A stretch of 64,000 nt of DNA, from positions 1-64,000 of IMG/VR virus record IMGVR_UViG_3300034062_003925. One strand, given 5' to 3'. Both the position numbers and the translations under genes were made by a program. Below the pieces are notes generated by a model that was given only the letters and a program-made list of their open reading frames with translations, had not been told where the DNA came from and did not search any database. Shown piece after piece: positions 1 through 64,000 of this stretch. Source of the stretch: an uncultured virus (IMG/VR IMGVR_UViG_3300034062_003925). Lineage: Duplodnaviria; Heunggongvirae; Uroviricota; Caudoviricetes. Within the stretch, counting starts at the first letter, position 1. Every line of letters starts with the position of its first letter.

Positions 1-2
1 TA

Positions 3-815
3 GGTGTTAATGTTATCACACAAATTGGTACGGTTTCTTTCTTTGTTAATGGTCCATCAGATTCTGTAAATACAAGTGTTGTTAACTCATTAAGTTGTAT
101 TAATGTTACTGCGGCAATTGGTGGGGCTGCGTCTCCAACAACGGAAGAAGTTAGAAATTTAGTTAGTTTTAATTTTTCAGCACAAAATAGAGCGGTTACT
201 GTAAACGATTACGATTCTTTAATTCGAACAATGCCATCACAATTCGGAGCACCTGCTAAAGCGGCAATTACTGAGGAAAATAATAAGATTAAAATTAAAA
301 TGTTATCTTACGATGATTCGGGTAAATTAACTGAAATCGTGTCGAATACTTTAAAAAATAATGTTGCGAATTACTTATCTAACTATAGAATGATTAATGA
401 TTATATCTCAGTTGAGACTGCGAGTGTTATTGATTTATCTATGAACCTTGACGTTGTTTTAGATAATAGTCAAAATCAAGGGGCGGTAATTTCACAGATT
501 GTTAATATAGTGTCAACTTATTTTGACCCTTCACATAGACAGATGGGTCAAAATGTTTATATTTCAGAAATTAGAAGACAAATACAAAGTGAGAATGGGG
601 TAATCTCGGTTTCAAGTATACAAGTATTCAATAAAGTCGGAGGACAATACTCATCATCTCAAACATCCCAAAAATATTTAGACTCTGAAACACGAGAAAT
701 TGATTTGATTGATGAAACAATTTTTGCCGAACCAAGTCAGACATACCAAGTCAGATTTCCGGGTAAAGACATCAATGTAAGGGTTAAGAATTTAAAAACA
801 GTTAATTTCTCCTGA
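3..815 (+). CDS. Baseplate wedge subunit (T4 gp6 / baseplate J-like), 5' truncated by window edge
   Basis: The frame is open from position 3, upstream of the listed ATG at 231. It reads ...AAIGGAASPTTEEVRNLVSFNFSAQNRAVTVNDY..., the GG..E..R...QNRAVT..DY hallmark of gp6/baseplate-J proteins. Confidence 0.85.
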   Translation, partial: GVNVITQIGTVSFFVNGPSDSVNTSVVNSLSCINVTAAIGGAASPTTEEVRNLVSFNFSAQNRAVTVNDYDSLIRTMPSQFGAPAKAAITEENNKIKIKMLSYDDSGKLTEIVSNTLKNNVANYLSNYRMINDYISVETASVIDLSMNLDVVLDNSQNQGAVISQIVNIVSTYFDPSHRQMGQNVYISEIRRQIQSENGVISVSSIQVFNKVGGQYSSSQTSQKYLDSETREIDLIDETIFAEPSQTYQVRFPGKDINVRVKNLKTVNFS

Positions 816-866
816 TAATTTATTTTATTAAAAAATGATTTATCTTTTTGAAAGTAGCATATAAAC

Positions 867-873
867 TATTTAT
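867..873 (+). promoter_or_regulatory. TATTTAT putative late promoter (representative copy)
   Basis: The same heptamer precedes ATGs at 9758, 19163, 20605, 36011, 40118, 48899, 55903 and 61133 (+), and at 18113, 26268 and 55839/55843 (-). Confidence 0.7.
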
Positions 874-888
874 CAAAAAAGATTAATA

Positions 889-3800
889 ATGTCGAATTCA
901 TATAGAATAAGAACTCAAATAGGTGTAGATAAGTCAATTAAGGTTTTAATTGACCAAGAATTTGAATATCTTGAAATTTTATCACTTAAAGTATTACAGA
1001 GTCAAATTTACACAAGACAGTGTTCTGATTACGGAGTAATTATTGGTAGGGTTAGTGCAAATGATGGTTTTGGTATACCTAACGCCAAAGTATCAGTCTT
1101 TATTCCGTTAACTAACGAAGACATCACAAATCCAATCATTTCTGACTTATATCCCTATAAAACTTTATCTGAATTAAATGAAGACGGATATAGATATAAT
1201 TTATTACCATATCTACCGTCATATAGTAATCACTCTCCCACAGGAACTTTTTTCGATAAACATGATGTATTAGTTGACCCGACATTAATTGAAGTTTATG
1301 ACAAGTACTTTAAATATACTGCAAAAACTAACGATAGTGGTGATTACATGATTTTTGGTGTTCCTACTGGGTCACAAACAATCCATGTCGATGTTGATTT
1401 ATCAGATATTGGAGAATTTTCATTATCGCCTCAAGATTTAATTCGGATGGGTGTTGCCACTCCCGCTCAAGTTGCGGGAACAAAGTTTAAAAGTTCTGCT
1501 AATTTAAATGAGTTACCTCAGATTGTCACAATTAACCGTGTTATAGAAGTTGAACCATTATGGGGTCAACCTGAGGTGTGTAATTTAGGTGTGACAAGAA
1601 CCGACTTTGATTTAACTGATGAGGCAAATATTACCATAACTCCAACATCAATTTTTATGGGGTCAATTATATCAAATGCTGAAACTCAATTCCAAAAAAG
1701 AAGTTGTAAACCAAAATTAAAACAAGGTAACTTCTGTAGTTTAGTTGCGGGTCCTGGAGAAATTTTGGCGATAAGACAAACCATTGCTCAAGATATTAAT
1801 GGACAACCTATTTTAGAAACTGTTTCATTAGAAAGTGGAGGACAAGTTATTGATGAAAATGGTACTTGGTTAATAGATGTTCCGATGAATTTGGATTATA
1901 TCATAACAAATGAATTTGGTGAAAGAGTTTTATCGAATGACCCTAATAAAGGTATACCGACTAAAGGAAAGTATCGATTTAAAGTTAAGTGGAATCAATC
2001 ACCTTCATTAAGTGAGGCAATTAAACGAGGTTATTTTTTAGTTCCTAATGTTCGAGAATATGGGTGGACAACTTCTGATACTGACCCATTAAAAACAGGT
2101 ATTGGATATGCCACTGCGATTAAGTCATATGCCTTTAGTTTAGATTGGAATGATTATGCTGACGTACAGGCGGCAATTAATTGTGAGGACACATTTTATG
2201 AGATGTTGTATAACAAAGTGTATACCGTGTCACAGATGATAGACCAATATAGAAAAGGATATCTTCCAAATAGAATGATAACAATAAAAAACATTTTGGA
2301 TGATTCTTGTGAAAGTGAAAATGTTAAATTTCCAACAAACGATTCATTTTTAAGATTTGACATTATATATCTTTTATTTGTTATTATGATGTTTGTTTTT
2401 AAACCTATTCTCATTTTATTATTAATTATTTCACATATTTTAGCTTGGTTATTGAAGTATATTTTAGGGCCAATCTTAGCGGTTGTTGTGGCAATTGTTT
2501 TTAGTATAATCGCCTTTATATGTCCCATTATAAGCGCAATTATAGATGTTATTAATGTTTTTGGTGCGGGTATAGAATTTGGACCTTGTCCCGACTTTAA
2601 AGACATGAAGAATCTAATTAAAAAACTGGTAACTTTATGGAAAACATTTACTCATTTACGTTTACCTAATTTATCTTATCCCGATTGTGAGTTATGTGCG
2701 TGTAAGGAGGGTGATACTATTGATGGAGATGTTCAAGATGATTCCGCTGAAGGAGTTAATACTGAAGAAATTGTTGCTACTTCAGGAATTAATGGTGTTT
2801 TATCTCAATATGATAACGCAACAAATTATAATCTTATTCATTTTGACCCAACTGCTACTTACCCTAACGCATTTACTTCGATGATGTCAGGTAAAGGGAT
2901 TGATACTGTTAACCCTACATCACAGTCATTAGTACCCTCTTTAAAAACTTATGGACAAGACTCAAATGGGGATGATAGATATATGTTCACATCAAGTATT
3001 ACTTTAGCTGAAAGAATAAATTTATTTAATAACAAAGCGAAATACTTTGATGATTTTAGTGGAGTAAACCCTGGTGGTGGGTATAATAGAATTAAAGTTA
3101 CTTTTGACACATCATTAAATGCTTCCGCAACAAAATACCATTATGATAATGTTGTGGTTATCTCATGTCAAGCAAGTCAATTGGCGAATTTTCCTGTGGG
3201 ACAACTCATTTCTTTCCAAGACCCTTCATTATCTCAGGATGTAAATTTAACGGGTTTTACACCTTACAACCAATACGGTACCAGGAGTATTACGGGAACT
3301 TCAATTAATGATTTGCCAGGTAGTACTATTCAAGTAAGTTATGCAAATCCAGACGGAAGTGGTACTATATCACCTCTGAACTCTTTATATCAAATAACCC
3401 AAGACCCGGATGACGCGACTTACGCTAAGTTCCCTATGGACGTAGAATATTTTCAAGTTATTACCGCAATGACCTATAATACTTTTTCAGGAGCATGTAA
3501 TCCTTCCGCAAGTGATTTAAGTCTAAATAAAAGGTATTTGTATAATAATATGACGTTTACATATTTGTCTGCCGATAACTGTGCTCAATATCCATCACCA
3601 TTATATTATAATCCTTTATCAATATTTATTGATGCCGATAAACAAGTTATAGTGATAATGGTTAGAGGGGTTGACCCGTATTCCTCAAGATGTCAGAATA
3701 GTTATGATTTAAGTGTTTTATTAGGATACTCAATGGGAACCGCAGGAAAAACGGTTACAGGCCAGTACAAATTAAATCATCCTATTCAAGGTGGGGTAAA

Positions 3801-5970
3801 ATCGGTTAGACATACAATGACAGGTGATGTTACCTTAATTGATGCGGTAACTTCGGAATATCTTTATTACAAATCGTTCCACTTCCAACCAGCATTATCG
3901 GGACCCGCATCATTTTCGTCATTCACGTCAAATTTCCCAAGTTATTATTCATCGTTGGATAATAGTATACCTACTTTTACACCGTTAAGTGCGCCACAAT
4001 TATCTGTGGCTTGTCAAGATGGATTAGATAATGCTTATTCGATTAAACTATTTGGCAGTCCTTATAATGGTTTCACAATAGAGTGGGATGGTATTAGTGG
4101 TTCTGGTTCGTATTGTTCATCCTCACCTACTAGTCAATATTTTATTTCTTCGGTTAATAGTTACACACCTCCGCCGCCTGATAATAGAGGGTATTTTGAA
4201 AATGAAATCGTTGACGGTGGTTCGGTAATGTTACAAGAAGTCTATATACCTGTAAACAGTATCACACCACCAACAATTATTGGGTATTATTACGCACCAA
4301 GATATTCTGGCACGTATTTTTACAGTAACCTAGGGTCTAGTGGTAGACAAATTATTATGAGGTCTGATAGACTTCCGACATCAACGTTAACCCTTGATAA
4401 TGCGGGTAATAGTTACGCATTACAACAAAACGCTAATTTTTCCGCATACCAAATTGGTGATGATGGAACGGTAACCAATACAGAAGGAATTCAAAGTAAC
4501 ACACCATCTGTCGCTGAGGCAGGACCTGACCCAGTAGATTCATCAACAATGACGGGGTCTGTTTTAGATACGTTTAATTGTAATACAATGATACCGTTAG
4601 GATGTTATAATGACGTTGTACCTAATGAATTTAATTATTATCCGTCACCAAACCCTTGTTATGAAAATGGTACATCAAACAATGAATTAATTATGGAAAA
4701 TGGTTGTTATATAACAATAACAAAAATTTTCTCATCGTTAGGTAAAGATATTAAAATAGTCGCAGAATGGTCATCAAGAATACAAATTACCTTTGGTGCT
4801 TGTAGAGATGTTTGGTCACATATTTTCACAAACAATTGGATTAATGGAACATTATACGCATTCAATATCAAAAACGATAGATTTTTTACAAGTCCTACCT
4901 CAACCCCACCAAACGCTCCTTATAGTGTATATTGTAGGGATACTGTGATTCTACACCCAACAAATAATTTCTATTATAGAAGTAGTCCTTGGGATGGTAC
5001 CAAATTTATTGGGGCGGATGCACCAGACTATTCGGCATATAAAGGGAATGTTAAGAACTTAAAATTTCCAACAACTATTATGGATTTAGGTCCTAGAAGT
5101 CAATTTCTTCAAGAGATTGTTATGTCAGATGATTATGATGGGTACGTTGTTAAGAAAATGGGGTCAACAACTTTTACCGATGTTTCGGAAATACTAAATC
5201 TACTTATTATTAGTCGATTAGCGAGTACAAGTTTTTTGGAACAGTTATTAGGTGCTGGAGGAGGAAACATTCTTTCATATTTTAACCAAAGAACTAAACT
5301 GTTTGTTGATGCGGATTACGCTCAAATGATATCAATAAGTTCAGAGTTAGGTGTTGCGGACTTTGAGTCGGCTAATTATCCGTCAATTATTGGAGCTCAA
5401 GACCCAATTTTCTTTAATGGTGGGGGTGTTGCAGATGGTATTATTGGGATTTTCTTTTCTTCTGACACACAGGTTAGAGATTTTATTAGTCCTAAAAGAA
5501 CCATTATTAATGACTCAGCAATGGTTACCGACACCTGTGCATTCAATTACTTTAATGTGTTTACACAATCCGTACCTTTTTATCAGTGGGAAATAAAAGA
5601 AGGTTCATTTCCGTATAGTATTTTTGGTTCACAAAGTAATGATTGGTACACTAATACTCTAAATACAGAATTTTTTACTCACAAATATCAGACCTTAGAT
5701 AGAATAGAACAAAACTCAAGATACTTTAGAACAAACGGTAGTACTTTAATCAAAGACTATAAAGGATACATTTATTCTGTTGATAGTTTGGGTAATTATA
5801 ACCCTAATTTTACTTCACAAGACCCTAATACCGCTCCATTTAGTAATCCTATTAGTAGAATTATTACTGTAGGTGCTCCATACCACTTTTATTTTGGGCT
5901 TAAAAAAGGTAAAACGTCATTTGATAGGTTTGCAATTAAATGGATTGGATTCGAAATAATAACTGATTAA
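889..5970 (+). CDS. Large tail/baseplate-associated protein (1693 aa) with N-terminal beta-sandwich (carboxypeptidase-regulatory-like) region and internal hydrophobic segment
   Basis: Long ORF directly after the baseplate gene. GRVSANDGFGIPNAKVSVF...TNDSGDYMIFGVP resembles a prealbumin-like fold. About 70 hydrophobic aa lie near residues 490-565. Confidence 0.6.
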   Translation: MSNSYRIRTQIGVDKSIKVLIDQEFEYLEILSLKVLQSQIYTRQCSDYGVIIGRVSANDGFGIPNAKVSVFIPLTNEDITNPIISDLYPYKTLSELNEDGYRYNLLPYLPSYSNHSPTGTFFDKHDVLVDPTLIEVYDKYFKYTAKTNDSGDYMIFGVPTGSQTIHVDVDLSDIGEFSLSPQDLIRMGVATPAQVAGTKFKSSANLNELPQIVTINRVIEVEPLWGQPEVCNLGVTRTDFDLTDEANITITPTSIFMGSIISNAETQFQKRSCKPKLKQGNFCSLVAGPGEILAIRQTIAQDINGQPILETVSLESGGQVIDENGTWLIDVPMNLDYIITNEFGERVLSNDPNKGIPTKGKYRFKVKWNQSPSLSEAIKRGYFLVPNVREYGWTTSDTDPLKTGIGYATAIKSYAFSLDWNDYADVQAAINCEDTFYEMLYNKVYTVSQMIDQYRKGYLPNRMITIKNILDDSCESENVKFPTNDSFLRFDIIYLLFVIMMFVFKPILILLLIISHILAWLLKYILGPILAVVVAIVFSIIAFICPIISAIIDVINVFGAGIEFGPCPDFKDMKNLIKKLVTLWKTFTHLRLPNLSYPDCELCACKEGDTIDGDVQDDSAEGVNTEEIVATSGINGVLSQYDNATNYNLIHFDPTATYPNAFTSMMSGKGIDTVNPTSQSLVPSLKTYGQDSNGDDRYMFTSSITLAERINLFNNKAKYFDDFSGVNPGGGYNRIKVTFDTSLNASATKYHYDNVVVISCQASQLANFPVGQLISFQDPSLSQDVNLTGFTPYNQYGTRSITGTSINDLPGSTIQVSYANPDGSGTISPLNSLYQITQDPDDATYAKFPMDVEYFQVITAMTYNTFSGACNPSASDLSLNKRYLYNNMTFTYLSADNCAQYPSPLYYNPLSIFIDADKQVIVIMVRGVDPYSSRCQNSYDLSVLLGYSMGTAGKTVTGQYKLNHPIQGGVKSVRHTMTGDVTLIDAVTSEYLYYKSFHFQPALSGPASFSSFTSNFPSYYSSLDNSIPTFTPLSAPQLSVACQDGLDNAYSIKLFGSPYNGFTIEWDGISGSGSYCSSSPTSQYFISSVNSYTPPPPDNRGYFENEIVDGGSVMLQEVYIPVNSITPPTIIGYYYAPRYSGTYFYSNLGSSGRQIIMRSDRLPTSTLTLDNAGNSYALQQNANFSAYQIGDDGTVTNTEGIQSNTPSVAEAGPDPVDSSTMTGSVLDTFNCNTMIPLGCYNDVVPNEFNYYPSPNPCYENGTSNNELIMENGCYITITKIFSSLGKDIKIVAEWSSRIQITFGACRDVWSHIFTNNWINGTLYAFNIKNDRFFTSPTSTPPNAPYSVYCRDTVILHPTNNFYYRSSPWDGTKFIGADAPDYSAYKGNVKNLKFPTTIMDLGPRSQFLQEIVMSDDYDGYVVKKMGSTTFTDVSEILNLLIISRLASTSFLEQLLGAGGGNILSYFNQRTKLFVDADYAQMISISSELGVADFESANYPSIIGAQDPIFFNGGGVADGIIGIFFSSDTQVRDFISPKRTIINDSAMVTDTCAFNYFNVFTQSVPFYQWEIKEGSFPYSIFGSQSNDWYTNTLNTEFFTHKYQTLDRIEQNSRYFRTNGSTLIKDYKGYIYSVDSLGNYNPNFTSQDPNTAPFSNPISRIITVGAPYHFYFGLKKGKTSFDRFAIKWIGFEIITD

Positions 5971-5971
5971 T

Positions 5972-7759
5972 ATGGGAAATAGACAAGATATAAGAGTAAT
6001 TTTAGGTTCATTACGATATAAATCCGCACCTAACACAACATTACTGTTCAATGTACCGTTAATACAGACAGCGAAAGAAAATGTTGAGTTCGATAGAAGT
6101 ATTGATGTGGATTTAGAACAGGTTTTTGATGACGAACGACAAAATTCTGATATTATCAGACCTACATGTAAATTTTCACTTTTATTCCAAAACGTGTATT
6201 CAGGATTTACCAACTATCCCCCATTTGAAAATAATTTATATTATTTGAATTCTGCTTCAGCGGCTGCCTTACAATGTCTCAGTGGAGCAACAACAATCTC
6301 ATGGACAGGGGTTCCTCAATACAATGAATTTGATTTTATTAGGACTGATTATAATGTTAGTGGATATACACAACCACCGAACGAACATCTAACTTTTATA
6401 CCAAAAAGTGCATCAAGTTACAATTGGAATTTCTTTGTTAGTTATGGTTATGAAAATGATTATACAAAACCAATGAGGGCTACCGATAAAAAAACTAATA
6501 TTATTTTAAATTGGATTGTTGGTGATGGTATACCGTTTATTATTGAGAATACTGTATATAATGGTAGAAATACCGTTTCATTTAGATGTCCTGTTAAACA
6601 TGGGATGTCGGTTGGAGAATTTGTTAAATTAAGTTTCTCTTATAATGGAACCGACTTATTCCAAATAGATTCTTTAGGGGTTAGTACTTTTGGTAGTGAA
6701 GAATACGTTTTTAATATAATTGATGTTGGATATTTAGGTGGAACTTTTGATGATGGTGTAACGGGAACCGCCAAAAGGGTAATTTTACAAGATAATGAGT
6801 TGGACACCATTTCAACATATTATGTTAGAAAAAATAAAATATTAACAGAATCGGAAAACGCGGTATTAGTTAAAGCTGGATTTGAACAAAATATTTTTGG
6901 AGAAAAGAAAAAATATGAGAGTAGCGGATTTACTCCTGACAAAGTTGCGCGAGTATCGGTTAAAGAAGGGTCACAATCATACACATTATCTTTTAATAAA
7001 GATATTAGAGTTAACCCAATTAGAGATAACCAAAAAAGACCGATTACTGAATTATTCTTTACCGTTATATATAAAGGTTATTTTGGATGGATGTTTGGAA
7101 TACCCAACGGTTCAGGTAGTTATTACGGATTAAAACAAGGTTGGGAATTTAACTTACCACTTAATTCTTTTGGGGCTCCTGATTATTGGTGGAGTAATTC
7201 TAATAGTAATTCGGACACTGATTTTCCTATGGGGTCTTATACAACACCAATTAGTTCTGGGTATGGACCAGCATCAGGACCAATAACTTTTACGTATGTC
7301 GAATCTATTAAAGAGGGAGACATAGTTGATGGTGATTGTTGTGAATGGAATGATTATGACCAAAAAGAAAGAGTAATTTCTAATATATTTCATAAACTAA
7401 CCTTTAATCCTTTTTCATTTAGGATTGGTGTAAATACGGCAAATCAACTTGGGTATTATTATCAACCACATCATGTGTTAACAACAAGAGTTTATTCGGA
7501 TTATATTGAAGATGGTGATATTAGGAGCGTTGTCGGAATTCCGGATTATTCACATTTTTCAACCACCAAAAATTTATTTATATGGAGGGATTTATACCCA
7601 TATGGTTTTGTTGATAGTGGAGGTATTGGAGTTACTTATCCTTTTTTAAACGGTGTTCATTATCCTTTTAAGAATATTATTTTTAGAATAATACCTGAAG
7701 GAACTAATTATAATGAACAGACCATAATCGCAGAACCAACAATAGACCCTTGTGAGTAA
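5972..7759 (+). CDS. Putative tail/baseplate structural protein (595 aa)
   Basis: Tightly coupled ORF in the structural operon with beta-rich, aromatic composition. No family recognised. Confidence 0.55.
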   Translation: MGNRQDIRVILGSLRYKSAPNTTLLFNVPLIQTAKENVEFDRSIDVDLEQVFDDERQNSDIIRPTCKFSLLFQNVYSGFTNYPPFENNLYYLNSASAAALQCLSGATTISWTGVPQYNEFDFIRTDYNVSGYTQPPNEHLTFIPKSASSYNWNFFVSYGYENDYTKPMRATDKKTNIILNWIVGDGIPFIIENTVYNGRNTVSFRCPVKHGMSVGEFVKLSFSYNGTDLFQIDSLGVSTFGSEEYVFNIIDVGYLGGTFDDGVTGTAKRVILQDNELDTISTYYVRKNKILTESENAVLVKAGFEQNIFGEKKKYESSGFTPDKVARVSVKEGSQSYTLSFNKDIRVNPIRDNQKRPITELFFTVIYKGYFGWMFGIPNGSGSYYGLKQGWEFNLPLNSFGAPDYWWSNSNSNSDTDFPMGSYTTPISSGYGPASGPITFTYVESIKEGDIVDGDCCEWNDYDQKERVISNIFHKLTFNPFSFRIGVNTANQLGYYYQPHHVLTTRVYSDYIEDGDIRSVVGIPDYSHFSTTKNLFIWRDLYPYGFVDSGGIGVTYPFLNGVHYPFKNIIFRIIPEGTNYNEQTIIAEPTIDPCE

Positions 7760-8564
7760 CAAATTTTTATTTACCATACCAAAAGGAGATAAGTCAATTG
7801 ATTTACCTATCGAAATCAAGTGGGATTTCTATGGTAGAGATGATAGTATTGAACTTTATGAAGAAGAAGTTTTGGTTGATATTATTGGGGTGGCAAAAGA
7901 CTTTGAAATATTAAGATTTAGTCATTCACCATACATCTCGAATCAAAAGACAGAAATTAAATATGATTTTTATTTCTATGATTCTAGTACTCCGGTAAGT
8001 GCGTCAACGGTATCAACTGATTGGGTAAATAGTTATCTATTTCCAAATGCAAACCCTTCAGGCTTTTCAAGCACTCAAATTTATTATTATGAAAAACCGT
8101 TCACTAAATCATTTTTTAAACTTGATTTTTATGACACGAAGGACACCCAAAGCCAAACAAATTATTTTACAATAATAATTCCTGTGCAACAAGGAGCGAC
8201 AGAAAGTGCAAGTATTTCACCATTAAGACCAAATGTTAATATAAGAAAACCGTCATACACCTTAGATTTTGTTGGTGATAAAGAAGGGTTTTTTATTTAT
8301 TGGTTAAAAAATGAGGCGTTTTTAAATATTGATACGTTTTATATGTCCGCTAAATTTTTTGATGGTAGACTTGGTGTTTTTGTCAAGATGATGAATGAAC
8401 CACAATCAGTATTATCTGATAAATTTATATTTGAAAGTAGTCGATATTTTTATAATAAAGTAGTTTTAGATTATACTACAAAAACTTATCAGGTTTTTGA
8501 TTACCTTGATAACCGTATAGGTGCGGGAACACCAATAAAATGGTATGAATATATTAACCCATAA
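7752..8564 (+). CDS. Putative structural protein (270 aa)
   Basis: GTG start overlapping the upstream stop, within the tail operon. Confidence 0.55.
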   Translation: MSNKFLFTIPKGDKSIDLPIEIKWDFYGRDDSIELYEEEVLVDIIGVAKDFEILRFSHSPYISNQKTEIKYDFYFYDSSTPVSASTVSTDWVNSYLFPNANPSGFSSTQIYYYEKPFTKSFFKLDFYDTKDTQSQTNYFTIIIPVQQGATESASISPLRPNVNIRKPSYTLDFVGDKEGFFIYWLKNEAFLNIDTFYMSAKFFDGRLGVFVKMMNEPQSVLSDKFIFESSRYFYNKVVLDYTTKTYQVFDYLDNRIGAGTPIKWYEYINP

Positions 8565-9751
8565 TGGACGATAGATATTATAGTATACGAATTTCCCCCG
8601 AAGTTATTAGTGGTGATTTATTTCTTGCACCTTATGATGCTGGCACATCACAATTTAATATAAGTGGTGACCCTTGTTGTGATGTGACAACAACGACTAC
8701 GACTAGTCAATACACAGGTTATACTCGAGTATATTCTGCAATGACTCAAATAGTAACAGGTGGTACGGGAGGAACTTCATTATTGACGGGTTTGACTATC
8801 CCAATATTTCTTAGTGAAACCACAATCGATATTGGGTATTATTCGGTATTTGATGGAATGGTGTTACAAAAAGATACGATGACTAATTTCTTATTTTCCG
8901 CCTCAACCTATGCTCCGAACACATATTATTTTTATAATACTTCAGACACCGAGTTTAAAAAGTATTTGGCCTTTGCAACTTATCAGATTGATTGGGGGGA
9001 TGGTTCCCCACCACAATTGGTTCCTATTACGGCACCCAACTATTATAACCATACTTATGCTTCAAGTGGTGAATATACTATTACAATGTCGGGAATGAGT
9101 CCTTGGGGATATAACGTCATTAAAAAAGATGTTACGGTACCGTTTACAAATGTTATTGCAACTAACCCTAATGGGACGGCTTATTTTACTCCCGCGGGAG
9201 GTAGTTGGTCGGGGACTTCATTGATGTATGATTATTTATTTACGGGTGATTCTAATTGTGATGTGTATGACCAATCAAGTTACAATTACACAACTGTCCC
9301 ATTCTTAATTACTGGATATACCAATTCAACGATAAGTGACCTTGAACAATATGGTAGTAAGTACGACCCAACAAGGTTTGCGGGAAAATATAAGATAGGT
9401 GTTCAGGTAACAGGAACTTCAGGAAATGTTGGGACATTTTTTGGACCATCGGTAGATAACCTATACACCGCCTATACAATTAATGATATTAACTACTATG
9501 ATTATAATGATGGAACCACTGTGTTTACGGTTTATTCTTCAGGAATGACACCCGACATGATGGTTTGTTCAGCAATAACAAAAAATGAAGTATTATTAAA
9601 TGTAATTGATGAAGCAGAAATACAATCCAACGTTTTCATTGAAAGAGGTAAAAACTCAGTGTTAGAAAGACTTGAAAGATTAGGTGAAGTTGATAATGTT
9701 GGTGACCTCGAAAAATACGGATATAAATTTTTTAATGTGATAAAAATATAA
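8564..9751 (+). CDS. Putative structural protein with PKD-like Ig domain
   Basis: YQIDWGDGS...HTYASSGEYTIT matches the PKD WGDG/HTY motif. Poly-Thr tract near the N-terminus. Confidence 0.65.
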   Translation: MDDRYYSIRISPEVISGDLFLAPYDAGTSQFNISGDPCCDVTTTTTTSQYTGYTRVYSAMTQIVTGGTGGTSLLTGLTIPIFLSETTIDIGYYSVFDGMVLQKDTMTNFLFSASTYAPNTYYFYNTSDTEFKKYLAFATYQIDWGDGSPPQLVPITAPNYYNHTYASSGEYTITMSGMSPWGYNVIKKDVTVPFTNVIATNPNGTAYFTPAGGSWSGTSLMYDYLFTGDSNCDVYDQSSYNYTTVPFLITGYTNSTISDLEQYGSKYDPTRFAGKYKIGVQVTGTSGNVGTFFGPSVDNLYTAYTINDINYYDYNDGTTVFTVYSSGMTPDMMVCSAITKNEVLLNVIDEAEIQSNVFIERGKNSVLERLERLGEVDNVGDLEKYGYKFFNVIKI

Positions 9752-9768
9752 AAAGGATATTTATTGTT

Positions 9769-10290
9769 ATGAAAGTTTGTACTAAATGTAATATTGAAAA
9801 ATCTTTACCCGAGTTTAATAATCAAAAATTAGGTAAACAGGGTAAACGTTCGTATTGTAAAGTATGCCAATCGATATTAAAAAAGGAATATGATTTAAAA
9901 AATAAAGAAAAGATTTATAAATACCAAGTAGATTATCGCAAAAAAAATCCGACATATAATACTGATTATCAGAAGGAAAGACGGTTTAACGATATAAATT
10001 ATAGATTAATTGGAAATTTAAGAGCAAGAATATGTAATATTATTAAGGGTAAAACAAAAAATACATTAGAATGTATTGGCTTACCCATAACTGATTTAAA
10101 GAAACATCTTGAAAATCAGTTTGTTGATGATATGTCTTGGGATAATTACGGTGAATGGCATATTGACCATATAATACCAATTAGTGTTGGTAAAAATAAA
10201 GAAGAAATTGAAGGACTAAACCACTATTTAAACTTAAGACCATTATGGGCGGAAGAAAATTTAAAGAAGTCAAATAAAATAATTATATAA
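9769..10290 (+). CDS. Free-standing HNH homing-endonuclease-like protein
   Basis: N-terminal CxxC...CxxC, basic linker, C-terminal MSWDNYGEWHIDHIIP...NLRPLWAEENLKKSN. It interrupts the structural operon. Confidence 0.85.
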   Translation: MKVCTKCNIEKSLPEFNNQKLGKQGKRSYCKVCQSILKKEYDLKNKEKIYKYQVDYRKKNPTYNTDYQKERRFNDINYRLIGNLRARICNIIKGKTKNTLECIGLPITDLKKHLENQFVDDMSWDNYGEWHIDHIIPISVGKNKEEIEGLNHYLNLRPLWAEENLKKSNKIII

Positions 10291-11199
10291 ATGGCAACAG
10301 GAACCTACGGAACAATAAGACCAGCTGATGTCTCTCCAGAAGATGTAGAGATAATCTTAAATTATACCCCATCGAGGGATGATACAGATAATTTTGTTTT
10401 AACTAAATTAGACGCACCGTCTATCCTAAGACCTTACTTTAATAATGCGAGTACGGGAGGAAACGCTGGTGTTGAGATTTTAGGGGGTTTATATAATTTA
10501 AAATTACCAGCTGACCAATTTAATAAGATTGGTATCTACACTTTATTAATTAGACCCGCTCAAATTAGAACTACAATATTAGATTGCGGTGTTTTATCGG
10601 CATTACCTAATGTCAGAGGAATTGTTATTGATTTAAATTCAGTACCAACTGAATTTAGAAATAAATTTATTAATCAAGGATTAATTGGTTTTAGAATTGA
10701 GTATTTAAACTCAGATGGAACAAAAATCCCTAATTTCTTTAGATTGATAACGTCTTCTTTTTTCTGTGAACCTATCGTACAAAATTTAACAAATACTTCA
10801 CAGAAGGCGATTAGATACCGATATACCGATAATAATACTAATTTAATTTTTTGTACTTTATCACCATCATCGGCACCAACAAATAAGCCAAACGCAATAC
10901 CTTATATAGGACAACCTGACCAAGAGATAACAATAACAAATACGTTCTTTAATCCGATTACTTTGGATATAGAAATTGCTGAACATGACTTCTCAACATT
11001 GGCAATTGCTTTATTTGGTAATCAGACCAAGTCAATTGATGATGGTATTTACACATTATACGACAGTCAAAATAATATTTACAAACAATACAATTTATAT
11101 GAAATTAGAAATCAATTTAATGAGTTGTTATATGAGGTTAGACAAGATAGGAATGATAATATTGATTTTAGTAAAAACTTTACAAACATAACTCAGTAA
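10291..11199 (+). CDS. Putative baseplate/tail structural protein (302 aa)
   Basis: Coupled ORF in the structural operon. No family recognised. Confidence 0.55.
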   Translation: MATGTYGTIRPADVSPEDVEIILNYTPSRDDTDNFVLTKLDAPSILRPYFNNASTGGNAGVEILGGLYNLKLPADQFNKIGIYTLLIRPAQIRTTILDCGVLSALPNVRGIVIDLNSVPTEFRNKFINQGLIGFRIEYLNSDGTKIPNFFRLITSSFFCEPIVQNLTNTSQKAIRYRYTDNNTNLIFCTLSPSSAPTNKPNAIPYIGQPDQEITITNTFFNPITLDIEIAEHDFSTLAIALFGNQTKSIDDGIYTLYDSQNNIYKQYNLYEIRNQFNELLYEVRQDRNDNIDFSKNFTNITQ

Positions 11200-14100
11200 T
11201 GGCAATTAAAAAATATACTTGTCCACCACAGTCTGCAACAGGAGCTGGTACTTTTTCTGACAATTTAGTTGGTTTACAACTTGTTGCGGGAGGAGGTCTT
11301 ACACAAGGTAATTTTGAGTTTACTACATCTACAAATGAAAAAACAAATAGAACTTTTAATACGGGGACTTTTTCTGAACCGATTAATTTAAATTCGTTAG
11401 GAATTGAATCTATTAATCAATCAAAAACTATTGTTGAAAATAATTTTAAGGTTTATCCTAATTTTGATTTAACACAGGTTACGAACTTTACAATGTATGG
11501 TTCTATGGTTAAAAGAATGTCGGCATCTATAACCACAATAATTAGTTATTTCCCGGGAGCGTTAGAATCGACTTTTATGGGAACAAATTATATTACAGGA
11601 CCTACGGCCAATAATATTTTATATAGTAAAACAAACAACGAGACAAGTTTTGATTTAGACTTATCAAGATTACGAAATCCTTTTGATATTGATTTTACCG
11701 TTAATTCGACAAGAAACTTACAATTAAAAGAAATTCAAGTATCTTCTTTACGAGATATGAGAGTAGAATATTTAAAATATTCACTTTACTATAAAGGTGT
11801 TGGTTATAATGTGGTCGGTATTGTGCCGACAACAAGTTTGACAAGTGGAACACTAAAGTTATATGTTTATGGTAATCCATTTTCAGGTAAGACATTTACC
11901 AATGATGATTTAGTAATACGACCAAACGATTTGGAGGTTAATAAAGTATTCAATGAGAATTTAGATGAGGTTGAAAATTTCTTATTAAATAGGAATGTGT
12001 CGCCAAAATATACTGCAACATTTAAAGTGCCAAAAGAAGCTGAGGACGGGAGTTATTATATTCAAAACACAAACATTTCTTGGCCTTTATATGGAGAATG
12101 GAATATTGATATTATAACAAAATCTTTTGAAACATATATCACAACGATAAATAATATTAGTGAATCTTTTGATTTATATAGAACAAATTTAGTATCAAGA
12201 TTTTTAACTACGGGTGCGTTTAAAGAATTTGATACTCCTGACCAAAAGGTTGAAAAAGTGTTACAAATTTACGGTAAAAGTTTTGACGATGTTAAGAAAT
12301 ACATCACCGCATTATCTTATATGACTTCGGTTAATTATAATGTTGGTAATGATATTCCATCACAATTACTTAAGAATCTTGCACAAACTCTTGGGTGGAA
12401 TATAAATATTTCACCAATATCCGAAACAGAATTATTAACCTCAGTATTTGGAACAACAAATAATAACGCTTCGGTTTATCCAGGTATTTCACAACAACAG
12501 ACTCCTGATGAATTAAATTACCAATACTATAGGAACTTGATTTTAAATTCCGCGTTTTTATTTAAATCAAAAGGAACAAGAAAATCAATTGAAATTTTAA
12601 TGAGATTAATTGGTGCTCCTGAGGCATTAGTTGAATTTAATGAGTATGTTTACCTTGCCGACCAAAAAATTAATTTATCACAATTTGATACCCAATTTGC
12701 CCAAATATCAGGAGGAACATATGTGCAACAAATCCCAATTTTAGAAGCGGGGAACATATTCTCAATTTTTGGACAAACCTATACAGGGTTTACAACAACT
12801 GGAGATATTCAAGACGTTAATATTACCCTTGATGAATATCCTATGGATGAATATGGTTACCCAACAACCCCTATTAACTCTGAGAGTTATTTTTTTCAAA
12901 TGGGTAGTGGATGGTTTGAGCAAACACCTCAACATAGGGCACCTGAAAATATTGACCTTACAAATAGTGTTTTTGTTGGTAATAACCCAAATTATCAAAC
13001 AGTATTGTTACCGTATTCGTATGGTCAAGAGTATTTGAATAGATATCGTAAGTTTCCGTTTATGGATTTGGGGTATACATTAAGGGAGACAATTGATAAT
13101 AATAAAAGTTGGGTTAATAATGAGATTGGTATTAGAACAAATCTTGATGGTAACTTTAACGCTAGGTATTATGTTTCAGATGAAAGATTAGTATTAAACG
13201 TTAAAAATGTGGATTTATTCTTAAATCCTGCTCAAGGAATTGCTTACGATATATGGTATATGTCTCAACAGTATAACTATCCAATACCTAATGAAGGGTT
13301 GAATTATGTGCCACCGACACCATGTGACCCAAAACCTTATAGTCCTTATCCAAGTAGAGGTGGGGTGGATTGGACCGAAATTAACCCTCAACCTAAAAGA
13401 AAAACTTTCTTTGAATTTGCCCAAACATTTTGGTTAAATACAATTAATGTTAGAAATAGACAATATTCGTCTAATGGTAAAACAGGTGGTTACCCTACTT
13501 TAGAATCTATTTTTTGGAGATACCTACAATCAAATGAGACCATTGGAATTCCAAACGATAATTTTACGTATAAAACTATGATGGAATATGTTAATGGTTT
13601 GGGTGATTATTGGATACGATTAGTTGAACAAATGGTTCCAGCAACAACAATTTGGAATACCGGAGTTAGACTTGAAAACTCAATCTTTCATAGACAAAAA
13701 TTTGTTTGGAGAAGACAAGAGGGGTGCCAATTAATAAAAATACCTTGTAAACCATGCTCAATCACTTCAGGTTTATTCTCGCATGATTGTCCATTAGAAA
13801 CTGTTGAGTGTCCTATTTATCCATGGACTAATCATCCAACTATAACGACTTTTAACGGAGTTTTAGGACAATTAATGACAAATTATTTAACAGCAAATGG
13901 TTATAATTTAAATGATTGTGATTTTAACGGAATGACTAGTGAATGGTTTGTTGATTTACAAATTGATAATGTAACGGTTGTAAAATATCCATTCTTTAAT
14001 GGTATTGGATATAGTAGCCCAATTTATAGTGTGCCAACAGGAACAACGTATAATGATGGTCTTTTAATTGCTTTAGAGAGTTTAAAAGATTACGGTTATG

Positions 14101-14219
14101 ATTATTATTTAACAACTACTGATACCGTAGTGTTATCTAATCAAGTGTGTACGGTGTCAGAACAAGGTATCAATTTTAAATTGAATATCGGAATAAACTT
14201 TAATATTTTATGTAATTAA
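11199..14219 (+). CDS. Baseplate wedge/tail protein with P2 gpI / T4 gp7-like segment (1006 aa)
   Basis: LKNLAQTLGW...LFKSKGTRKSIEILMRLIG resembles the L..LA...W / KGT...I motif of gpI-like wedge proteins. Confidence 0.55.
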   Translation: MAIKKYTCPPQSATGAGTFSDNLVGLQLVAGGGLTQGNFEFTTSTNEKTNRTFNTGTFSEPINLNSLGIESINQSKTIVENNFKVYPNFDLTQVTNFTMYGSMVKRMSASITTIISYFPGALESTFMGTNYITGPTANNILYSKTNNETSFDLDLSRLRNPFDIDFTVNSTRNLQLKEIQVSSLRDMRVEYLKYSLYYKGVGYNVVGIVPTTSLTSGTLKLYVYGNPFSGKTFTNDDLVIRPNDLEVNKVFNENLDEVENFLLNRNVSPKYTATFKVPKEAEDGSYYIQNTNISWPLYGEWNIDIITKSFETYITTINNISESFDLYRTNLVSRFLTTGAFKEFDTPDQKVEKVLQIYGKSFDDVKKYITALSYMTSVNYNVGNDIPSQLLKNLAQTLGWNINISPISETELLTSVFGTTNNNASVYPGISQQQTPDELNYQYYRNLILNSAFLFKSKGTRKSIEILMRLIGAPEALVEFNEYVYLADQKINLSQFDTQFAQISGGTYVQQIPILEAGNIFSIFGQTYTGFTTTGDIQDVNITLDEYPMDEYGYPTTPINSESYFFQMGSGWFEQTPQHRAPENIDLTNSVFVGNNPNYQTVLLPYSYGQEYLNRYRKFPFMDLGYTLRETIDNNKSWVNNEIGIRTNLDGNFNARYYVSDERLVLNVKNVDLFLNPAQGIAYDIWYMSQQYNYPIPNEGLNYVPPTPCDPKPYSPYPSRGGVDWTEINPQPKRKTFFEFAQTFWLNTINVRNRQYSSNGKTGGYPTLESIFWRYLQSNETIGIPNDNFTYKTMMEYVNGLGDYWIRLVEQMVPATTIWNTGVRLENSIFHRQKFVWRRQEGCQLIKIPCKPCSITSGLFSHDCPLETVECPIYPWTNHPTITTFNGVLGQLMTNYLTANGYNLNDCDFNGMTSEWFVDLQIDNVTVVKYPFFNGIGYSSPIYSVPTGTTYNDGLLIALESLKDYGYDYYLTTTDTVVLSNQVCTVSEQGINFKLNIGINFNILCN

Positions 14220-17200
14220 TGTCGTGTCTTTTATCATATACTATAAGCATAACAGGTGACTGTTTAAATGATTTATCAGGAGCGTTTAGTCTTGATATCT
14301 TGGGAAGTGCTCCTGACTATACAATACAGTGGATTAGCCCTTATACGGGGACTACATCATTAGGGGTTGGAATAGTTAATTACTCTGAAACAGGGTTATC
14401 AGGAGGAACATATACGTTTAAGATTATTGATAGTTGTTCACCGGCAAATACTGTCTTACCCGTCAATGTTTATATTTCAACAGGAACGTGTGTTAGTATT
14501 GTGAGTCAACAAAATACTTTATGTGGATTAAACAATGGTTCTGTTACCGCAACAACATCTAACTTATATGGAACAGGTAGTTTTTATTTATATGAAATGT
14601 CTGATGGGTATATTACTTCAGGTATTACTTTAAGTTCTTCATATGGTTTTGGAAGTTTATCGGCAGGAACTTATTATGTGGTGGCAAATGACGGTGGTGG
14701 ATGCACAGGTAAATCTGAGACATGTATTATTAAAGATTCATTACCACTTGAAATTGGTTTATACACCGTAAATGATGCGGGTTGTGCGGTTAATTCAGGT
14801 TCTATACATATAACAGGATTAACAGGAACGCCACCTTATACTTATCTATGGTCACCAGGTGGCCAAACAACTCAATCAATAACAGGATTAACCGCGGGAC
14901 CATATATTGTCACAGTAACCGATGGTTCGGGATGTGTGCAAAGTAGTGGAGTAACTGTAACAACAGTTCCTAATGTCGGATTGGGTGCTTTCACGGTTGA
15001 AAGTCCATCTTGTTTTTCTGCCGATGGAGAAGTGACAATAACAATAACAGGTGGAACTGCTCCATATTATTATTCAGGTTCTAATGGGACAGTTGCGGTT
15101 AGTTTTGCAACAACATATACTTTTACGGGATTATCTTCAGGTGTGTTTAGTGTACAAGTAACTGATGCGGGGTTATGTAATTTTACATCATCCACATCAT
15201 TATTAACTCCAGGAGGACTTTCGGTGACCTCGGTCAATATAACTAATTCGGCGTGTAACAATACTTCAGGTAAAATACAAGTAACCATTTTTGGAGGTTC
15301 TGCACCATATACATATACTTTAACAGATTCGTTAGGTAATTCAACAGTAATAACAGGTAGTTTTACTTCATGGACATTTAATGGTTTGTCTTCGGGTAAT
15401 TATACTCTAACAATATCTGATATGGGGCCATGCGTTTTTACACATGCCTATACCATTAATAATGTTGAGTTATTTACGTTATCGGTTGAGACCACTGGTA
15501 CAACTTGTAATTTAAGTGATGGTGCGGTTACTTTGAATATTACTTCAGGAGGAACGGGACCTTATAATTATGAAATTGATGGACAATTTACAATTATAAG
15601 TGATTTATCTTACACATTTACTGATTTACCTTCAGGTAATTATACTGCGACAGTTACCGATAATAATGGTTGTGCGCAAATACTACCATTCACGATAAAC
15701 AACTCAAGTACAGTTGATTTTGTGTTAGTTGGAGGAGACTCTACGGATGGGACTAATGGAACTATCGATACTTTTATTACAAGTGGAGAACCTCCATTTA
15801 TTTTAAATTGGAGTTCAAATGTTAATGGACAAACAGGATTAACAATTAATTCTTTATCCGCAGGAACATATACTCTAACCGTTATTGATGATAATGGGTG
15901 TGTTCAAACAAGAGACATTATAATTAATGGATTCAACGTGATATCTACTTACCAAACATTCAATATTTGTGATGAAGATTTTATGAATACGGGACAAACC
16001 GTTAGAAAAGGTCCTCAACAAATGTTAACTGAAGGATTTTACGATTTAACTAGCGGTGATACTAATTGTTTATTACAACAAACAATATTTTATGCCGAAG
16101 TGACGGTTAGTGGTAATACTCAGACTCAACCTTTTTATACGGGAACAACATTAAATGACTATCCTTTAGATAGTTTGTTTTACGATGTGGTTAAAGAAAT
16201 TTTATTATCTTATGAAGGTGTTGGAGAAGTTCTTTTAGATTATTTAAACAACATAATAACTATCGACACTAACTGTAATTCAAATGTATCGTTAATTGAT
16301 GTGGATGTTAAAATTGACTTAAAAATATCTTACGATATTGATTGTCAAAGTTGTGGGTTACCAACTCCAACTCCAACTCCAACTCCAACTCTAACTCCAA
16401 CACCAACACCAACACCAACTCTAGCAACATTACCAACAGTTACTACTGATGGATATGCAAATTTAGGTAATGGTAGTGCTCAAATAACAGGAACGATAGT
16501 GAGTAATGGAGGGTCAACAATAACCCAAAGAGGTATTGTTTGGGGCACTTCTCCAAATCCTACTATTGCTAATAATATAGTATCTGATGGTTCAGGTAAT
16601 CCTGACGCATTAGGACAATTCATACACACCTATATCATACCGAACCCACATATTCCCGTATATGTAAGAATATATGCTACTAATGCGGTTGGTACATCGT
16701 ATGGTGCTCAAGTTAGTTTTACTATGCCTTGTTTTATTAAAGGAACCAAAATAACTCTAGCAAGCGGACTTAAAAAGAACATAGAAGATATATCTTATGA
16801 AGATTCTCTTTTAGTGTGGAACTTTGATGAAGGAAGATTTGATTCTGCGACCCCTCTTTGGATAATGACTCCAGTACTTACTCAATACGTAAATATTCTC
16901 TTTAGTGATGGTTCAAAACTTGGAATATCCGGACATTTAAATCATGACGGAGGTCACCGTATCTTTAACTTAGATAAGGGAGAATTTACTTACGCCATAC
17001 CTAACGAACATAGCCCTATAGGAACTCGTACATTTAATGATAAAGGAAACATAGTAACAATAGTAGGTAAAGAAGAATCTACCGAGGTTGAAGAAATTTA
17101 TAACGTAGTAACAAACCGTCATCTTAATATATTTGCAGAAGGTATTCTTACTTCACGAAGATTAAATAATCTTTACCCTATCGCGGATATGAAGTTTATT

Positions 17201-17404
17201 AAAGACGAAAGGTCTATTACTTCAATAGAAGAATTTAAAGGTGTTCCTGTTGAATACTATGAAGGTTTAAGATTAGGTGAACAACCACTAGCAACTAACT
17301 CAGAAGGATTCTTAGTAAAAACACCAAAAGAATTGGCCTATACTCTTCCTACTGTCGGTGAGTTAACACAATGGACTGTGGAATTTATAAAGAAAAAGTT
17401 GTAA
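14219..17404 (+). CDS. SprB-repeat adhesin/tail-fibre-like protein with PT linker, FN3-like domain and C-terminal Hint domain
   Basis: Repeated G.I.I...GGT.PY.Y.W / L.AG.Y.V.V.D..GC units (SprB-like), then (PT)n, then PTVTT...GG..IT.RG..W...YVRIYATN..GT.YG, then CFIKGTKI...NIFAEGILTS. Confidence 0.75.
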   Translation: MSCLLSYTISITGDCLNDLSGAFSLDILGSAPDYTIQWISPYTGTTSLGVGIVNYSETGLSGGTYTFKIIDSCSPANTVLPVNVYISTGTCVSIVSQQNTLCGLNNGSVTATTSNLYGTGSFYLYEMSDGYITSGITLSSSYGFGSLSAGTYYVVANDGGGCTGKSETCIIKDSLPLEIGLYTVNDAGCAVNSGSIHITGLTGTPPYTYLWSPGGQTTQSITGLTAGPYIVTVTDGSGCVQSSGVTVTTVPNVGLGAFTVESPSCFSADGEVTITITGGTAPYYYSGSNGTVAVSFATTYTFTGLSSGVFSVQVTDAGLCNFTSSTSLLTPGGLSVTSVNITNSACNNTSGKIQVTIFGGSAPYTYTLTDSLGNSTVITGSFTSWTFNGLSSGNYTLTISDMGPCVFTHAYTINNVELFTLSVETTGTTCNLSDGAVTLNITSGGTGPYNYEIDGQFTIISDLSYTFTDLPSGNYTATVTDNNGCAQILPFTINNSSTVDFVLVGGDSTDGTNGTIDTFITSGEPPFILNWSSNVNGQTGLTINSLSAGTYTLTVIDDNGCVQTRDIIINGFNVISTYQTFNICDEDFMNTGQTVRKGPQQMLTEGFYDLTSGDTNCLLQQTIFYAEVTVSGNTQTQPFYTGTTLNDYPLDSLFYDVVKEILLSYEGVGEVLLDYLNNIITIDTNCNSNVSLIDVDVKIDLKISYDIDCQSCGLPTPTPTPTPTLTPTPTPTPTLATLPTVTTDGYANLGNGSAQITGTIVSNGGSTITQRGIVWGTSPNPTIANNIVSDGSGNPDALGQFIHTYIIPNPHIPVYVRIYATNAVGTSYGAQVSFTMPCFIKGTKITLASGLKKNIEDISYEDSLLVWNFDEGRFDSATPLWIMTPVLTQYVNILFSDGSKLGISGHLNHDGGHRIFNLDKGEFTYAIPNEHSPIGTRTFNDKGNIVTIVGKEESTEVEEIYNVVTNRHLNIFAEGILTSRRLNNLYPIADMKFIKDERSITSIEEFKGVPVEYYEGLRLGEQPLATNSEGFLVKTPKELAYTLPTVGELTQWTVEFIKKKL
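16361..16420 (+). repeat. 6-bp tandem repeat CCAACT/CCAACA encoding a (Pro-Thr)n linker
   Basis: ccaactccaactccaactccaactccaactctaactccaacaccaacaccaacaccaact seen directly. Confidence 0.95.
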
Positions 17405-17411
17405 CTTACTC

Positions 17412-17894
17412 ATGAAAATTCTCTTTCTTGACCATCAAGGAGTAATATACTTAGGGAAAGCGATTTGGCCAGATGGTAAACCAATACTCTTAGATTTTGA
17501 CCAAGGGGCGGTTAGTATTCTTAATGAAATAATAAGAGAGGTGGATTGTGAAATAGTTATCTCTTCTGATTGGAAAACGTGGGCAGATTTACCTAAAATG
17601 AAATCCTTTTATATTAAACAGGGAATAATAAAATCTCCAATCGGATATACGCCAATAACTAATATTAAGTATTTAGACGATATTGCTTATTTAAGAGCTA
17701 AGGAGATAAAAAAGTGGTTAGATTCTACAGGGAATATTACATCTTGGGTTGCAATAGACGACCTTGATATGGGAAAACATCTATCAAACTTTGTTTGGAT
17801 TGAGGATTCAAAAAAGGGTATAAAGGAGGAAGGAATAAAGAAAAGGATAATAGATTATTTATATAAATTCACCGAAACCCCCGGACATCTTTAG
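17412..17894 (+). CDS. HAD-superfamily protein (HAD_SAK_2 / RNA-repair-associated type)
   Basis: KILFLDHQGV (motif I, second Asp replaced by Gln), IVISSDW and WVAIDDLDM. Confidence 0.75.
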   Translation: MKILFLDHQGVIYLGKAIWPDGKPILLDFDQGAVSILNEIIREVDCEIVISSDWKTWADLPKMKSFYIKQGIIKSPIGYTPITNIKYLDDIAYLRAKEIKKWLDSTGNITSWVAIDDLDMGKHLSNFVWIEDSKKGIKEEGIKKRIIDYLYKFTETPGHL

Positions 17895-17917
17895 TGGTTG
17901 GGATGAAAGGTGAGTGA
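17868..17917. mobile_element. Orphan IS200/IS605/IS607-like terminal hairpin remnant
   Basis: GC-rich island ttcaccgaaacccccggacatctttagtggttgggatgaaaggtgag with tcacc/ggtga flanks and a CTTTAG-centred inner palindrome, resembling subterminal hairpins of TnpB-associated IS elements. No transposase is in the window. Confidence 0.4.
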
Positions 17918-17918
17918 T

Positions 17919-17937
17919 ATAACCCCCAAAGGGTTAT
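17919..17937. terminator. Hairpin between convergent genes
   Basis: (a)taaccc-ccaaa-gggtta(t) followed by a T-rich tract. Confidence 0.5.
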
Positions 17938-18107
17938 TTGATTTGTTTTTTACTTAAATTACCATAAAGTCTCATTAGTTTAAGGGACTCTTTATAGTTT
18001 TTTTCTAATCTATCTAATTCTTTTTCGCTAACCCCTTTTTCAGCTGCTTCATCAAAAGCTCTTTGAGATTCAACAACTAATTTAGAAATTGTTTTAAGTA
18101 GTTTCAT
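17934..18107 (-). CDS. Small protein (57 aa) missed by the ORF track, putative late/virion protein
   Basis: Translates MKLLKTISKLVVESQRAFDEAAEKGVSEKELDRLEKNYKESLKLMRLYGNLSKKQIK*. A TATTTAT motif lies 5 nt upstream of the ATG on the minus strand. Confidence 0.7.
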   Translation of the reverse strand: MKLLKTISKLVVESQRAFDEAAEKGVSEKELDRLEKNYKESLKLMRLYGNLSKKQIK

Positions 18108-18178
18108 ATCTAATAAATATATACCAACACACCATTTATTAAAATTTAATGTTTAATATATTTAAAACAAACTCTATT

Positions 18179-19159
18179 ATGACTCAAGATTTAGTATTTG
18201 TAACCGCACAACCTGATGTCCCATATTTTCATTGGCAAGTCAAAGTATATTCATACAATTTTATAGAAATGGGTATCGACCCTAGTCAAATCCATGTAAT
18301 TTTTGCAATGGTTAATGGTAATACAGAACCAACAAAAGAATCTTTAGAACTTAAATCTATGGGAATTAATGTTCACCATTATTTAGATGCTCGACATCAA
18401 AAACATTACATCCCGAACATTAAACCATTTTTAATTTATAAATGGTTAGAACAATTTCCTGAATTTGGAAAATGTTTTTTCTTACATGATGCGGACATTA
18501 TTTTTAGGGAACTACCTGACTTCGAAAGTTTGTTATCTGACGATATAACCTATTTATCCGACACTGTCGGATACATTGGTTACAACTACATTAATGACTG
18601 TTGTATTCGATACGAGAAACATCACCCGACCTCTGATAAGGGACAATTGATTCAAGAGATGGTGGATGTTGTTGGAGTATCGGTTGATTGTGTTAAATGT
18701 AATCAAGAAAACTCAGGTGGAGGTCAATATATTATAAAAAACACTGATTCGTTTATATGGAATAAAATTTATGAAGATTGCACTCCATTATATGACCAAA
18801 TGATGAGTTACCAAAAAAGATTCCCAATAAGTCCGGGAGAGATACAGTTTTGGACTGCTGAGATGTGGTCTTTATTGTGGAATCTTTGGTACTTTGGGAT
18901 TGAAACAAAAATAACAAATGAATTGGGGTTTTCTTGGGCAACTGATAATGTTAATATTTATGAGAAACAACCCATATTACATATGGCGGGAGTAACTCAC
19001 GATTTAAAGGGCTCCAAGTTCTATAAGGGAGAGTTCATCAACGTCAATCCTTTAAATAAATTAAAAGAAGATATGAATTATTTTGATTTTGTTGATACTA
19101 ATAGTTCAACAATAAAATACGTTGAGATAATGAAAAGGATTGTAAAAAATCAATTGTAA
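18179..19159 (+). CDS. GT-A glycosyltransferase resembling plant protein O-glycosyltransferases (HPAT/GT95, SERGT1/GT96)
   Basis: Motifs YFHWQV, PNIKPFLIYKWL, FFLHDADIIFR (DxD) and WTAEMWS parallel YFDWQT, INKPAGVVHWL, ILDADMIIR and WISEMYG of that family as I recall it. The likely start is Met at 18179. Confidence 0.65.
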   Translation: MTQDLVFVTAQPDVPYFHWQVKVYSYNFIEMGIDPSQIHVIFAMVNGNTEPTKESLELKSMGINVHHYLDARHQKHYIPNIKPFLIYKWLEQFPEFGKCFFLHDADIIFRELPDFESLLSDDITYLSDTVGYIGYNYINDCCIRYEKHHPTSDKGQLIQEMVDVVGVSVDCVKCNQENSGGGQYIIKNTDSFIWNKIYEDCTPLYDQMMSYQKRFPISPGEIQFWTAEMWSLLWNLWYFGIETKITNELGFSWATDNVNIYEKQPILHMAGVTHDLKGSKFYKGEFINVNPLNKLKEDMNYFDFVDTNSSTIKYVEIMKRIVKNQL

Positions 19160-19174
19160 ATGTATTTATCGTAA

Positions 19175-20590
19175 ATGAGTAATAAGTCCCCATATAAAAT
19201 GACTGGTGAAACATCTTGTCTAACAACAGGTGTTAACGATTGTAATGTTATCACATTATTTCAAATGGGTGTTGAATGTAACGTATCACACCCAACATTA
19301 CCCGAATCGACTGACGGAATAGCTTCGTTAACAATAACAGGTGGGACTCCTCCATATACTATTATTTGGTTGAATGGGGGAATTGGTCCGATTATTTATA
19401 ATTTAAGTGCGGGGTCATACGGAGCAACGGTTGTAGATTATTACGGAGATTTTACGGCAAATACGACATGTATTTTGACAGGAGTAACCCCAACTACAAC
19501 TACAACAAGTACTAGTACAACTTCACCATATCCTAATGAATACGAATTATGTATGGTTACAAACATGTTAGTACAAGGGGTTTATGTGGAAACACAAACA
19601 CATTTTAACCCAAATGGAATTTATGATGGAAAACCGGCATGGATTTCTGACGACAGTCAACAAGCAATAATTTGGGATACATCTCAATCACAATGGTTAG
19701 TGTCCGCTGCAACACCAACTCTATATGTGATATCGAATTTAAATCCGACATATCCACCGATTTACGGTAGTTGGTTCCTAATTGGTAATACGGGTAGCGT
19801 TATTGTTTATGAAGGTCTTTGTCAATCATTACCTGTTGAAGGTAAACTTAAACTTGGAGAAGGAATTACTCCGTTAACTATGAATGTGACCAAAAATCAA
19901 ACTATTTGTGGATGTGATGGAGGGATTACAATAACTGCAAATGGGGGTACACCACCGTATACGTATTCTATAGATGCAGGATTGACATATAAAAATATGC
20001 CAATTTTTAATAATTTATGTTCTGGGACGTATAATGTTCTTGTTGTTGATGATAGTGGAATTATTACTAGTTCAAGTATTATTCTTAACTCACCATCAAA
20101 ACCTACAACATATAATGTTAGTTTAAATACAACATCAAAAACAGTTGAAATATCAAATAATAGTGTTACAAAACAATATGAGACGACTATTAAAATAACC
20201 CCACCACTACCTGACGGAGTGTCTTTAACGTTTAATATTACTCATTTAAATGTTTCAAAATCATCACCAAATTCAGAATCGGCAACATTTCAAAGTGATA
20301 GTGATTTAGTTATAAACGGAGATTCTCTTGAACCAATTGTGGGGTTTGATGAGTCAGAAACAAAAAGTATAATACCTGGGTGTCAATCAAATGATGTTTA
20401 TGTTTATTCAAATTCAGAACAATGGACTCAAGTCATTATCACTAACGCGGATATTTTAAGTTTAACTACAATAACTTCTGTAACAAAAAATGAATCAATT
20501 AATTGTTATATTGGGACGAGCGATGAAAAATATTCAATAACGAATTTAAAATTATCAGGTTGTAATTGTTGTACCGTAATTACTACATAA
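19175..20590 (+). CDS. SprB-repeat, Thr-rich, Cys-rich putative tail fibre/adhesin
   Basis: ITGGTPPYTIIW and ANGGTPPYTYSID SprB-like units, a PTTTTTSTSTTSP tract, and a C-terminal CNCC. Confidence 0.65.
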   Translation: MSNKSPYKMTGETSCLTTGVNDCNVITLFQMGVECNVSHPTLPESTDGIASLTITGGTPPYTIIWLNGGIGPIIYNLSAGSYGATVVDYYGDFTANTTCILTGVTPTTTTTSTSTTSPYPNEYELCMVTNMLVQGVYVETQTHFNPNGIYDGKPAWISDDSQQAIIWDTSQSQWLVSAATPTLYVISNLNPTYPPIYGSWFLIGNTGSVIVYEGLCQSLPVEGKLKLGEGITPLTMNVTKNQTICGCDGGITITANGGTPPYTYSIDAGLTYKNMPIFNNLCSGTYNVLVVDDSGIITSSSIILNSPSKPTTYNVSLNTTSKTVEISNNSVTKQYETTIKITPPLPDGVSLTFNITHLNVSKSSPNSESATFQSDSDLVINGDSLEPIVGFDESETKSIIPGCQSNDVYVYSNSEQWTQVIITNADILSLTTITSVTKNESINCYIGTSDEKYSITNLKLSGCNCCTVITT

Positions 20591-20616
20591 AAAAGAAATA
20601 TACATATTTATAGTCA

Positions 20617-23151
20617 ATGGGATTTATAATAAAAAATACTGCAGGGTTAATTAATACAAGATTAACCGATATTGGACGAGAAAAATTGTCACAAGGAAAT
20701 TTTAACATCTCCTATTTCCAAGTTGGAGATAGTGAGGTCTCATACAATACCTTACCAACAAGTTATAATCAATTTGATACTGTAATATTAGAGCCGAGCT
20801 TCAATGCTCAAAATTCAAGTGGGATTCCAGAATCAAATAAAAGTAATGTAAAATATCCTTATTATGTTGATGGGAGAGCGGGTAATACTTATGGAATTCC
20901 TTTTATGGATTCTCAAGTAAGTCCTGTATTTAATAGAGCGGTAATGAGAGGGTTCTTTACTGGTAACACAAGTGCTGAGACAATTAGTTGGAGTGCGTTA
21001 ACTAACAATTTTTACGCTATCAATGCTAACTACGTTGTTCAGATGAACTCATTAGTTGGAACCAATAAAATTACTCTTATTAGTAATCCAAGTAATCCTG
21101 ATTCAGTTAGAGAGCCTGCTATTGGAGATATTATCACAATTTATTATGATGGTAAAGGTATGGATAATTGTATTTGTTTAAATCTCCCGACACCGACACC
21201 AACACCAACAATCTCAGTGACGCCTTCGGTAAGTCCTCAAAGTGGTTCAACACCAACACCTACGCCAACATCATCTAATTCGTTCCCTTGTGATTCACCA
21301 ACACCTACTCCTACACCGTCTAAAACTCCTTGTTTAACACCGTCAACAAGTAGAGCATGTCCACTACCATCACCACCTGATTGTTTGGTTGATATGAGTA
21401 GTTGTTACTCAATGTTAACATATAAAATTGTTAACATTTGTTTGGGTGAGATAACATTAGATAGACCTACACCTAATTTTATAAATGTAACAAGCGTTTG
21501 TTATGGTAGAGTGATAGTTTATCCTCCTAACATGACAACGATATACGATAGTATTACACCTAGCCGTCATTGGAATGACAATGTCATTAATTTTGAATCA
21601 GTTTGTTATACTGACGAGTTTGATGTTAAAGTTTGGAATATGAATATTCCATGGTCAGAAAATCCTGCAGGTCTAATCTCATCAATCAGTAAAGACTATA
21701 CTAATTTTGGTTCTGTCGCTTACTTAGGGGCTAAAGAATACTTTGGATATGCGTCAAGTAGTGGACAAACAGATAGTAGTTCAGTGTATTATTTTAACTC
21801 TTTTGGAGATAAAATTAATGTGTTACCTGAACAACAAAAGGCGATTGGAATTATCCATTATACAAACCAAACGGTGGATTTATTCTACGGTGAAAAATTT
21901 GCATTGGAACCATTTGACCCATCAAATCCTGCTGATACTACGGGAGAGGCGAGAAACTTTAAAGTACATATCCCTTGGTTAATGTGGCATAAAAATCCTG
22001 ATTGTTGTAATGGTCAAACATTTTGGGTTGACCCTCCAGGATTTGAAGATTTAAATCTTTTCCAAGTTCAATACCTTCAGTCAACTAAGAATGTTGATAT
22101 GAATAACCCTGGTATGAGATATTACCATCTATGGGACACAAACGCAAATGCTAACGGTATTCCTAATAGAGTTGGTAAAGTATTCCCTGATGATAAGTTG
22201 GTTATTATTGATGATGAGGAAATCATTGCAGCAATGTCCTACAAATCAAATAGAAATTGGACAATACCATCACCTAAGATATCATTAATTACTCCAAACA
22301 CTTGTGGTAACGATAGTTCAACAGTTACGGGTATATTAACAGGTTTAACAGAATCGTTGTATGTCACATATAGATTAAGTAATACAGATTTATTTACCGA
22401 TTCATTACATTGTAATTATTATTCGTTTATTCAAGGACCTAATATTGATTGTACTACGATTACATCCCAAAATGTTGCGGTTAGATTCGGTGGGGAATTT
22501 GGTTGTTTAAATCAATCTTATTATCCTACAACGACTACAACAACAAGTTATAATCCTACAACGACTACAACAACAATTTATAATCCTGTAACTACAACAA
22601 CAACATCAATATGTCCGATATACTGTGACGTAACTCAAGGATTCTTGGCTAATAAATTTGAGATTCTTTGTCAAAAAGTTGTTGGTAATGAGAGACCTAA
22701 CTCTTCTGAGTGGGTTGCTATTGATTTCACAAGTCAGTTATCATCAACAATGGTTAATGGTTATATCACCCAAGAAGGGTTGACGGGTAATACATTTGTT
22801 ATCACCCAACAAGAGTATGACAATGCTCCGGCATATAACTTAAACACTTACATTCCATTAACACCTGTAGGATATACAGGAACTTCTTTGAATTTTGGTG
22901 ATGAGTATTATTTCTATGGTTCTTTGGAAACTGACATCCAAGCAACTATCTATGAAATGAAATATAAGATTAATTTAGGTCAAGCGGAATTTCAAACAAC
23001 ATCGAATCCGACATGGACAAGTGGTAAACCTACTTTCGTAAGTGAAATAGGGCTTTACGATTCGAACAAAAATCTTATGATTATATCAAAAATGCAATCA
23101 CCCGTTTTAAGACAAGGTATTCAGCAGTTTTTGATTAAATTCGATATTTAA
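20617..23151 (+). CDS. Tail collar/fibre-attachment protein (DUF3751-like termini) with PT- and Thr-rich inserts
   Basis: N-terminal LTDIGREKLSQG..ISYFQVGD and C-terminal VSEIGLYD...LMIISK resemble the tail-collar fibre domain. Internal PTPTPTP and YNPTTTTTT repeats. Confidence 0.6.
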   Translation: MGFIIKNTAGLINTRLTDIGREKLSQGNFNISYFQVGDSEVSYNTLPTSYNQFDTVILEPSFNAQNSSGIPESNKSNVKYPYYVDGRAGNTYGIPFMDSQVSPVFNRAVMRGFFTGNTSAETISWSALTNNFYAINANYVVQMNSLVGTNKITLISNPSNPDSVREPAIGDIITIYYDGKGMDNCICLNLPTPTPTPTISVTPSVSPQSGSTPTPTPTSSNSFPCDSPTPTPTPSKTPCLTPSTSRACPLPSPPDCLVDMSSCYSMLTYKIVNICLGEITLDRPTPNFINVTSVCYGRVIVYPPNMTTIYDSITPSRHWNDNVINFESVCYTDEFDVKVWNMNIPWSENPAGLISSISKDYTNFGSVAYLGAKEYFGYASSSGQTDSSSVYYFNSFGDKINVLPEQQKAIGIIHYTNQTVDLFYGEKFALEPFDPSNPADTTGEARNFKVHIPWLMWHKNPDCCNGQTFWVDPPGFEDLNLFQVQYLQSTKNVDMNNPGMRYYHLWDTNANANGIPNRVGKVFPDDKLVIIDDEEIIAAMSYKSNRNWTIPSPKISLITPNTCGNDSSTVTGILTGLTESLYVTYRLSNTDLFTDSLHCNYYSFIQGPNIDCTTITSQNVAVRFGGEFGCLNQSYYPTTTTTTSYNPTTTTTTIYNPVTTTTTSICPIYCDVTQGFLANKFEILCQKVVGNERPNSSEWVAIDFTSQLSSTMVNGYITQEGLTGNTFVITQQEYDNAPAYNLNTYIPLTPVGYTGTSLNFGDEYYFYGSLETDIQATIYEMKYKINLGQAEFQTTSNPTWTSGKPTFVSEIGLYDSNKNLMIISKMQSPVLRQGIQQFLIKFDI
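22519..22608 (+). repeat. Three tandem 30-bp units encoding Y(Y/N)P(T/V)TTTTT(S/I)
   Basis: tattatcctacaacgactacaacaacaagt / tataatcctacaacgactacaacaacaatt / tataatcctgtaactacaacaacaacatca. Confidence 0.9.
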
Positions 23152-23154
23152 CAT

Positions 23155-23757
23155 ATGAAAAAATCTATTAAAGAAAGTCCTAAGGTTCTTGGACTTGATG
23201 TATCGACCCGAACGATTGGATGGGCGTTATTTGACATTGGGAACCAAGAGTTACTTGAGCTTACACACATATCACCTATACCAAAGCCAAAGGAAGATAA
23301 TAAAATAAAAGAATTACTTCTTAAGAGTGAAATCTTTAAAACCAAACTTTTAGATTATAAAGGATTGGGTATTACAAAGGTTATCATTGAGGAACCTTTA
23401 ATGAATAGTAATAATGTGTACACCATACAAACGTTGTTAAGATTCAATACATTAGTTACCAAACAAATCTATGATGTATTAGGTATTGTGCCCGACTATA
23501 TCTCAACATACAACTCAAGAAAATTTGCTTTCCCTGAATTAGTTAGAGAGAATGACAAAGGTAAACATGTGTTATTCGGAGGATTACCAAAAGACATTGA
23601 TAAGAAACAAATCATTTGGGATTTAGTTGCCAAAAGAGAACCACAAATTGTTTGGAGTTATACAAAAAACAATACTCTTAAGAAAGAGAATTTTGACCAA
23701 TCAGATGCTTATTGTTGTGTTCTTGGTTTTATGAATCAAGAAGGTCTTTGGAGGTAA
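23155..23757 (+). CDS. ruvC: RuvC-like Holliday junction resolvase
   Basis: RNase H-fold acidic motifs VLGLDVSTRTIGW, VIIEEP and FDQSDAYC. Confidence 0.8.
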   Translation: MKKSIKESPKVLGLDVSTRTIGWALFDIGNQELLELTHISPIPKPKEDNKIKELLLKSEIFKTKLLDYKGLGITKVIIEEPLMNSNNVYTIQTLLRFNTLVTKQIYDVLGIVPDYISTYNSRKFAFPELVRENDKGKHVLFGGLPKDIDKKQIIWDLVAKREPQIVWSYTKNNTLKKENFDQSDAYCCVLGFMNQEGLWR

Positions 23758-23783
23758 TATCGGTTAAGTGAATTATAAATTGG

Positions 23784-23814
23784 AATATCGTCTTTTTAGA
23801 CGATATTTTTTTTT
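23784..23814. terminator. Intrinsic terminator between convergent genes
   Basis: aatatcgtct-tttt-agacgatatt perfect 10-bp stem followed by a T run. Confidence 0.85.
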
Positions 23815-23818
23815 AGGG

Positions 23819-24046
23819 TTAACAATTAAATATTTCAAATCGCTCACACCCATCATCAGTTATTATTTTAATCCCAACTGCTGGTGCCGTATTAAATTGA
23901 GGTGGAAGAAAAATTGTATTTGTTGGTGGAACAGTTGTTACAATAGTTGCGATTATTACACAGTTATTACCGTATACATCACAAGCGTAAATCGAATACG
24001 GAATTGTTATACTACCTGTTATGACTGTTAATTCTATTGATGTCAT
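23819..24046 (-). CDS. Small Cys-containing putative virion protein (paralog of 26035..26253)
   Basis: Shares ITG..P..Y.CD....C..I.TI...KI...C with 26035..26253. Confidence 0.65.
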   Translation of the reverse strand: MTSIELTVITGSITIPYSIYACDVYGNNCVIIATIVTTVPPTNTIFLPPQFNTAPAVGIKIITDDGCERFEIFNC

Positions 24047-24055
24047 TTCTTTATA

Positions 24056-26038
24056 TTATGATGAACATGATGCACAATTACCAAGTAATGTTACGGTTAT
24101 TATGTTAGTTGAACTATTAATGAATGGTGTTGTTAATGAACAGAATGGTAGTGTTGTTGTGTAATCATTAATTACCATAACCTGTCCTAAGTTATCGCAA
24201 TCAATGTAACTCATATATACTGAGGAGAATTCTGAACCTTGTCCATTTATAGGACCACCATTTGATACTGTATAACAATTACATGTTAATGGTGGACATA
24301 CATCATTAGAACATATATCAAGTTTTGTAATACTATATGGGTTTAAACTAGTTGTTGTTGGTAATGTTAAAGAACAAACATATGTTGGTATTGTTTTTTG
24401 GCTTATTGCACTTGTTCCCAACCCATTACAATCAAAATAATTAAATATTGTTTGTGCATTCGCAATTAATTCGTAACAAAAACAAGGTGTTCCACTTGGA
24501 GTTGGTGTCATTGTTGGGGTTGGAGTTGGTGTAGGACTTGGTATTACAACACATGAAACACATTCACCTAAGTTAGAATAACCTGTTGGACCTTCAACTA
24601 ATTCAATTGTATTAACACCAATAATATTATCGTTTATACCTACAAATGAAATACACTTAAGTACATCGTCAACATATGCTTTAAAAATCATGAACTCAGT
24701 TAAAGTACCTCCAGAAGGAGTTGGTACTAATTCTGTTGTGTAATACATCATACCTGTAACACAGTCTTGGAATTGTTTACTACTTGGACAACCAATATGA
24801 CCATCAAGTGTGGTAAAAGAAACGTCACCCAATACATTACAAGGTCTTATTATGATGGGTGATGATGATGGTGTTACTGTTGGAGTTGGAGTAGGTGTCG
24901 GGCTATAAGTATCGATTGTTGCGTCAACACCAACCATTGAACAATAATTTGTTGAACTTGGTGTTACGGTCATTGTTGGGGTGATAGATGGTGTTGGGGT
25001 TGGTGATGGGGTTGGTTCTGCCATACAATCAAATATTGCATCAAAATCAAAATTTATACAGGCGGCAGTTGTTGTTGTGGTTGTTGGACACGACCCCGAA
25101 AAGAAAATTTCTTCACATAAGTCAGGACAGATTGAAAAACACGGTGATTTACCTGATAGTTTAGGTTCACCACCTAAACTGTCTGATAAACACCATTGTT
25201 TATCTATTGTGTTATAGTAGATAAACCAAAGTCCTGAACCACTAATCCAATAGGAATAACCATCATAGTTACCGTCTAAGGTGTAGTTATCGTCATATTC
25301 GTTACCTGTGTTGGTTATACAATAAGCAGGACAAGGGCCGCAAACTTCTGTAGTTGAACAAGGGCCTAAATCGGTAACAGTAGTTGATTGATTTGTTTTT
25401 AATGGTAATTCTACGGAACAAATATAGTTATTTAACCCATAAAAAGTTTGGCCAGATGGGTTTCCGTCACAATCAACATAAGACACGTAATCACCGGCCT
25501 CATCTACTACATCTATTTGGTAACATTTACAACAAGGAACACAACCCACTCCCTTTGTTACCCATGATGTAAGACAGGCTGTACAATTGTTAAATAACAA
25601 TGAATATTCTAAATAAACTTGGTTACCTAAAGCGTTTAGAATGTTACTTTCAATACTAACAAATGTGTAACAACCTTTAACTAAGGTGTTGTTGATAGTA
25701 CAATCGTTAGCATTTGTTAATTCGGTTACGCAAATAGTATTACCTGTTTGTCCTGATGTAAGGGTTGTGGTATCACCTAAAATATAAAAAACATCATTTG
25801 TGCAACAACTACTAAATGAGAACGCTCGGGTATTTCCAGAGTATGTTGTTACATTGGTAAAGGCTGGATTTGGGACAAAAGTTGTTGAATCGGCGGTTAT
25901 ATAGTATTTGGTACTTCCACTAGGAAGAGTATCACCACTAAGAACAGTTACGCTACACGGATTACCATTACAATCTGTGAAATTTTGGGTTATTGGTGAA
26001 GATGTTGCATTAGTTAATCTATAGGAATAACAACTCAT
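24056..26038 (-). CDS. Very Cys-rich, PT-rich repeat protein (660 aa), putative fibre/decoration protein
   Basis: Four C.CY...(Y/F).DC.G-type modules (some degenerate), three PTPSPTPT tracts and one poly-Thr tract. Confidence 0.65.
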   Translation of the reverse strand: MSCYSYRLTNATSSPITQNFTDCNGNPCSVTVLSGDTLPSGSTKYYITADSTTFVPNPAFTNVTTYSGNTRAFSFSSCCTNDVFYILGDTTTLTSGQTGNTICVTELTNANDCTINNTLVKGCYTFVSIESNILNALGNQVYLEYSLLFNNCTACLTSWVTKGVGCVPCCKCYQIDVVDEAGDYVSYVDCDGNPSGQTFYGLNNYICSVELPLKTNQSTTVTDLGPCSTTEVCGPCPAYCITNTGNEYDDNYTLDGNYDGYSYWISGSGLWFIYYNTIDKQWCLSDSLGGEPKLSGKSPCFSICPDLCEEIFFSGSCPTTTTTTAACINFDFDAIFDCMAEPTPSPTPTPSITPTMTVTPSSTNYCSMVGVDATIDTYSPTPTPTPTVTPSSSPIIIRPCNVLGDVSFTTLDGHIGCPSSKQFQDCVTGMMYYTTELVPTPSGGTLTEFMIFKAYVDDVLKCISFVGINDNIIGVNTIELVEGPTGYSNLGECVSCVVIPSPTPTPTPTMTPTPSGTPCFCYELIANAQTIFNYFDCNGLGTSAISQKTIPTYVCSLTLPTTTSLNPYSITKLDICSNDVCPPLTCNCYTVSNGGPINGQGSEFSSVYMSYIDCDNLGQVMVINDYTTTLPFCSLTTPFINSSTNIITVTLLGNCASCSS

Positions 26039-26253
26039 AATAAACTTAGGTTTTCAATTACAGTACAATTATTGTTATCAACAATTTTTAAATTAAAGTC
26101 GTTTTGACTTGATATTATGGATGGAATTTCGAATACATATGGTGTTGACGAAATTGTGTCAATATATATACATGTTGTAATCGGATTATCACATAAATAA
26201 ACATCAAATGGTGACGACCCCGTAATTGTGTTGATTGTAATGTCTGTGGGCAT
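26035..26253 (-). CDS. Small Cys-containing putative virion protein (paralog of 23819..24046)
   Basis: Likely start MPTDITINTITGSSPFDVYLCD at 26253, with a TATTTAT motif 14 nt upstream. Confidence 0.65.
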   Translation of the reverse strand: MPTDITINTITGSSPFDVYLCDNPITTCIYIDTISSTPYVFEIPSIISSQNDFNLKIVDNNNCTVIENLSLL

Positions 26254-26335
26254 TTTATTCTTTTTAGATAAATATAATGAACCTATAAAACTTGTGAAGA
26301 TTGACAACTATTATTATATTTCTTATTTTTAATCC

Positions 26336-27235
26336 ATGTCTGATGATAAAGAAATACTATTAGAGATTTTACACGAAATTTTGGGTGACCCTGAAAAAGT
26401 CTATGATTCAAAATTGCAATACGGATATAATTGTCCCGAATGTGGTTTAGAAGAGAGGAAAGGTAATTTAGAAGTTTCGTTAGAAAAACATTTGTTTCAT
26501 TGTTGGGCGTGTGGAGACATAAATGGGACTCACGGAACTCTTGGTAAGTTGATTGATAAGTATGGTAATAAAAAACAAAAGAAAATTTACAACCTACTTC
26601 AACCCGAAGAACAAAAACCAAAAGAAAAACAAAAAAACAAATTAAAATTACCTGAAGGATTTACCCAATTTAAAGATAGTAGTTTGGTATATCCTATTCG
26701 TAGACAGGCATATAATTATTTAATTAAGCGTGGAATTACTGATAATATTATTGAGAAGTATGGTATAGGTTTTTGTGATAAGGGTTCGTTCTCAGGTAGG
26801 ATTATAATCCCATCTTATAATAATAAGAATCAATTAAATTATTTTATTGCCAGAAGTTGGGACCCAAATAGTCGTGCCAAATACAAAAACCCTGAGTGTC
26901 CTAAAGATGAGATAATTTTTTTTGAGAATATGATTAATTGGGATGAAGACATTTATCTTTGTGAGGGTGCGTTTGATGCGATATTTCTACCAAATAGTAT
27001 CGCTATGTTGGGTAAACATATGTCTGACTTATTATTAACCACTTTATATGAGAAAGCAAACGGTAATATCGTTCTTTGTTTGGATAGTGATGCGTTCCAA
27101 GATGCGGTTAAACTATATCATAATTTAAATGGGGGTAGATTATACGGTAAAATTAAAATAATAAAATTAACAGGTGATTCTGATGTTGCTGATTTAAAGG
27201 GGCAGATTGATGATTACTATATAACAATAAGATAA
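26336..27235 (+). CDS. dnaG: DNA primase (Zn-binding + TOPRIM)
   Basis: CPEC...FHCWAC Zn ribbon, YLIKRGI, GRIIIP, KYKNP, LCEGAFDA and LCLDSDA. Confidence 0.92.
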   Translation: MSDDKEILLEILHEILGDPEKVYDSKLQYGYNCPECGLEERKGNLEVSLEKHLFHCWACGDINGTHGTLGKLIDKYGNKKQKKIYNLLQPEEQKPKEKQKNKLKLPEGFTQFKDSSLVYPIRRQAYNYLIKRGITDNIIEKYGIGFCDKGSFSGRIIIPSYNNKNQLNYFIARSWDPNSRAKYKNPECPKDEIIFFENMINWDEDIYLCEGAFDAIFLPNSIAMLGKHMSDLLLTTLYEKANGNIVLCLDSDAFQDAVKLYHNLNGGRLYGKIKIIKLTGDSDVADLKGQIDDYYITIR

Positions 27236-28092
27236 TGGATTTAAATAAGACTGCGAACGAGATTCGTGACATATTACAAAAAAGAAGAGAAGAGTTAGAA
27301 TTAACATTTGTTGAAGATACTCACACCTATTATATGAAGGATGAAACCGGAGTAATCCGAAGTGATTATCCATCTGTTAGTAAGGTGATGAAATATTTTT
27401 ACGAAGAGTTTGATAGTGAAGGTATTTCATTAAAGAAGGCTAAGGGAGACCCCGAAGTTCAACGACAATTACTTGATGAATGGAAAGCTGCTGGAGATTA
27501 TTCAACCAATATGGGAAGTAGGGTTCATTACCTGTTGGAAAAGAAAACTATTGAAATGTTTGGTTCTTATAAAGAAGTAAGACAACCCATTTTTGAGTGT
27601 GATTTTACCCAAATACTTAAAAGTGACTCTATGGTTTCTGCCGGAACTGATTATTTGAATCTTATGGTTGAAAGAGGGGCGGTTTTACTTGATACGGAGA
27701 TTGTATTAGGTGACCCAGAACTGGCCTACACTGGACAACCTGACAAGGTATGGTTAATTATGAATAAGGAAAAAACTGAGGTTGGTTTAATGATAACAGA
27801 TTGGAAAAGTAATAAAAAAAAGAACTTTGAAGAGAGTCATTTTACGACAAGAATGAAATATCCCTTCCAAAAACACCCAAACAATGCTTTAGGGCATTAT
27901 TTTACACAATTACCGTTTTATGGGAAATTATTACTTAAAATGTTACAAGGTTCCAAATATGAGAATATCAAACTTTATGGTTGTATTATAGTTCTTGTTA
28001 AAGACACTGGTGACTATGAGGAATTCCGAGTTCCAAAAGAAGTTCAACAAACCATAATGGATATGGATATGAAAAAGTATTTGACTAAGTAA
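27235..28092 (+). CDS. PD-(D/E)XK exonuclease (Cas4/RecB-like)
   Basis: YPSVS, GSRVH, GQPDK, ITDWKS and YFTQLPFY motifs. Confidence 0.8.
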   Translation: MDLNKTANEIRDILQKRREELELTFVEDTHTYYMKDETGVIRSDYPSVSKVMKYFYEEFDSEGISLKKAKGDPEVQRQLLDEWKAAGDYSTNMGSRVHYLLEKKTIEMFGSYKEVRQPIFECDFTQILKSDSMVSAGTDYLNLMVERGAVLLDTEIVLGDPELAYTGQPDKVWLIMNKEKTEVGLMITDWKSNKKKNFEESHFTTRMKYPFQKHPNNALGHYFTQLPFYGKLLLKMLQGSKYENIKLYGCIIVLVKDTGDYEEFRVPKEVQQTIMDMDMKKYLTK

Positions 28093-28109
28093 AACCAAAT
28101 GACTATATT
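28081..28109 (+). promoter_or_regulatory. Sigma70-like promoter TTGACT-N17-TATATT
   Basis: Seen directly. Similar arrangements occur at 26292-26320 (TTGTGA-N17-TATATT), 42161-42189 (TTTACT-N17-TACTTT) and 57332-57360 (TTTATT-N17-TATATT), each ahead of non-structural genes. Confidence 0.5.
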
Positions 28110-28114
28110 TTAGT

Positions 28115-28207
28115 ATGGAAAATGATATAACAATTACGTGGGTATATACCACAACTTGGGATAATAATTTCTCAAAAGGATTAAAAATAAATTATATAAT
28201 TAAATAA
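28115..28207 (+). CDS. Possible 30-aa peptide (MENDITITWVYTTTWDNNFSKGLKINYIIK)
   Basis: Fills the gap between the promoter and the next gene. The ATG lies a few nt after the -10 box. Confidence 0.35.
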   Translation: MENDITITWVYTTTWDNNFSKGLKINYIIK

Positions 28208-28208
28208 G

Positions 28209-28418
28209 ATGGACGATATTTTAAAACCAAAAATTGACCTAAAACAACAACCAACGGTTGAGTGTGAGAAATGTAACTCAAAATACTTTAAAGAAGTTAT
28301 ATTGATAAAAAAAGTAAGTAAAATATTAACAGGTAGTTCAGAAGATACTCTTGTCCCATTTCCAACATATATGTGTAGTGGATGTGGTCATGTTAATCCT
28401 GAATTTGAATTATTCTAA
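28209..28418 (+). CDS. Small Zn-ribbon protein
   Basis: CEKC...CSGC. Confidence 0.7.
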   Translation: MDDILKPKIDLKQQPTVECEKCNSKYFKEVILIKKVSKILTGSSEDTLVPFPTYMCSGCGHVNPEFELF

Positions 28419-28433
28419 ATTTTAATATGTAAA

Positions 28434-28673
28434 ATGATAAATCACAAACAATTTTATAGTTGGTTAGAGGGTTACTTATACGGTAAACTTGAAAATAAAC
28501 ACATCGACATTACCCCGATAGTTGAAAAAATGGGGGAGGTGAAAGATGACTTTGACCTTGAGAAATTCTCTAAATTGTCAAAAACTCAACAACAATATTT
28601 TAATCCTATCTCAGTACCTTTAACAACTAAGGACGATGATGATTTAGGTAGACCACCAAAAATAGTGATGTAA
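28434..28673 (+). CDS. Hypothetical protein
   Basis: Clean ORF in the operon. Confidence 0.6.
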   Translation: MINHKQFYSWLEGYLYGKLENKHIDITPIVEKMGEVKDDFDLEKFSKLSKTQQQYFNPISVPLTTKDDDDLGRPPKIVM

Positions 28674-28720
28674 TATGAATCAATGATTTGATTGATAAAA
28701 GAAAATAAATAATAAAAAAT

Positions 28721-29671
28721 ATGAAATTAAAAGAATTTTTAGAAGTAGCTTTAATTAGTAAAAAAGATAATCCAATGTTAACCAATGACAAGTTTACTGA
28801 TGAGACTTGTTTTTATGGTAATGAATTGGATAAATATAAAAACATAATTAAAGAATGTGATGAATTTGCTAAATGCGATTCGTTAGATATTTTAACGATG
28901 CCGTTGGTTAAAGGTAAAAATGGCGAAATTTACACAACTAACACTATTAAACTTTCTGATTTAACAGAATTTAAAGGTAGATGTTATCTATTATCGTTAG
29001 GTTTAACTCCTGAAATGTATGACCCAAGTCGATTACTTAAACCTGTTAAGAATGGTGCTGCTATGGGTCCGACAATTTATGATATTGACACATTTGAACC
29101 AAGAAAACATATTTTATTAACTTGGTCACCTGAAATGGCTCAAGACGTGTCTGGTGCTAATGATGAATTAACATTAAGAAATGACATTCATAAGTTATTG
29201 GATGATGTTTTGGATAACCCTGAAGAATACAAAACTAAAGGACTTAGAGGTGTTTTGGTAAGAGGGTTATTTGAGGTGATAGACAACAATGATGGGTCTG
29301 AAATTAACAGAAACGTTTATGGTGTAGATTTAACTGTGAATAAACCTGAAGATGTTGGTTATAAAGTATTTTATTTAGAAACAAATGTGATTAAACCTGG
29401 TGAAATTGAATTGAGGTTAAATAATAAAATTATCCCATCACATTTAAAAGATAAATTTATTGATGAGGTTGGAACTGACCCTAAGATAATCACTGAGAAA
29501 ATAATTGATGAGTTTTTGGAAAATCAAGGGATTAATCGTTATACGGGTAGACTTGCGGAAATATTAAAAAAAGGTAAGGAAGTTGAAGACAAGATTTATG
29601 AAGTTGAAAAATATCACAAAGAAGTGAAAAAAATGATGAAACTTAAAAAAGAAAGTAAAAAATATGATTAA
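28721..29671 (+). CDS. Hypothetical protein (316 aa)
   Basis: Long ORF coupled to sbcD. Confidence 0.65.
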   Translation: MKLKEFLEVALISKKDNPMLTNDKFTDETCFYGNELDKYKNIIKECDEFAKCDSLDILTMPLVKGKNGEIYTTNTIKLSDLTEFKGRCYLLSLGLTPEMYDPSRLLKPVKNGAAMGPTIYDIDTFEPRKHILLTWSPEMAQDVSGANDELTLRNDIHKLLDDVLDNPEEYKTKGLRGVLVRGLFEVIDNNDGSEINRNVYGVDLTVNKPEDVGYKVFYLETNVIKPGEIELRLNNKIIPSHLKDKFIDEVGTDPKIITEKIIDEFLENQGINRYTGRLAEILKKGKEVEDKIYEVEKYHKEVKKMMKLKKESKKYD

Positions 29672-30446
29672 GACCATTTGTCATTTTAGTGATTTACATC
29701 TAAAATTATTCAAAGACCACGACCTTTATAGGTTAATACTCAATGATATGTTAGAAAAATTTAGAGAGATTAAACCTTGTAGAATAGTCTTTACTGGTGA
29801 CCTACTTCACTCAAAAAATCAATTAAGTCCGGAAGTTATTGAAATCGCGTCTTGGGTATTAACGGAATGTTCTTTAATTGCTAAAACAATACTTATACCT
29901 GGAAATCATGATGCCTTAATTAATAATAATGATAGATTGGATAGTATAAGTCCTATTGTTGATAATTTGAATAATCCAAATATTGTTTATTACAAGAACA
30001 GAGGTGTCTATGAGGATGAAAATGTGTCTTGGTGTGTGTATTCACAATTTCAAGGGAATGTTCCTCCTGAAATTAATACGGCGGTTGGATTTAAGATTGG
30101 ATTGTTTCATGACCCGGTGGCGGGGTTAACTACGGATTTAGGTTTTGATTTTGGCTCACATGCTTATGATGTTGAAAAATTTAATGGGTTAGACCTTGTT
30201 CTATGTGGAGATGTTCATAAACGTTCTGTTTTTAACATCCCAAATGGTAAGAGGGGTGTCATGATAGGTTCATGTTTGCAACAAAATTTTGGGGAAACTG
30301 TTACTAAACACGGGTTCGGAATCTACAATTTAGAATCAGATGAATATTCATTTGTTGATTTACATAATCCAAAGCCGTATCTTTCATTTAAAATAAAATC
30401 ATTTGAGGATATTATAGATGGAAAAGAAAAACTCACAAATGTATAA
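29664..30446 (+). CDS. sbcD: SbcD/Mre11-like metallophosphoesterase nuclease (T4 gp47-like)
   Basis: HFSDLH, TGDLLH, PGNHD, LFH, LCGDVH and IGS..QQNFGE motifs. Confidence 0.9.
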   Translation: MIKTICHFSDLHLKLFKDHDLYRLILNDMLEKFREIKPCRIVFTGDLLHSKNQLSPEVIEIASWVLTECSLIAKTILIPGNHDALINNNDRLDSISPIVDNLNNPNIVYYKNRGVYEDENVSWCVYSQFQGNVPPEINTAVGFKIGLFHDPVAGLTTDLGFDFGSHAYDVEKFNGLDLVLCGDVHKRSVFNIPNGKRGVMIGSCLQQNFGETVTKHGFGIYNLESDEYSFVDLHNPKPYLSFKIKSFEDIIDGKEKLTNV

Positions 30447-31089
30447 TATTGATATTAAAAATACCAAAGAAATCTATGATTTTTGTTTGTTAAACAAGAT
30501 TATGGATATTGATGGATTTATTAATAAATGTTTTAAGAAAGGTTTTAATTTAGAAAAATATGGTATCATTGGTGAGGTTGATAATGAAGTAAAAGAAATC
30601 ATTGTTGAAAAACGGGTGGAGGTTCCTGTTGAGGTTATTGTGGAAAAAATCGTTGAAATCATTAAAGAAGTTCCCACACCCCCCACGGAAGTTAAAGTTA
30701 TTGAGTATGTTGATAGAGAGGTTATTAAAGAGATAAAAGTGGAAGTTCCTGTCGAAAAAATAGTATATATTTACGACAAAAAAGAAGAAAATTCTGTCAC
30801 AAATATAGGAAAGATTTGTGACAATCCTGAACCGATTATTATTGAGAAGATTGTTGAGGTTGAGAAGATTGTTGAAGTGGAAAAGATTGTTGAGGTGATT
30901 AAAGAAGTTGGTGTGTCTAACGATAAAGTGGTGATGTTACAAGATACCTTGAATAAATTAAGAAAAGAACTTACAGATAAAAATACAAAAATACAAGAAC
31001 TTGAGGGGACTATCAAACAATTAGAACAACTAAACATAAATCAAGGTGCGGTCTATATGAAAGGGTCGAACCTAACAAAAAACATATAA
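30439..31089 (+). CDS. Protein with VEKIVEV repeats and C-terminal coiled coil
   Basis: Repeated EVPVE/VEKIVEV units, with an 18-bp DNA repeat at about 30841-30897. Confidence 0.7.
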   Translation: MYNIDIKNTKEIYDFCLLNKIMDIDGFINKCFKKGFNLEKYGIIGEVDNEVKEIIVEKRVEVPVEVIVEKIVEIIKEVPTPPTEVKVIEYVDREVIKEIKVEVPVEKIVYIYDKKEENSVTNIGKICDNPEPIIIEKIVEVEKIVEVEKIVEVIKEVGVSNDKVVMLQDTLNKLRKELTDKNTKIQELEGTIKQLEQLNINQGAVYMKGSNLTKNI

Positions 31090-31092
31090 ATT

Positions 31093-31443
31093 ATGACAAT
31101 TAACATTTTAACTTGGTTCATTTTAAGTTACGGACTTATGAACATTATGGTCTTCGGAAGTATTTTCCAAGGATTAAGAGATTTTTTTAATAAATGGGGA
31201 GAAAATCCATATACACCATTTCAATTTGTTGGTAAATTTATTTCAGGTATATTAACCTGTCCCATGTGTTTTGGTTTCCATGGCGGTTGGTTTTTATCAT
31301 TAGTGGTATTCTCTCCATCTATGGTATTATTTGGATTGCCATTATGGTGTGGATGGTTTTTTGATGGTATATTATCATCAGGAGCTGTGTGGGCGATAAA
31401 CGCAATTGTAGAATGGTTTGAAGAAAACAAACCAACAAAATAA
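31093..31443 (+). CDS. Membrane protein, DUF1360-like
   Basis: Hydrophobic segments with an LTCPMCFGFHGGW motif. Confidence 0.6.
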   Translation: MTINILTWFILSYGLMNIMVFGSIFQGLRDFFNKWGENPYTPFQFVGKFISGILTCPMCFGFHGGWFLSLVVFSPSMVLFGLPLWCGWFFDGILSSGAVWAINAIVEWFEENKPTK

Positions 31444-31450
31444 TAAATCT

Positions 31451-31966
31451 ATGTCAAAACTAACTGACTTTGTTTTAAAACGATTACAAGAAAACATTAA
31501 ACAACGATGGGTCATTGAATCCAATACATTTTTTAGTTTACTTGAAAATATGGGTATTATTAATGATGAAGATTTATTGGTAGACATCTTTGAATTTTTG
31601 GAGAACGAAAACGTTGATGTTCACTTTAATAGTACTGGTGACCATGTGAGGTTCGAACAATATAAACGAATTGAGGTAAAGACCAAATTTAATAAAGGAA
31701 TTGGTATTGCCCAAGACGGGATTAAAAACTTCATAAAGACGGTGGATAATTTTAAACCAACCATGGATGATACTTTTATGAAGGTATACATGACTGATGA
31801 TGACGAAGAACAAATGGAGATTAATAAACACATGAGTACTTTGGATAATAATATTGAATTATTCAGAAAAAAATTCGAACAAGAAAAATATCAAAAACAC
31901 CAAGACAAGTTAAGAGAGTTATCAACTGAAGAATTAATAGAACAATTAACAAATAATACAATATAA
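31451..31966 (+). CDS. Hypothetical protein
   Basis: ORF with a likely start at the Met at 31451. Confidence 0.6.
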   Translation: MSKLTDFVLKRLQENIKQRWVIESNTFFSLLENMGIINDEDLLVDIFEFLENENVDVHFNSTGDHVRFEQYKRIEVKTKFNKGIGIAQDGIKNFIKTVDNFKPTMDDTFMKVYMTDDDEEQMEINKHMSTLDNNIELFRKKFEQEKYQKHQDKLRELSTEELIEQLTNNTI

Positions 31967-31967
31967 C

Positions 31968-32210
31968 ATGGGTAAAGCATCAAAGGCTCACAGAGCAAAA
32001 ATCGCAAAAAGAAACGAGAACATTAGACTCGAAAAAAAACAAACGGAGAAAAAATATCTTCAAATGATGGAACAACAACTACAAGCGTTTCAAAACAAAT
32101 TTTCAGGATTAACTGAAAATGATGAATTAAGTGCCGAGAACATTATTGATGTTCTTAGTAACGAAGAGGTTACCCCAACTGAAGACCAAGTTTCGGAGTT
32201 AGAGAAATAA
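31968..32210 (+). CDS. Hypothetical small protein (basic N-terminus, acidic C-terminus)
   Basis: Coupled ORF. Confidence 0.6.
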   Translation: MGKASKAHRAKIAKRNENIRLEKKQTEKKYLQMMEQQLQAFQNKFSGLTENDELSAENIIDVLSNEEVTPTEDQVSELEK

Positions 32211-32211
32211 A

Positions 32212-34584
32212 ATGGATTTGTTCAATCCCCCAATAGAATTTAATTATAAAATAATGAATAAAGAATTAGAGTTTGAAACTTTAGATAATCCATATGTGCA
32301 AGTTGTATGGGATGACTACGCTGAAAATTTTACTCAAGAGAAGATTAAAAGCGTTAGACATTACTTTCAAAAGAAATATAACACGACTAATGTAAATGTT
32401 ATTACTAAGACCAAGGCTAGTGATGATGTTACTCACACAGTCGATATCTCTTTTAATATCTTGGACAAGAATTATCAGTCCGAATTAGTTAAAACATATT
32501 TAACCTCCAAATCTTTAGAGAAATATTTTGATGAGGTTATTCATCTTGACGGGATTGTTGACAATAAATTATTAGTTAATAACAATGAAGTCAGTCCGTT
32601 TAAACGATGGTTCATTAAGAACATTGAGTTCTCAAATTTCCTTTCATATGGTGAGAATCAAAAATTGGATTTTGAAAAATGTGATGGGATTTCTGTTGTT
32701 GAGTCTAATCCGCCCAATTTTGGGGGAAAAACAGTCCTAACGGTGGATTTACTATTGTTCTTATTTTTTAATGAGACAACTAAAACATCCAAAGCCGAAG
32801 AAGTGTTCAATCGATTTACCGATAAGAACAAAGTATCCGTTAAGGGGGAAATTATTATCGATGGTGATGAATACATCATTGTTAGAAACATTGAGAGAAA
32901 AAAATCTAAGGCAGGTGAGTGGAATGTTAAGACTGAATTGGACTTCTTTAAAAAGTTGTTTGACGGTAGTTTACAAAACTTTACTGGAGAACAAAGACGA
33001 GAAACTGAGGCGTTCATTAAAACGTCTATTGGGTCTAAAGAAGATTTCTTAATGACAATCTTAACTACCGCGACTAACTTGGAAGATTTGATTGATTCTA
33101 AACCAACGGCTCGAGGACAAGTATTGTCAAGATTTATGGGATTGGACTTCCTTAAGAAGAAAGAAGATGCTGGTAAAGAAATTTATAGTGATTTCTCCAA
33201 ATCAATGATGTCTAACATCTATAGTAGTGAGAAGTTAAAAACGGATAATGAGGATTATAATTCTAAAATAGTTGAATTAAATGAAGAAAACCAACGACTA
33301 CAAAAAGATTTAATTGATGTTCAAGACCGAATCATTAAAGGTCAGGAATACAGAGATAATTTATTGAAAAGTAAACATACTGACATTGATAAAGAAATTA
33401 GTTTACTTTCTCCTGATAAAGTAACTACGGATATAATAACTCTTAAAAGTCAAAGACAAGGTGTTGAAAAACAATTATCTGAGATAAAGGTTGTGGAACC
33501 ATCCTCTTTTTATCATGAGGATGAACACGATAAAGTTAAGGAAGACTACAATGAGGAGTATAAGAAAAAAGTTGATGTTGACCATAAGATAAAAACTATT
33601 GAGGATTTAAAAAGTTCTGTTGACGGTGGAATCAAATGTGAACATTGTGGAATTGATTTAATGATGGCATCAATTACCCAATCTAAAATAGCCGAACTTG
33701 ACGGATATATCATGCAAAAAGACCAAATTTCGGGGTTAATGCAGGATTTATCCGTCAAAGAACAAGGTTTCGTACACCTTAAAAAAGAGTTTGATGAGTA
33801 TGAGAAAAACAAATTAATCAAAGAAAAATATGAACTTAGTATCGAAGGATTTGATTTAAAAATTAAAGGACTTCAAGAGAAGTTAACGAAATATAATGAA
33901 TTACAAGATAAAATAACATCTAACGAAAAAATTGAAACCCAATTAATTAAGGCGGGGTTACGTTTAGATGACCTCGATGTTGAAAAAAATAACACAACTA
34001 AAAAAATAAACAGTAACGATTATCAAATTCAAACGTTTAAAGATAAGATTGAACAAAATCTAAAAACAATTGTTAAGATTGGTGAAGAAGCTGAACGAGA
34101 AAAAATATACAAAATATACTTGGAGATATATGGTAAAAATGGGGTATCAAAAATGATTATGAAAACCATGATGCCATTAATCAATTCTGAATTACAAAGA
34201 TTGTTAGAGGACAGTTCTCACTTCAGATTGGAAGTTAACATTAATGATAAGAATGAGGTTGAGTTCTTGATGATTGATAATAATACCCAAGTGGAAAAAC
34301 TGATGGCGTCAGGTTCAGGTTACGAAAGAACCATTGCGTCTTTAGCGTTAAGAGCAGTGTTAAGTAAAATTTGTTCATTACCAAAACCAAATATCGTAGT
34401 GTTTGACGAAATATTTGGAAAAATATCAAATGATAATTTGGACATGGTTGCAGAATTTTTCACTAAGATTAAAGAATATTTCGAGAAAATTTTTGTTATT
34501 ACACATAATCCTTTGGTAACTAATTGGGCTGATAATGTTGTTAAAATCAAAAAAGAGGATAATGTCAGTTTTGTCTCACAATAA
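32212..34584 (+). CDS. sbcC: SbcC/Rad50-like ATPase (T4 gp46-like) with N-terminal extension
   Basis: IEFSNFLSYG, Walker A-like NFGGKT, Zn hook CEHC, coiled coils, SGSGYER signature, VVFDE Walker B and VITH. Confidence 0.92.
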   Translation: MDLFNPPIEFNYKIMNKELEFETLDNPYVQVVWDDYAENFTQEKIKSVRHYFQKKYNTTNVNVITKTKASDDVTHTVDISFNILDKNYQSELVKTYLTSKSLEKYFDEVIHLDGIVDNKLLVNNNEVSPFKRWFIKNIEFSNFLSYGENQKLDFEKCDGISVVESNPPNFGGKTVLTVDLLLFLFFNETTKTSKAEEVFNRFTDKNKVSVKGEIIIDGDEYIIVRNIERKKSKAGEWNVKTELDFFKKLFDGSLQNFTGEQRRETEAFIKTSIGSKEDFLMTILTTATNLEDLIDSKPTARGQVLSRFMGLDFLKKKEDAGKEIYSDFSKSMMSNIYSSEKLKTDNEDYNSKIVELNEENQRLQKDLIDVQDRIIKGQEYRDNLLKSKHTDIDKEISLLSPDKVTTDIITLKSQRQGVEKQLSEIKVVEPSSFYHEDEHDKVKEDYNEEYKKKVDVDHKIKTIEDLKSSVDGGIKCEHCGIDLMMASITQSKIAELDGYIMQKDQISGLMQDLSVKEQGFVHLKKEFDEYEKNKLIKEKYELSIEGFDLKIKGLQEKLTKYNELQDKITSNEKIETQLIKAGLRLDDLDVEKNNTTKKINSNDYQIQTFKDKIEQNLKTIVKIGEEAEREKIYKIYLEIYGKNGVSKMIMKTMMPLINSELQRLLEDSSHFRLEVNINDKNEVEFLMIDNNTQVEKLMASGSGYERTIASLALRAVLSKICSLPKPNIVVFDEIFGKISNDNLDMVAEFFTKIKEYFEKIFVITHNPLVTNWADNVVKIKKEDNVSFVSQ

Positions 34585-34585
34585 T

Positions 34586-34616
34586 TTTGTAGAACCATAA
34601 AAGAATAGTACATTTG
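34586..34616 (+). promoter_or_regulatory. Bacteroidota primary-sigma promoter TTTG-N19-TACATTTG
   Basis: Exact match to the -33 TTTG / -7 TAnnTTTG consensus, directly upstream of 34621 and the sigma gene. Confidence 0.7.
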
Positions 34617-34620
34617 TGGA

Positions 34621-35190
34621 ATGAAATATAAATATATGAAATACATATTATTCCTTTTTGCGAAACACAAAGAACAAGAAAAATTCGTAACAATTTTGGG
34701 TGAAGAAATTGTTACATTAACTGACTCAACTGACGTACAATATTATTTTGGTTCTGAATCCGCAATAATTACTTTCAATTCACTTGAAAGTTTGGATAGT
34801 ATTAAAGATTTTTTTCAATTTATGTTGGGAGCATCAGAAATTGTTTATTTCTTATCCCCGTACGAACCTGACAAAATGTCATATTGGTTGGATAGAAGTG
34901 TGGAGAAACATCTTTTTAATCCTGACAAAACAGGTATAATTGTTGAAAATACTAAAGAAGAACAGGTTGAGGTACAAAAATTGTTCATTAGAGAACTTGA
35001 AAATGGTTTAGATTCTTTATTAAAAGAAATAATCAATCAAGATGAAGATGATATATTAAAAGAAATAAACTATAAAGATAAACCTAAAGTAAAAACTTTA
35101 GACCAACTTTTAGATAAAATAATTGACGAGGGTTACCCCTCTTTGTGCGACTCTGAAATAAAATTACTTAACGAATACTCTAAAAAATAA
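34621..35190 (+). CDS. Hypothetical protein
   Basis: ORF ending LDQLLDKIIDEGYPSL...EIKLL, a small helical motif common in Bacteroidota proteins. Confidence 0.6.
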   Translation: MKYKYMKYILFLFAKHKEQEKFVTILGEEIVTLTDSTDVQYYFGSESAIITFNSLESLDSIKDFFQFMLGASEIVYFLSPYEPDKMSYWLDRSVEKHLFNPDKTGIIVENTKEEQVEVQKLFIRELENGLDSLLKEIINQDEDDILKEINYKDKPKVKTLDQLLDKIIDEGYPSLCDSEIKLLNEYSKK

Positions 35191-35192
35191 AT

Positions 35193-35993
35193 ATGAAAGA
35201 CAAAAACACAGGAATTATAATTAATCAAGAAGAAATTCAGCACTATCTTAAGGACATCCGTAGGATAAAAGTTATGACCCCACAACGAGAAAAAGAATTA
35301 GCGGGGATGATGAAGTCAGGAACATTGACAGACTCTCAAAAAGAGAAGGTTCATAAAGAGTTGCTTGAGGGTAATTTACGATTTGTAATTACGGTCGCAA
35401 AACAGTATCAAAACCAAGGGTTGGATTTCCCTGATTTAATTGCTGAAGGGAATTTTGGGTTAATGAAGGCGATTAAAAACTTTGATTGGAATAAAGATTT
35501 AAGATTTATCTCTTATGCTGTTTGGTGGGTTAAACAATCAATCTTACAGTCACTGAATGACAACGCGAGAACCATTCGACTTCCTGTTAATGTAGTACAA
35601 GACTTACACAGAGCCAAAAAAGCGATAGAATCTAATGGTGGGGATTTAGATGCCAAATTCCAAGGACTACCATCAATGATTTACCTTGATATAGATATTA
35701 ATGAAGAAGGTGATACATTATTCGACATCATTAAAAATAAAGACGCGGATATGCCTGACGAAGTATTCAACAGTAAGGATTTGTTAAAGTCTAAGTTAAT
35801 TGGTTTATTAAATTCGTTAGATGACCGAGAAAAGGTTATTATTGAGGATTATTTTGGTATCTCTGGGTCACCAAGAACTTTAGAGGATATTGGTGGAGAT
35901 TTCAGTCTTACGAAAGAGAGGGTCAGACAGATAAAAGAAAAGGCACTACGAAAATTAAGGAATGATAGTTCGGTGTTATTCGACTACATGTAA
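35193..35993 (+). CDS. rpoD: RNA polymerase sigma-70 factor, Bacteroidota RpoD-like (no region 1.1)
   Basis: NLRFVITVAKQYQNQGL..PDLIAEGNFGLMKA...FISYAVWWVKQSI...RTIRLP, plus region 4 TLEDIG..F.LTKERVRQIKEKALRKLR. Confidence 0.93.
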   Translation: MKDKNTGIIINQEEIQHYLKDIRRIKVMTPQREKELAGMMKSGTLTDSQKEKVHKELLEGNLRFVITVAKQYQNQGLDFPDLIAEGNFGLMKAIKNFDWNKDLRFISYAVWWVKQSILQSLNDNARTIRLPVNVVQDLHRAKKAIESNGGDLDAKFQGLPSMIYLDIDINEEGDTLFDIIKNKDADMPDEVFNSKDLLKSKLIGLLNSLDDREKVIIEDYFGISGSPRTLEDIGGDFSLTKERVRQIKEKALRKLRNDSSVLFDYM

Positions 35994-36001
35994 AAAAGTT
36001 T

Positions 36002-36035
36002 AAAACCTTCTATTTATTATAATAGAAGGTTTTTT
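36002..36035 (+). terminator. Intrinsic terminator after the sigma gene, overlapping a TATTTAT late motif
   Basis: aaaaccttctatt-tattat-aatagaaggtttt 13-bp stem followed by Ts. Confidence 0.8.
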
Positions 36036-36054
36036 ACTTTTATAGAAAAATATT

Positions 36055-36384
36055 ATGAAAAAAATTATTGAATTTGTTAAAAATTATAAGATACATATCT
36101 TAGCGTCTTTGTTGGTCATTTTCTTCTTCCGTTCATGCTCCAAGTCAAGTGAGGTTAGAAAACTAGAAAAATCTAAAACCAAAACCACTGAAGTTATCGA
36201 TAGTTTGACAACAGTTATAAAAGGTCAGAAAGACACTATTAATAATATTTCTGAAGTCATTAGAGTTGAAAAAATCAAAATTCATACCGAATACGATAAC
36301 TACATTTCATCTAAAAATAGAGGAGAACAATTAATGGAATTACATAAGATTGTTAAACAAAATCTTAAAAACTTAGAAAAATGA
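36055..36384 (+). CDS. Putative spanin/lipoprotein (signal anchor + coiled coil)
   Basis: ILASLLVIFFFRSC hydrophobic stretch ending in Cys, then a coiled coil, upstream of the amidase. Confidence 0.55.
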   Translation: MKKIIEFVKNYKIHILASLLVIFFFRSCSKSSEVRKLEKSKTKTTEVIDSLTTVIKGQKDTINNISEVIRVEKIKIHTEYDNYISSKNRGEQLMELHKIVKQNLKNLEK

Positions 36385-37088
36385 AAAAAATTTGGGAATG
36401 GATTAAATTAAATCCGAATAGAGCCATGTTTTTGGTTCCAATACTTTTAGTAGCGGGTATTTCAATTTCACACGTTGTTTCTTGGTATAATCTTGCAAAT
36501 CCAATAAGTTGGGCTATCTACCTATCTATCGCAATTGAGATTGGTGCGATGACTGCATTGGTTGCCGCAACTAACAAGATTAAAGGAGGGGTATGGTTTA
36601 TGTTTGGGTTAGTGACCTTTATTCAAATGATAGGGAACATATTCTTTTCCTATAAAGAAATTGACGCCAATGGAGATTTATTTAAATCATGGGTTGAATT
36701 AACATCACCTGTTTGGGATGCGTTTGGAACGGACATAACTGATGTTATTTCACTTAAAAGATGGTTGGCGTTTTTGGAAGGCGGATTATTACCTATCATT
36801 TCATTAACATCTTTACACTTTTTTATTAAATATGAAGATGATAAACCTGACTCTACAACCGTACATGATACCGTACATGATACTCCCAAAGTTGAATCAG
36901 AGACTCAAATAACTGATTTGGTGGATGATTTGGATGGGAAGGCGGAAATAGGTGAGATAATGGATGAGGAATCATTAAGATACTTTGACATCCAAGAAAA
37001 TCTAATATCTAATATCACAACAACAACAACCAATGATGGGGTTAGAAGATTAACCTATAGTAAACCAGTTAATTTAATAAACCTTTAA
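36381..37088 (+). CDS. Multi-pass membrane protein, putative holin
   Basis: About four hydrophobic segments, next to the endolysin. A 12-bp tandem duplication lies at 36858-36881. Confidence 0.5.
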   Translation: MKKIWEWIKLNPNRAMFLVPILLVAGISISHVVSWYNLANPISWAIYLSIAIEIGAMTALVAATNKIKGGVWFMFGLVTFIQMIGNIFFSYKEIDANGDLFKSWVELTSPVWDAFGTDITDVISLKRWLAFLEGGLLPIISLTSLHFFIKYEDDKPDSTTVHDTVHDTPKVESETQITDLVDDLDGKAEIGEIMDEESLRYFDIQENLISNITTTTTNDGVRRLTYSKPVNLINL

Positions 37089-37098
37089 GTTATGTTAA

Positions 37099-37704
37099 AT
37101 GGTCGATATAATAAAATATGGGAACTTTAAACCGTTAGGTAAACAGAAAAAGAAACATCAAATTATTCTTTCTCACACCTCAAGAAACGTTGAAAATTAT
37201 TTACAATCTTTAAAATTTAGGTATAACGGGAAAAACCCTAAGATTCCGAATTACGTTATTACCAAAGAAGGTAAGGTATTAAACCTACTTTCAAACACCG
37301 AACACTCAAAATTCTTATCCGAAACTAATGTAAATCAAAATTCAGTGGTTATTGTATTGGAAAATTTAGGGTGGTTACAAAAAGAACCGCTAAAAGATTA
37401 TTACGTTAACTGGATTGGCGATATTTATAAAGGTAATGTGTTCGAAAAAAAATGGAGAGATTATTTCTTTTGGGAACCATACACAGAAAAACAAATAGAT
37501 TCTACAGTTATTTTATGTAAAATGTTGTTTAATGAGTTGGGGATAAAGGATAATGTTATTGGACATAATACGAGAATAAATGGTATTGAAAAGTTTGAAG
37601 GAGTGGTAACCAAAAGTAATTTTGATTCTAATTTTACCGATGTTAGTCCGGCCTTTAATTTTGAAAAATTTTTAAAAAAAATAGAAAATGAACAACTCAC
37701 ATGA
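37099..37704 (+). CDS. N-acetylmuramoyl-L-alanine amidase (Amidase_2), putative endolysin
   Basis: IILSHT, IVLENLG, YTEKQI, VIGHN and DVSPAF amidase-2 pattern. Confidence 0.8.
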   Translation: MVDIIKYGNFKPLGKQKKKHQIILSHTSRNVENYLQSLKFRYNGKNPKIPNYVITKEGKVLNLLSNTEHSKFLSETNVNQNSVVIVLENLGWLQKEPLKDYYVNWIGDIYKGNVFEKKWRDYFFWEPYTEKQIDSTVILCKMLFNELGIKDNVIGHNTRINGIEKFEGVVTKSNFDSNFTDVSPAFNFEKFLKKIENEQLT

Positions 37705-38299
37705 TGAAATAAAAAACTTATTGAAGGCGTCAAGAACTATGCTTTCTAACTCTGAGACATTAAAAGAATCCATAAGTATTAAGAAACAGTATGGTATCTT
37801 AACTGAACAAGATGTTAATATGACATCTGGTGATATAACTAAAAAATTTAATGTTGGTGATGAGATAGAAACTGCTATTAATTATGATAATGACGAAAAA
37901 ACTCCTGAGAAAGATAAATCACAAGGATATAGAATTTCAGGGGGTATTTTGGTGTTACACGGAAAAACCCAAACTGAATTAGAATTAACCACTGATGAAA
38001 AAATCGCCTTTCAGGAAACCATGGATGAATTTGTTACTGAAGTATCTGACTTAGTGGATTTTAATAAGTTAAACGTCTACCCAAATAATATTGAGTGGTC
38101 AGGTAAAATTATCGACTTTGATGTTGAATTTACATATTCAATTGGAGAAGAGAATGGTATTTATATTGATGGTGAAATGATGAAAATGGATGATAAGTTT
38201 ATTGAGTTTGTTACAAAACTAAAGTCTTATTATGAAAAATTTAAATCAAAGTGGGCAACAATATTAGCATCAAGAAAGAAAACTAAAAAAACAGACTAA
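37688..38299 (+). CDS. Hypothetical protein, putative head-associated
   Basis: N-terminal EIKNLL...LKES...LTEQ pattern shared with other putative internal proteins. Confidence 0.55.
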   Translation: MNNSHDEIKNLLKASRTMLSNSETLKESISIKKQYGILTEQDVNMTSGDITKKFNVGDEIETAINYDNDEKTPEKDKSQGYRISGGILVLHGKTQTELELTTDEKIAFQETMDEFVTEVSDLVDFNKLNVYPNNIEWSGKIIDFDVEFTYSIGEENGIYIDGEMMKMDDKFIEFVTKLKSYYEKFKSKWATILASRKKTKKTD

Positions 38300-38931
38300 T
38301 GATATATTTTTTAAAAAAATTAGATTTAAAAACAATATTAATCTTGGTATTAATTATTGTTATCTTATTAATGAGGGCGTGCACCTCAACAGTAAAACCT
38401 AAAAAAGGGGGAACAATTAAAGTTAATGGTAAAAAATACGTTGTGGTTAAACATGACATTGATACGGTATATAAACCCGTAAAACAAGTTGTTTATAGAC
38501 CGGGTGAGGTTATTTTTGTTGATAAACCTGTTTATGTAAAAGTGCCTACTAATGTTGATACTGTGGCAATCTTACGAGATTATTATACCAAATATCCTTA
38601 TAAAGATACGGTTAAACTTACTGAGGGATTAGGGTTTATTACAATTAACGATACCATATTTAAAAATAAAATTTTAAATAGAACATTTGTTTCACATGTA
38701 AATAAAATAACAATTAAAGAAACATTGTATTTAGAACAACCACCTAAAGTTATGGTATTTATTGGTGGAGTTGCTGGATTCGACAAAGTCAATATAGTAA
38801 ATTTTGTTGGACCATCTCTACTAATTAAAGATAAAAAAGATAAGGTATATTCAATTGGGATTGGATACAGTAATGCAAAAACCGTTTCAATCCAAGGAGG
38901 TATTTATTGGAAGATTAAATTAAAAAAATAA
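38299..38931 (+). CDS. Putative lipoprotein / spanin-like protein
   Basis: ILILVLIIVILLMRAC lipobox-like N-terminus. Beta-rich C-terminus ending GGIYWKI. Confidence 0.55.
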   Translation: MIYFLKKLDLKTILILVLIIVILLMRACTSTVKPKKGGTIKVNGKKYVVVKHDIDTVYKPVKQVVYRPGEVIFVDKPVYVKVPTNVDTVAILRDYYTKYPYKDTVKLTEGLGFITINDTIFKNKILNRTFVSHVNKITIKETLYLEQPPKVMVFIGGVAGFDKVNIVNFVGPSLLIKDKKDKVYSIGIGYSNAKTVSIQGGIYWKIKLKK

Positions 38932-38932
38932 G

Positions 38933-39178
38933 ATGGCGTTAACTGATACCGATAAAAAACAAATTGAAGTAATAATTCGTAAAGAAATTAAAGATTTCAT
39001 GGGGAATAATACTATGAAACAATACGAAGATAAACTAATGGATACCTTATCAAAAGAGATTAGACGAGGAAAACTTGAAGGGGATGTTAAAGACATTGTT
39101 ATTCGAGTTTTCAGTGAATTTTATCAATTTATGTATACTCAGAGAGGGTATTGGGCACCTAGATTAAAAAACGCTTAA
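38933..39178 (+). CDS. Hypothetical protein
   Basis: Coupled ORF. Confidence 0.6.
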   Translation: MALTDTDKKQIEVIIRKEIKDFMGNNTMKQYEDKLMDTLSKEIRRGKLEGDVKDIVIRVFSEFYQFMYTQRGYWAPRLKNA

Positions 39179-39179
39179 T

Positions 39180-40106
39180 ATGAAAATCAACGAAAATTTA
39201 ACTACAAATTTAAAAATTACCATGAATAAAAGATTTGGTGAAACTGGTGGTGTTGACCCTGTCGAAAGAATGCAAAATCAAAACGATTTTAACAACGCTC
39301 TTGGAAGTCTTGGTGAAAATAAAGATAAAAACAAAAAAGAACAAGTGATTAAACGAAAAATAAAAAGAGGAGTATCTGACAAAATAGTTGGAACACCTAA
39401 ATTAGATAAACCTATTGGAAAGATGTATAGTTTTATCGGTGGAGAATCTAAAGAATCAACAGGTTCAGGTTCTGCGGGAGGATACTCGGCACCACTATTT
39501 TCGGTCACTAAAAAAGAAATGGAAGAGATGAAACAAACATCCTTCAAAGCTCCAAAGTTAACCATGTTCTCAGACGAGGCTCCAAAACCAATAAAGTCTA
39601 TGAATGAGTCATGTTGGAAAGGGTATAAACAAAATGGTATGAAAGACAAGAACGGTAAAAAAGTTCCTAATTGTGTTCCTATCAAAGAAAGTGAAGAAGT
39701 TGAAGAAAAATGGTCTAAGAAATATAAAGACAGTATTGATTGTGATAATCCAAAAGGGTTTAGTCAAAAGGCTCACTGTCAAGGAAAAGTTAAAAAAGTT
39801 GAAACTAAAGAAGCGACTGGTTCGGCCTCCTCAGGGTCTTATGTAACAACTGCCGCTTGGGCGAAATCAACCAATAAAAAAGATTGGAGAGGTAAATCTA
39901 AAACTCAAATCCCTGGAGGAAAGTTTGTTCAAGTAAAAGAGAAATGTAAAAAATTCCCATATTGTAATCAGGGGGATATTAAAGCCTTGAACATATTTGA
40001 GAATGAAACCTTTAAAAAAGTAATTAAAAATATAAGTGAGAAACACGGAATTAGTGAAAATGTTATTAAATCCATCTTGTCTTATGAATATTATAATGTC
40101 AAATAA
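39180..40106 (+). CDS. Modular low-complexity putative head/core protein
   Basis: Short modules CWKGYKQ.GMK.KNGKKVPNCVP and KWSKKYK.SIDC.NPKGFSQKAHC, a duplicated E.KE.TGS.S.G.Y unit, and Glu-rich spacers. Confidence 0.6.
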   Translation: MKINENLTTNLKITMNKRFGETGGVDPVERMQNQNDFNNALGSLGENKDKNKKEQVIKRKIKRGVSDKIVGTPKLDKPIGKMYSFIGGESKESTGSGSAGGYSAPLFSVTKKEMEEMKQTSFKAPKLTMFSDEAPKPIKSMNESCWKGYKQNGMKDKNGKKVPNCVPIKESEEVEEKWSKKYKDSIDCDNPKGFSQKAHCQGKVKKVETKEATGSASSGSYVTTAAWAKSTNKKDWRGKSKTQIPGGKFVQVKEKCKKFPYCNQGDIKALNIFENETFKKVIKNISEKHGISENVIKSILSYEYYNVK

Positions 40107-40139
40107 AAATTTTAAGATATTTATTAAATAAAAAGTAAC

Positions 40140-41627
40140 ATGAAAAAAATTAACAGCACATATATTGATAACTTAGTGAGTAAAATTATCAATGAAACTT
40201 TAGAAGGTAGAGCGAATAGTTTAGTTTCTAAAATAAATGAGTTAGGTGGAATGGATGATGACCATCGTAAGTCTGATAAACCTAACTTATCAAAAATGAC
40301 TGATAAAGAAATCGAGAACTTATTAAAGAAACCTGTTAGAGGTGGAATGAGTTCTGACGATGAAGAGAAATGGAATGAACTTGATGAAGAATCTGAAGTT
40401 TGTGAATGTGGTGGAGGTATGTATGAAGGTGAATGTATGGAATGTGGTAAATCATATATGGATGAAGATATCTATGATGTATCCAAAAACTTTCCTAAAA
40501 AACAATCGTTCGATTATGTCCAAGAAGAAGATGATGTTGATTTTGAAGAGGAAAAATCTGAAAAAGAAGAGGAAAATAGTGAATTTTGTAGATATCAGAA
40601 AAAAATGTTCGGACCTGAAGATGAGAGATACCAAGAAAAATGTTTAGGTATGGAAATGAATATGAATGAAAGATTACGAGGTAATCAAAAAAAAATTGAT
40701 AAGAACAAAAACAATAAGATTGATGCGGAAGACTTCAGAATGTTGAGAAAAGGTGGAGAAACGGATGAACAATGGCAAGCTTTAGCTGCGGATATGGCAG
40801 TTGCAGCGGCACCATCGGTTGCTACTTGGGCATTAGATAAAGCGTTTGGTGAAAGTAATGAAAGTAAGAAAAAATTTCCTGATTTGAGTGGTGACGGTAA
40901 AGTAACTCGTAAAGATGTATTAATGGGTAGAGGTGTTAAATTAAAAAAATCTCTTAAGTTATCTGAATCAGAAATGATTGATTTGATTGAAAAAATTGTA
41001 TTAGAGGACAAAGTAAAATCTAATATTAAAAATTTAACCGAACCTAAAGGATTAACCACATATAAAAGAGCGTTTAAAGGTTCTGGTAAAGAGAATGATG
41101 ATTATATCAAATCTGTTGCTAAGAAAATGAAAGAATACTTAAAAGACGGTTCTAAAGGGGATTACGAAACAAACCCTAAACATTTCCCAAAAAGTAATGG
41201 TGGATTAGCAAAAATGAAAAAAATGGCTTACGAAGTTTCTAAAGATGGTGAAGAATTTTTGGATGATTACATGAGACCTGGTATGGAAAATCTTGATTAC
41301 GATGAAATACATCCCAATGAAGATTGGATGAAAGATAATATCGAAGGGTCTTCAAGAACAGGTAATAATCCTGAATGGATAAATGCTGAAAAAACTGAAT
41401 TAGGGGCAAAACTTAATAAAAAACGAAAAGAAAATAAATTTGCTAAAGCTAAAAGAATGGCGGCAAATAAATCACCCCAACCTGTCGTTACAGATAAACC
41501 AGGTCAAGAGTCAGGAAAAGGGTTAGACATTAAAGTTGAATCAACTGAATCAAAAACAGATAAGAAGTTAAATGAAGAATTTGAAAAAATGAAATCATTA
41601 ATTTCATACGATAGAAAGACTCAGTAA
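40140..41627 (+). CDS. Modular putative prohead core/internal protein with EF-hand-like loops
   Basis: IDKNKNNKIDAEDF and PDLSGDGKVTRKD DxDxDG-like loops, CECG..GECMECG, LKLSESEMIDLIEKIV, and a C-terminal LNEEFEKMKSLI. Confidence 0.6.
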   Translation: MKKINSTYIDNLVSKIINETLEGRANSLVSKINELGGMDDDHRKSDKPNLSKMTDKEIENLLKKPVRGGMSSDDEEKWNELDEESEVCECGGGMYEGECMECGKSYMDEDIYDVSKNFPKKQSFDYVQEEDDVDFEEEKSEKEEENSEFCRYQKKMFGPEDERYQEKCLGMEMNMNERLRGNQKKIDKNKNNKIDAEDFRMLRKGGETDEQWQALAADMAVAAAPSVATWALDKAFGESNESKKKFPDLSGDGKVTRKDVLMGRGVKLKKSLKLSESEMIDLIEKIVLEDKVKSNIKNLTEPKGLTTYKRAFKGSGKENDDYIKSVAKKMKEYLKDGSKGDYETNPKHFPKSNGGLAKMKKMAYEVSKDGEEFLDDYMRPGMENLDYDEIHPNEDWMKDNIEGSSRTGNNPEWINAEKTELGAKLNKKRKENKFAKAKRMAANKSPQPVVTDKPGQESGKGLDIKVESTESKTDKKLNEEFEKMKSLISYDRKTQ

Positions 41628-41675
41628 TATACATTTAAATAATAGTTATTATATTTTCTCCATAAGACATTTCTT

Positions 41676-42143
41676 ATGGAGAATTTTTTTAATTATATAA
41701 CAAAACCATTAACCCCCGAAGAGGTAGACCTTTGGTTCAGGAGTAATAATATTATTCCCGAAAAATTGGAATTATTTTCTGATTTTAGTCACTCATTGAA
41801 TATTTTAATAGTTGACACTTATTTAGGGGAACCACCAAAATCAAATGAAACTAAAATAACTTTAAGTGAGGATGATAATCAACGACACTTTGAATGGTGT
41901 TGGAATAAAATCATTGACAATTTTAAAAAGGAAGAATTAATTTTTGAATATGATGGTGAACATTTTGATTATTTCAAGTCATTCTTTGATGAAATTTTTT
42001 ATAATCAGAAAGATGAAAAGATTAGAAAATCTATCGGAAGTTTTTTCAGTGATTTATTTGACACAAAAAAACCCTTCACTAAATCTGATATTGATATGAT
42101 ATCTTCAATTTATAAGATGTTGGATAAACATATGAAAAAATAA
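41676..42143 (+). CDS. Hypothetical protein
   Basis: Clean ORF. Confidence 0.6.
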   Translation: MENFFNYITKPLTPEEVDLWFRSNNIIPEKLELFSDFSHSLNILIVDTYLGEPPKSNETKITLSEDDNQRHFEWCWNKIIDNFKKEELIFEYDGEHFDYFKSFFDEIFYNQKDEKIRKSIGSFFSDLFDTKKPFTKSDIDMISSIYKMLDKHMKK

Positions 42144-42219
42144 AAAAAATATGTGTATTGTTTACTATAGAGTAAAAAAAGTTTACTTTATCAGTAATAA
42201 AATTAATAAATAAAATCAA

Positions 42220-42402
42220 ATGGAAACATTAGAAAAAATTAAAACAATGACAGAAGAATTGTCGGCTAATACCACAAAATTCTTCAAAGGGAATAAAAGC
42301 GCTGGAACTCGTGCTAGAAAAACTGCACAAGTGTTAAAAGACTTATTACAAACTTTGAGAAAAGAAATTTTGGAAGAAAACAAAAGTGCCGATAATGAAT
42401 AA
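42220..42402 (+). CDS. Histone H1-like (Hc1-family) small DNA-binding protein
   Basis: KF..GNKSAGTRARK..Q.LK.L...LRKEI is the Hc1-like motif typical of Bacteroidota. Confidence 0.8.
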   Translation: METLEKIKTMTEELSANTTKFFKGNKSAGTRARKTAQVLKDLLQTLRKEILEENKSADNE

Positions 42403-42583
42403 TTTAGATAGTATATTTTTATTTATATTTATCTTTTCGGTATTAACCGTGGTAAGAACGGTTTTTAGGTTTGTAAGTGCCCTATCACAATCACCACCAA
42501 CTAAATTGGTGTTAAGTGGAAGGGAACTTATATCCTTAGGATTGGCGGTTACCTACACCTTAACTTATTTAATACAAAATTAA
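42395..42583 (+). CDS. Small two-TM membrane protein
   Basis: Two hydrophobic helices. Confidence 0.55.
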   Translation: MNNLDSIFLFIFIFSVLTVVRTVFRFVSALSQSPPTKLVLSGRELISLGLAVTYTLTYLIQN

Positions 42584-42585
42584 TT

Positions 42586-43020
42586 ATGAGCTTATATAAA
42601 GAATTCTCGATACTATTTCCTTACCTACAGTCTGTTAGGAAAATTAAAACTTATCTAACTTTTGATGTTAGTTTTCCAAATACGTGGAAACTACCTAAGA
42701 AATTTGTAAATGAGGAAAAAGTTATGGAACAAACTACAACAATACCAAATGAAAGATTATTTTCGTTTGTGTCAGAAATAACTGAAGAAGATGTTGAAAA
42801 AGTTTCCGGTAATATTCAAAATATTATAAAATACAATCTTGAAAGAGAGGAAAAAGAAAAACTATTTGACTCAAAGGTGAATGAGTTAAAAATGATATTT
42901 GAAAAACAAAACTTAAGTAATTTAAAAAGTTTACACTTTGATATTAAACAAAATAAAATAGAATTAGTTGACAATGAAGAAGAACTTGATACAACTGGAG
43001 TGGTTGGAAAAGGAGAATAG
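42586..43020 (+). CDS. Hypothetical protein
   Basis: Coupled ORF. Confidence 0.6.
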   Translation: MSLYKEFSILFPYLQSVRKIKTYLTFDVSFPNTWKLPKKFVNEEKVMEQTTTIPNERLFSFVSEITEEDVEKVSGNIQNIIKYNLEREEKEKLFDSKVNELKMIFEKQNLSNLKSLHFDIKQNKIELVDNEEELDTTGVVGKGE

Positions 43021-43162
43021 AAAAGACCAAATATTACTTGAAAAAAGTAAATTAGATTTAATTAAGGAAATCAAAAAACATAAAAAAGAGGAATTAATTC
43101 CTAAAAAAGAAAATATAAAATTAAGTCTATGGAAAAGAATAAAGAAGGTGTTAATGGGGTGA
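42974..43162 (+). CDS. Hypothetical small basic protein
   Basis: ORF ending LSLWKRIKKVLMG (amphipathic). Confidence 0.5.
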   Translation: MKKNLIQLEWLEKENRKDQILLEKSKLDLIKEIKKHKKEELIPKKENIKLSLWKRIKKVLMG

Positions 43163-43395
43163 TACAAAGATTTGCGGTATTATCGGACTCATTAGTTGAT
43201 ATATTTCCTAAGGCAAAATCTGTTGTTGTGTTTTGTTTAAATGATGAAGATTTTAATAGAACCAAAGCCCAAGTAAATAATTTTGATAATAATACTACTC
43301 AATTTAAAATTGATATTTCAGGAACTGAATTTATTTTTTTGAAGGATAAGTTGTTGAACTCCTCTGAAGATAAGATTTCTCAAACCCCATTTTAA
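43129..43395 (+). CDS. Hypothetical protein
   Basis: ORF. The start could be the GTG at 43159. Confidence 0.5.
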   Translation: MEKNKEGVNGVIQRFAVLSDSLVDIFPKAKSVVVFCLNDEDFNRTKAQVNNFDNNTTQFKIDISGTEFIFLKDKLLNSSEDKISQTPF

Positions 43396-43978
43396 CTAGT
43401 AGTTCATAAAGATATTTTCTTTGAGGGGTTGAGTAATCCTTTACTAGTAAACAATCCTTTCTACCATCATCATTAAATTTTTTTGTTAAAATATCGATAA
43501 ATCTTTCAGATTCGTCAGATGTTTTTAATGTAAATAAATTAAATTTGTCATCGTTTTGTACGATGATTTTGTTATTTAGTTTCGATATTAACTTAAATCC
43601 TGTATGGTCTAAGTATTGTTTAATGAACTGACGTGTATCAATCTTTTTATTTGTTGTATAATCTAAAAACAATTCCTCAATTCGATATCTTGTAATATTA
43701 ATCATAGTAAGTTCAGAGTCATCTAAAGAGACTTTAACTTGTCTTCCATAATCATCTTTCATATATAAAGATGAGGGGAACGATGAGGACCGTTCGACTA
43801 ATGATAGTTCATATTCTGATACTACACCATTTTCCATAACTTTATCATAAATCACCTCATCACTTTCTTTAACAAGTAATTTATAATACTCAAAAGCCTT
43901 TTTATGTGTCTTGAATTTATTGATTATTTTCTTTTTTACTTTATTCTTAAATAGAATAACCTGATAGGTATCATTCAT
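43331..43978 (-). CDS. Hypothetical protein (215 aa)
   Basis: Long minus-strand ORF with typical codon usage. Confidence 0.65.
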   Translation of the reverse strand: MNDTYQVILFKNKVKKKIINKFKTHKKAFEYYKLLVKESDEVIYDKVMENGVVSEYELSLVERSSSFPSSLYMKDDYGRQVKVSLDDSELTMINITRYRIEELFLDYTTNKKIDTRQFIKQYLDHTGFKLISKLNNKIIVQNDDKFNLFTLKTSDESERFIDILTKKFNDDGRKDCLLVKDYSTPQRKYLYELLVKMGFEKSYLQRSSTTYPSKK

Positions 43979-44025
43979 TATGATTAATAATTATAAAATA
44001 ATAAAAATAATATATAGATAAGTAA

Positions 44026-44952
44026 ATGAATACAGAAAATTTTTATCAAGTGTTGGGTGTCGATGAAAAAGCGACACAAGAAGAAATTAAAAAGTCCTAT
44101 AGAAAAATGGCGATTGAACATCACCCTGACAAAGGTGGGAATGAAGAAACGTTTAAAAAAATATCCGAAGCTTATGATACGTTAGGTGACGAGAATAAAA
44201 GAAGACAATACGATAATCAAAAAAATAATCCATTTGGAGGTTTTGGTGGTGGAAATCCTTTTGAAGATTTCTTTAATTCTGGTTACCAATCTAGACGAAG
44301 AACCGCACCTGATAGTGTTATCGATATAACTGTTGGCACATTAGAATCATTTAATGGTTCCGATAAGATTATTACATATAGTCGAAAACACGGTTGTAAT
44401 ACTTGTAATGGAACGGGTGGAGATAAAAAAACATGTATTAAGTGTAATGGTGGTGGATATACTACTGTGACGATGGGAACAGGTTTATTTACTCAAGTGT
44501 TCAGACAACCATGTAATGATTGTAGAGGTGAAGGACAAGTCTTTAAAACAAGATGTGGGGTTTGTAATGGGAGTGCGACAATGACTGAAATGGAAACCAT
44601 TAAAATAAAGTTACCTCATGGTGTGGATGACGGACAGTTCTTCAAGATGCAAGGTAAGGGAGACTACAATAACGGTGTTTATGGTAATTTAGTTATAAGA
44701 GTTAAAATGGTGCCCGAAGGTAACTTTGAGAAGAGTGAGAATGATTTGGTATATAATGCGTTTTTAACTTTGGAGGATTTAAGTAAGGACAATTTAGAAA
44801 TACCACATCCATCTGGAAACATATTGATTAATTTACCCGAAGATTTTGATACGTCAAAACCCTTAAGAGTTAAATCGAAAGGGTTTAAAAGTAATGGTGT
44901 TGGGGATTTGTTTGTTAAGTTATTTGTGAAGTTTAAAAGGTCTAAAAATTAG
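44026..44952 (+). CDS. dnaJ: DnaJ chaperone (type I)
   Basis: J domain with HHPDKGG, G/F region, four CxxCxGxx repeats and a C-terminal domain. Confidence 0.95.
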
Positions 44953-45085
44953 ACATAATTTCACCGATTAATTTAACTGTACCGTAAATTGACGCAAATA
45001 ATATATAGAATGATACTATAATCATTGTCCAGTGCATACCTGATAATCCTTTTTTACATGTTTTACATTCTTCTTTATTTTCCAT
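44942..45085 (-). CDS. Small membrane protein with CxxC
   Basis: [13 protein letters not shown] followed by one TM helix. Confidence 0.5.
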
Positions 45086-45190
45086 TTGTTTCTTTTTTAT
45101 AATAATATAGGAGATTTTGGATTTTATCAATAAAATTGTCGGAATTATTTATTTTTGACACACTTTTCTTATTTTTTGGGATATATTATC

Positions 45191-46024
45191 ATGAATAAAA
45201 TAATCAATTTCACACCAACAGGAACACAAACGACAAGAGATAATTCTTTTGCTCCGTTATTACCATCTGAAATAATTGATGAGGTTCATGAGGCGTATGA
45301 ATATGGTATTACGATGGTGCATATTCACGCCAGAGACCCTGAGACATTAAATAATAGTAGTGACAAAAATCACTATAGACCCATTATAGAAGGGATTAGA
45401 AAACATTGTCCTGATTTATCTATATGTGTATCTTTAACTGGTAGATTCGAACCAAATATTGACAGAAGGACTGAAGTCTTAGAATTACTTCCCGATATGG
45501 GGTCATTAACCATGTCCTCATTAAATTTCCCGACAGGTGAATCAATTAATTCTCCTGATACTATTTTGAAATTAATCCAAAAAATGGATGAATTTGGTGT
45601 TATTCCTGAAATCGAATGTTTTGATTCAGGAATGTTAAACTACACCAATTATTTGATTAAAAAAGGTGTCTTAACGGGTCCTCATTACATTAATGTTATA
45701 TTGGGTAATATGTATAACGCACAATCAGATGTTGCATCACTCAATTCGATAATTCAAAATAAACCTAATAATAGTTTATTATGTTTGGGTGGTATAGGTA
45801 AAGAACAATTGTCGTCTAATCTGTTAGGTTTATTATATGCTGACGGAATTAGAATTGGTTTGGAGGATAATTTATACTACACAGATAAAGTCAAAACAAC
45901 TAATGTTAAATTATTACAAAGAATTCGTAAGATAATGGACGAAATGGGATTGGGTGTTATATCTCCATTAAATTTTAAAAACTTAGGTTATGGAAATAGA
46001 AAAATTAACAATACTTGGATTTAG
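45191..46024 (+). CDS. kce: Beta-keto acid cleavage enzyme (BKACE / Kce, DUF849)
   Basis: IINFTPTG, P.EI..E...A...G..MVHIHARD, PDMGSLTMSSLNF, PEIECFD and DGIRIGLEDN. Confidence 0.88.
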   Translation: MNKIINFTPTGTQTTRDNSFAPLLPSEIIDEVHEAYEYGITMVHIHARDPETLNNSSDKNHYRPIIEGIRKHCPDLSICVSLTGRFEPNIDRRTEVLELLPDMGSLTMSSLNFPTGESINSPDTILKLIQKMDEFGVIPEIECFDSGMLNYTNYLIKKGVLTGPHYINVILGNMYNAQSDVASLNSIIQNKPNNSLLCLGGIGKEQLSSNLLGLLYADGIRIGLEDNLYYTDKVKTTNVKLLQRIRKIMDEMGLGVISPLNFKNLGYGNRKINNTWI

Positions 46025-46631
46025 TGAGGCGACATTAACAATGTTATTAGATATTTTGAATTCAAAAGGTCTTTATCCATCCATTGAAATCATCAATAAC
46101 TTGGGATTATTACCAACAAAAAAATACGAACATCCCAAGTTCAATATCGAAATTATTAATGATGTGGATATCAATAACAAAATGGTTACCTTGGGAGTTG
46201 GTAAGGTTAAAATGAGAAAAATAGTTAGTAATGTATTCGAGGTAAATAAAGACACTCTTTTGGTTAACCTAATATCGGATAACTCTGATATATCTCAGAC
46301 AGTTAAATTAGGTAGGGGGATAGTTGTTAATACTTTGGTAAGTATTGCTGGTCACACAACGATTGGTGATTTTGTATTTATTAATAGAAATGTTAGTATT
46401 GGTCATCATACCGTAATTGGTGAATACACAACAATAAATCCTGGTGTTAATATCGCTGGTAATGTAGTAATTGGTGAAGGTTGTCAAATTGGTATTGGAA
46501 CAAATATTATTGATGGTATTAAGATTGGTAATAATACCATTATTGGTGCGGGTTCAGTAGTTACTAAAGACATTCCTGACAATGTGGTTGCATATGGAAA
46601 CCCTTGTAAAATAATTAGAAAAAATGGCTGA
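45990..46631 (+). CDS. Sugar N-acyltransferase, NeuD/PglD-like left-handed beta-helix
   Basis: Hexapeptide repeats, SIGHH catalytic His region and GAGSVVTKDIP...GNPC. Confidence 0.88.
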   Translation: MEIEKLTILGFSEATLTMLLDILNSKGLYPSIEIINNLGLLPTKKYEHPKFNIEIINDVDINNKMVTLGVGKVKMRKIVSNVFEVNKDTLLVNLISDNSDISQTVKLGRGIVVNTLVSIAGHTTIGDFVFINRNVSIGHHTVIGEYTTINPGVNIAGNVVIGEGCQIGIGTNIIDGIKIGNNTIIGAGSVVTKDIPDNVVAYGNPCKIIRKNG

Positions 46632-47253
46632 AGGGGTATATAAAATAACTGAGGAGTTTGAAAAAAAGATTTCCGATTATACTGGTGCTCCATATGTGGT
46701 GACTGTTGACAATCAAAGCAATGCGTTGTTTTTGTCATTATATTATGAAAACATAAAAGGAAAAGAAATTGAAATCCCTAACAGGACATACCCATCAGTA
46801 CCTTGTGAAATTATACATGCTGGTGGTAAAGTTAAATTTTATAAAATTGATGGTGAAAAATTGAAGGGGGCTTATCAGTTAAAACCAACAAAAGTATGGG
46901 ATTCGGCATTAAGATTTACCGCTAATATGTTTATACCTAATACGCATATGTGTATTTCATTTACGGGGCCATATAAACATTTAAAACTATCAAAAGGTGG
47001 GGCAATACTAACCGATGATATTAAGGCATATGAATGGTTTAAACGGGCTAGGTTTAGTGGTCGTGGAGAATGTTCTTATCACGATGATGAATTTTATATG
47101 TTAGGTTGGAATTTTTATATGATGCCTGAATTATCGGCTAGAGGTTTATTAATGATGAATCAATTTTATGATTATGATGGTAATAAAAAGATGAATGATG
47201 ATATTGAATTACCATATCCTGATTTATCTAAGTTTAAAATATATACACAATGA
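46624..47253 (+). CDS. DegT/DnrJ/EryC1/StrS-family PLP aminotransferase (short form)
   Basis: EFEKKI..Y.G..Y, WDSA, and SFTGPYKHL...KGGAILTD with the PLP Lys. Only 209 aa. Confidence 0.8.
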   Translation: MAEGVYKITEEFEKKISDYTGAPYVVTVDNQSNALFLSLYYENIKGKEIEIPNRTYPSVPCEIIHAGGKVKFYKIDGEKLKGAYQLKPTKVWDSALRFTANMFIPNTHMCISFTGPYKHLKLSKGGAILTDDIKAYEWFKRARFSGRGECSYHDDEFYMLGWNFYMMPELSARGLLMMNQFYDYDGNKKMNDDIELPYPDLSKFKIYTQ

Positions 47254-47873
47254 AATTACACATTATAACCCCACTTTATCGTTTTAATTTATTAGAACAA
47301 GTTTATAATTCAATACTCATAAATGACGATATAACTTGGCATATCTCAAAATCAAATAAACGAGAAGAATTGGATTATGATTTTTTAAAAAAAGATAATA
47401 GAATTAGATTATATAATGTTGATTGTGAAGATACTGATACAACTTCTAAAAGAAACGCCGTTTTTGATAATATTAAAGATGGGTATTTTTGTTTATTAGA
47501 CGATGATACTATTTTTCACGAAAATATGTATATGAAATATGTTGATTGTGTAGAACATAATTTTATTGGGATGTTAATAGGTGAACAATTAAATTACTGC
47601 GGAAAATTAAGATTAATAGCAAGTAAACCTGTTTTTAATAAAATTGATACTGGAAACGTTTTATCACACTATTCATGTCTTAAAGAACTTAGATGGCCTT
47701 CAAAGCACATTGAAGGAAAAAATCATAAGGACTTTTTATTTTGGGATTCGGTATATGAATTTTATGGGAAAAAATGCGGAATATGGAATCAACCAATATC
47801 CTATTATAATAAATTAAAAACAAATCCTGTTAATCAGGAATATGGAAAAAAATTTACAGATAGAATATCTTGA
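47250..47873 (+). CDS. GT-A (GT2-like) glycosyltransferase
   Basis: LHIITP.YR, KRN, FCLLDDDT (DxD), IDTG and D..F motifs. Confidence 0.75.
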   Translation: MKLHIITPLYRFNLLEQVYNSILINDDITWHISKSNKREELDYDFLKKDNRIRLYNVDCEDTDTTSKRNAVFDNIKDGYFCLLDDDTIFHENMYMKYVDCVEHNFIGMLIGEQLNYCGKLRLIASKPVFNKIDTGNVLSHYSCLKELRWPSKHIEGKNHKDFLFWDSVYEFYGKKCGIWNQPISYYNKLKTNPVNQEYGKKFTDRIS

Positions 47874-48005
47874 GATAATTGGGGTGAGTGGCATATTGAC
47901 CATATAAAACCTGTCTCAAAGTTTGATAAATCAGAAAAAATATCTATTATTAACTCGTTAGATAATCAACAACCATTATGGACGGTAGATAATTTAAAAA
48001 AATAA
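47850..48005 (+). pseudogene. HNH endonuclease remnant in frame with the glycosyltransferase
   Basis: Reads FTDRIS*DNWGEWHIDHIKPVSKF...DNQQPLWTVDNLKK*, versus FVDDMSWDNYGEWHIDHIIP...NLRPLWAEENLKK in 9769..10290. TGA sits where TGG (Trp) is expected. Confidence 0.85.
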
Positions 48006-48016
48006 AATAATATAAT

Positions 48017-48871
48017 ATGTGTGTATCCTATGTAGGTGGTAAATCTAAAATTGCTCCACAATTAATAATTCCAAATATACCTAAAGACATTGAGACATTT
48101 GTCGAGTCGTTTAGCGGTCAATTTTGGACGTTTTTTAAAATGAATTTAGAGGATTACCCAAATCTTAAAACGGTAGTCTATAATGATTTTAATCCATTGA
48201 ACTATAATATGTATCAATGTTTACAGAAGAACCATCAAAGATTACTTGAAGAATGTGAAAAATTAGTGGTTCAAGAAAAGGAGGTTTTTCCGACTAATCC
48301 GATTTGTGGTGAACAATTTGTCAGGTTTCAGTCTGAAATATTTGATGAAAGTTTCAGAGTAGAGGATTACGATTATGTTGTTGCCGCAAAATATATTTAC
48401 GTTTTAACTCAAGTGTTTTCGGGGTCAAATCCTTCTAAATCAAAGTTTATTGATTTAAAAGGTAAATACCATTCAAAATTTACTTCATTTAAAAATAAAT
48501 TAAAAAAACCTGAGTGGCAAAAAATGTTTGAAAGAATTACTTTCGTTGAAAATATGGATTTTCAAGAGGTGATTGAGAAATATGACGCTCCGACAACTTA
48601 TTTTTATGTTGACCCGCCGTATTATATTGTTGGAGAAGGGAATTATTATTCTAACCACGATTTTGGAAGACAAGACCACGAAAGATTGGCGAATTGTTTA
48701 AAAAGTATTAAAGGGAGGTTCTCATTATCGTATTATGATTTTCCAATATTATCTGAATGGTTTCCTAAAGACCAATATAAGTGGGAGACAAAGGAATTTG
48801 CTAAGGCTGCTGCTGCAAAAAAAGGTAAACCTCAAACTATGGGAGAAGAACTTTTAATAATGAACTACTAA
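48017..48871 (+). CDS. Dam/D12-class N6-adenine DNA methyltransferase-like protein
   Basis: YVGGKSKI, VYNDFN, ENMDF, FYVDPPYY and ELLIMNY. Motif I is atypical (ESFSGQF). Confidence 0.8.
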   Translation: MCVSYVGGKSKIAPQLIIPNIPKDIETFVESFSGQFWTFFKMNLEDYPNLKTVVYNDFNPLNYNMYQCLQKNHQRLLEECEKLVVQEKEVFPTNPICGEQFVRFQSEIFDESFRVEDYDYVVAAKYIYVLTQVFSGSNPSKSKFIDLKGKYHSKFTSFKNKLKKPEWQKMFERITFVENMDFQEVIEKYDAPTTYFYVDPPYYIVGEGNYYSNHDFGRQDHERLANCLKSIKGRFSLSYYDFPILSEWFPKDQYKWETKEFAKAAAAKKGKPQTMGEELLIMNY

Positions 48872-48924
48872 AAAATTGGATTATTTCTTTTCACCTAATA
48901 TTTATATAATAAAAAACCTGTAAA

Positions 48925-50310
48925 ATGAGAATTACATCACTATTATCTAATTTAATCTTGGAACAATCAAGATTTCAAGTATTATTTGACAAAATGGTTA
49001 AGCCGCCTGTTAGTCCTGATAAGAAAAAGACTAAGGCAAAAGGTTTAATGGACTTCGAAACATTAAAAACAATTATATTTGCTGACCCAACAACTAAAGC
49101 TCCTGAAGGATTTAACGTTGAAGGTGCTACAGAAAATGATATGGAACCTGTCAAAGTTGGAAAATATGCTCAATGGTTATTGAAAAACTTTGTTAATCCT
49201 AGTATGTCTGAATTAGAATTACCTGCGGACCAAGAAATTGACCGTGATAGTAAAGTATATAAAAACGCTACTATGGAATTCAGAAAATTGTTCCTTGAGG
49301 ATTTATATAAGACTACTGATGATTTGAAAAAATTTGAAAGAGCGAAAGCGTATCTTCCACAAGAACAAAGAGATATTAATAAGTTCACACCAAGAACTTT
49401 ATTTGATACGTTACAAAATTTCCAAATCCCCGAAAAGAAAAAAGCGGAGATGGAGAAAAAAGAAGCTAAGAAATCGAGAGAAGGATTCAATCACGCGGGT
49501 GGTGAGATTATTTACGAAGGTCCTAAGTGGACAATGATTCGTATTAAGGACCAAGGTCAAGTTGGTAAAGATGCTGCTATTTATTATGGTGGTTTCCATG
49601 AATATGACCAAGGAGAATCAAGATGGTGTACATCATCACCAGGTTTATCTTATTTCAACGGATACATTAAAGATGGTCCATTATATGTAATATTCCCTAA
49701 CGATGATAAAGGGTTAGTTGGTAAAAAGACAGGATTACCTCAAGAGAGATTCCAATTCCATTTTCCATCAAATCAATATATGGATAGACATGATAGACAA
49801 ATCAATCTTGTTGAATATCTAAACGGACCTATGTCTGATTTAAAAGAGTTCTTTAAACCTGAGTTCGCAAAAGGTTTGGTTAACGCAGCTGGTACTAAAG
49901 TTGAAATTAACTATCCTGACAGTTCGGCAGGTAAATTCGTTGCGTTATACGGATTTGATGATTTATTCGACAGTTTACCTCAAAATATTGAACATTTATT
50001 GATTAATAATAAATCTAAAGAAGATATTGCGTTAGTTGTACCTGAGTCATTAGGTCGATTTACATCATTACAAGCGTTGTTATTACAAAATATTGTTAAG
50101 TCATTACCTGAAAGTATTGGTAAATTAACTAACTTAAATTTCTTAGCTTTACCTAATAACAAACACTTAGTTTCATTACCTGTTGGAATCGGTAATATTG
50201 ATGGGTTAGCTTTTATTAACTTGAAAGACAGTAACCCTAATGTTAAGATACCACCAGCATTACAAGAAAAATTAAGTAATGAAGGTAATGGATTTTATTA
50301 TGTGACTTAA
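48925..50310 (+). CDS. Putative head-internal protein with C-terminal leucine-rich repeats
   Basis: VPESLGRFTSLQAL / LPESIGKLTNLNFL / LPVGIGNIDGLAFI LRRs, an RWCTS..YF..Y...GPLY motif, and an upstream TATTTAT. Confidence 0.7.
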   Translation: MRITSLLSNLILEQSRFQVLFDKMVKPPVSPDKKKTKAKGLMDFETLKTIIFADPTTKAPEGFNVEGATENDMEPVKVGKYAQWLLKNFVNPSMSELELPADQEIDRDSKVYKNATMEFRKLFLEDLYKTTDDLKKFERAKAYLPQEQRDINKFTPRTLFDTLQNFQIPEKKKAEMEKKEAKKSREGFNHAGGEIIYEGPKWTMIRIKDQGQVGKDAAIYYGGFHEYDQGESRWCTSSPGLSYFNGYIKDGPLYVIFPNDDKGLVGKKTGLPQERFQFHFPSNQYMDRHDRQINLVEYLNGPMSDLKEFFKPEFAKGLVNAAGTKVEINYPDSSAGKFVALYGFDDLFDSLPQNIEHLLINNKSKEDIALVVPESLGRFTSLQALLLQNIVKSLPESIGKLTNLNFLALPNNKHLVSLPVGIGNIDGLAFINLKDSNPNVKIPPALQEKLSNEGNGFYYVT

Positions 50311-50339
50311 TTTTAATACCTTTATAAAAAAGTAGTGTT

Positions 50340-50630
50340 ATGAGTAATATTGATATTAATATATATGTAAACCAATTGATAACTTTTTTTGATAAGAATC
50401 CTAATGATTTAATCGACCTTATTGGTGATTTATTGAAAGAATCTTTTTATGAAAAAGTTAGGGAACAATGTATAAAGAATAGTGAAGTTGGTGATGAAGT
50501 TTCATTAACTCAGAAACAGATTATCAATATTGTTGTTGAACTTAAAAAGGTTAAGTCAATTGAGTATGATAAAACCAAATTACATAGTATCGTACAAGAA
50601 ACCAAATTCGGTTCAATTTTTTTAAATTAG
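50340..50630 (+). CDS. Hypothetical protein
   Basis: Clean ORF. Confidence 0.6.
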   Translation: MSNIDINIYVNQLITFFDKNPNDLIDLIGDLLKESFYEKVREQCIKNSEVGDEVSLTQKQIINIVVELKKVKSIEYDKTKLHSIVQETKFGSIFLN

Positions 50631-50631
50631 T

Positions 50632-50662
50632 TTTGTTTTAATTGAAAATTAGTGTATTTTTG
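50632..50662 (+). promoter_or_regulatory. Bacteroidota primary-sigma promoter TTTG-N19-TATTTTTG
   Basis: Exact consensus match upstream of the DUF932 gene. Confidence 0.7.
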
Positions 50663-50687
50663 TATTCTAATATTAAAACAGAAACAT

Positions 50688-51443
50688 ATGATGACTATCG
50701 AACAAATTAAATCTACCGCACCTGCAATCTTCTCAACCACACCATCACCTAAAATGTCCGACAAGTATGTTTTCGTACCTACCATGGATATCTTGGAGAA
50801 CTTCCAAAAACAAGGGTGGGAACTTTCATCTGTAAAACAAACTGGCCGTAAGGTTCACGGTGTCCACGAACTAAGACTTCGTAATGGAGAACTTCCAAAA
50901 GTTGGGGACTGTTTGGTTGAGGCAATCATCCGTAATTCACATAATGGTATGGCTACCTTCTCTGTAAGTGCTGGACTTCATAGATTGGTTTGTAGTAACG
51001 GTTTAACTGTTCCTACGTCACTTTCAGAATCATTTAACCTTAGACACCAAAGATTCAATTTGGATGAGGTAAAACAACTTACAGATAGTTTTGCGGGACG
51101 TTTACCACTTATCCAATCATCGGTTGACCGAATGATGAGTAAGGAGTTAACAACACCTGAAAAAATTAAGTTTGTTAAACAAGCAATCAATGTCCGTTGG
51201 AAAACTGGTACAGTACCGGCAAGTTTGGATGTTATGGCAATCATGTATCCTAAACGAGAAGAGGACAACAAGAACGACCTATGGACAGTATTCAACGTGA
51301 TTCAAGAGAACTTTATTAGTGGTGGTCTTGAATACAAATCAAATCGTGGGAGAACCACAACATTGAAAGGATTAAAAGATATTATGGTGGTTAATAAAAT
51401 TAACACCAAACTTTGGGAGCTAGCTGAACAATTTTCATATTAA
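50688..51443 (+). CDS. DUF932/DUF945-family protein
   Basis: APAIF...S.KY.F.PT..I, NSHNG, GLHRLVCSNGL and DLWTVFNVIQEN...N.KLWELAE. The start is likely at 50688. Confidence 0.85.
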   Translation: MMTIEQIKSTAPAIFSTTPSPKMSDKYVFVPTMDILENFQKQGWELSSVKQTGRKVHGVHELRLRNGELPKVGDCLVEAIIRNSHNGMATFSVSAGLHRLVCSNGLTVPTSLSESFNLRHQRFNLDEVKQLTDSFAGRLPLIQSSVDRMMSKELTTPEKIKFVKQAINVRWKTGTVPASLDVMAIMYPKREEDNKNDLWTVFNVIQENFISGGLEYKSNRGRTTTLKGLKDIMVVNKINTKLWELAEQFSY

Positions 51444-51448
51444 TACAA

Positions 51449-51472
51449 GGAGGGGAGTTTCCCCTCCATTTT
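51449..51472 (+). terminator. Intrinsic terminator
   Basis: ggagggga-gtt-tcccctcc followed by atttt. Confidence 0.8.
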
Positions 51473-51482
51473 ATAATTACCT

Positions 51483-53255
51483 ATGGCGGATATATATAAA
51501 TTTACACATTCTATTTATACTACAAATATGTTTAAAAACTATAATGAGTATAACGAAAACCTTGAGACTGAGGAGTTTAGTGTTGAGAATGAGGATAACC
51601 TTTTTGGCATGCCTGTGGTTAAAACGAGAGACAGTGAGATGTATAGTTCAAAACATCCTAAATGGACTTTTGATAAATCGTTATATACTGAGGAAGATTT
51701 TGTTGAAAACTATGGTAATCCTATGGCATCTGTTAACATTTATCGACCAACAGTTGTTGTAACTAAAGATGATAAGAAAGTTGCGATTAAATTTTTTGAA
51801 TATCAAAGAACTCGGATGCGGGGTAAACCTTATTTCAGAGTGTCGACCAAGGTAAAGTACATAACATTCAATTACATAACTCATTCCCTATATTCTGGAC
51901 ATATAATTAATTACCATAAGAAAAGGAAGTTCACTAAAAGAGTTAAACGTAATTGTTTTTATGATGGTTCTCTTAATGGAATGTTGGGTGTATTGTCTAA
52001 TATGGTTAGATTTGTCTTAGAAAAGACTCCTGAACTATTAATTAATAATACTGTTGTAAACGATGTGATTACACATTTTATAGACAACATCCCTAATACT
52101 GAGAAATATAAAATGTATACACCTAATGAGGTTTTATTTAAACTGTATTTAGATGGACATAAAATAAAATCCCCAAATAATTGGAATACATTTATTAACA
52201 TTTATCCTCAACCTAAAAAGAAAGATTATGTTAAACATAAATTGAAGTTCATGGATGCGTTTATGTTTATTCATGGGTTACAGGGTGATAAGATTAAGAG
52301 AGTATTACATAAGGTTACTGACATTAAAGGCTTGGAGTTTTTCAAGTTTACGAATGATTTTTTTGGTAAGGAATTCATGGCGTCTCAAGACGATAAATTA
52401 ATCCAAGATATTGTTGAATGTAACCTATATATTAACGGAGGAATGACGGGGTATTTAAAAAACTTATCTAAGAGAGAGAAAAATAATTCTTTTGAGGTGT
52501 TTAAACAAGTTCTACGTGGTGATGTGGATATAAACACATACTATGACCATTTTAGAATGATAAACCAATTACGTCAATTTGAACCTGTTAAGTGGGATGC
52601 TAAAGACTACGACAGTTTTACAAATGAACATATGGTTTTGAGTGATAAGATTTCTTTTTACACTAAGGGAACATTCGAAAGAATATATGGTGAAGAGTTT
52701 ACAAATAGAGTGCAAGAACCTCTTAATATTGATGGTGTTACCTATTATCCAGTATTATTAAAAACGTCTGAGGAGTATAATATGGAGTCTTTTATACAAT
52801 CTAACTGTGTTAAAGGATATGTTGACAGAGCACCGTCACTAATCATTTCTTTTAGAGAAGGTAGTCAAGATTCTAAAGTAAGGGCGACAATTGAATTTAC
52901 TATTTCTGAGGAGAATAAGTTAAAACGTATACAAACTTTAGGTAGGTTTAATAAAGGGTTAGATGATGAATGGAAAAAACCCTTAATAATGTTGGATTTA
53001 AAAATAGGTAAATTAATGTCGGCCAAATTATTTGAATTACCTGGTGTTATTTTAAAAATTGGTTATAAGGAATTTAAATCGGGGTCACATTTTGTTGATA
53101 AACCACACTACCTATTCAACGGGTCACAACCAACAAAAGTATTGGATTGGGAAGACCCAAGAATAAACAACAGACCGACTAATAACTATGGAAACCTACC
53201 ATTTCCTCAAATTTTGGAAGAACCTTTACCTTTATTAGAAAATGATTTAGATTAA
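51483..53255 (+). CDS. PcfJ-like domain protein
   Basis: C-terminal E...ES..QSNCVKGY...IISFR...RATIEF...IQ.LGRFN pattern. Confidence 0.65.
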   Translation: MADIYKFTHSIYTTNMFKNYNEYNENLETEEFSVENEDNLFGMPVVKTRDSEMYSSKHPKWTFDKSLYTEEDFVENYGNPMASVNIYRPTVVVTKDDKKVAIKFFEYQRTRMRGKPYFRVSTKVKYITFNYITHSLYSGHIINYHKKRKFTKRVKRNCFYDGSLNGMLGVLSNMVRFVLEKTPELLINNTVVNDVITHFIDNIPNTEKYKMYTPNEVLFKLYLDGHKIKSPNNWNTFINIYPQPKKKDYVKHKLKFMDAFMFIHGLQGDKIKRVLHKVTDIKGLEFFKFTNDFFGKEFMASQDDKLIQDIVECNLYINGGMTGYLKNLSKREKNNSFEVFKQVLRGDVDINTYYDHFRMINQLRQFEPVKWDAKDYDSFTNEHMVLSDKISFYTKGTFERIYGEEFTNRVQEPLNIDGVTYYPVLLKTSEEYNMESFIQSNCVKGYVDRAPSLIISFREGSQDSKVRATIEFTISEENKLKRIQTLGRFNKGLDDEWKKPLIMLDLKIGKLMSAKLFELPGVILKIGYKEFKSGSHFVDKPHYLFNGSQPTKVLDWEDPRINNRPTNNYGNLPFPQILEEPLPLLENDLD

Positions 53256-53259
53256 TAAT

Positions 53260-53571
53260 ATGGAAACTATACCAAAACATTGTATCGATATTTTTATAGA
53301 TAAGTTTAAATCTTATCCCTCGGTTATCGAACTTAACCTAAGTAAGACTAGAGAATCAATCAATAAGTTTTTAAGTAAGTCTGAGTTAGTTTGGATTAAC
53401 GAATTTATAGGTGATGATAATAAAAAACATACGAAAGAAAAATTTGTAATTTACGATTCAACAGGAATCATGATATATATAAATGAAGAGTTAACTCTAT
53501 TTATCTTAACCACAATTGATAGATATGAAGTGGCTGAATTCTCAATACAAACATTAAAAAGATTAAAATAA
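53260..53571 (+). CDS. Hypothetical protein
   Basis: Clean ORF. Confidence 0.55.
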   Translation: METIPKHCIDIFIDKFKSYPSVIELNLSKTRESINKFLSKSELVWINEFIGDDNKKHTKEKFVIYDSTGIMIYINEELTLFILTTIDRYEVAEFSIQTLKRLK

Positions 53572-53575
53572 TATT

Positions 53576-53899
53576 ATGGAAATTACTAGTGAAGAATTAA
53601 AACAAAAAATTGAAAATGGGGAAAAGTTAATGGTTGACTTCTGGGCCCCATGGTGTGGACCATGCCGTGTAATGAAACCTATGTTTGAAAAAGTTTCGGA
53701 ACAATACAGAAATGAAAATTCGGAAGTTCAATTATTCACATTAAATGTTGAAGAGAATAAAGAATTTTCATCATCGTTAGGTATTAGAGCAATTCCTACG
53801 GTAAAATTATTTTCAGGTGGTAAAGAAGTTCATACTCAATCAGGTATTCAAATGGAACCACAAATTAAACAATTAATAAACAATTTAATCAATGGATAA
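53576..53899 (+). CDS. trxA: Thioredoxin
   Basis: VDFWAPWCGPCR and IRAIPT. Confidence 0.95.
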   Translation: MEITSEELKQKIENGEKLMVDFWAPWCGPCRVMKPMFEKVSEQYRNENSEVQLFTLNVEENKEFSSSLGIRAIPTVKLFSGGKEVHTQSGIQMEPQIKQLINNLING

Positions 53900-54176
53900 T
53901 TTAGTAATATTGTATACCATGAAAGGGTGTCCTTTTTGTGATATGATGAAAGAACAATTAGTTGAGGAAAACATTGAATATTATGAACGTGATATTGATG
54001 AACATGATGAAGAACATAAACTATTTGTTGAGGTAACAGGTAGTGATTATGTTCCGGCATTTATGATTGTGGAGGGTCATGAGAGTGAGATACCTATATC
54101 ACACGTCTTCGCTCCTGAGATACACTTCAATGAAATTACTGAAGGAGTTGAAATTATTAAAAAATATATGTTGTAA
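53892..54176 (+). CDS. Glutaredoxin-like (NrdH-like) protein
   Basis: LYTMKGCPFC...VPAF. Confidence 0.85.
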   Translation: MDNLVILYTMKGCPFCDMMKEQLVEENIEYYERDIDEHDEEHKLFVEVTGSDYVPAFMIVEGHESEIPISHVFAPEIHFNEITEGVEIIKKYML

Positions 54177-54193
54177 CCTTTTAAATAATTAAG

Positions 54194-54724
54194 ATGACCC
54201 TTAATTTTAATAAAAATGGAGTTACCCATACGCCATTAAATCAATGGGAATTATCTGATGGGACTTTTTTAGTAATTTATCAAGGTAGTCGAGGAGATAA
54301 CCCTGAGTTAGATTTTATTATCAAATATAAATCAACAAAGATAAAGTCACGTTTACGGGCGCCATCTCACACACATTGGATTGTTGACCTAATCGTTAAG
54401 TCTGAATATTCTCCTAGTGACATCTCTAACTACATTAAAGAATGGATTGAGATTTACGATAAGGTCGAACCGTTTTCAACTAAAGAAGAACGAAATGAAT
54501 ATAAACTTCTTTATAATGAATATTTCACTGAGAAGTATGATTTGTTAGATAATACGGGAGCGTTTAGTATAGAGTTCTTATCAGGATTAATGGAGTTGTT
54601 CATCAAGTGTGAGAAACAAACTAAAAATGCTTTCATGTTTAAAAATCTATTAAACTTAATGAAGGAATATTGTGATGGGACTAAGGATTTCTATCAGGTT
54701 ATTTCTTATTCTAAACGAGTTTAA
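54194..54724 (+). CDS. Hypothetical protein
   Basis: ORF with RAPSHTHWIVDL. No family recognised. Confidence 0.6.
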   Translation: MTLNFNKNGVTHTPLNQWELSDGTFLVIYQGSRGDNPELDFIIKYKSTKIKSRLRAPSHTHWIVDLIVKSEYSPSDISNYIKEWIEIYDKVEPFSTKEERNEYKLLYNEYFTEKYDLLDNTGAFSIEFLSGLMELFIKCEKQTKNAFMFKNLLNLMKEYCDGTKDFYQVISYSKRV

Positions 54725-55551
54725 AATAAGACTATATCTGAACTTCTATCTTTAACTAACCACGGCTTGGAAAATAATTGAGTCTCAATTTCTGTGGTTA
54801 AATTATAGTCCTCTAAAAACATACTTTGGAACTTCCCAAGATTAAAATCAAATACATCTAAAATTAAAGATTTGATTTTTTCTTTACTATAAATTGAGTT
54901 TGAATTAACTGAAATGATTAAATCTTCATCATCGTTTTTTTGTTTTGTAATCATAAACTCCATTCTATCGGTTGCTAACGAAGCAAAGAGGTGATTACAA
55001 ACATATTCAGAATAAAATAATTCCAACCTGCCCATATTCAAACTATATCCGTATGGAAACTCTGATGATACTGACATAAATTCTGTGGTGTTATATGTGT
55101 CTAAGTTTGTGTAGTTATAAGGATAATCAAACTCTAACTCAAGTCGGTTAGTATAATTAATTGAATTAAGGTGACTCTGTTTATAATGACTTTCTAATCC
55201 ACTTCTTACTTGATTAATAGTATGTTGATGATATAATGGTCTCTCACTATTATAAAGGTCAAAATAGTGGTCTAATTGACCAATAGGTTCTTTGTATTCA
55301 ATGATGTCTATAAGGTTAATCTGTTTAACTCCTAAAGAAGTTAAGACCTCTTTGTTTTCTTTGTAAAAAGATTCTTTGATTACCGATAAGTCTAATATTT
55401 TATCTGAGTTGGTATTACCATTGACAACATAAAATGTTTTAAAGTCGGTTACCTGTAATCGGGTTGTTTTTGATTTATCTATTTGACTTAAAATATAATC
55501 GGCTAATTTGTTAACAATACCTCTTCTTGAATTTGGGTTAATATATCTCAT
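54721..55551 (-). CDS. Degenerate S-adenosylmethionine synthetase (MetK)-like protein
   Basis: The N- and C-terminal segments parallel MetK (NKLADYILSQ..YVVNG.T...LDL..I; LILDVFDFN...KPW), but the GHPDK, GAGDQG and GKD motifs are absent. Confidence 0.45.
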   Translation of the reverse strand: MRYINPNSRRGIVNKLADYILSQIDKSKTTRLQVTDFKTFYVVNGNTNSDKILDLSVIKESFYKENKEVLTSLGVKQINLIDIIEYKEPIGQLDHYFDLYNSERPLYHQHTINQVRSGLESHYKQSHLNSINYTNRLELEFDYPYNYTNLDTYNTTEFMSVSSEFPYGYSLNMGRLELFYSEYVCNHLFASLATDRMEFMITKQKNDDEDLIISVNSNSIYSKEKIKSLILDVFDFNLGKFQSMFLEDYNLTTEIETQLFSKPWLVKDRSSDIVLF

Positions 55552-55607
55552 ACACATTTATTATGTGAAATTAATAGTTAAAAAAAAGACAATGTTAAAT
55601 AGATTAT

Positions 55608-55633
55608 AAAAAAAAAGAGGGATAAACCCTCTT
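55608..55633 (-). terminator. Intrinsic terminator for the minus-strand small gene
   Basis: aagaggg-ataaa-ccctctt with an A run on the left, giving a U run on the minus strand. Confidence 0.75.
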
Positions 55634-55655
55634 CAATTCTGATAATGTAACAATA

Positions 55656-55799
55656 TTACTTTTTATTGTAATACTTCTCAACTACTTTCTTGATTGACTC
55701 TTGAATAGTAGGGGATTTAACTTGTTGAGATTGGCTAGGTTGAGCACTTTGTGCTGGTTTAGCCTGAGTTCCATTATTTTTGTTTTTACATCCGCACAT
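55656..55799 (-). CDS. Small protein (47 aa) missed by the ORF track
   Basis: MCGCKNKNNGTQAKPAQSAQPSQSQQVKSPTIQESIKKVVEKYYNKK*, with TATTTAT motifs upstream and a terminator downstream. Confidence 0.7.
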   Translation of the reverse strand: MCGCKNKNNGTQAKPAQSAQPSQSQQVKSPTIQESIKKVVEKYYNKK

Positions 55800-55913
55800 G
55801 GTAAATTATTTTTAAAGGTTTATTTTTAGTTTTATTATATAAATAAATATCTCCAATAATCTTAATTTGTAAATAAAATCAATTATTTTATTAATTACAA
55901 GGTATTTATTAAT

Positions 55914-57326
55914 ATGAGAAAAAAAATCATACTAACTGAAAGTAAACTACGTAAGATAGTTAGGAATATAGTTGAACAGGTAGAAGACGAGTTTTATAAA
56001 ATAAGTCCTGAAGAGTATGTGGAGTTAATGAAGTTATCTGGGTATCATGGGAAAGGAATTAGTAAGTTACCAAAGTTCCAAGGTAAACCATTATGGATAA
56101 CAGGAGATTTAAACCTTAGTCATACACCAACGGATTCCTTAGGTAATGTTGGATATATTGAAGGTTCGTTAAATATTGCTAATACAAACATATCAGATAT
56201 TTCAGGTATAGAGGTGAAAAGATATGTTTGGGATAGTGACACACCAATCGAAAGAAAAAGAAAGGCTCGTGAATTAGCCATAAAAATGGCGGATGGTGAG
56301 GAAAGAAGACAGAATAATGAATGGTCGATAGATGATATGGATGATGAAGGTCTTAAAGCCAATGCGTTATTTAAATGGTTAGTAAGTGAAGGTGAGATTA
56401 AAGAGTTGGACGATGAACAAAAAGAAACACTTAAAAATTTAAAGATTGAATTAGAACGATTAACTGAGGAATACGACAAAGAAGAGGAGTCTGATAGATA
56501 TAATCAATTGAATGATAGGATTAGTGAGATTGAAGATGAAATAAGTGAATTGGAAGAAGACACTGCGGATGTTTATAATATATTTCCAACCACATATAAG
56601 TTCTATGGTATGGGACAATTTGAGGTTATTGGTGTGGATGACTTAGTGAATAGAATGTATACTGTAGGTACGGACTCGGAAATGGAAGAAGGGGCTTTAG
56701 ATTACGCTGAAGGGTTTGTTGATGAGGTAGGTGTCGAAGGATTAAATAAAAGTTTTATTGAAGACCATATTGATACAGATTATCTTAAAAGTTATGTTGA
56801 AGATTATTATGAGGATGATATTTGGCAAAATCCTGATGTATACTTTAATGATGATGATTTTGAACTAACTACAGAACAAGAAGAACGACAAGAACATTTG
56901 GAAACTTATATTGAAGAGTTAGACGAATATATTGAAAGAATGGAAGAACAACAATCTGATTTAGAGGATGAGATTGAAGATGCTGACGAATATTCACAAA
57001 GACATGATGAGATTCAAAAAATGATTGATGACGCGACAGAGAATCGTGATAAAGCCCAAGATGAATTAGATAATATTGAACCAGATAAAGAACCAACTCA
57101 AGAAATGGTTGACAAAGTTGTTGAGGGTAGAGTTAATGATGCGTTGTATAACCCAATATCGTTTATTAATGACTGGGGTTTAGATATTAAAAATTTTATT
57201 GATGAAAAAGAATTAGCTCAAGCGTTAGTTGATACTGATGGATGGGGGGTTATGAATGGTTATGATGGTAGTTACGATTCGGAAAGTTTTAACGGTGAAA
57301 CATATTATATCATGAGAGTTGAGTAA
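55914..57326 (+). CDS. Highly acidic putative head-internal protein with short LRR-like repeats
   Basis: N-terminal KKIILTESKLRKIV, GDLNLSHTP.DSLG / GSLNIANTNISDI repeats, and a D/E-dominated C-terminal two thirds. Confidence 0.7.
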   Translation: MRKKIILTESKLRKIVRNIVEQVEDEFYKISPEEYVELMKLSGYHGKGISKLPKFQGKPLWITGDLNLSHTPTDSLGNVGYIEGSLNIANTNISDISGIEVKRYVWDSDTPIERKRKARELAIKMADGEERRQNNEWSIDDMDDEGLKANALFKWLVSEGEIKELDDEQKETLKNLKIELERLTEEYDKEEESDRYNQLNDRISEIEDEISELEEDTADVYNIFPTTYKFYGMGQFEVIGVDDLVNRMYTVGTDSEMEEGALDYAEGFVDEVGVEGLNKSFIEDHIDTDYLKSYVEDYYEDDIWQNPDVYFNDDDFELTTEQEERQEHLETYIEELDEYIERMEEQQSDLEDEIEDADEYSQRHDEIQKMIDDATENRDKAQDELDNIEPDKEPTQEMVDKVVEGRVNDALYNPISFINDWGLDIKNFIDEKELAQALVDTDGWGVMNGYDGSYDSESFNGETYYIMRVE

Positions 57327-57371
57327 CTCTATTTATTTATTGTAAAACTTTATTTATATTTTTTTAGTAAA

Positions 57372-58163
57372 ATGAGTATGGTTAGAAAAAATAAATTAAA
57401 GTTTGTGATGGATACAGATTGGTTATTTGAAGGAGTTATCGATTCCGAACAAAAACAATATATCTTACTTGGATATTTCCAAAAACTAAATAAAAATCTT
57501 GAGGAGATGAAGGTGTACCCTATGTTCACCGAACTATCCCTACATTTAGGGAATATACAAACTTTACTTAATCAAAATCAAATTTTATATACTGAAAAAA
57601 TTTTATCGTCCTTTGACGATGAGTTAATGTTATCTGACCTTAAGGTTAAGAATATTCCTGTCATGGCTGAAGATGAGTTTTTGGAATATCAAAAGATTCT
57701 AAAATATAGTCACCCAAAATTACTGGATTATTTTGGAATAACTAAGTCAATATGGTCTATTGTGTACGACTCAATAAATATTAATGTTAAAAAAAACAAG
57801 AACAATTTAGAATCAAAAATTGGATTTTTTTACTATAAGACTAAAGAAGTCTTATATGTTTGGAGATATAATACAAGAAAAATGTCCAAAACAGATATAC
57901 AAAGTAAAACATTTTTGAAATTAATATATCAAGGTAAAGAAGATGATTTGACAATTAACGATATTATCCTTAATTTTTTATCAACTAAAGAAAAAGTTAA
58001 GACCCATAAATTTCCATTATTTGAAGTTTTGTGTGATGAGATATTCCCTTTAGAGGAAACACTGGTTCCGATATTCAAAAGGAAGATTATGTCTTACATT
58101 ATTCAGACAGTTAAAAAAGAAAATAATCAAACTAAAAAAATATTATTAAATGGGGTTCAATAA
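57372..58163 (+). CDS. Hypothetical protein (Bacteroidota-like conserved unknown)
   Basis: DW..EG.ID.E.KQY.LL.Y...YP...PLEETL.PI.KR pattern. Confidence 0.6.
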   Translation: MSMVRKNKLKFVMDTDWLFEGVIDSEQKQYILLGYFQKLNKNLEEMKVYPMFTELSLHLGNIQTLLNQNQILYTEKILSSFDDELMLSDLKVKNIPVMAEDEFLEYQKILKYSHPKLLDYFGITKSIWSIVYDSININVKKNKNNLESKIGFFYYKTKEVLYVWRYNTRKMSKTDIQSKTFLKLIYQGKEDDLTINDIILNFLSTKEKVKTHKFPLFEVLCDEIFPLEETLVPIFKRKIMSYIIQTVKKENNQTKKILLNGVQ

Positions 58164-58347
58164 AAGAATTGTTACATTAGAAAATATAAAAGAATTTTTA
58201 AAAAACGAATATTCGTTATCAAAAGTTTTTTCTGCCGATGCTTTAATCTTTACTGATGATGCGTCCACAAAAATATTCAAACTATATGAAAAAGGTGTTG
58301 AAGATAAAGAAATTTTAAAAATGATTGAGAATGGAGAAATTGTTTAA
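58150..58347 (+). CDS. Hypothetical small protein
   Basis: Coupled ORF starting MGFNKR. Confidence 0.55.
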   Translation: MGFNKRIVTLENIKEFLKNEYSLSKVFSADALIFTDDASTKIFKLYEKGVEDKEILKMIENGEIV

Positions 58348-58519
58348 TACTAAATTACTTTTTTCAAAATTAAGACAACCATTGGATTTGAAATTTATCA
58401 GTTCTAATATCTTAAAGACGAATCAATTTGAGGCTAAAGAATATTTGGATGGTTTGGTTGAAGATGGAATCCTTAGTAAAGAAAATAATTACTACACTAT
58501 AAAAAATAAAAACAAATGA
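58331..58519 (+). CDS. Small winged-helix-like protein
   Basis: EAKEYLDGLVEDGILSKENNYY resembles a wHTH recognition helix and wing. Confidence 0.5.
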   Translation: MEKLFNTKLLFSKLRQPLDLKFISSNILKTNQFEAKEYLDGLVEDGILSKENNYYTIKNKNK

Positions 58520-59634
58520 CAAAAATTGAATACATATGGCTTGATGGTTATACGCCTGAACCAAATTTAAGAAGTAAAATTAAAGTTGTTGAAGAACAAA
58601 ACTGTGAATTACATAAAATTCCTGAATGTAATTTTGATGGGTCATCAACACTACAGGCGGAAGATAATAATTCTGATTGTATTTTAAAACCTGTGAGAGT
58701 TTATTGGACAAATGTTGACACATCTAAAATATACGTTTTATGTGAGGTTATGAATCCTGATGGGACTCCTCACGAAACTAATAGAAGAGCACAGTTAGGT
58801 GACGAAGATAATGATATGTGGTTTGGATTTGAACAAGAATATTTTATCCGTGAAGGTAAAAACAAACCAGTGTTAGGACATAGTGAAGGGTTGATTGAAG
58901 GTCAAGGAAAATACTATTGCGGTGTAGGTTCTAATGTTGTTGGTAGAGATATTGTTGAAGAGCACATGGATTTATGTTTAAATATGGGAATCACCATTAC
59001 AGGTGTGAACGCTGAAGTGGCTTTAGGACAATGGGAATATCAAGTATTCTCAAAAGGTAAATTAAAGGCTGGTGACGACCTTTGGATGTCGAGATATCTA
59101 ATGGAAAAACTATCTGAGAAATATGGATATTATATTGAATACCATCCTAAACCGATTAGACATGGTGAATGGAATGGGTCAGGATTACACACAAACTTTT
59201 CGACAGATATAATGAGAAATAAGGGTGGGGAGGAATACTTCAACGTAATATTTAATTCTTTGGAATCAAGAAGATATCAACATATTGAAGTTTATGGTTC
59301 AGATAATGAACTAAGACTTACAGGTAAATACGAAACACAATCAATTGATAAGTTCAGTTGGGGGATTAGTGACCGAGGAGCATCTATCCGAGTTCCTGTG
59401 TCAACGGCTAAAGAGTGGAAAGGTTATATTGAAGATAGAAGACCAGCATCAAATGCAAACCCTTATGACATAGTTAAAGTTATTTCTGAAACGATTGATA
59501 TGGCTAACGAACTTCTCGCAACAACCCACAACATGTATAGTAATGTTAGTGTTAAAAACTTTGATGAGGTTGCTAAAAAATACAATGGAATCCTTACTAC
59601 CGAAGAATTATTAAACGAATATAAAAAAGATTAA
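58516..59634 (+). CDS. glnII: Glutamine synthetase type II
   Basis: EYIWLDG...LRSK, FDGSST.QA, WFGFEQEY, NAEVALGQWEYQ, HPKP..GEWNGSGLHTNFS, RLTGKYET, DRGASIRVP and YIEDRRPASN. Confidence 0.95.
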   Translation: MTKIEYIWLDGYTPEPNLRSKIKVVEEQNCELHKIPECNFDGSSTLQAEDNNSDCILKPVRVYWTNVDTSKIYVLCEVMNPDGTPHETNRRAQLGDEDNDMWFGFEQEYFIREGKNKPVLGHSEGLIEGQGKYYCGVGSNVVGRDIVEEHMDLCLNMGITITGVNAEVALGQWEYQVFSKGKLKAGDDLWMSRYLMEKLSEKYGYYIEYHPKPIRHGEWNGSGLHTNFSTDIMRNKGGEEYFNVIFNSLESRRYQHIEVYGSDNELRLTGKYETQSIDKFSWGISDRGASIRVPVSTAKEWKGYIEDRRPASNANPYDIVKVISETIDMANELLATTHNMYSNVSVKNFDEVAKKYNGILTTEELLNEYKKD

Positions 59635-59636
59635 AT

Positions 59637-60029
59637 ATGGAAAAATTTAAACATTTTGTGCCTTTTCAGCCTTTAATGGAAAATAGATGGATTATTAAAA
59701 CTCACCCAATAAACATTAACCCGTACTTGTTTAGAAAGTATAAGATGTATAATGAAGGAGAATCAATCGTATTCAAAACTGAGTTTTTTGAAACGGTTAC
59801 AGACTCATATAACCCAAAAGAATTATTGGAGATTACTGATATAACCTTAGAGTATTTAGACCCAACAGGAGTTGTTGTTGGAGGATTAAAAATGATTGTT
59901 AAGGGTATTAACTTTGAAAGAAAACATTCTTATTCTGGTGACGACTTGATGATAACAAAACTTAGAGTTATTATTGGTGAGACAGATTTATTATTAGAAC
60001 CAATTAGTTATGGAGAACCAAAAAAATAA
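59637..60029 (+). CDS. Hypothetical protein, weak resemblance to T4 gp19-like tail tube proteins
   Basis: P..NRWII...DITLEYLDPTGVVV. Confidence 0.4.
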   Translation: MEKFKHFVPFQPLMENRWIIKTHPININPYLFRKYKMYNEGESIVFKTEFFETVTDSYNPKELLEITDITLEYLDPTGVVVGGLKMIVKGINFERKHSYSGDDLMITKLRVIIGETDLLLEPISYGEPKK

Positions 60030-60243
60030 AGAACAAGTAGACCACCCGAGTCATTATGGGGGAAAAAATAATGAATATGAAGCCATTAAGGTTATTGATG
60101 CTTGGAACTTGGGATTCTCACTTGGGAATACTGTGAAGTATATTTCAAGAGCAGGGAAAAAAGAAACAGATAAAGAGTTACAAGATTTGAAAAAGGCTTT
60201 ATGGTATTTAGAACATCACATTAAAACATTAGAAAAGAAATGA
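60010..60243 (+). CDS. DUF3310-family protein
   Basis: VDHPSHY...EAI.VI...F.LGN.VKYI.RAG.K...DLKKA.WYL. Confidence 0.88.
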   Translation: MENQKNKEQVDHPSHYGGKNNEYEAIKVIDAWNLGFSLGNTVKYISRAGKKETDKELQDLKKALWYLEHHIKTLEKK

Positions 60244-61106
60244 TAGAAAATTATACGGGTAAAGTTATTAATGGTGATTGTATTGACATAATGTCAAAAA
60301 TGCCGATAAACTCAATTGACTTAATTGTGACTAGTTGTCCTTATGGTGTTGGGATTAATTATGATGTTCATAATGATGATGTATATTTTGATGAATATCT
60401 AAAATTTACTAAAGAATGGTTAACTGAAGCGTATCAGTTATTAAAAGACGATGGTAGAATTGCGTTAAATATCCCCTACGAAATAAATAGACAAGATAAA
60501 GGTGGTAGAATTTTCTTTTGTTCTGAAGTCTATCAAGTTATGAAAAGAATTGGTTATAAGTTCTTCGGTATCGTTGACCTTGAGGAAGACAGTCCCCATA
60601 GAAGTAAGACGACTGCTTGGGGTAGTTGGATGAGTCCATCCAGCCCTTATATTTATAACCCAAAAGAGTGTGTTATATTAGCCTACAAACATAAACATAT
60701 TAAGACTGTTAAGGGAGAACCCCAATGGAAGGGAGTTCCAACTGATATTGAACAAGAGGATGGAACAATTAAGAAAAAAGTTGTTTATGAGGATGTGGAT
60801 AAGAAAGAGTTTATGGAATTGGTGTTTGGGCAATGGAAATATTTTGCTGACACTAAATCCTTAACCAAGGCAACATTCTCAATGGATATCCCTACAAGGG
60901 CGATTAAGATATTATCTTATAAGAATGATATTGTTCTTGACCCATTCAACGGAAGTGGAACGTCATGTGTTGCTGCTGAGATATTAGATAGGAGATGGAT
61001 TGGGATTGAATTAAGTCCTGATTATTGTGAAATATCTCGTAAACGAATACAAGCATTTGTTGATGATAAAAAACAAAGTAAATTAGTTTTTGAAGAAGGG
61101 GTTTAA
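60240..61106 (+). CDS. Site-specific DNA methyltransferase (N4-C/N6-A, beta class)
   Basis: GDC, IDLIVTSCPY (motif IV variant) and VLDPFNGSGTS...R.WIGIEL. Confidence 0.88.
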   Translation: MIENYTGKVINGDCIDIMSKMPINSIDLIVTSCPYGVGINYDVHNDDVYFDEYLKFTKEWLTEAYQLLKDDGRIALNIPYEINRQDKGGRIFFCSEVYQVMKRIGYKFFGIVDLEEDSPHRSKTTAWGSWMSPSSPYIYNPKECVILAYKHKHIKTVKGEPQWKGVPTDIEQEDGTIKKKVVYEDVDKKEFMELVFGQWKYFADTKSLTKATFSMDIPTRAIKILSYKNDIVLDPFNGSGTSCVAAEILDRRWIGIELSPDYCEISRKRIQAFVDDKKQSKLVFEEGV

Positions 61107-61121
61107 TCAACCCCTTTTTTT
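61096..61121 (+). terminator. Intrinsic terminator
   Basis: aaggggtt-taatc-aacccctt followed by a T run. Confidence 0.8.
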
Positions 61122-61156
61122 ATTTTCTATGATATTTATAAATAAAAATATATCAT

Positions 61157-62299
61157 ATGAATAAATTATCACTTACCGAATCGGAACTAAAAGAAACGAT
61201 GGTTAAAATATACAAAGAAGAACAAATAAAACTTCTTGACGAAAAATGGAATAAATTATCAGGAATTGATAGACAATTTGTTCTTGAATTTTTAAAAGTA
61301 ATTTACCCTGAAAAGGCTATGTTGGTCACCGAATCTCGTTGGTATAATACAGTTGGGGATATTGTGGGTATTTTTGACCCTACAGGTGTTGTGGATATTG
61401 TTAATGGAATTAGTTATTGGAGACAAGGAGATAAATTATTTGCAATTTTATCTTGGGTATCAGCAGTACCATATTTAGGAGATTTACTTGCAAAACCTGT
61501 TGTGGGTGTTATGAAAATAGGTGGAAGTGCATCCAAAGCGTTTAAAGCCGCAACAATCGCAGGAGATGCTACCAAAATGGCTAAGACCGCAAAAATGGCG
61601 GGTGGACCTATTGCCAAATTAGTTGAGAAGGTTCCTTCTTGGGGAAGTAAATTAATTGCGATGTTAAGAGCTTCTGTTGGAAGAGTACCATTATTAGGTA
61701 CTGGATTAGTAAAAACTGTTGAAGAGTTTGTTAGTATTTTTGGTAAAGCAAGTAAAGAAATGAAAGCGTCTACCGAAATTACAGGTAAACTTATGGCTAA
61801 AGGTGAGGCGGCGTTAACTAAATCTGAAAAAGAATTATTAGCAACCGAGTTAAAGAAACAAAGTTCATTTAGAGGTTTCAGAGACTATAAAGGTGAAGGA
61901 CAAAGTTTTGCAAATAAATATATTTCGGGTGGTATGGGTAGACTTTGGGGTAACAGAGCAACAAGGTCACTTATGAGAAGAACAAAATGGTATTTAGGAT
62001 TGTTAGATTTTTTAGGGGTTGCTAATTTTGTTGGTCCTGATGAGTTAGAAGAACAATATGGTAATTTACAAGGTAGAGTTGATGAATACGAAAAAACTAA
62101 TCAAGCCCAACAATACGCACAAGAAGATTTAGGTCAAGGAGAGGTTTCCCCACCACCTCCACCGACATCATCAACATCATCAACGTCACCTCAATCTTCA
62201 GGAGGTGGAGGAGGAGGGTTAGACCCAGTATCTGCCTTAGCATCATTATTCGGAGGTGGGGGAGGAACTGCGAGTAAAGTTATTGGAGCGTTAATATAA
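61157..62299 (+). CDS. Putative virion-internal protein with pre-toxin-TG-like segment
   Basis: N-terminal LSLTESEL, DIVGIFDPTGVVDIVNGISYWRQGDKLFAILSWVSAVPYLGD, and a P/S/G low-complexity C-terminus. Confidence 0.6.
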   Translation: MNKLSLTESELKETMVKIYKEEQIKLLDEKWNKLSGIDRQFVLEFLKVIYPEKAMLVTESRWYNTVGDIVGIFDPTGVVDIVNGISYWRQGDKLFAILSWVSAVPYLGDLLAKPVVGVMKIGGSASKAFKAATIAGDATKMAKTAKMAGGPIAKLVEKVPSWGSKLIAMLRASVGRVPLLGTGLVKTVEEFVSIFGKASKEMKASTEITGKLMAKGEAALTKSEKELLATELKKQSSFRGFRDYKGEGQSFANKYISGGMGRLWGNRATRSLMRRTKWYLGLLDFLGVANFVGPDELEEQYGNLQGRVDEYEKTNQAQQYAQEDLGQGEVSPPPPPTSSTSSTSPQSSGGGGGGLDPVSALASLFGGGGGTASKVIGALI

Positions 62300-62300
62300 T

Positions 62301-63707
62301 ATGAAAAAGTTAATTAAAGAAAGTGGGTTACGAGATATTAATCTACTAGCTAAAAGATATCCTAAAGCGGAGATTTATTTCCATCAAGATTTAGATGGTG
62401 TTACTACCGCAATTGCGATGAAAAAATATCTTGAGGACAACGGGGTTAAAGTAGTTGATGCCCATGTCATCCAATACGGGGACAAAGAATTTTCCGTTAA
62501 AAAGAATGATGCTCAGGGAGATACAATGCCAGTCCTTGTTGATTTTGCTCACGGTAAACCAATGTTTGTTATTCATACTGACCATCATGATAGACAAGCG
62601 GGAGCTGAGGACACAAAATCAGTATCATTTAGACACTCAAGGTCCAACGTAGAGACAATTTCCCAAGTGGTATCACCAAGAGAAATATTCCCAAGTAGTG
62701 ATATCTTATTAATTTCGACTGTAGATTCCGCAAACTTTGCAATGAATGATATTTCTGTTGACCAAGTTATTAATTACTTATTTAAGTTAGATAAAGATTC
62801 GTCTTTAACCAAAAACAAAATGGCTTTAGGTTTGGTCGCAAATAAATTGTTATTGGCCTTTAAAAACAAACCAGGGTTTTTAGAAGAACTCGTATTAAAA
62901 TGTTCACCATCTTTAATGAATATATTACAAAACATTAAAAGAATTATGGTTGAGAAAGGTTATGCAAAAATACCTGAATTACAAAAGAATAAAGAAACCT
63001 ATATCAATCAAATGAAAACCAATCCGAATGTTAAAGTTGAGGGTAACATTATTGTTCAATACGGTGGTGGGAATATGATGAAGCCAGGGTCTTATGATAG
63101 ATACACCCCATTCAAAAATAATCCTGAAGCGGATTTTATTGTTATTGCTTGGCCGTTAGGTTTGGTACAAGCGTCTTGTAATCCTTATAAGAAAGAAAGA
63201 GAATTAAAGGGGGTTAACTTAGGAGAAATTGCCCAAGAAGTACTTTCAAAGTGGGAAGGTAGTTTAAAAGAAAAAGAAATCCCATTATCAACAATTAAGT
63301 GGATATCGGAAAGGTCAAAAGGTTTTGGACCGGAGTCTGTCGGTTTTACATTTAAAGACTTTGTTGCTTTATATGGTAACAAATACAAAACAATGGACAA
63401 CGGTAAAGAAACATTAACTCATATTGGTAAAATGATGGAAAAACCTTTTACCGAATTATCTGAGGAGGAAAAAGAGATGTTAGATAAGATTACAATTAAT
63501 GCTTGGGATTTGATTCAGGCTAACAGTGGGGGTCATAAATGTATCACTAACATTTCGGGTTTAAGTTATCTTGGAAGGTCAAAAAGACCACCGGCAGGAG
63601 CTTATAAATATGATTCTGAGAGCGAAGACTCACCATATGTTAAATTCACAAAAATGATTCAGAATGAATTTGTGAGAGTTTTACAAAGTAAGATTAATAA
63701 CGGATAA
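62301..63707 (+). CDS. DHH-family phosphoesterase-like protein
   Basis: YFHQDLDG, LVDF, HTDHHD and a C-terminal SGGH. Confidence 0.75.
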   Translation: MKKLIKESGLRDINLLAKRYPKAEIYFHQDLDGVTTAIAMKKYLEDNGVKVVDAHVIQYGDKEFSVKKNDAQGDTMPVLVDFAHGKPMFVIHTDHHDRQAGAEDTKSVSFRHSRSNVETISQVVSPREIFPSSDILLISTVDSANFAMNDISVDQVINYLFKLDKDSSLTKNKMALGLVANKLLLAFKNKPGFLEELVLKCSPSLMNILQNIKRIMVEKGYAKIPELQKNKETYINQMKTNPNVKVEGNIIVQYGGGNMMKPGSYDRYTPFKNNPEADFIVIAWPLGLVQASCNPYKKERELKGVNLGEIAQEVLSKWEGSLKEKEIPLSTIKWISERSKGFGPESVGFTFKDFVALYGNKYKTMDNGKETLTHIGKMMEKPFTELSEEEKEMLDKITINAWDLIQANSGGHKCITNISGLSYLGRSKRPPAGAYKYDSESEDSPYVKFTKMIQNEFVRVLQSKINNG

Positions 63708-63721
63708 AATCATCCATAATA

Positions 63722-64000
63722 ATGAAATATATAATAACGGAAAATAAGTTAAACAATGTCGTGTTAAGTTGGATGAACAAAAACTTTGGTTTAGACCAGT
63801 TAGAAATTGTTAAATCTGAAAAATATCCTAATTCAATTTTTTTTAAAAAAAATGGAGAAGTTGTGATGGAGCAGGATAAAAAAAATAAAGATTTTTTGTT
63901 TGATTATGATGAAATTTGGTCATTTTTTGAATCGTTTTTTGGTATGGAATACCAAGAAATACAGGAATTTCTGAGTTACTGGTTGGAAGAGACTCTCAAA
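63722..64000 (+). CDS. Hypothetical protein, 3' truncated by window edge
   Basis: MKYIITENKLNNVVLSWMNKNFG... is open to the end of the window. Confidence 0.7.
   Translation, partial: MKYIITENKLNNVVLSWMNKNFGLDQLEIVKSEKYPNSIFFKKNGEVVMEQDKKNKDFLFDYDEIWSFFESFFGMEYQEIQEFLSYWLEETLK

Follow-up and report, generated by a model that had tools for sequence, protein, structure and literature searches.

What does a predicted glycosyltransferase (GT) do among phage genes whose products carry threonine- and proline-rich tracts? This question is raised by a gene at 18179..19159 (+) in the sequence of an uncultured phage, of which bases 1-64000 form the window (a stretch of 64,000 bases, to which all coordinates refer unless another locus is named). 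The source record is a 74,966-base linear virus sequence that is rated 26% complete, and the phage genome should therefore be roughly 290 kb; relatives of this jumbo lineage were found on contigs of up to 318 kb. The GT and the tract-bearing genes come after a Baseplate_J gene at 3-815, and the window also encodes GlnII, DnaJ and a sigma factor. By its gene content, and by that alone, the phage resembles the moraphages, which are large phages from aquatic habitats that encode glutamine synthetase, DnaJ, a sigma factor and four core putative GTs and have Bacteroidota as predicted hosts (PMC12619734, in the part available). The same part of that paper contains neither the present GT family nor Thr tracts, the word 'threonine' occurring 0 times.

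We examine this gene by means of structure prediction, profile comparisons and the joint occurrence of enzyme and tracts across related loci. We will argue that it likely belongs to an undescribed and widespread type of phage virion O-glycosylation, made up of a new soluble GT family related to GT95/GT96 and a portable poly-Thr tag, the tag in this reading being gained and lost with the enzyme gene on capsid, tail-tube, decoration and fibre proteins.

The enzyme and its distant relatives

The open reading frame (18149/18179-19159, +) encodes 336 aa from the first ATG at 18149 and 326 aa from the ATG at 18179, which is the start position in most homologues. The product is a full-length member of PHROG 4417 (phrog_4417, E 3e-69), the 'prophage pi2 protein 34' family. 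Both PHROG 4417 and nearly all GenBank records label this family as unknown or hypothetical, and the GT function and the link to a tag are unannotated. The four motifs listed in the initial annotation are all found in the translation, namely YFHWQV (residues 16-21), PNIKPFLIYKWL (79-90), LHDADIIFR (102-110) and WTAEMWS (225-231), a set that we take to be that of the plant HPAT/SERGT1 enzymes.

The predicted structure (pLDDT 97.8) adopts a GT-A fold. Its first element is a beta-strand (residues 6-12), and there is no N-terminal membrane helix in the model, hence no Golgi type II anchor as in GT95/GT96. In established GT-A chemistry the DxD motif binds the metal and the NDP moiety, and this role is predicted here for D104-A-D106 (18488..18496, +), which is invariant in 102/102 aligned sequences. 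The predicted third metal ligand, the C-terminal H268 (18980..18982, +), is equally invariant (102/102) and aligned with the invariant His of the PF23452 proteins, and the WTAEMW motif (W225-W230; 18851..18868, +) aligns with WESDM of bacterial PF23452 proteins. The model and its fold matches bear out the assignment as a glycosyltransferase, for which NDP-sugar transfer is predicted, and the missing anchor points to a soluble enzyme.

The nearest solved folds are mostly GT8/GT24 enzymes, with 8-12% identity and an rmsd of 3.4-4.5 A. The fold neighbours are glycogenin, LgtC, UGGT, the Skp1 galactosyltransferase, LARGE1 and the PBCV-1 capsid glycosyltransferase 2p6w, and GlyE is also among the best structural matches. 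No HPAT or SGT1 chain is found among the fold matches listed, and the protein has no sequence-level match in the PDB and no match to Pfam GT8.

We now turn to the relation with the plant enzymes. GT95 (HPAT1-3) and GT96 (SGT1/SERGT1) are related Golgi type II membrane enzymes acting on Hyp or Ser (PMC8012813, available part). The phage protein has no match to Pfam PF23452 (HPAT) at E<=0.1 (gathering cut-off 23.9 bits), and 3/102 family members reach only an E value of about 0.05 (best E 0.046). The nearest named clusters in the ESM Atlas include those of PF23452 (18 of 30 hits), the Pfam family being carried by 10% and 58% of the members of the clusters shown. The family profile scores 19-27 bits on five bacterial proteins encoded beside family members, and the two of these that were scanned are both above the PF23452 cut-off (34.4 and 26.5 bits). 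An hhalign comparison of the GT family with 51 bacterial HPAT-like proteins, 47 of them picked from 120 homologues listed and 4 taken from the loci, gave 87.7% (E 3.4e-6, 265 columns), as compared to 0-2.7% for six control GTs (three other bacterial and three Che8 enzymes). The alignment is full-length, with W-Q, Y-x-P-x-x-K-P, DxD, W-x-x-[DE]-M and the C-terminal His in register.

These comparisons indicate that the family is detectably related to the GT95/GT96 group as a distant relative, the link running via the bacterial members and not via plant sequences. Membership in GT95/GT96, on the other hand, was ruled out: there is no Pfam HPAT match and no membrane anchor, and many of the tags discussed below are free of proline. 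What stands of the plant HPAT/SERGT1-like assignment is thus the kinship, seen in both hhalign and the ESM Atlas. While the plant enzymes are Golgi-anchored and act on Hyp or on Ser of Ser-Hyp, the phage enzyme is predicted to be soluble and tracks Thr runs, often Pro-free. Common to both is that they would initiate O-glycans on low-complexity structural proteins.

Threonine runs and PT repeats in the jumbo lineage

The tracts that had been named in five neighbouring genes are all present. Four of the products have a run of at least five Thr (T>=5), for which the chance expectation is 0.7-3.3% of 2000 shuffles per protein, and are regarded as candidate acceptors. These are a 395-aa PKD-like protein (8564..9751, +; PKD match below cut-off, E 0.003), whose T6 run lies at 8687-8707; a 471-aa SprB-repeat protein directly 3' of the GT (19175..20590, +), in which a Thr/Ser tract at 19487-19528 has T5 inside TPTTTTTSTSTTSP; an 844-aa lineage-conserved protein (20617..23151, +) with PT repeats at 21187-21321 and runs of T6, T6 and T5 from 22525; and a 660-aa Cys-rich protein (24056..26038, -), encoded on the opposite strand past a RuvC gene, with T6 at 25067-25087 and PT repeats. 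The fifth, a 1061-aa SprB-repeat protein (14219..17404, +), carries its (PT)n at 16361-16420 and is without a T>=5 run. Its residues of about 838-1061 form a Hint-like region (Hom_end_hint E 0.016, below cut-off), possibly a self-cleaving domain.

The initial annotation placed these genes in a tail module. The block does follow Baseplate_J, SprB repeats occur in the 14219 and 19175 proteins, and the former has a weak 'virion structural protein' PHROG match and weak tblastn matches to fibritin genes. The 20617 protein, however, has only a tract-driven match, to a PHROG of unknown function, and no informative domain match, and the 24056 protein has no domain or PHROG match. The tail identity is thus an interpretation, and it is from gene position that we infer the 20617 and 24056 products to be in the virion.

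Some further features of the locus can be mentioned here. A HAD_SAK_2 phosphatase gene (17412-17894, E 4e-20) is inserted just 5' of the GT, and among 79 syntenic loci this insertion is present only in the phage's own sequence. In some relatives the region between the baseplate genes and the primase is flipped, such that different tract genes adjoin the GT (24056-26307 in the window; loci L225, L229, L232, L233 and L239). The sole T>=5 run outside the structural block, considering ORFs of at least 100 aa in the whole 75-kb record, is a T5 run in a membrane-like protein near an amidase (36381-37088). The genes clustered at 45155-47873, which encode a beta-keto acid cleavage enzyme, an acyltransferase with hexapeptide repeats, a short aminotransferase of the DegT-like type and an unassigned 207-aa product, could relate to sugar or acyl modification.

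The co-variation of enzyme and tracts was assessed in 79 loci anchored on the 20617 gene. Five loci that lack RuvC, all of them GT-positive and four of them bearing Thr runs, were excluded, and four were dropped because their contig ends before the GT slot; three of the latter (L220, L241, L288) have Thr runs and no GT seen. Among the 70 scored loci, one of which is the phage's own sequence, T>=5 runs are present in 59/60 GT-positive and 0/10 GT-negative cases, whereas (PT)n repeats are present in 58/60 and 10/10, respectively (Fisher p=1.0). For the orthologues of the 20617 protein, which is the best candidate acceptor by virtue of this co-variation, the corresponding numbers for T>=5 are 55/60 and 0/10. 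De-duplication to 39 loci gives 32/0/0/7, the sole discordant locus (L251) being lost in the process. On the tree the GT state changes 5 times, and the Thr runs follow in 4/4 independent contrasts, in none of which PT presence shifted with the GT. No GT match was found elsewhere on the whole contigs of the 10 GT-less loci, these contigs being 9-41% complete and the search having no positive control.

The feature that co-varies with the GT is thus the pure poly-Thr run, and not the extensin-like (PT)n. Of the co-occurrence proposed in the initial annotation, the part concerning Thr runs holds and that concerning PT repeats does not. This bears on the idea that the enzyme of this jumbo phage glycosylates (PT)n linkers into stiff stalks that would resemble mucin and resist proteases. 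PT repeats are indeed plentiful around the gene, their Thr residues could be a side substrate, and L251 retains a GT with intact motifs although its tracts are PT and TTT only, with no T>=5 run. However, the persistence of the repeats in all ten GT-negative relatives, the 0/4 concordant contrasts and the many Firmicutes tags without Pro make these linkers extremely unlikely as the substrate.

Joint occurrence in Firmicutes phages

The system is not confined to a Bacteroidota jumbo phage. In a tblastn search with the GT, 77/50,697 phage records were matched (many of them duplicates), nearly all being Firmicutes phages, in addition to Chryseobacterium phage MA9V-3 and an Arcanobacterium phage. 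We inspected 13 cultured phages, selected for spread and not at random. In these the GT is located among late structural genes, and a Thr-rich coding stretch lies directly 5' of it in 13/13 cases. In 10/13 the gene that contains the stretch has an annotation, be it as tail tube, as Ig-like or decoration protein, or as hypothetical. In the remaining 3/13 it lies just past the capsid stop codon, out of frame in the Enterococcus phages 9183 and nattely and in frame in bIL285 (L087:9785-9880, L491:4740-4880 and L488:4931-4970, respectively); the out-of-frame tract suggests a programmed frameshift that would tag only some capsid subunits. The GTs of LP65 and 521B are the most divergent, and these two phages show mixed repeats instead of pure Thr runs. 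The protein 5' of the GT in 1706 is annotated as 'major structural protein', and the Thr-rich protein two genes 5' of the GT in LP65 as 'structural protein 2-D,MS'.

For the Firmicutes phages, a capsid or tail-tube gene with the tag excluded was used as the anchor, and GT and tag were then scored. With the phiFL tail tube (27 loci), 12 loci have both and 15 have neither, with 0 discordant; with the iLp84 capsid (70 loci), the numbers are 36, 34 and 0. Three loci at contig ends, one of them tagged, were dropped from the iLp84 set, and L308, retrieved by both anchors, was scored in the phiFL set only. The phiCTP1 tail tube (12 loci, 2 dropped) gave 5 with both and 7 with neither. In the three groups together, the tag thus matches the presence of the GT in 109/109 loci. 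Even among capsids that are 94-99% identical, within one prophage group, the tag is present exactly when the GT is. Another gene with a tag, over 2 kb away from the anchor, is found in 47/53 GT-positive and 2/56 GT-negative loci, and the two exceptions (L365, L367) each retain a T7 tail-tube tag. When the four groups are pooled, 11/11 independent tree contrasts on well-supported branches agree (p=0.00098), with no group significant singly and with trees that are approximate owing to phage mosaicism. Moreover, in 77/80 viral loci anchored on the GT a long ORF contains T>=5, and the remaining 3 end early downstream. Taken together, the comparisons suggest that the GT and the Thr runs on phage structural proteins are gained and lost jointly, and very tightly so. 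The short C-terminal tags on the capsid and tail-tube subunits of small phages fit better with a surface coat than with a stalk.

An association of this kind could also arise if the GT modified DNA or the host surface, for restriction escape or superinfection exclusion, while the tags merely hitch-hike at the 3' end of the adjacent gene. The tag is often 0-100 bp from the GT, roles of this kind are well known for phage GTs (PMC12619734, available part), and the GT carriers VPE25 and VFW possess glycosylated DNA (PMC4999554, available part). However, tagged second genes at a distance of over 2 kb co-vary with the GT as well, which argues against simple hitch-hiking, and in the phages inspected the GT gene is placed amid late structural genes. 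In VPE25, moreover, the DNA modification has been assigned to a T4-like beta-glucosyltransferase (PMC4999554, available part). No DNA glycosyltransferase is named among the fold matches listed, a result that is still compatible with a DNA role. All in all, we consider the hitch-hiking scenario very unlikely.

Another option considered was that a host O-glycosyltransferase primes the tags, and that the phage GT only elongates or caps the glycan in a GT8-like manner. Glycogenin, LgtC, the Skp1 galactosyltransferase, GlyE and LARGE1, which are the best structural matches, mostly use sugar acceptors, and some lactobacilli and streptococci possess cytoplasmic Ser/Thr O-GlcNAc transferases. Since the nearest folds are mostly glycan-elongating GT8/GT24 enzymes, the structure gives no support for initiation on Thr. 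On the other hand, the nearly identical capsids that are tagged only with the GT show that the tag follows the phage gene and not the host. Furthermore, the hosts of the carriers are diverse (Enterococcus, Clostridium, Staphylococcus, Lactococcus, Chryseobacterium), and the members of GT95/GT96, the closest family by sequence, are initiating enzymes (PMC8012813, available part). Elongation alone is therefore an unlikely role.

In the converse direction, 80 viral loci were chosen by a nine-Thr-codon pattern. The run is in an ORF of at least 150 aa in 41/80, and a GT is found within 10 kb in 7/80, in six of these within 150 bp of the tagged frame. Poly-Thr is thus enriched close to the GT, but by no means confined to its neighbourhood. 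There are also GTs without T>=5 runs: L432, which has a short TTPATT tail, and L464. In an MA9V-3-like prophage (L494:13792-14631), EQD replaces DxD with loss of the first Asp, the NSGG motif is gone and there are no Thr runs, and here enzyme and tags have possibly decayed together.

Proposed mechanism and wider setting

The mechanism that we propose, and consider the most likely one, is the following. The GT would be a cytoplasmic, metal-dependent GT-A enzyme, made late in infection, that uses the DxD motif and H268 to bind a divalent metal and a host NDP-sugar. During infection, it would move the sugar to the Thr hydroxyls of runs in the phage's own structural proteins, the poly-Thr run acting as a genetically encoded acceptor tag. 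In the small Firmicutes phages the tag would form the C-terminal tail of capsid, tail-tube and Ig-like decoration proteins, and in the jumbo lineage an internal linker in the 8564, 19175, 20617 and 24056 proteins. We infer that the Thr run is the acceptor, on the basis of its joint gain and loss with the GT, that the GT initiates the glycan, and that the tract proteins of the present phage are in the virion. As to the chemistry, one may guess at a retaining reaction by analogy with the GT8-like neighbours. The donor is likewise a guess, as is the purpose, which could be a surface shield, protease resistance, solubility or altered adhesion. A variant in which the GT-A fold instead puts a sugar-phosphate or polyol-phosphate on the Thr runs, like the Stealth-type phosphotransferases, would leave the tag as the acceptor but appears very improbable.

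In tailed phages, virion glycosylation is regarded as a rarity of the mycobacteriophages, where it alters antibody recognition (cited in the available part of PMC11256854). In Che8 and relatives, glycans have been reported at the capsid and tail-tube C-termini (Freeman et al. 2023, Cell Host Microbe; cited in the available parts of PMC12619734, PMC11256854 and PMC10877033). The Thr tags of the Firmicutes phages occupy the same positions, and in both cases the GTs are phage-encoded. The Che8 GT genes, however, are located towards the right end of the genome and apart from the structural genes, while here a single GT is inside the structural operon beside a repeated poly-Thr tag. An enzyme of the mycobacteriophage type was rejected, as Che8 gp108, gp109 and gp110 do not align with the GT family (hhalign 0.2, 0.1 and 0.0%, with the limited sensitivity of a profile against single sequences), and there is no Mycobacterium phage among the 77 tblastn records. 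We have thus a probable case of virion O-glycosylation, strongly supported by the comparative data, in which the enzyme would come from another family and the acceptor tag can be recognised.

In the freely accessible literature searched, no description of the enzyme and Thr-tag pair was found, and no glycan, activity or virion proteome for these proteins. In the parts available, neither glycosylation nor threonine is mentioned in the paper on MA9V-3 (PMC13120357), and phage Thr tags are not a topic of a survey on low-complexity regions (PMC6821194). If the proposed mechanism is correct, many cultured phages bear glycans that would have gone unnoticed in structural and proteomic studies. These phages would include Lactococcus 1706, Lacticaseibacillus iLp84, PLE3, Enterococcus VPE25, VFW and 9183, several Staphylococcus siphoviruses and Chryseobacterium MA9V-3. 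Sugar-coated virions would then be common among dairy, enterococcal, staphylococcal, clostridial and Bacteroidota phages, with a bearing on phage therapy and virion stability. The tag would make glycosylation predictable from sequence and directly testable, and the enzyme, as a small soluble relative of GT95/GT96, would be a possible tool for making mucin-like glycopeptides.

The family extends to bacteria. In 80 loci from bacterial assemblies, a T>=5 run is nearby for 44/54 short GTs but for only 1/26 long fused ones. As 25/26 of the long fused homologues are without Thr runs, the family as a whole has other acceptors. Chromosomal or integrated members in Bacteroidota (L437, L439, L442, L446, L457, L475, and L428 with the GT at about 6000) are often fused to GT7C. 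The long forms inspected there occur in clusters with a C39 peptidase-ABC transporter, HlyD, a LanC-like gene or radical SAM/SPASM genes, with no poly-Thr nearby. The LanC-like, radical SAM and peptidase-ABC neighbours suggest peptide or protein acceptors, and these long forms may glycosylate exported peptides or proteins. In Myxococcales and Actinomycetota (L450:2145-5197, L440, L438, L461, L469), the family GT carries a fused F5/8 domain, joined in L440 by one of the GT60 type, and is paired with a PF23452 HPAT-like gene. The latter is fused to PqqD in L450 and in most of the homologues listed, and represents a bacterial HPAT-PqqD family.
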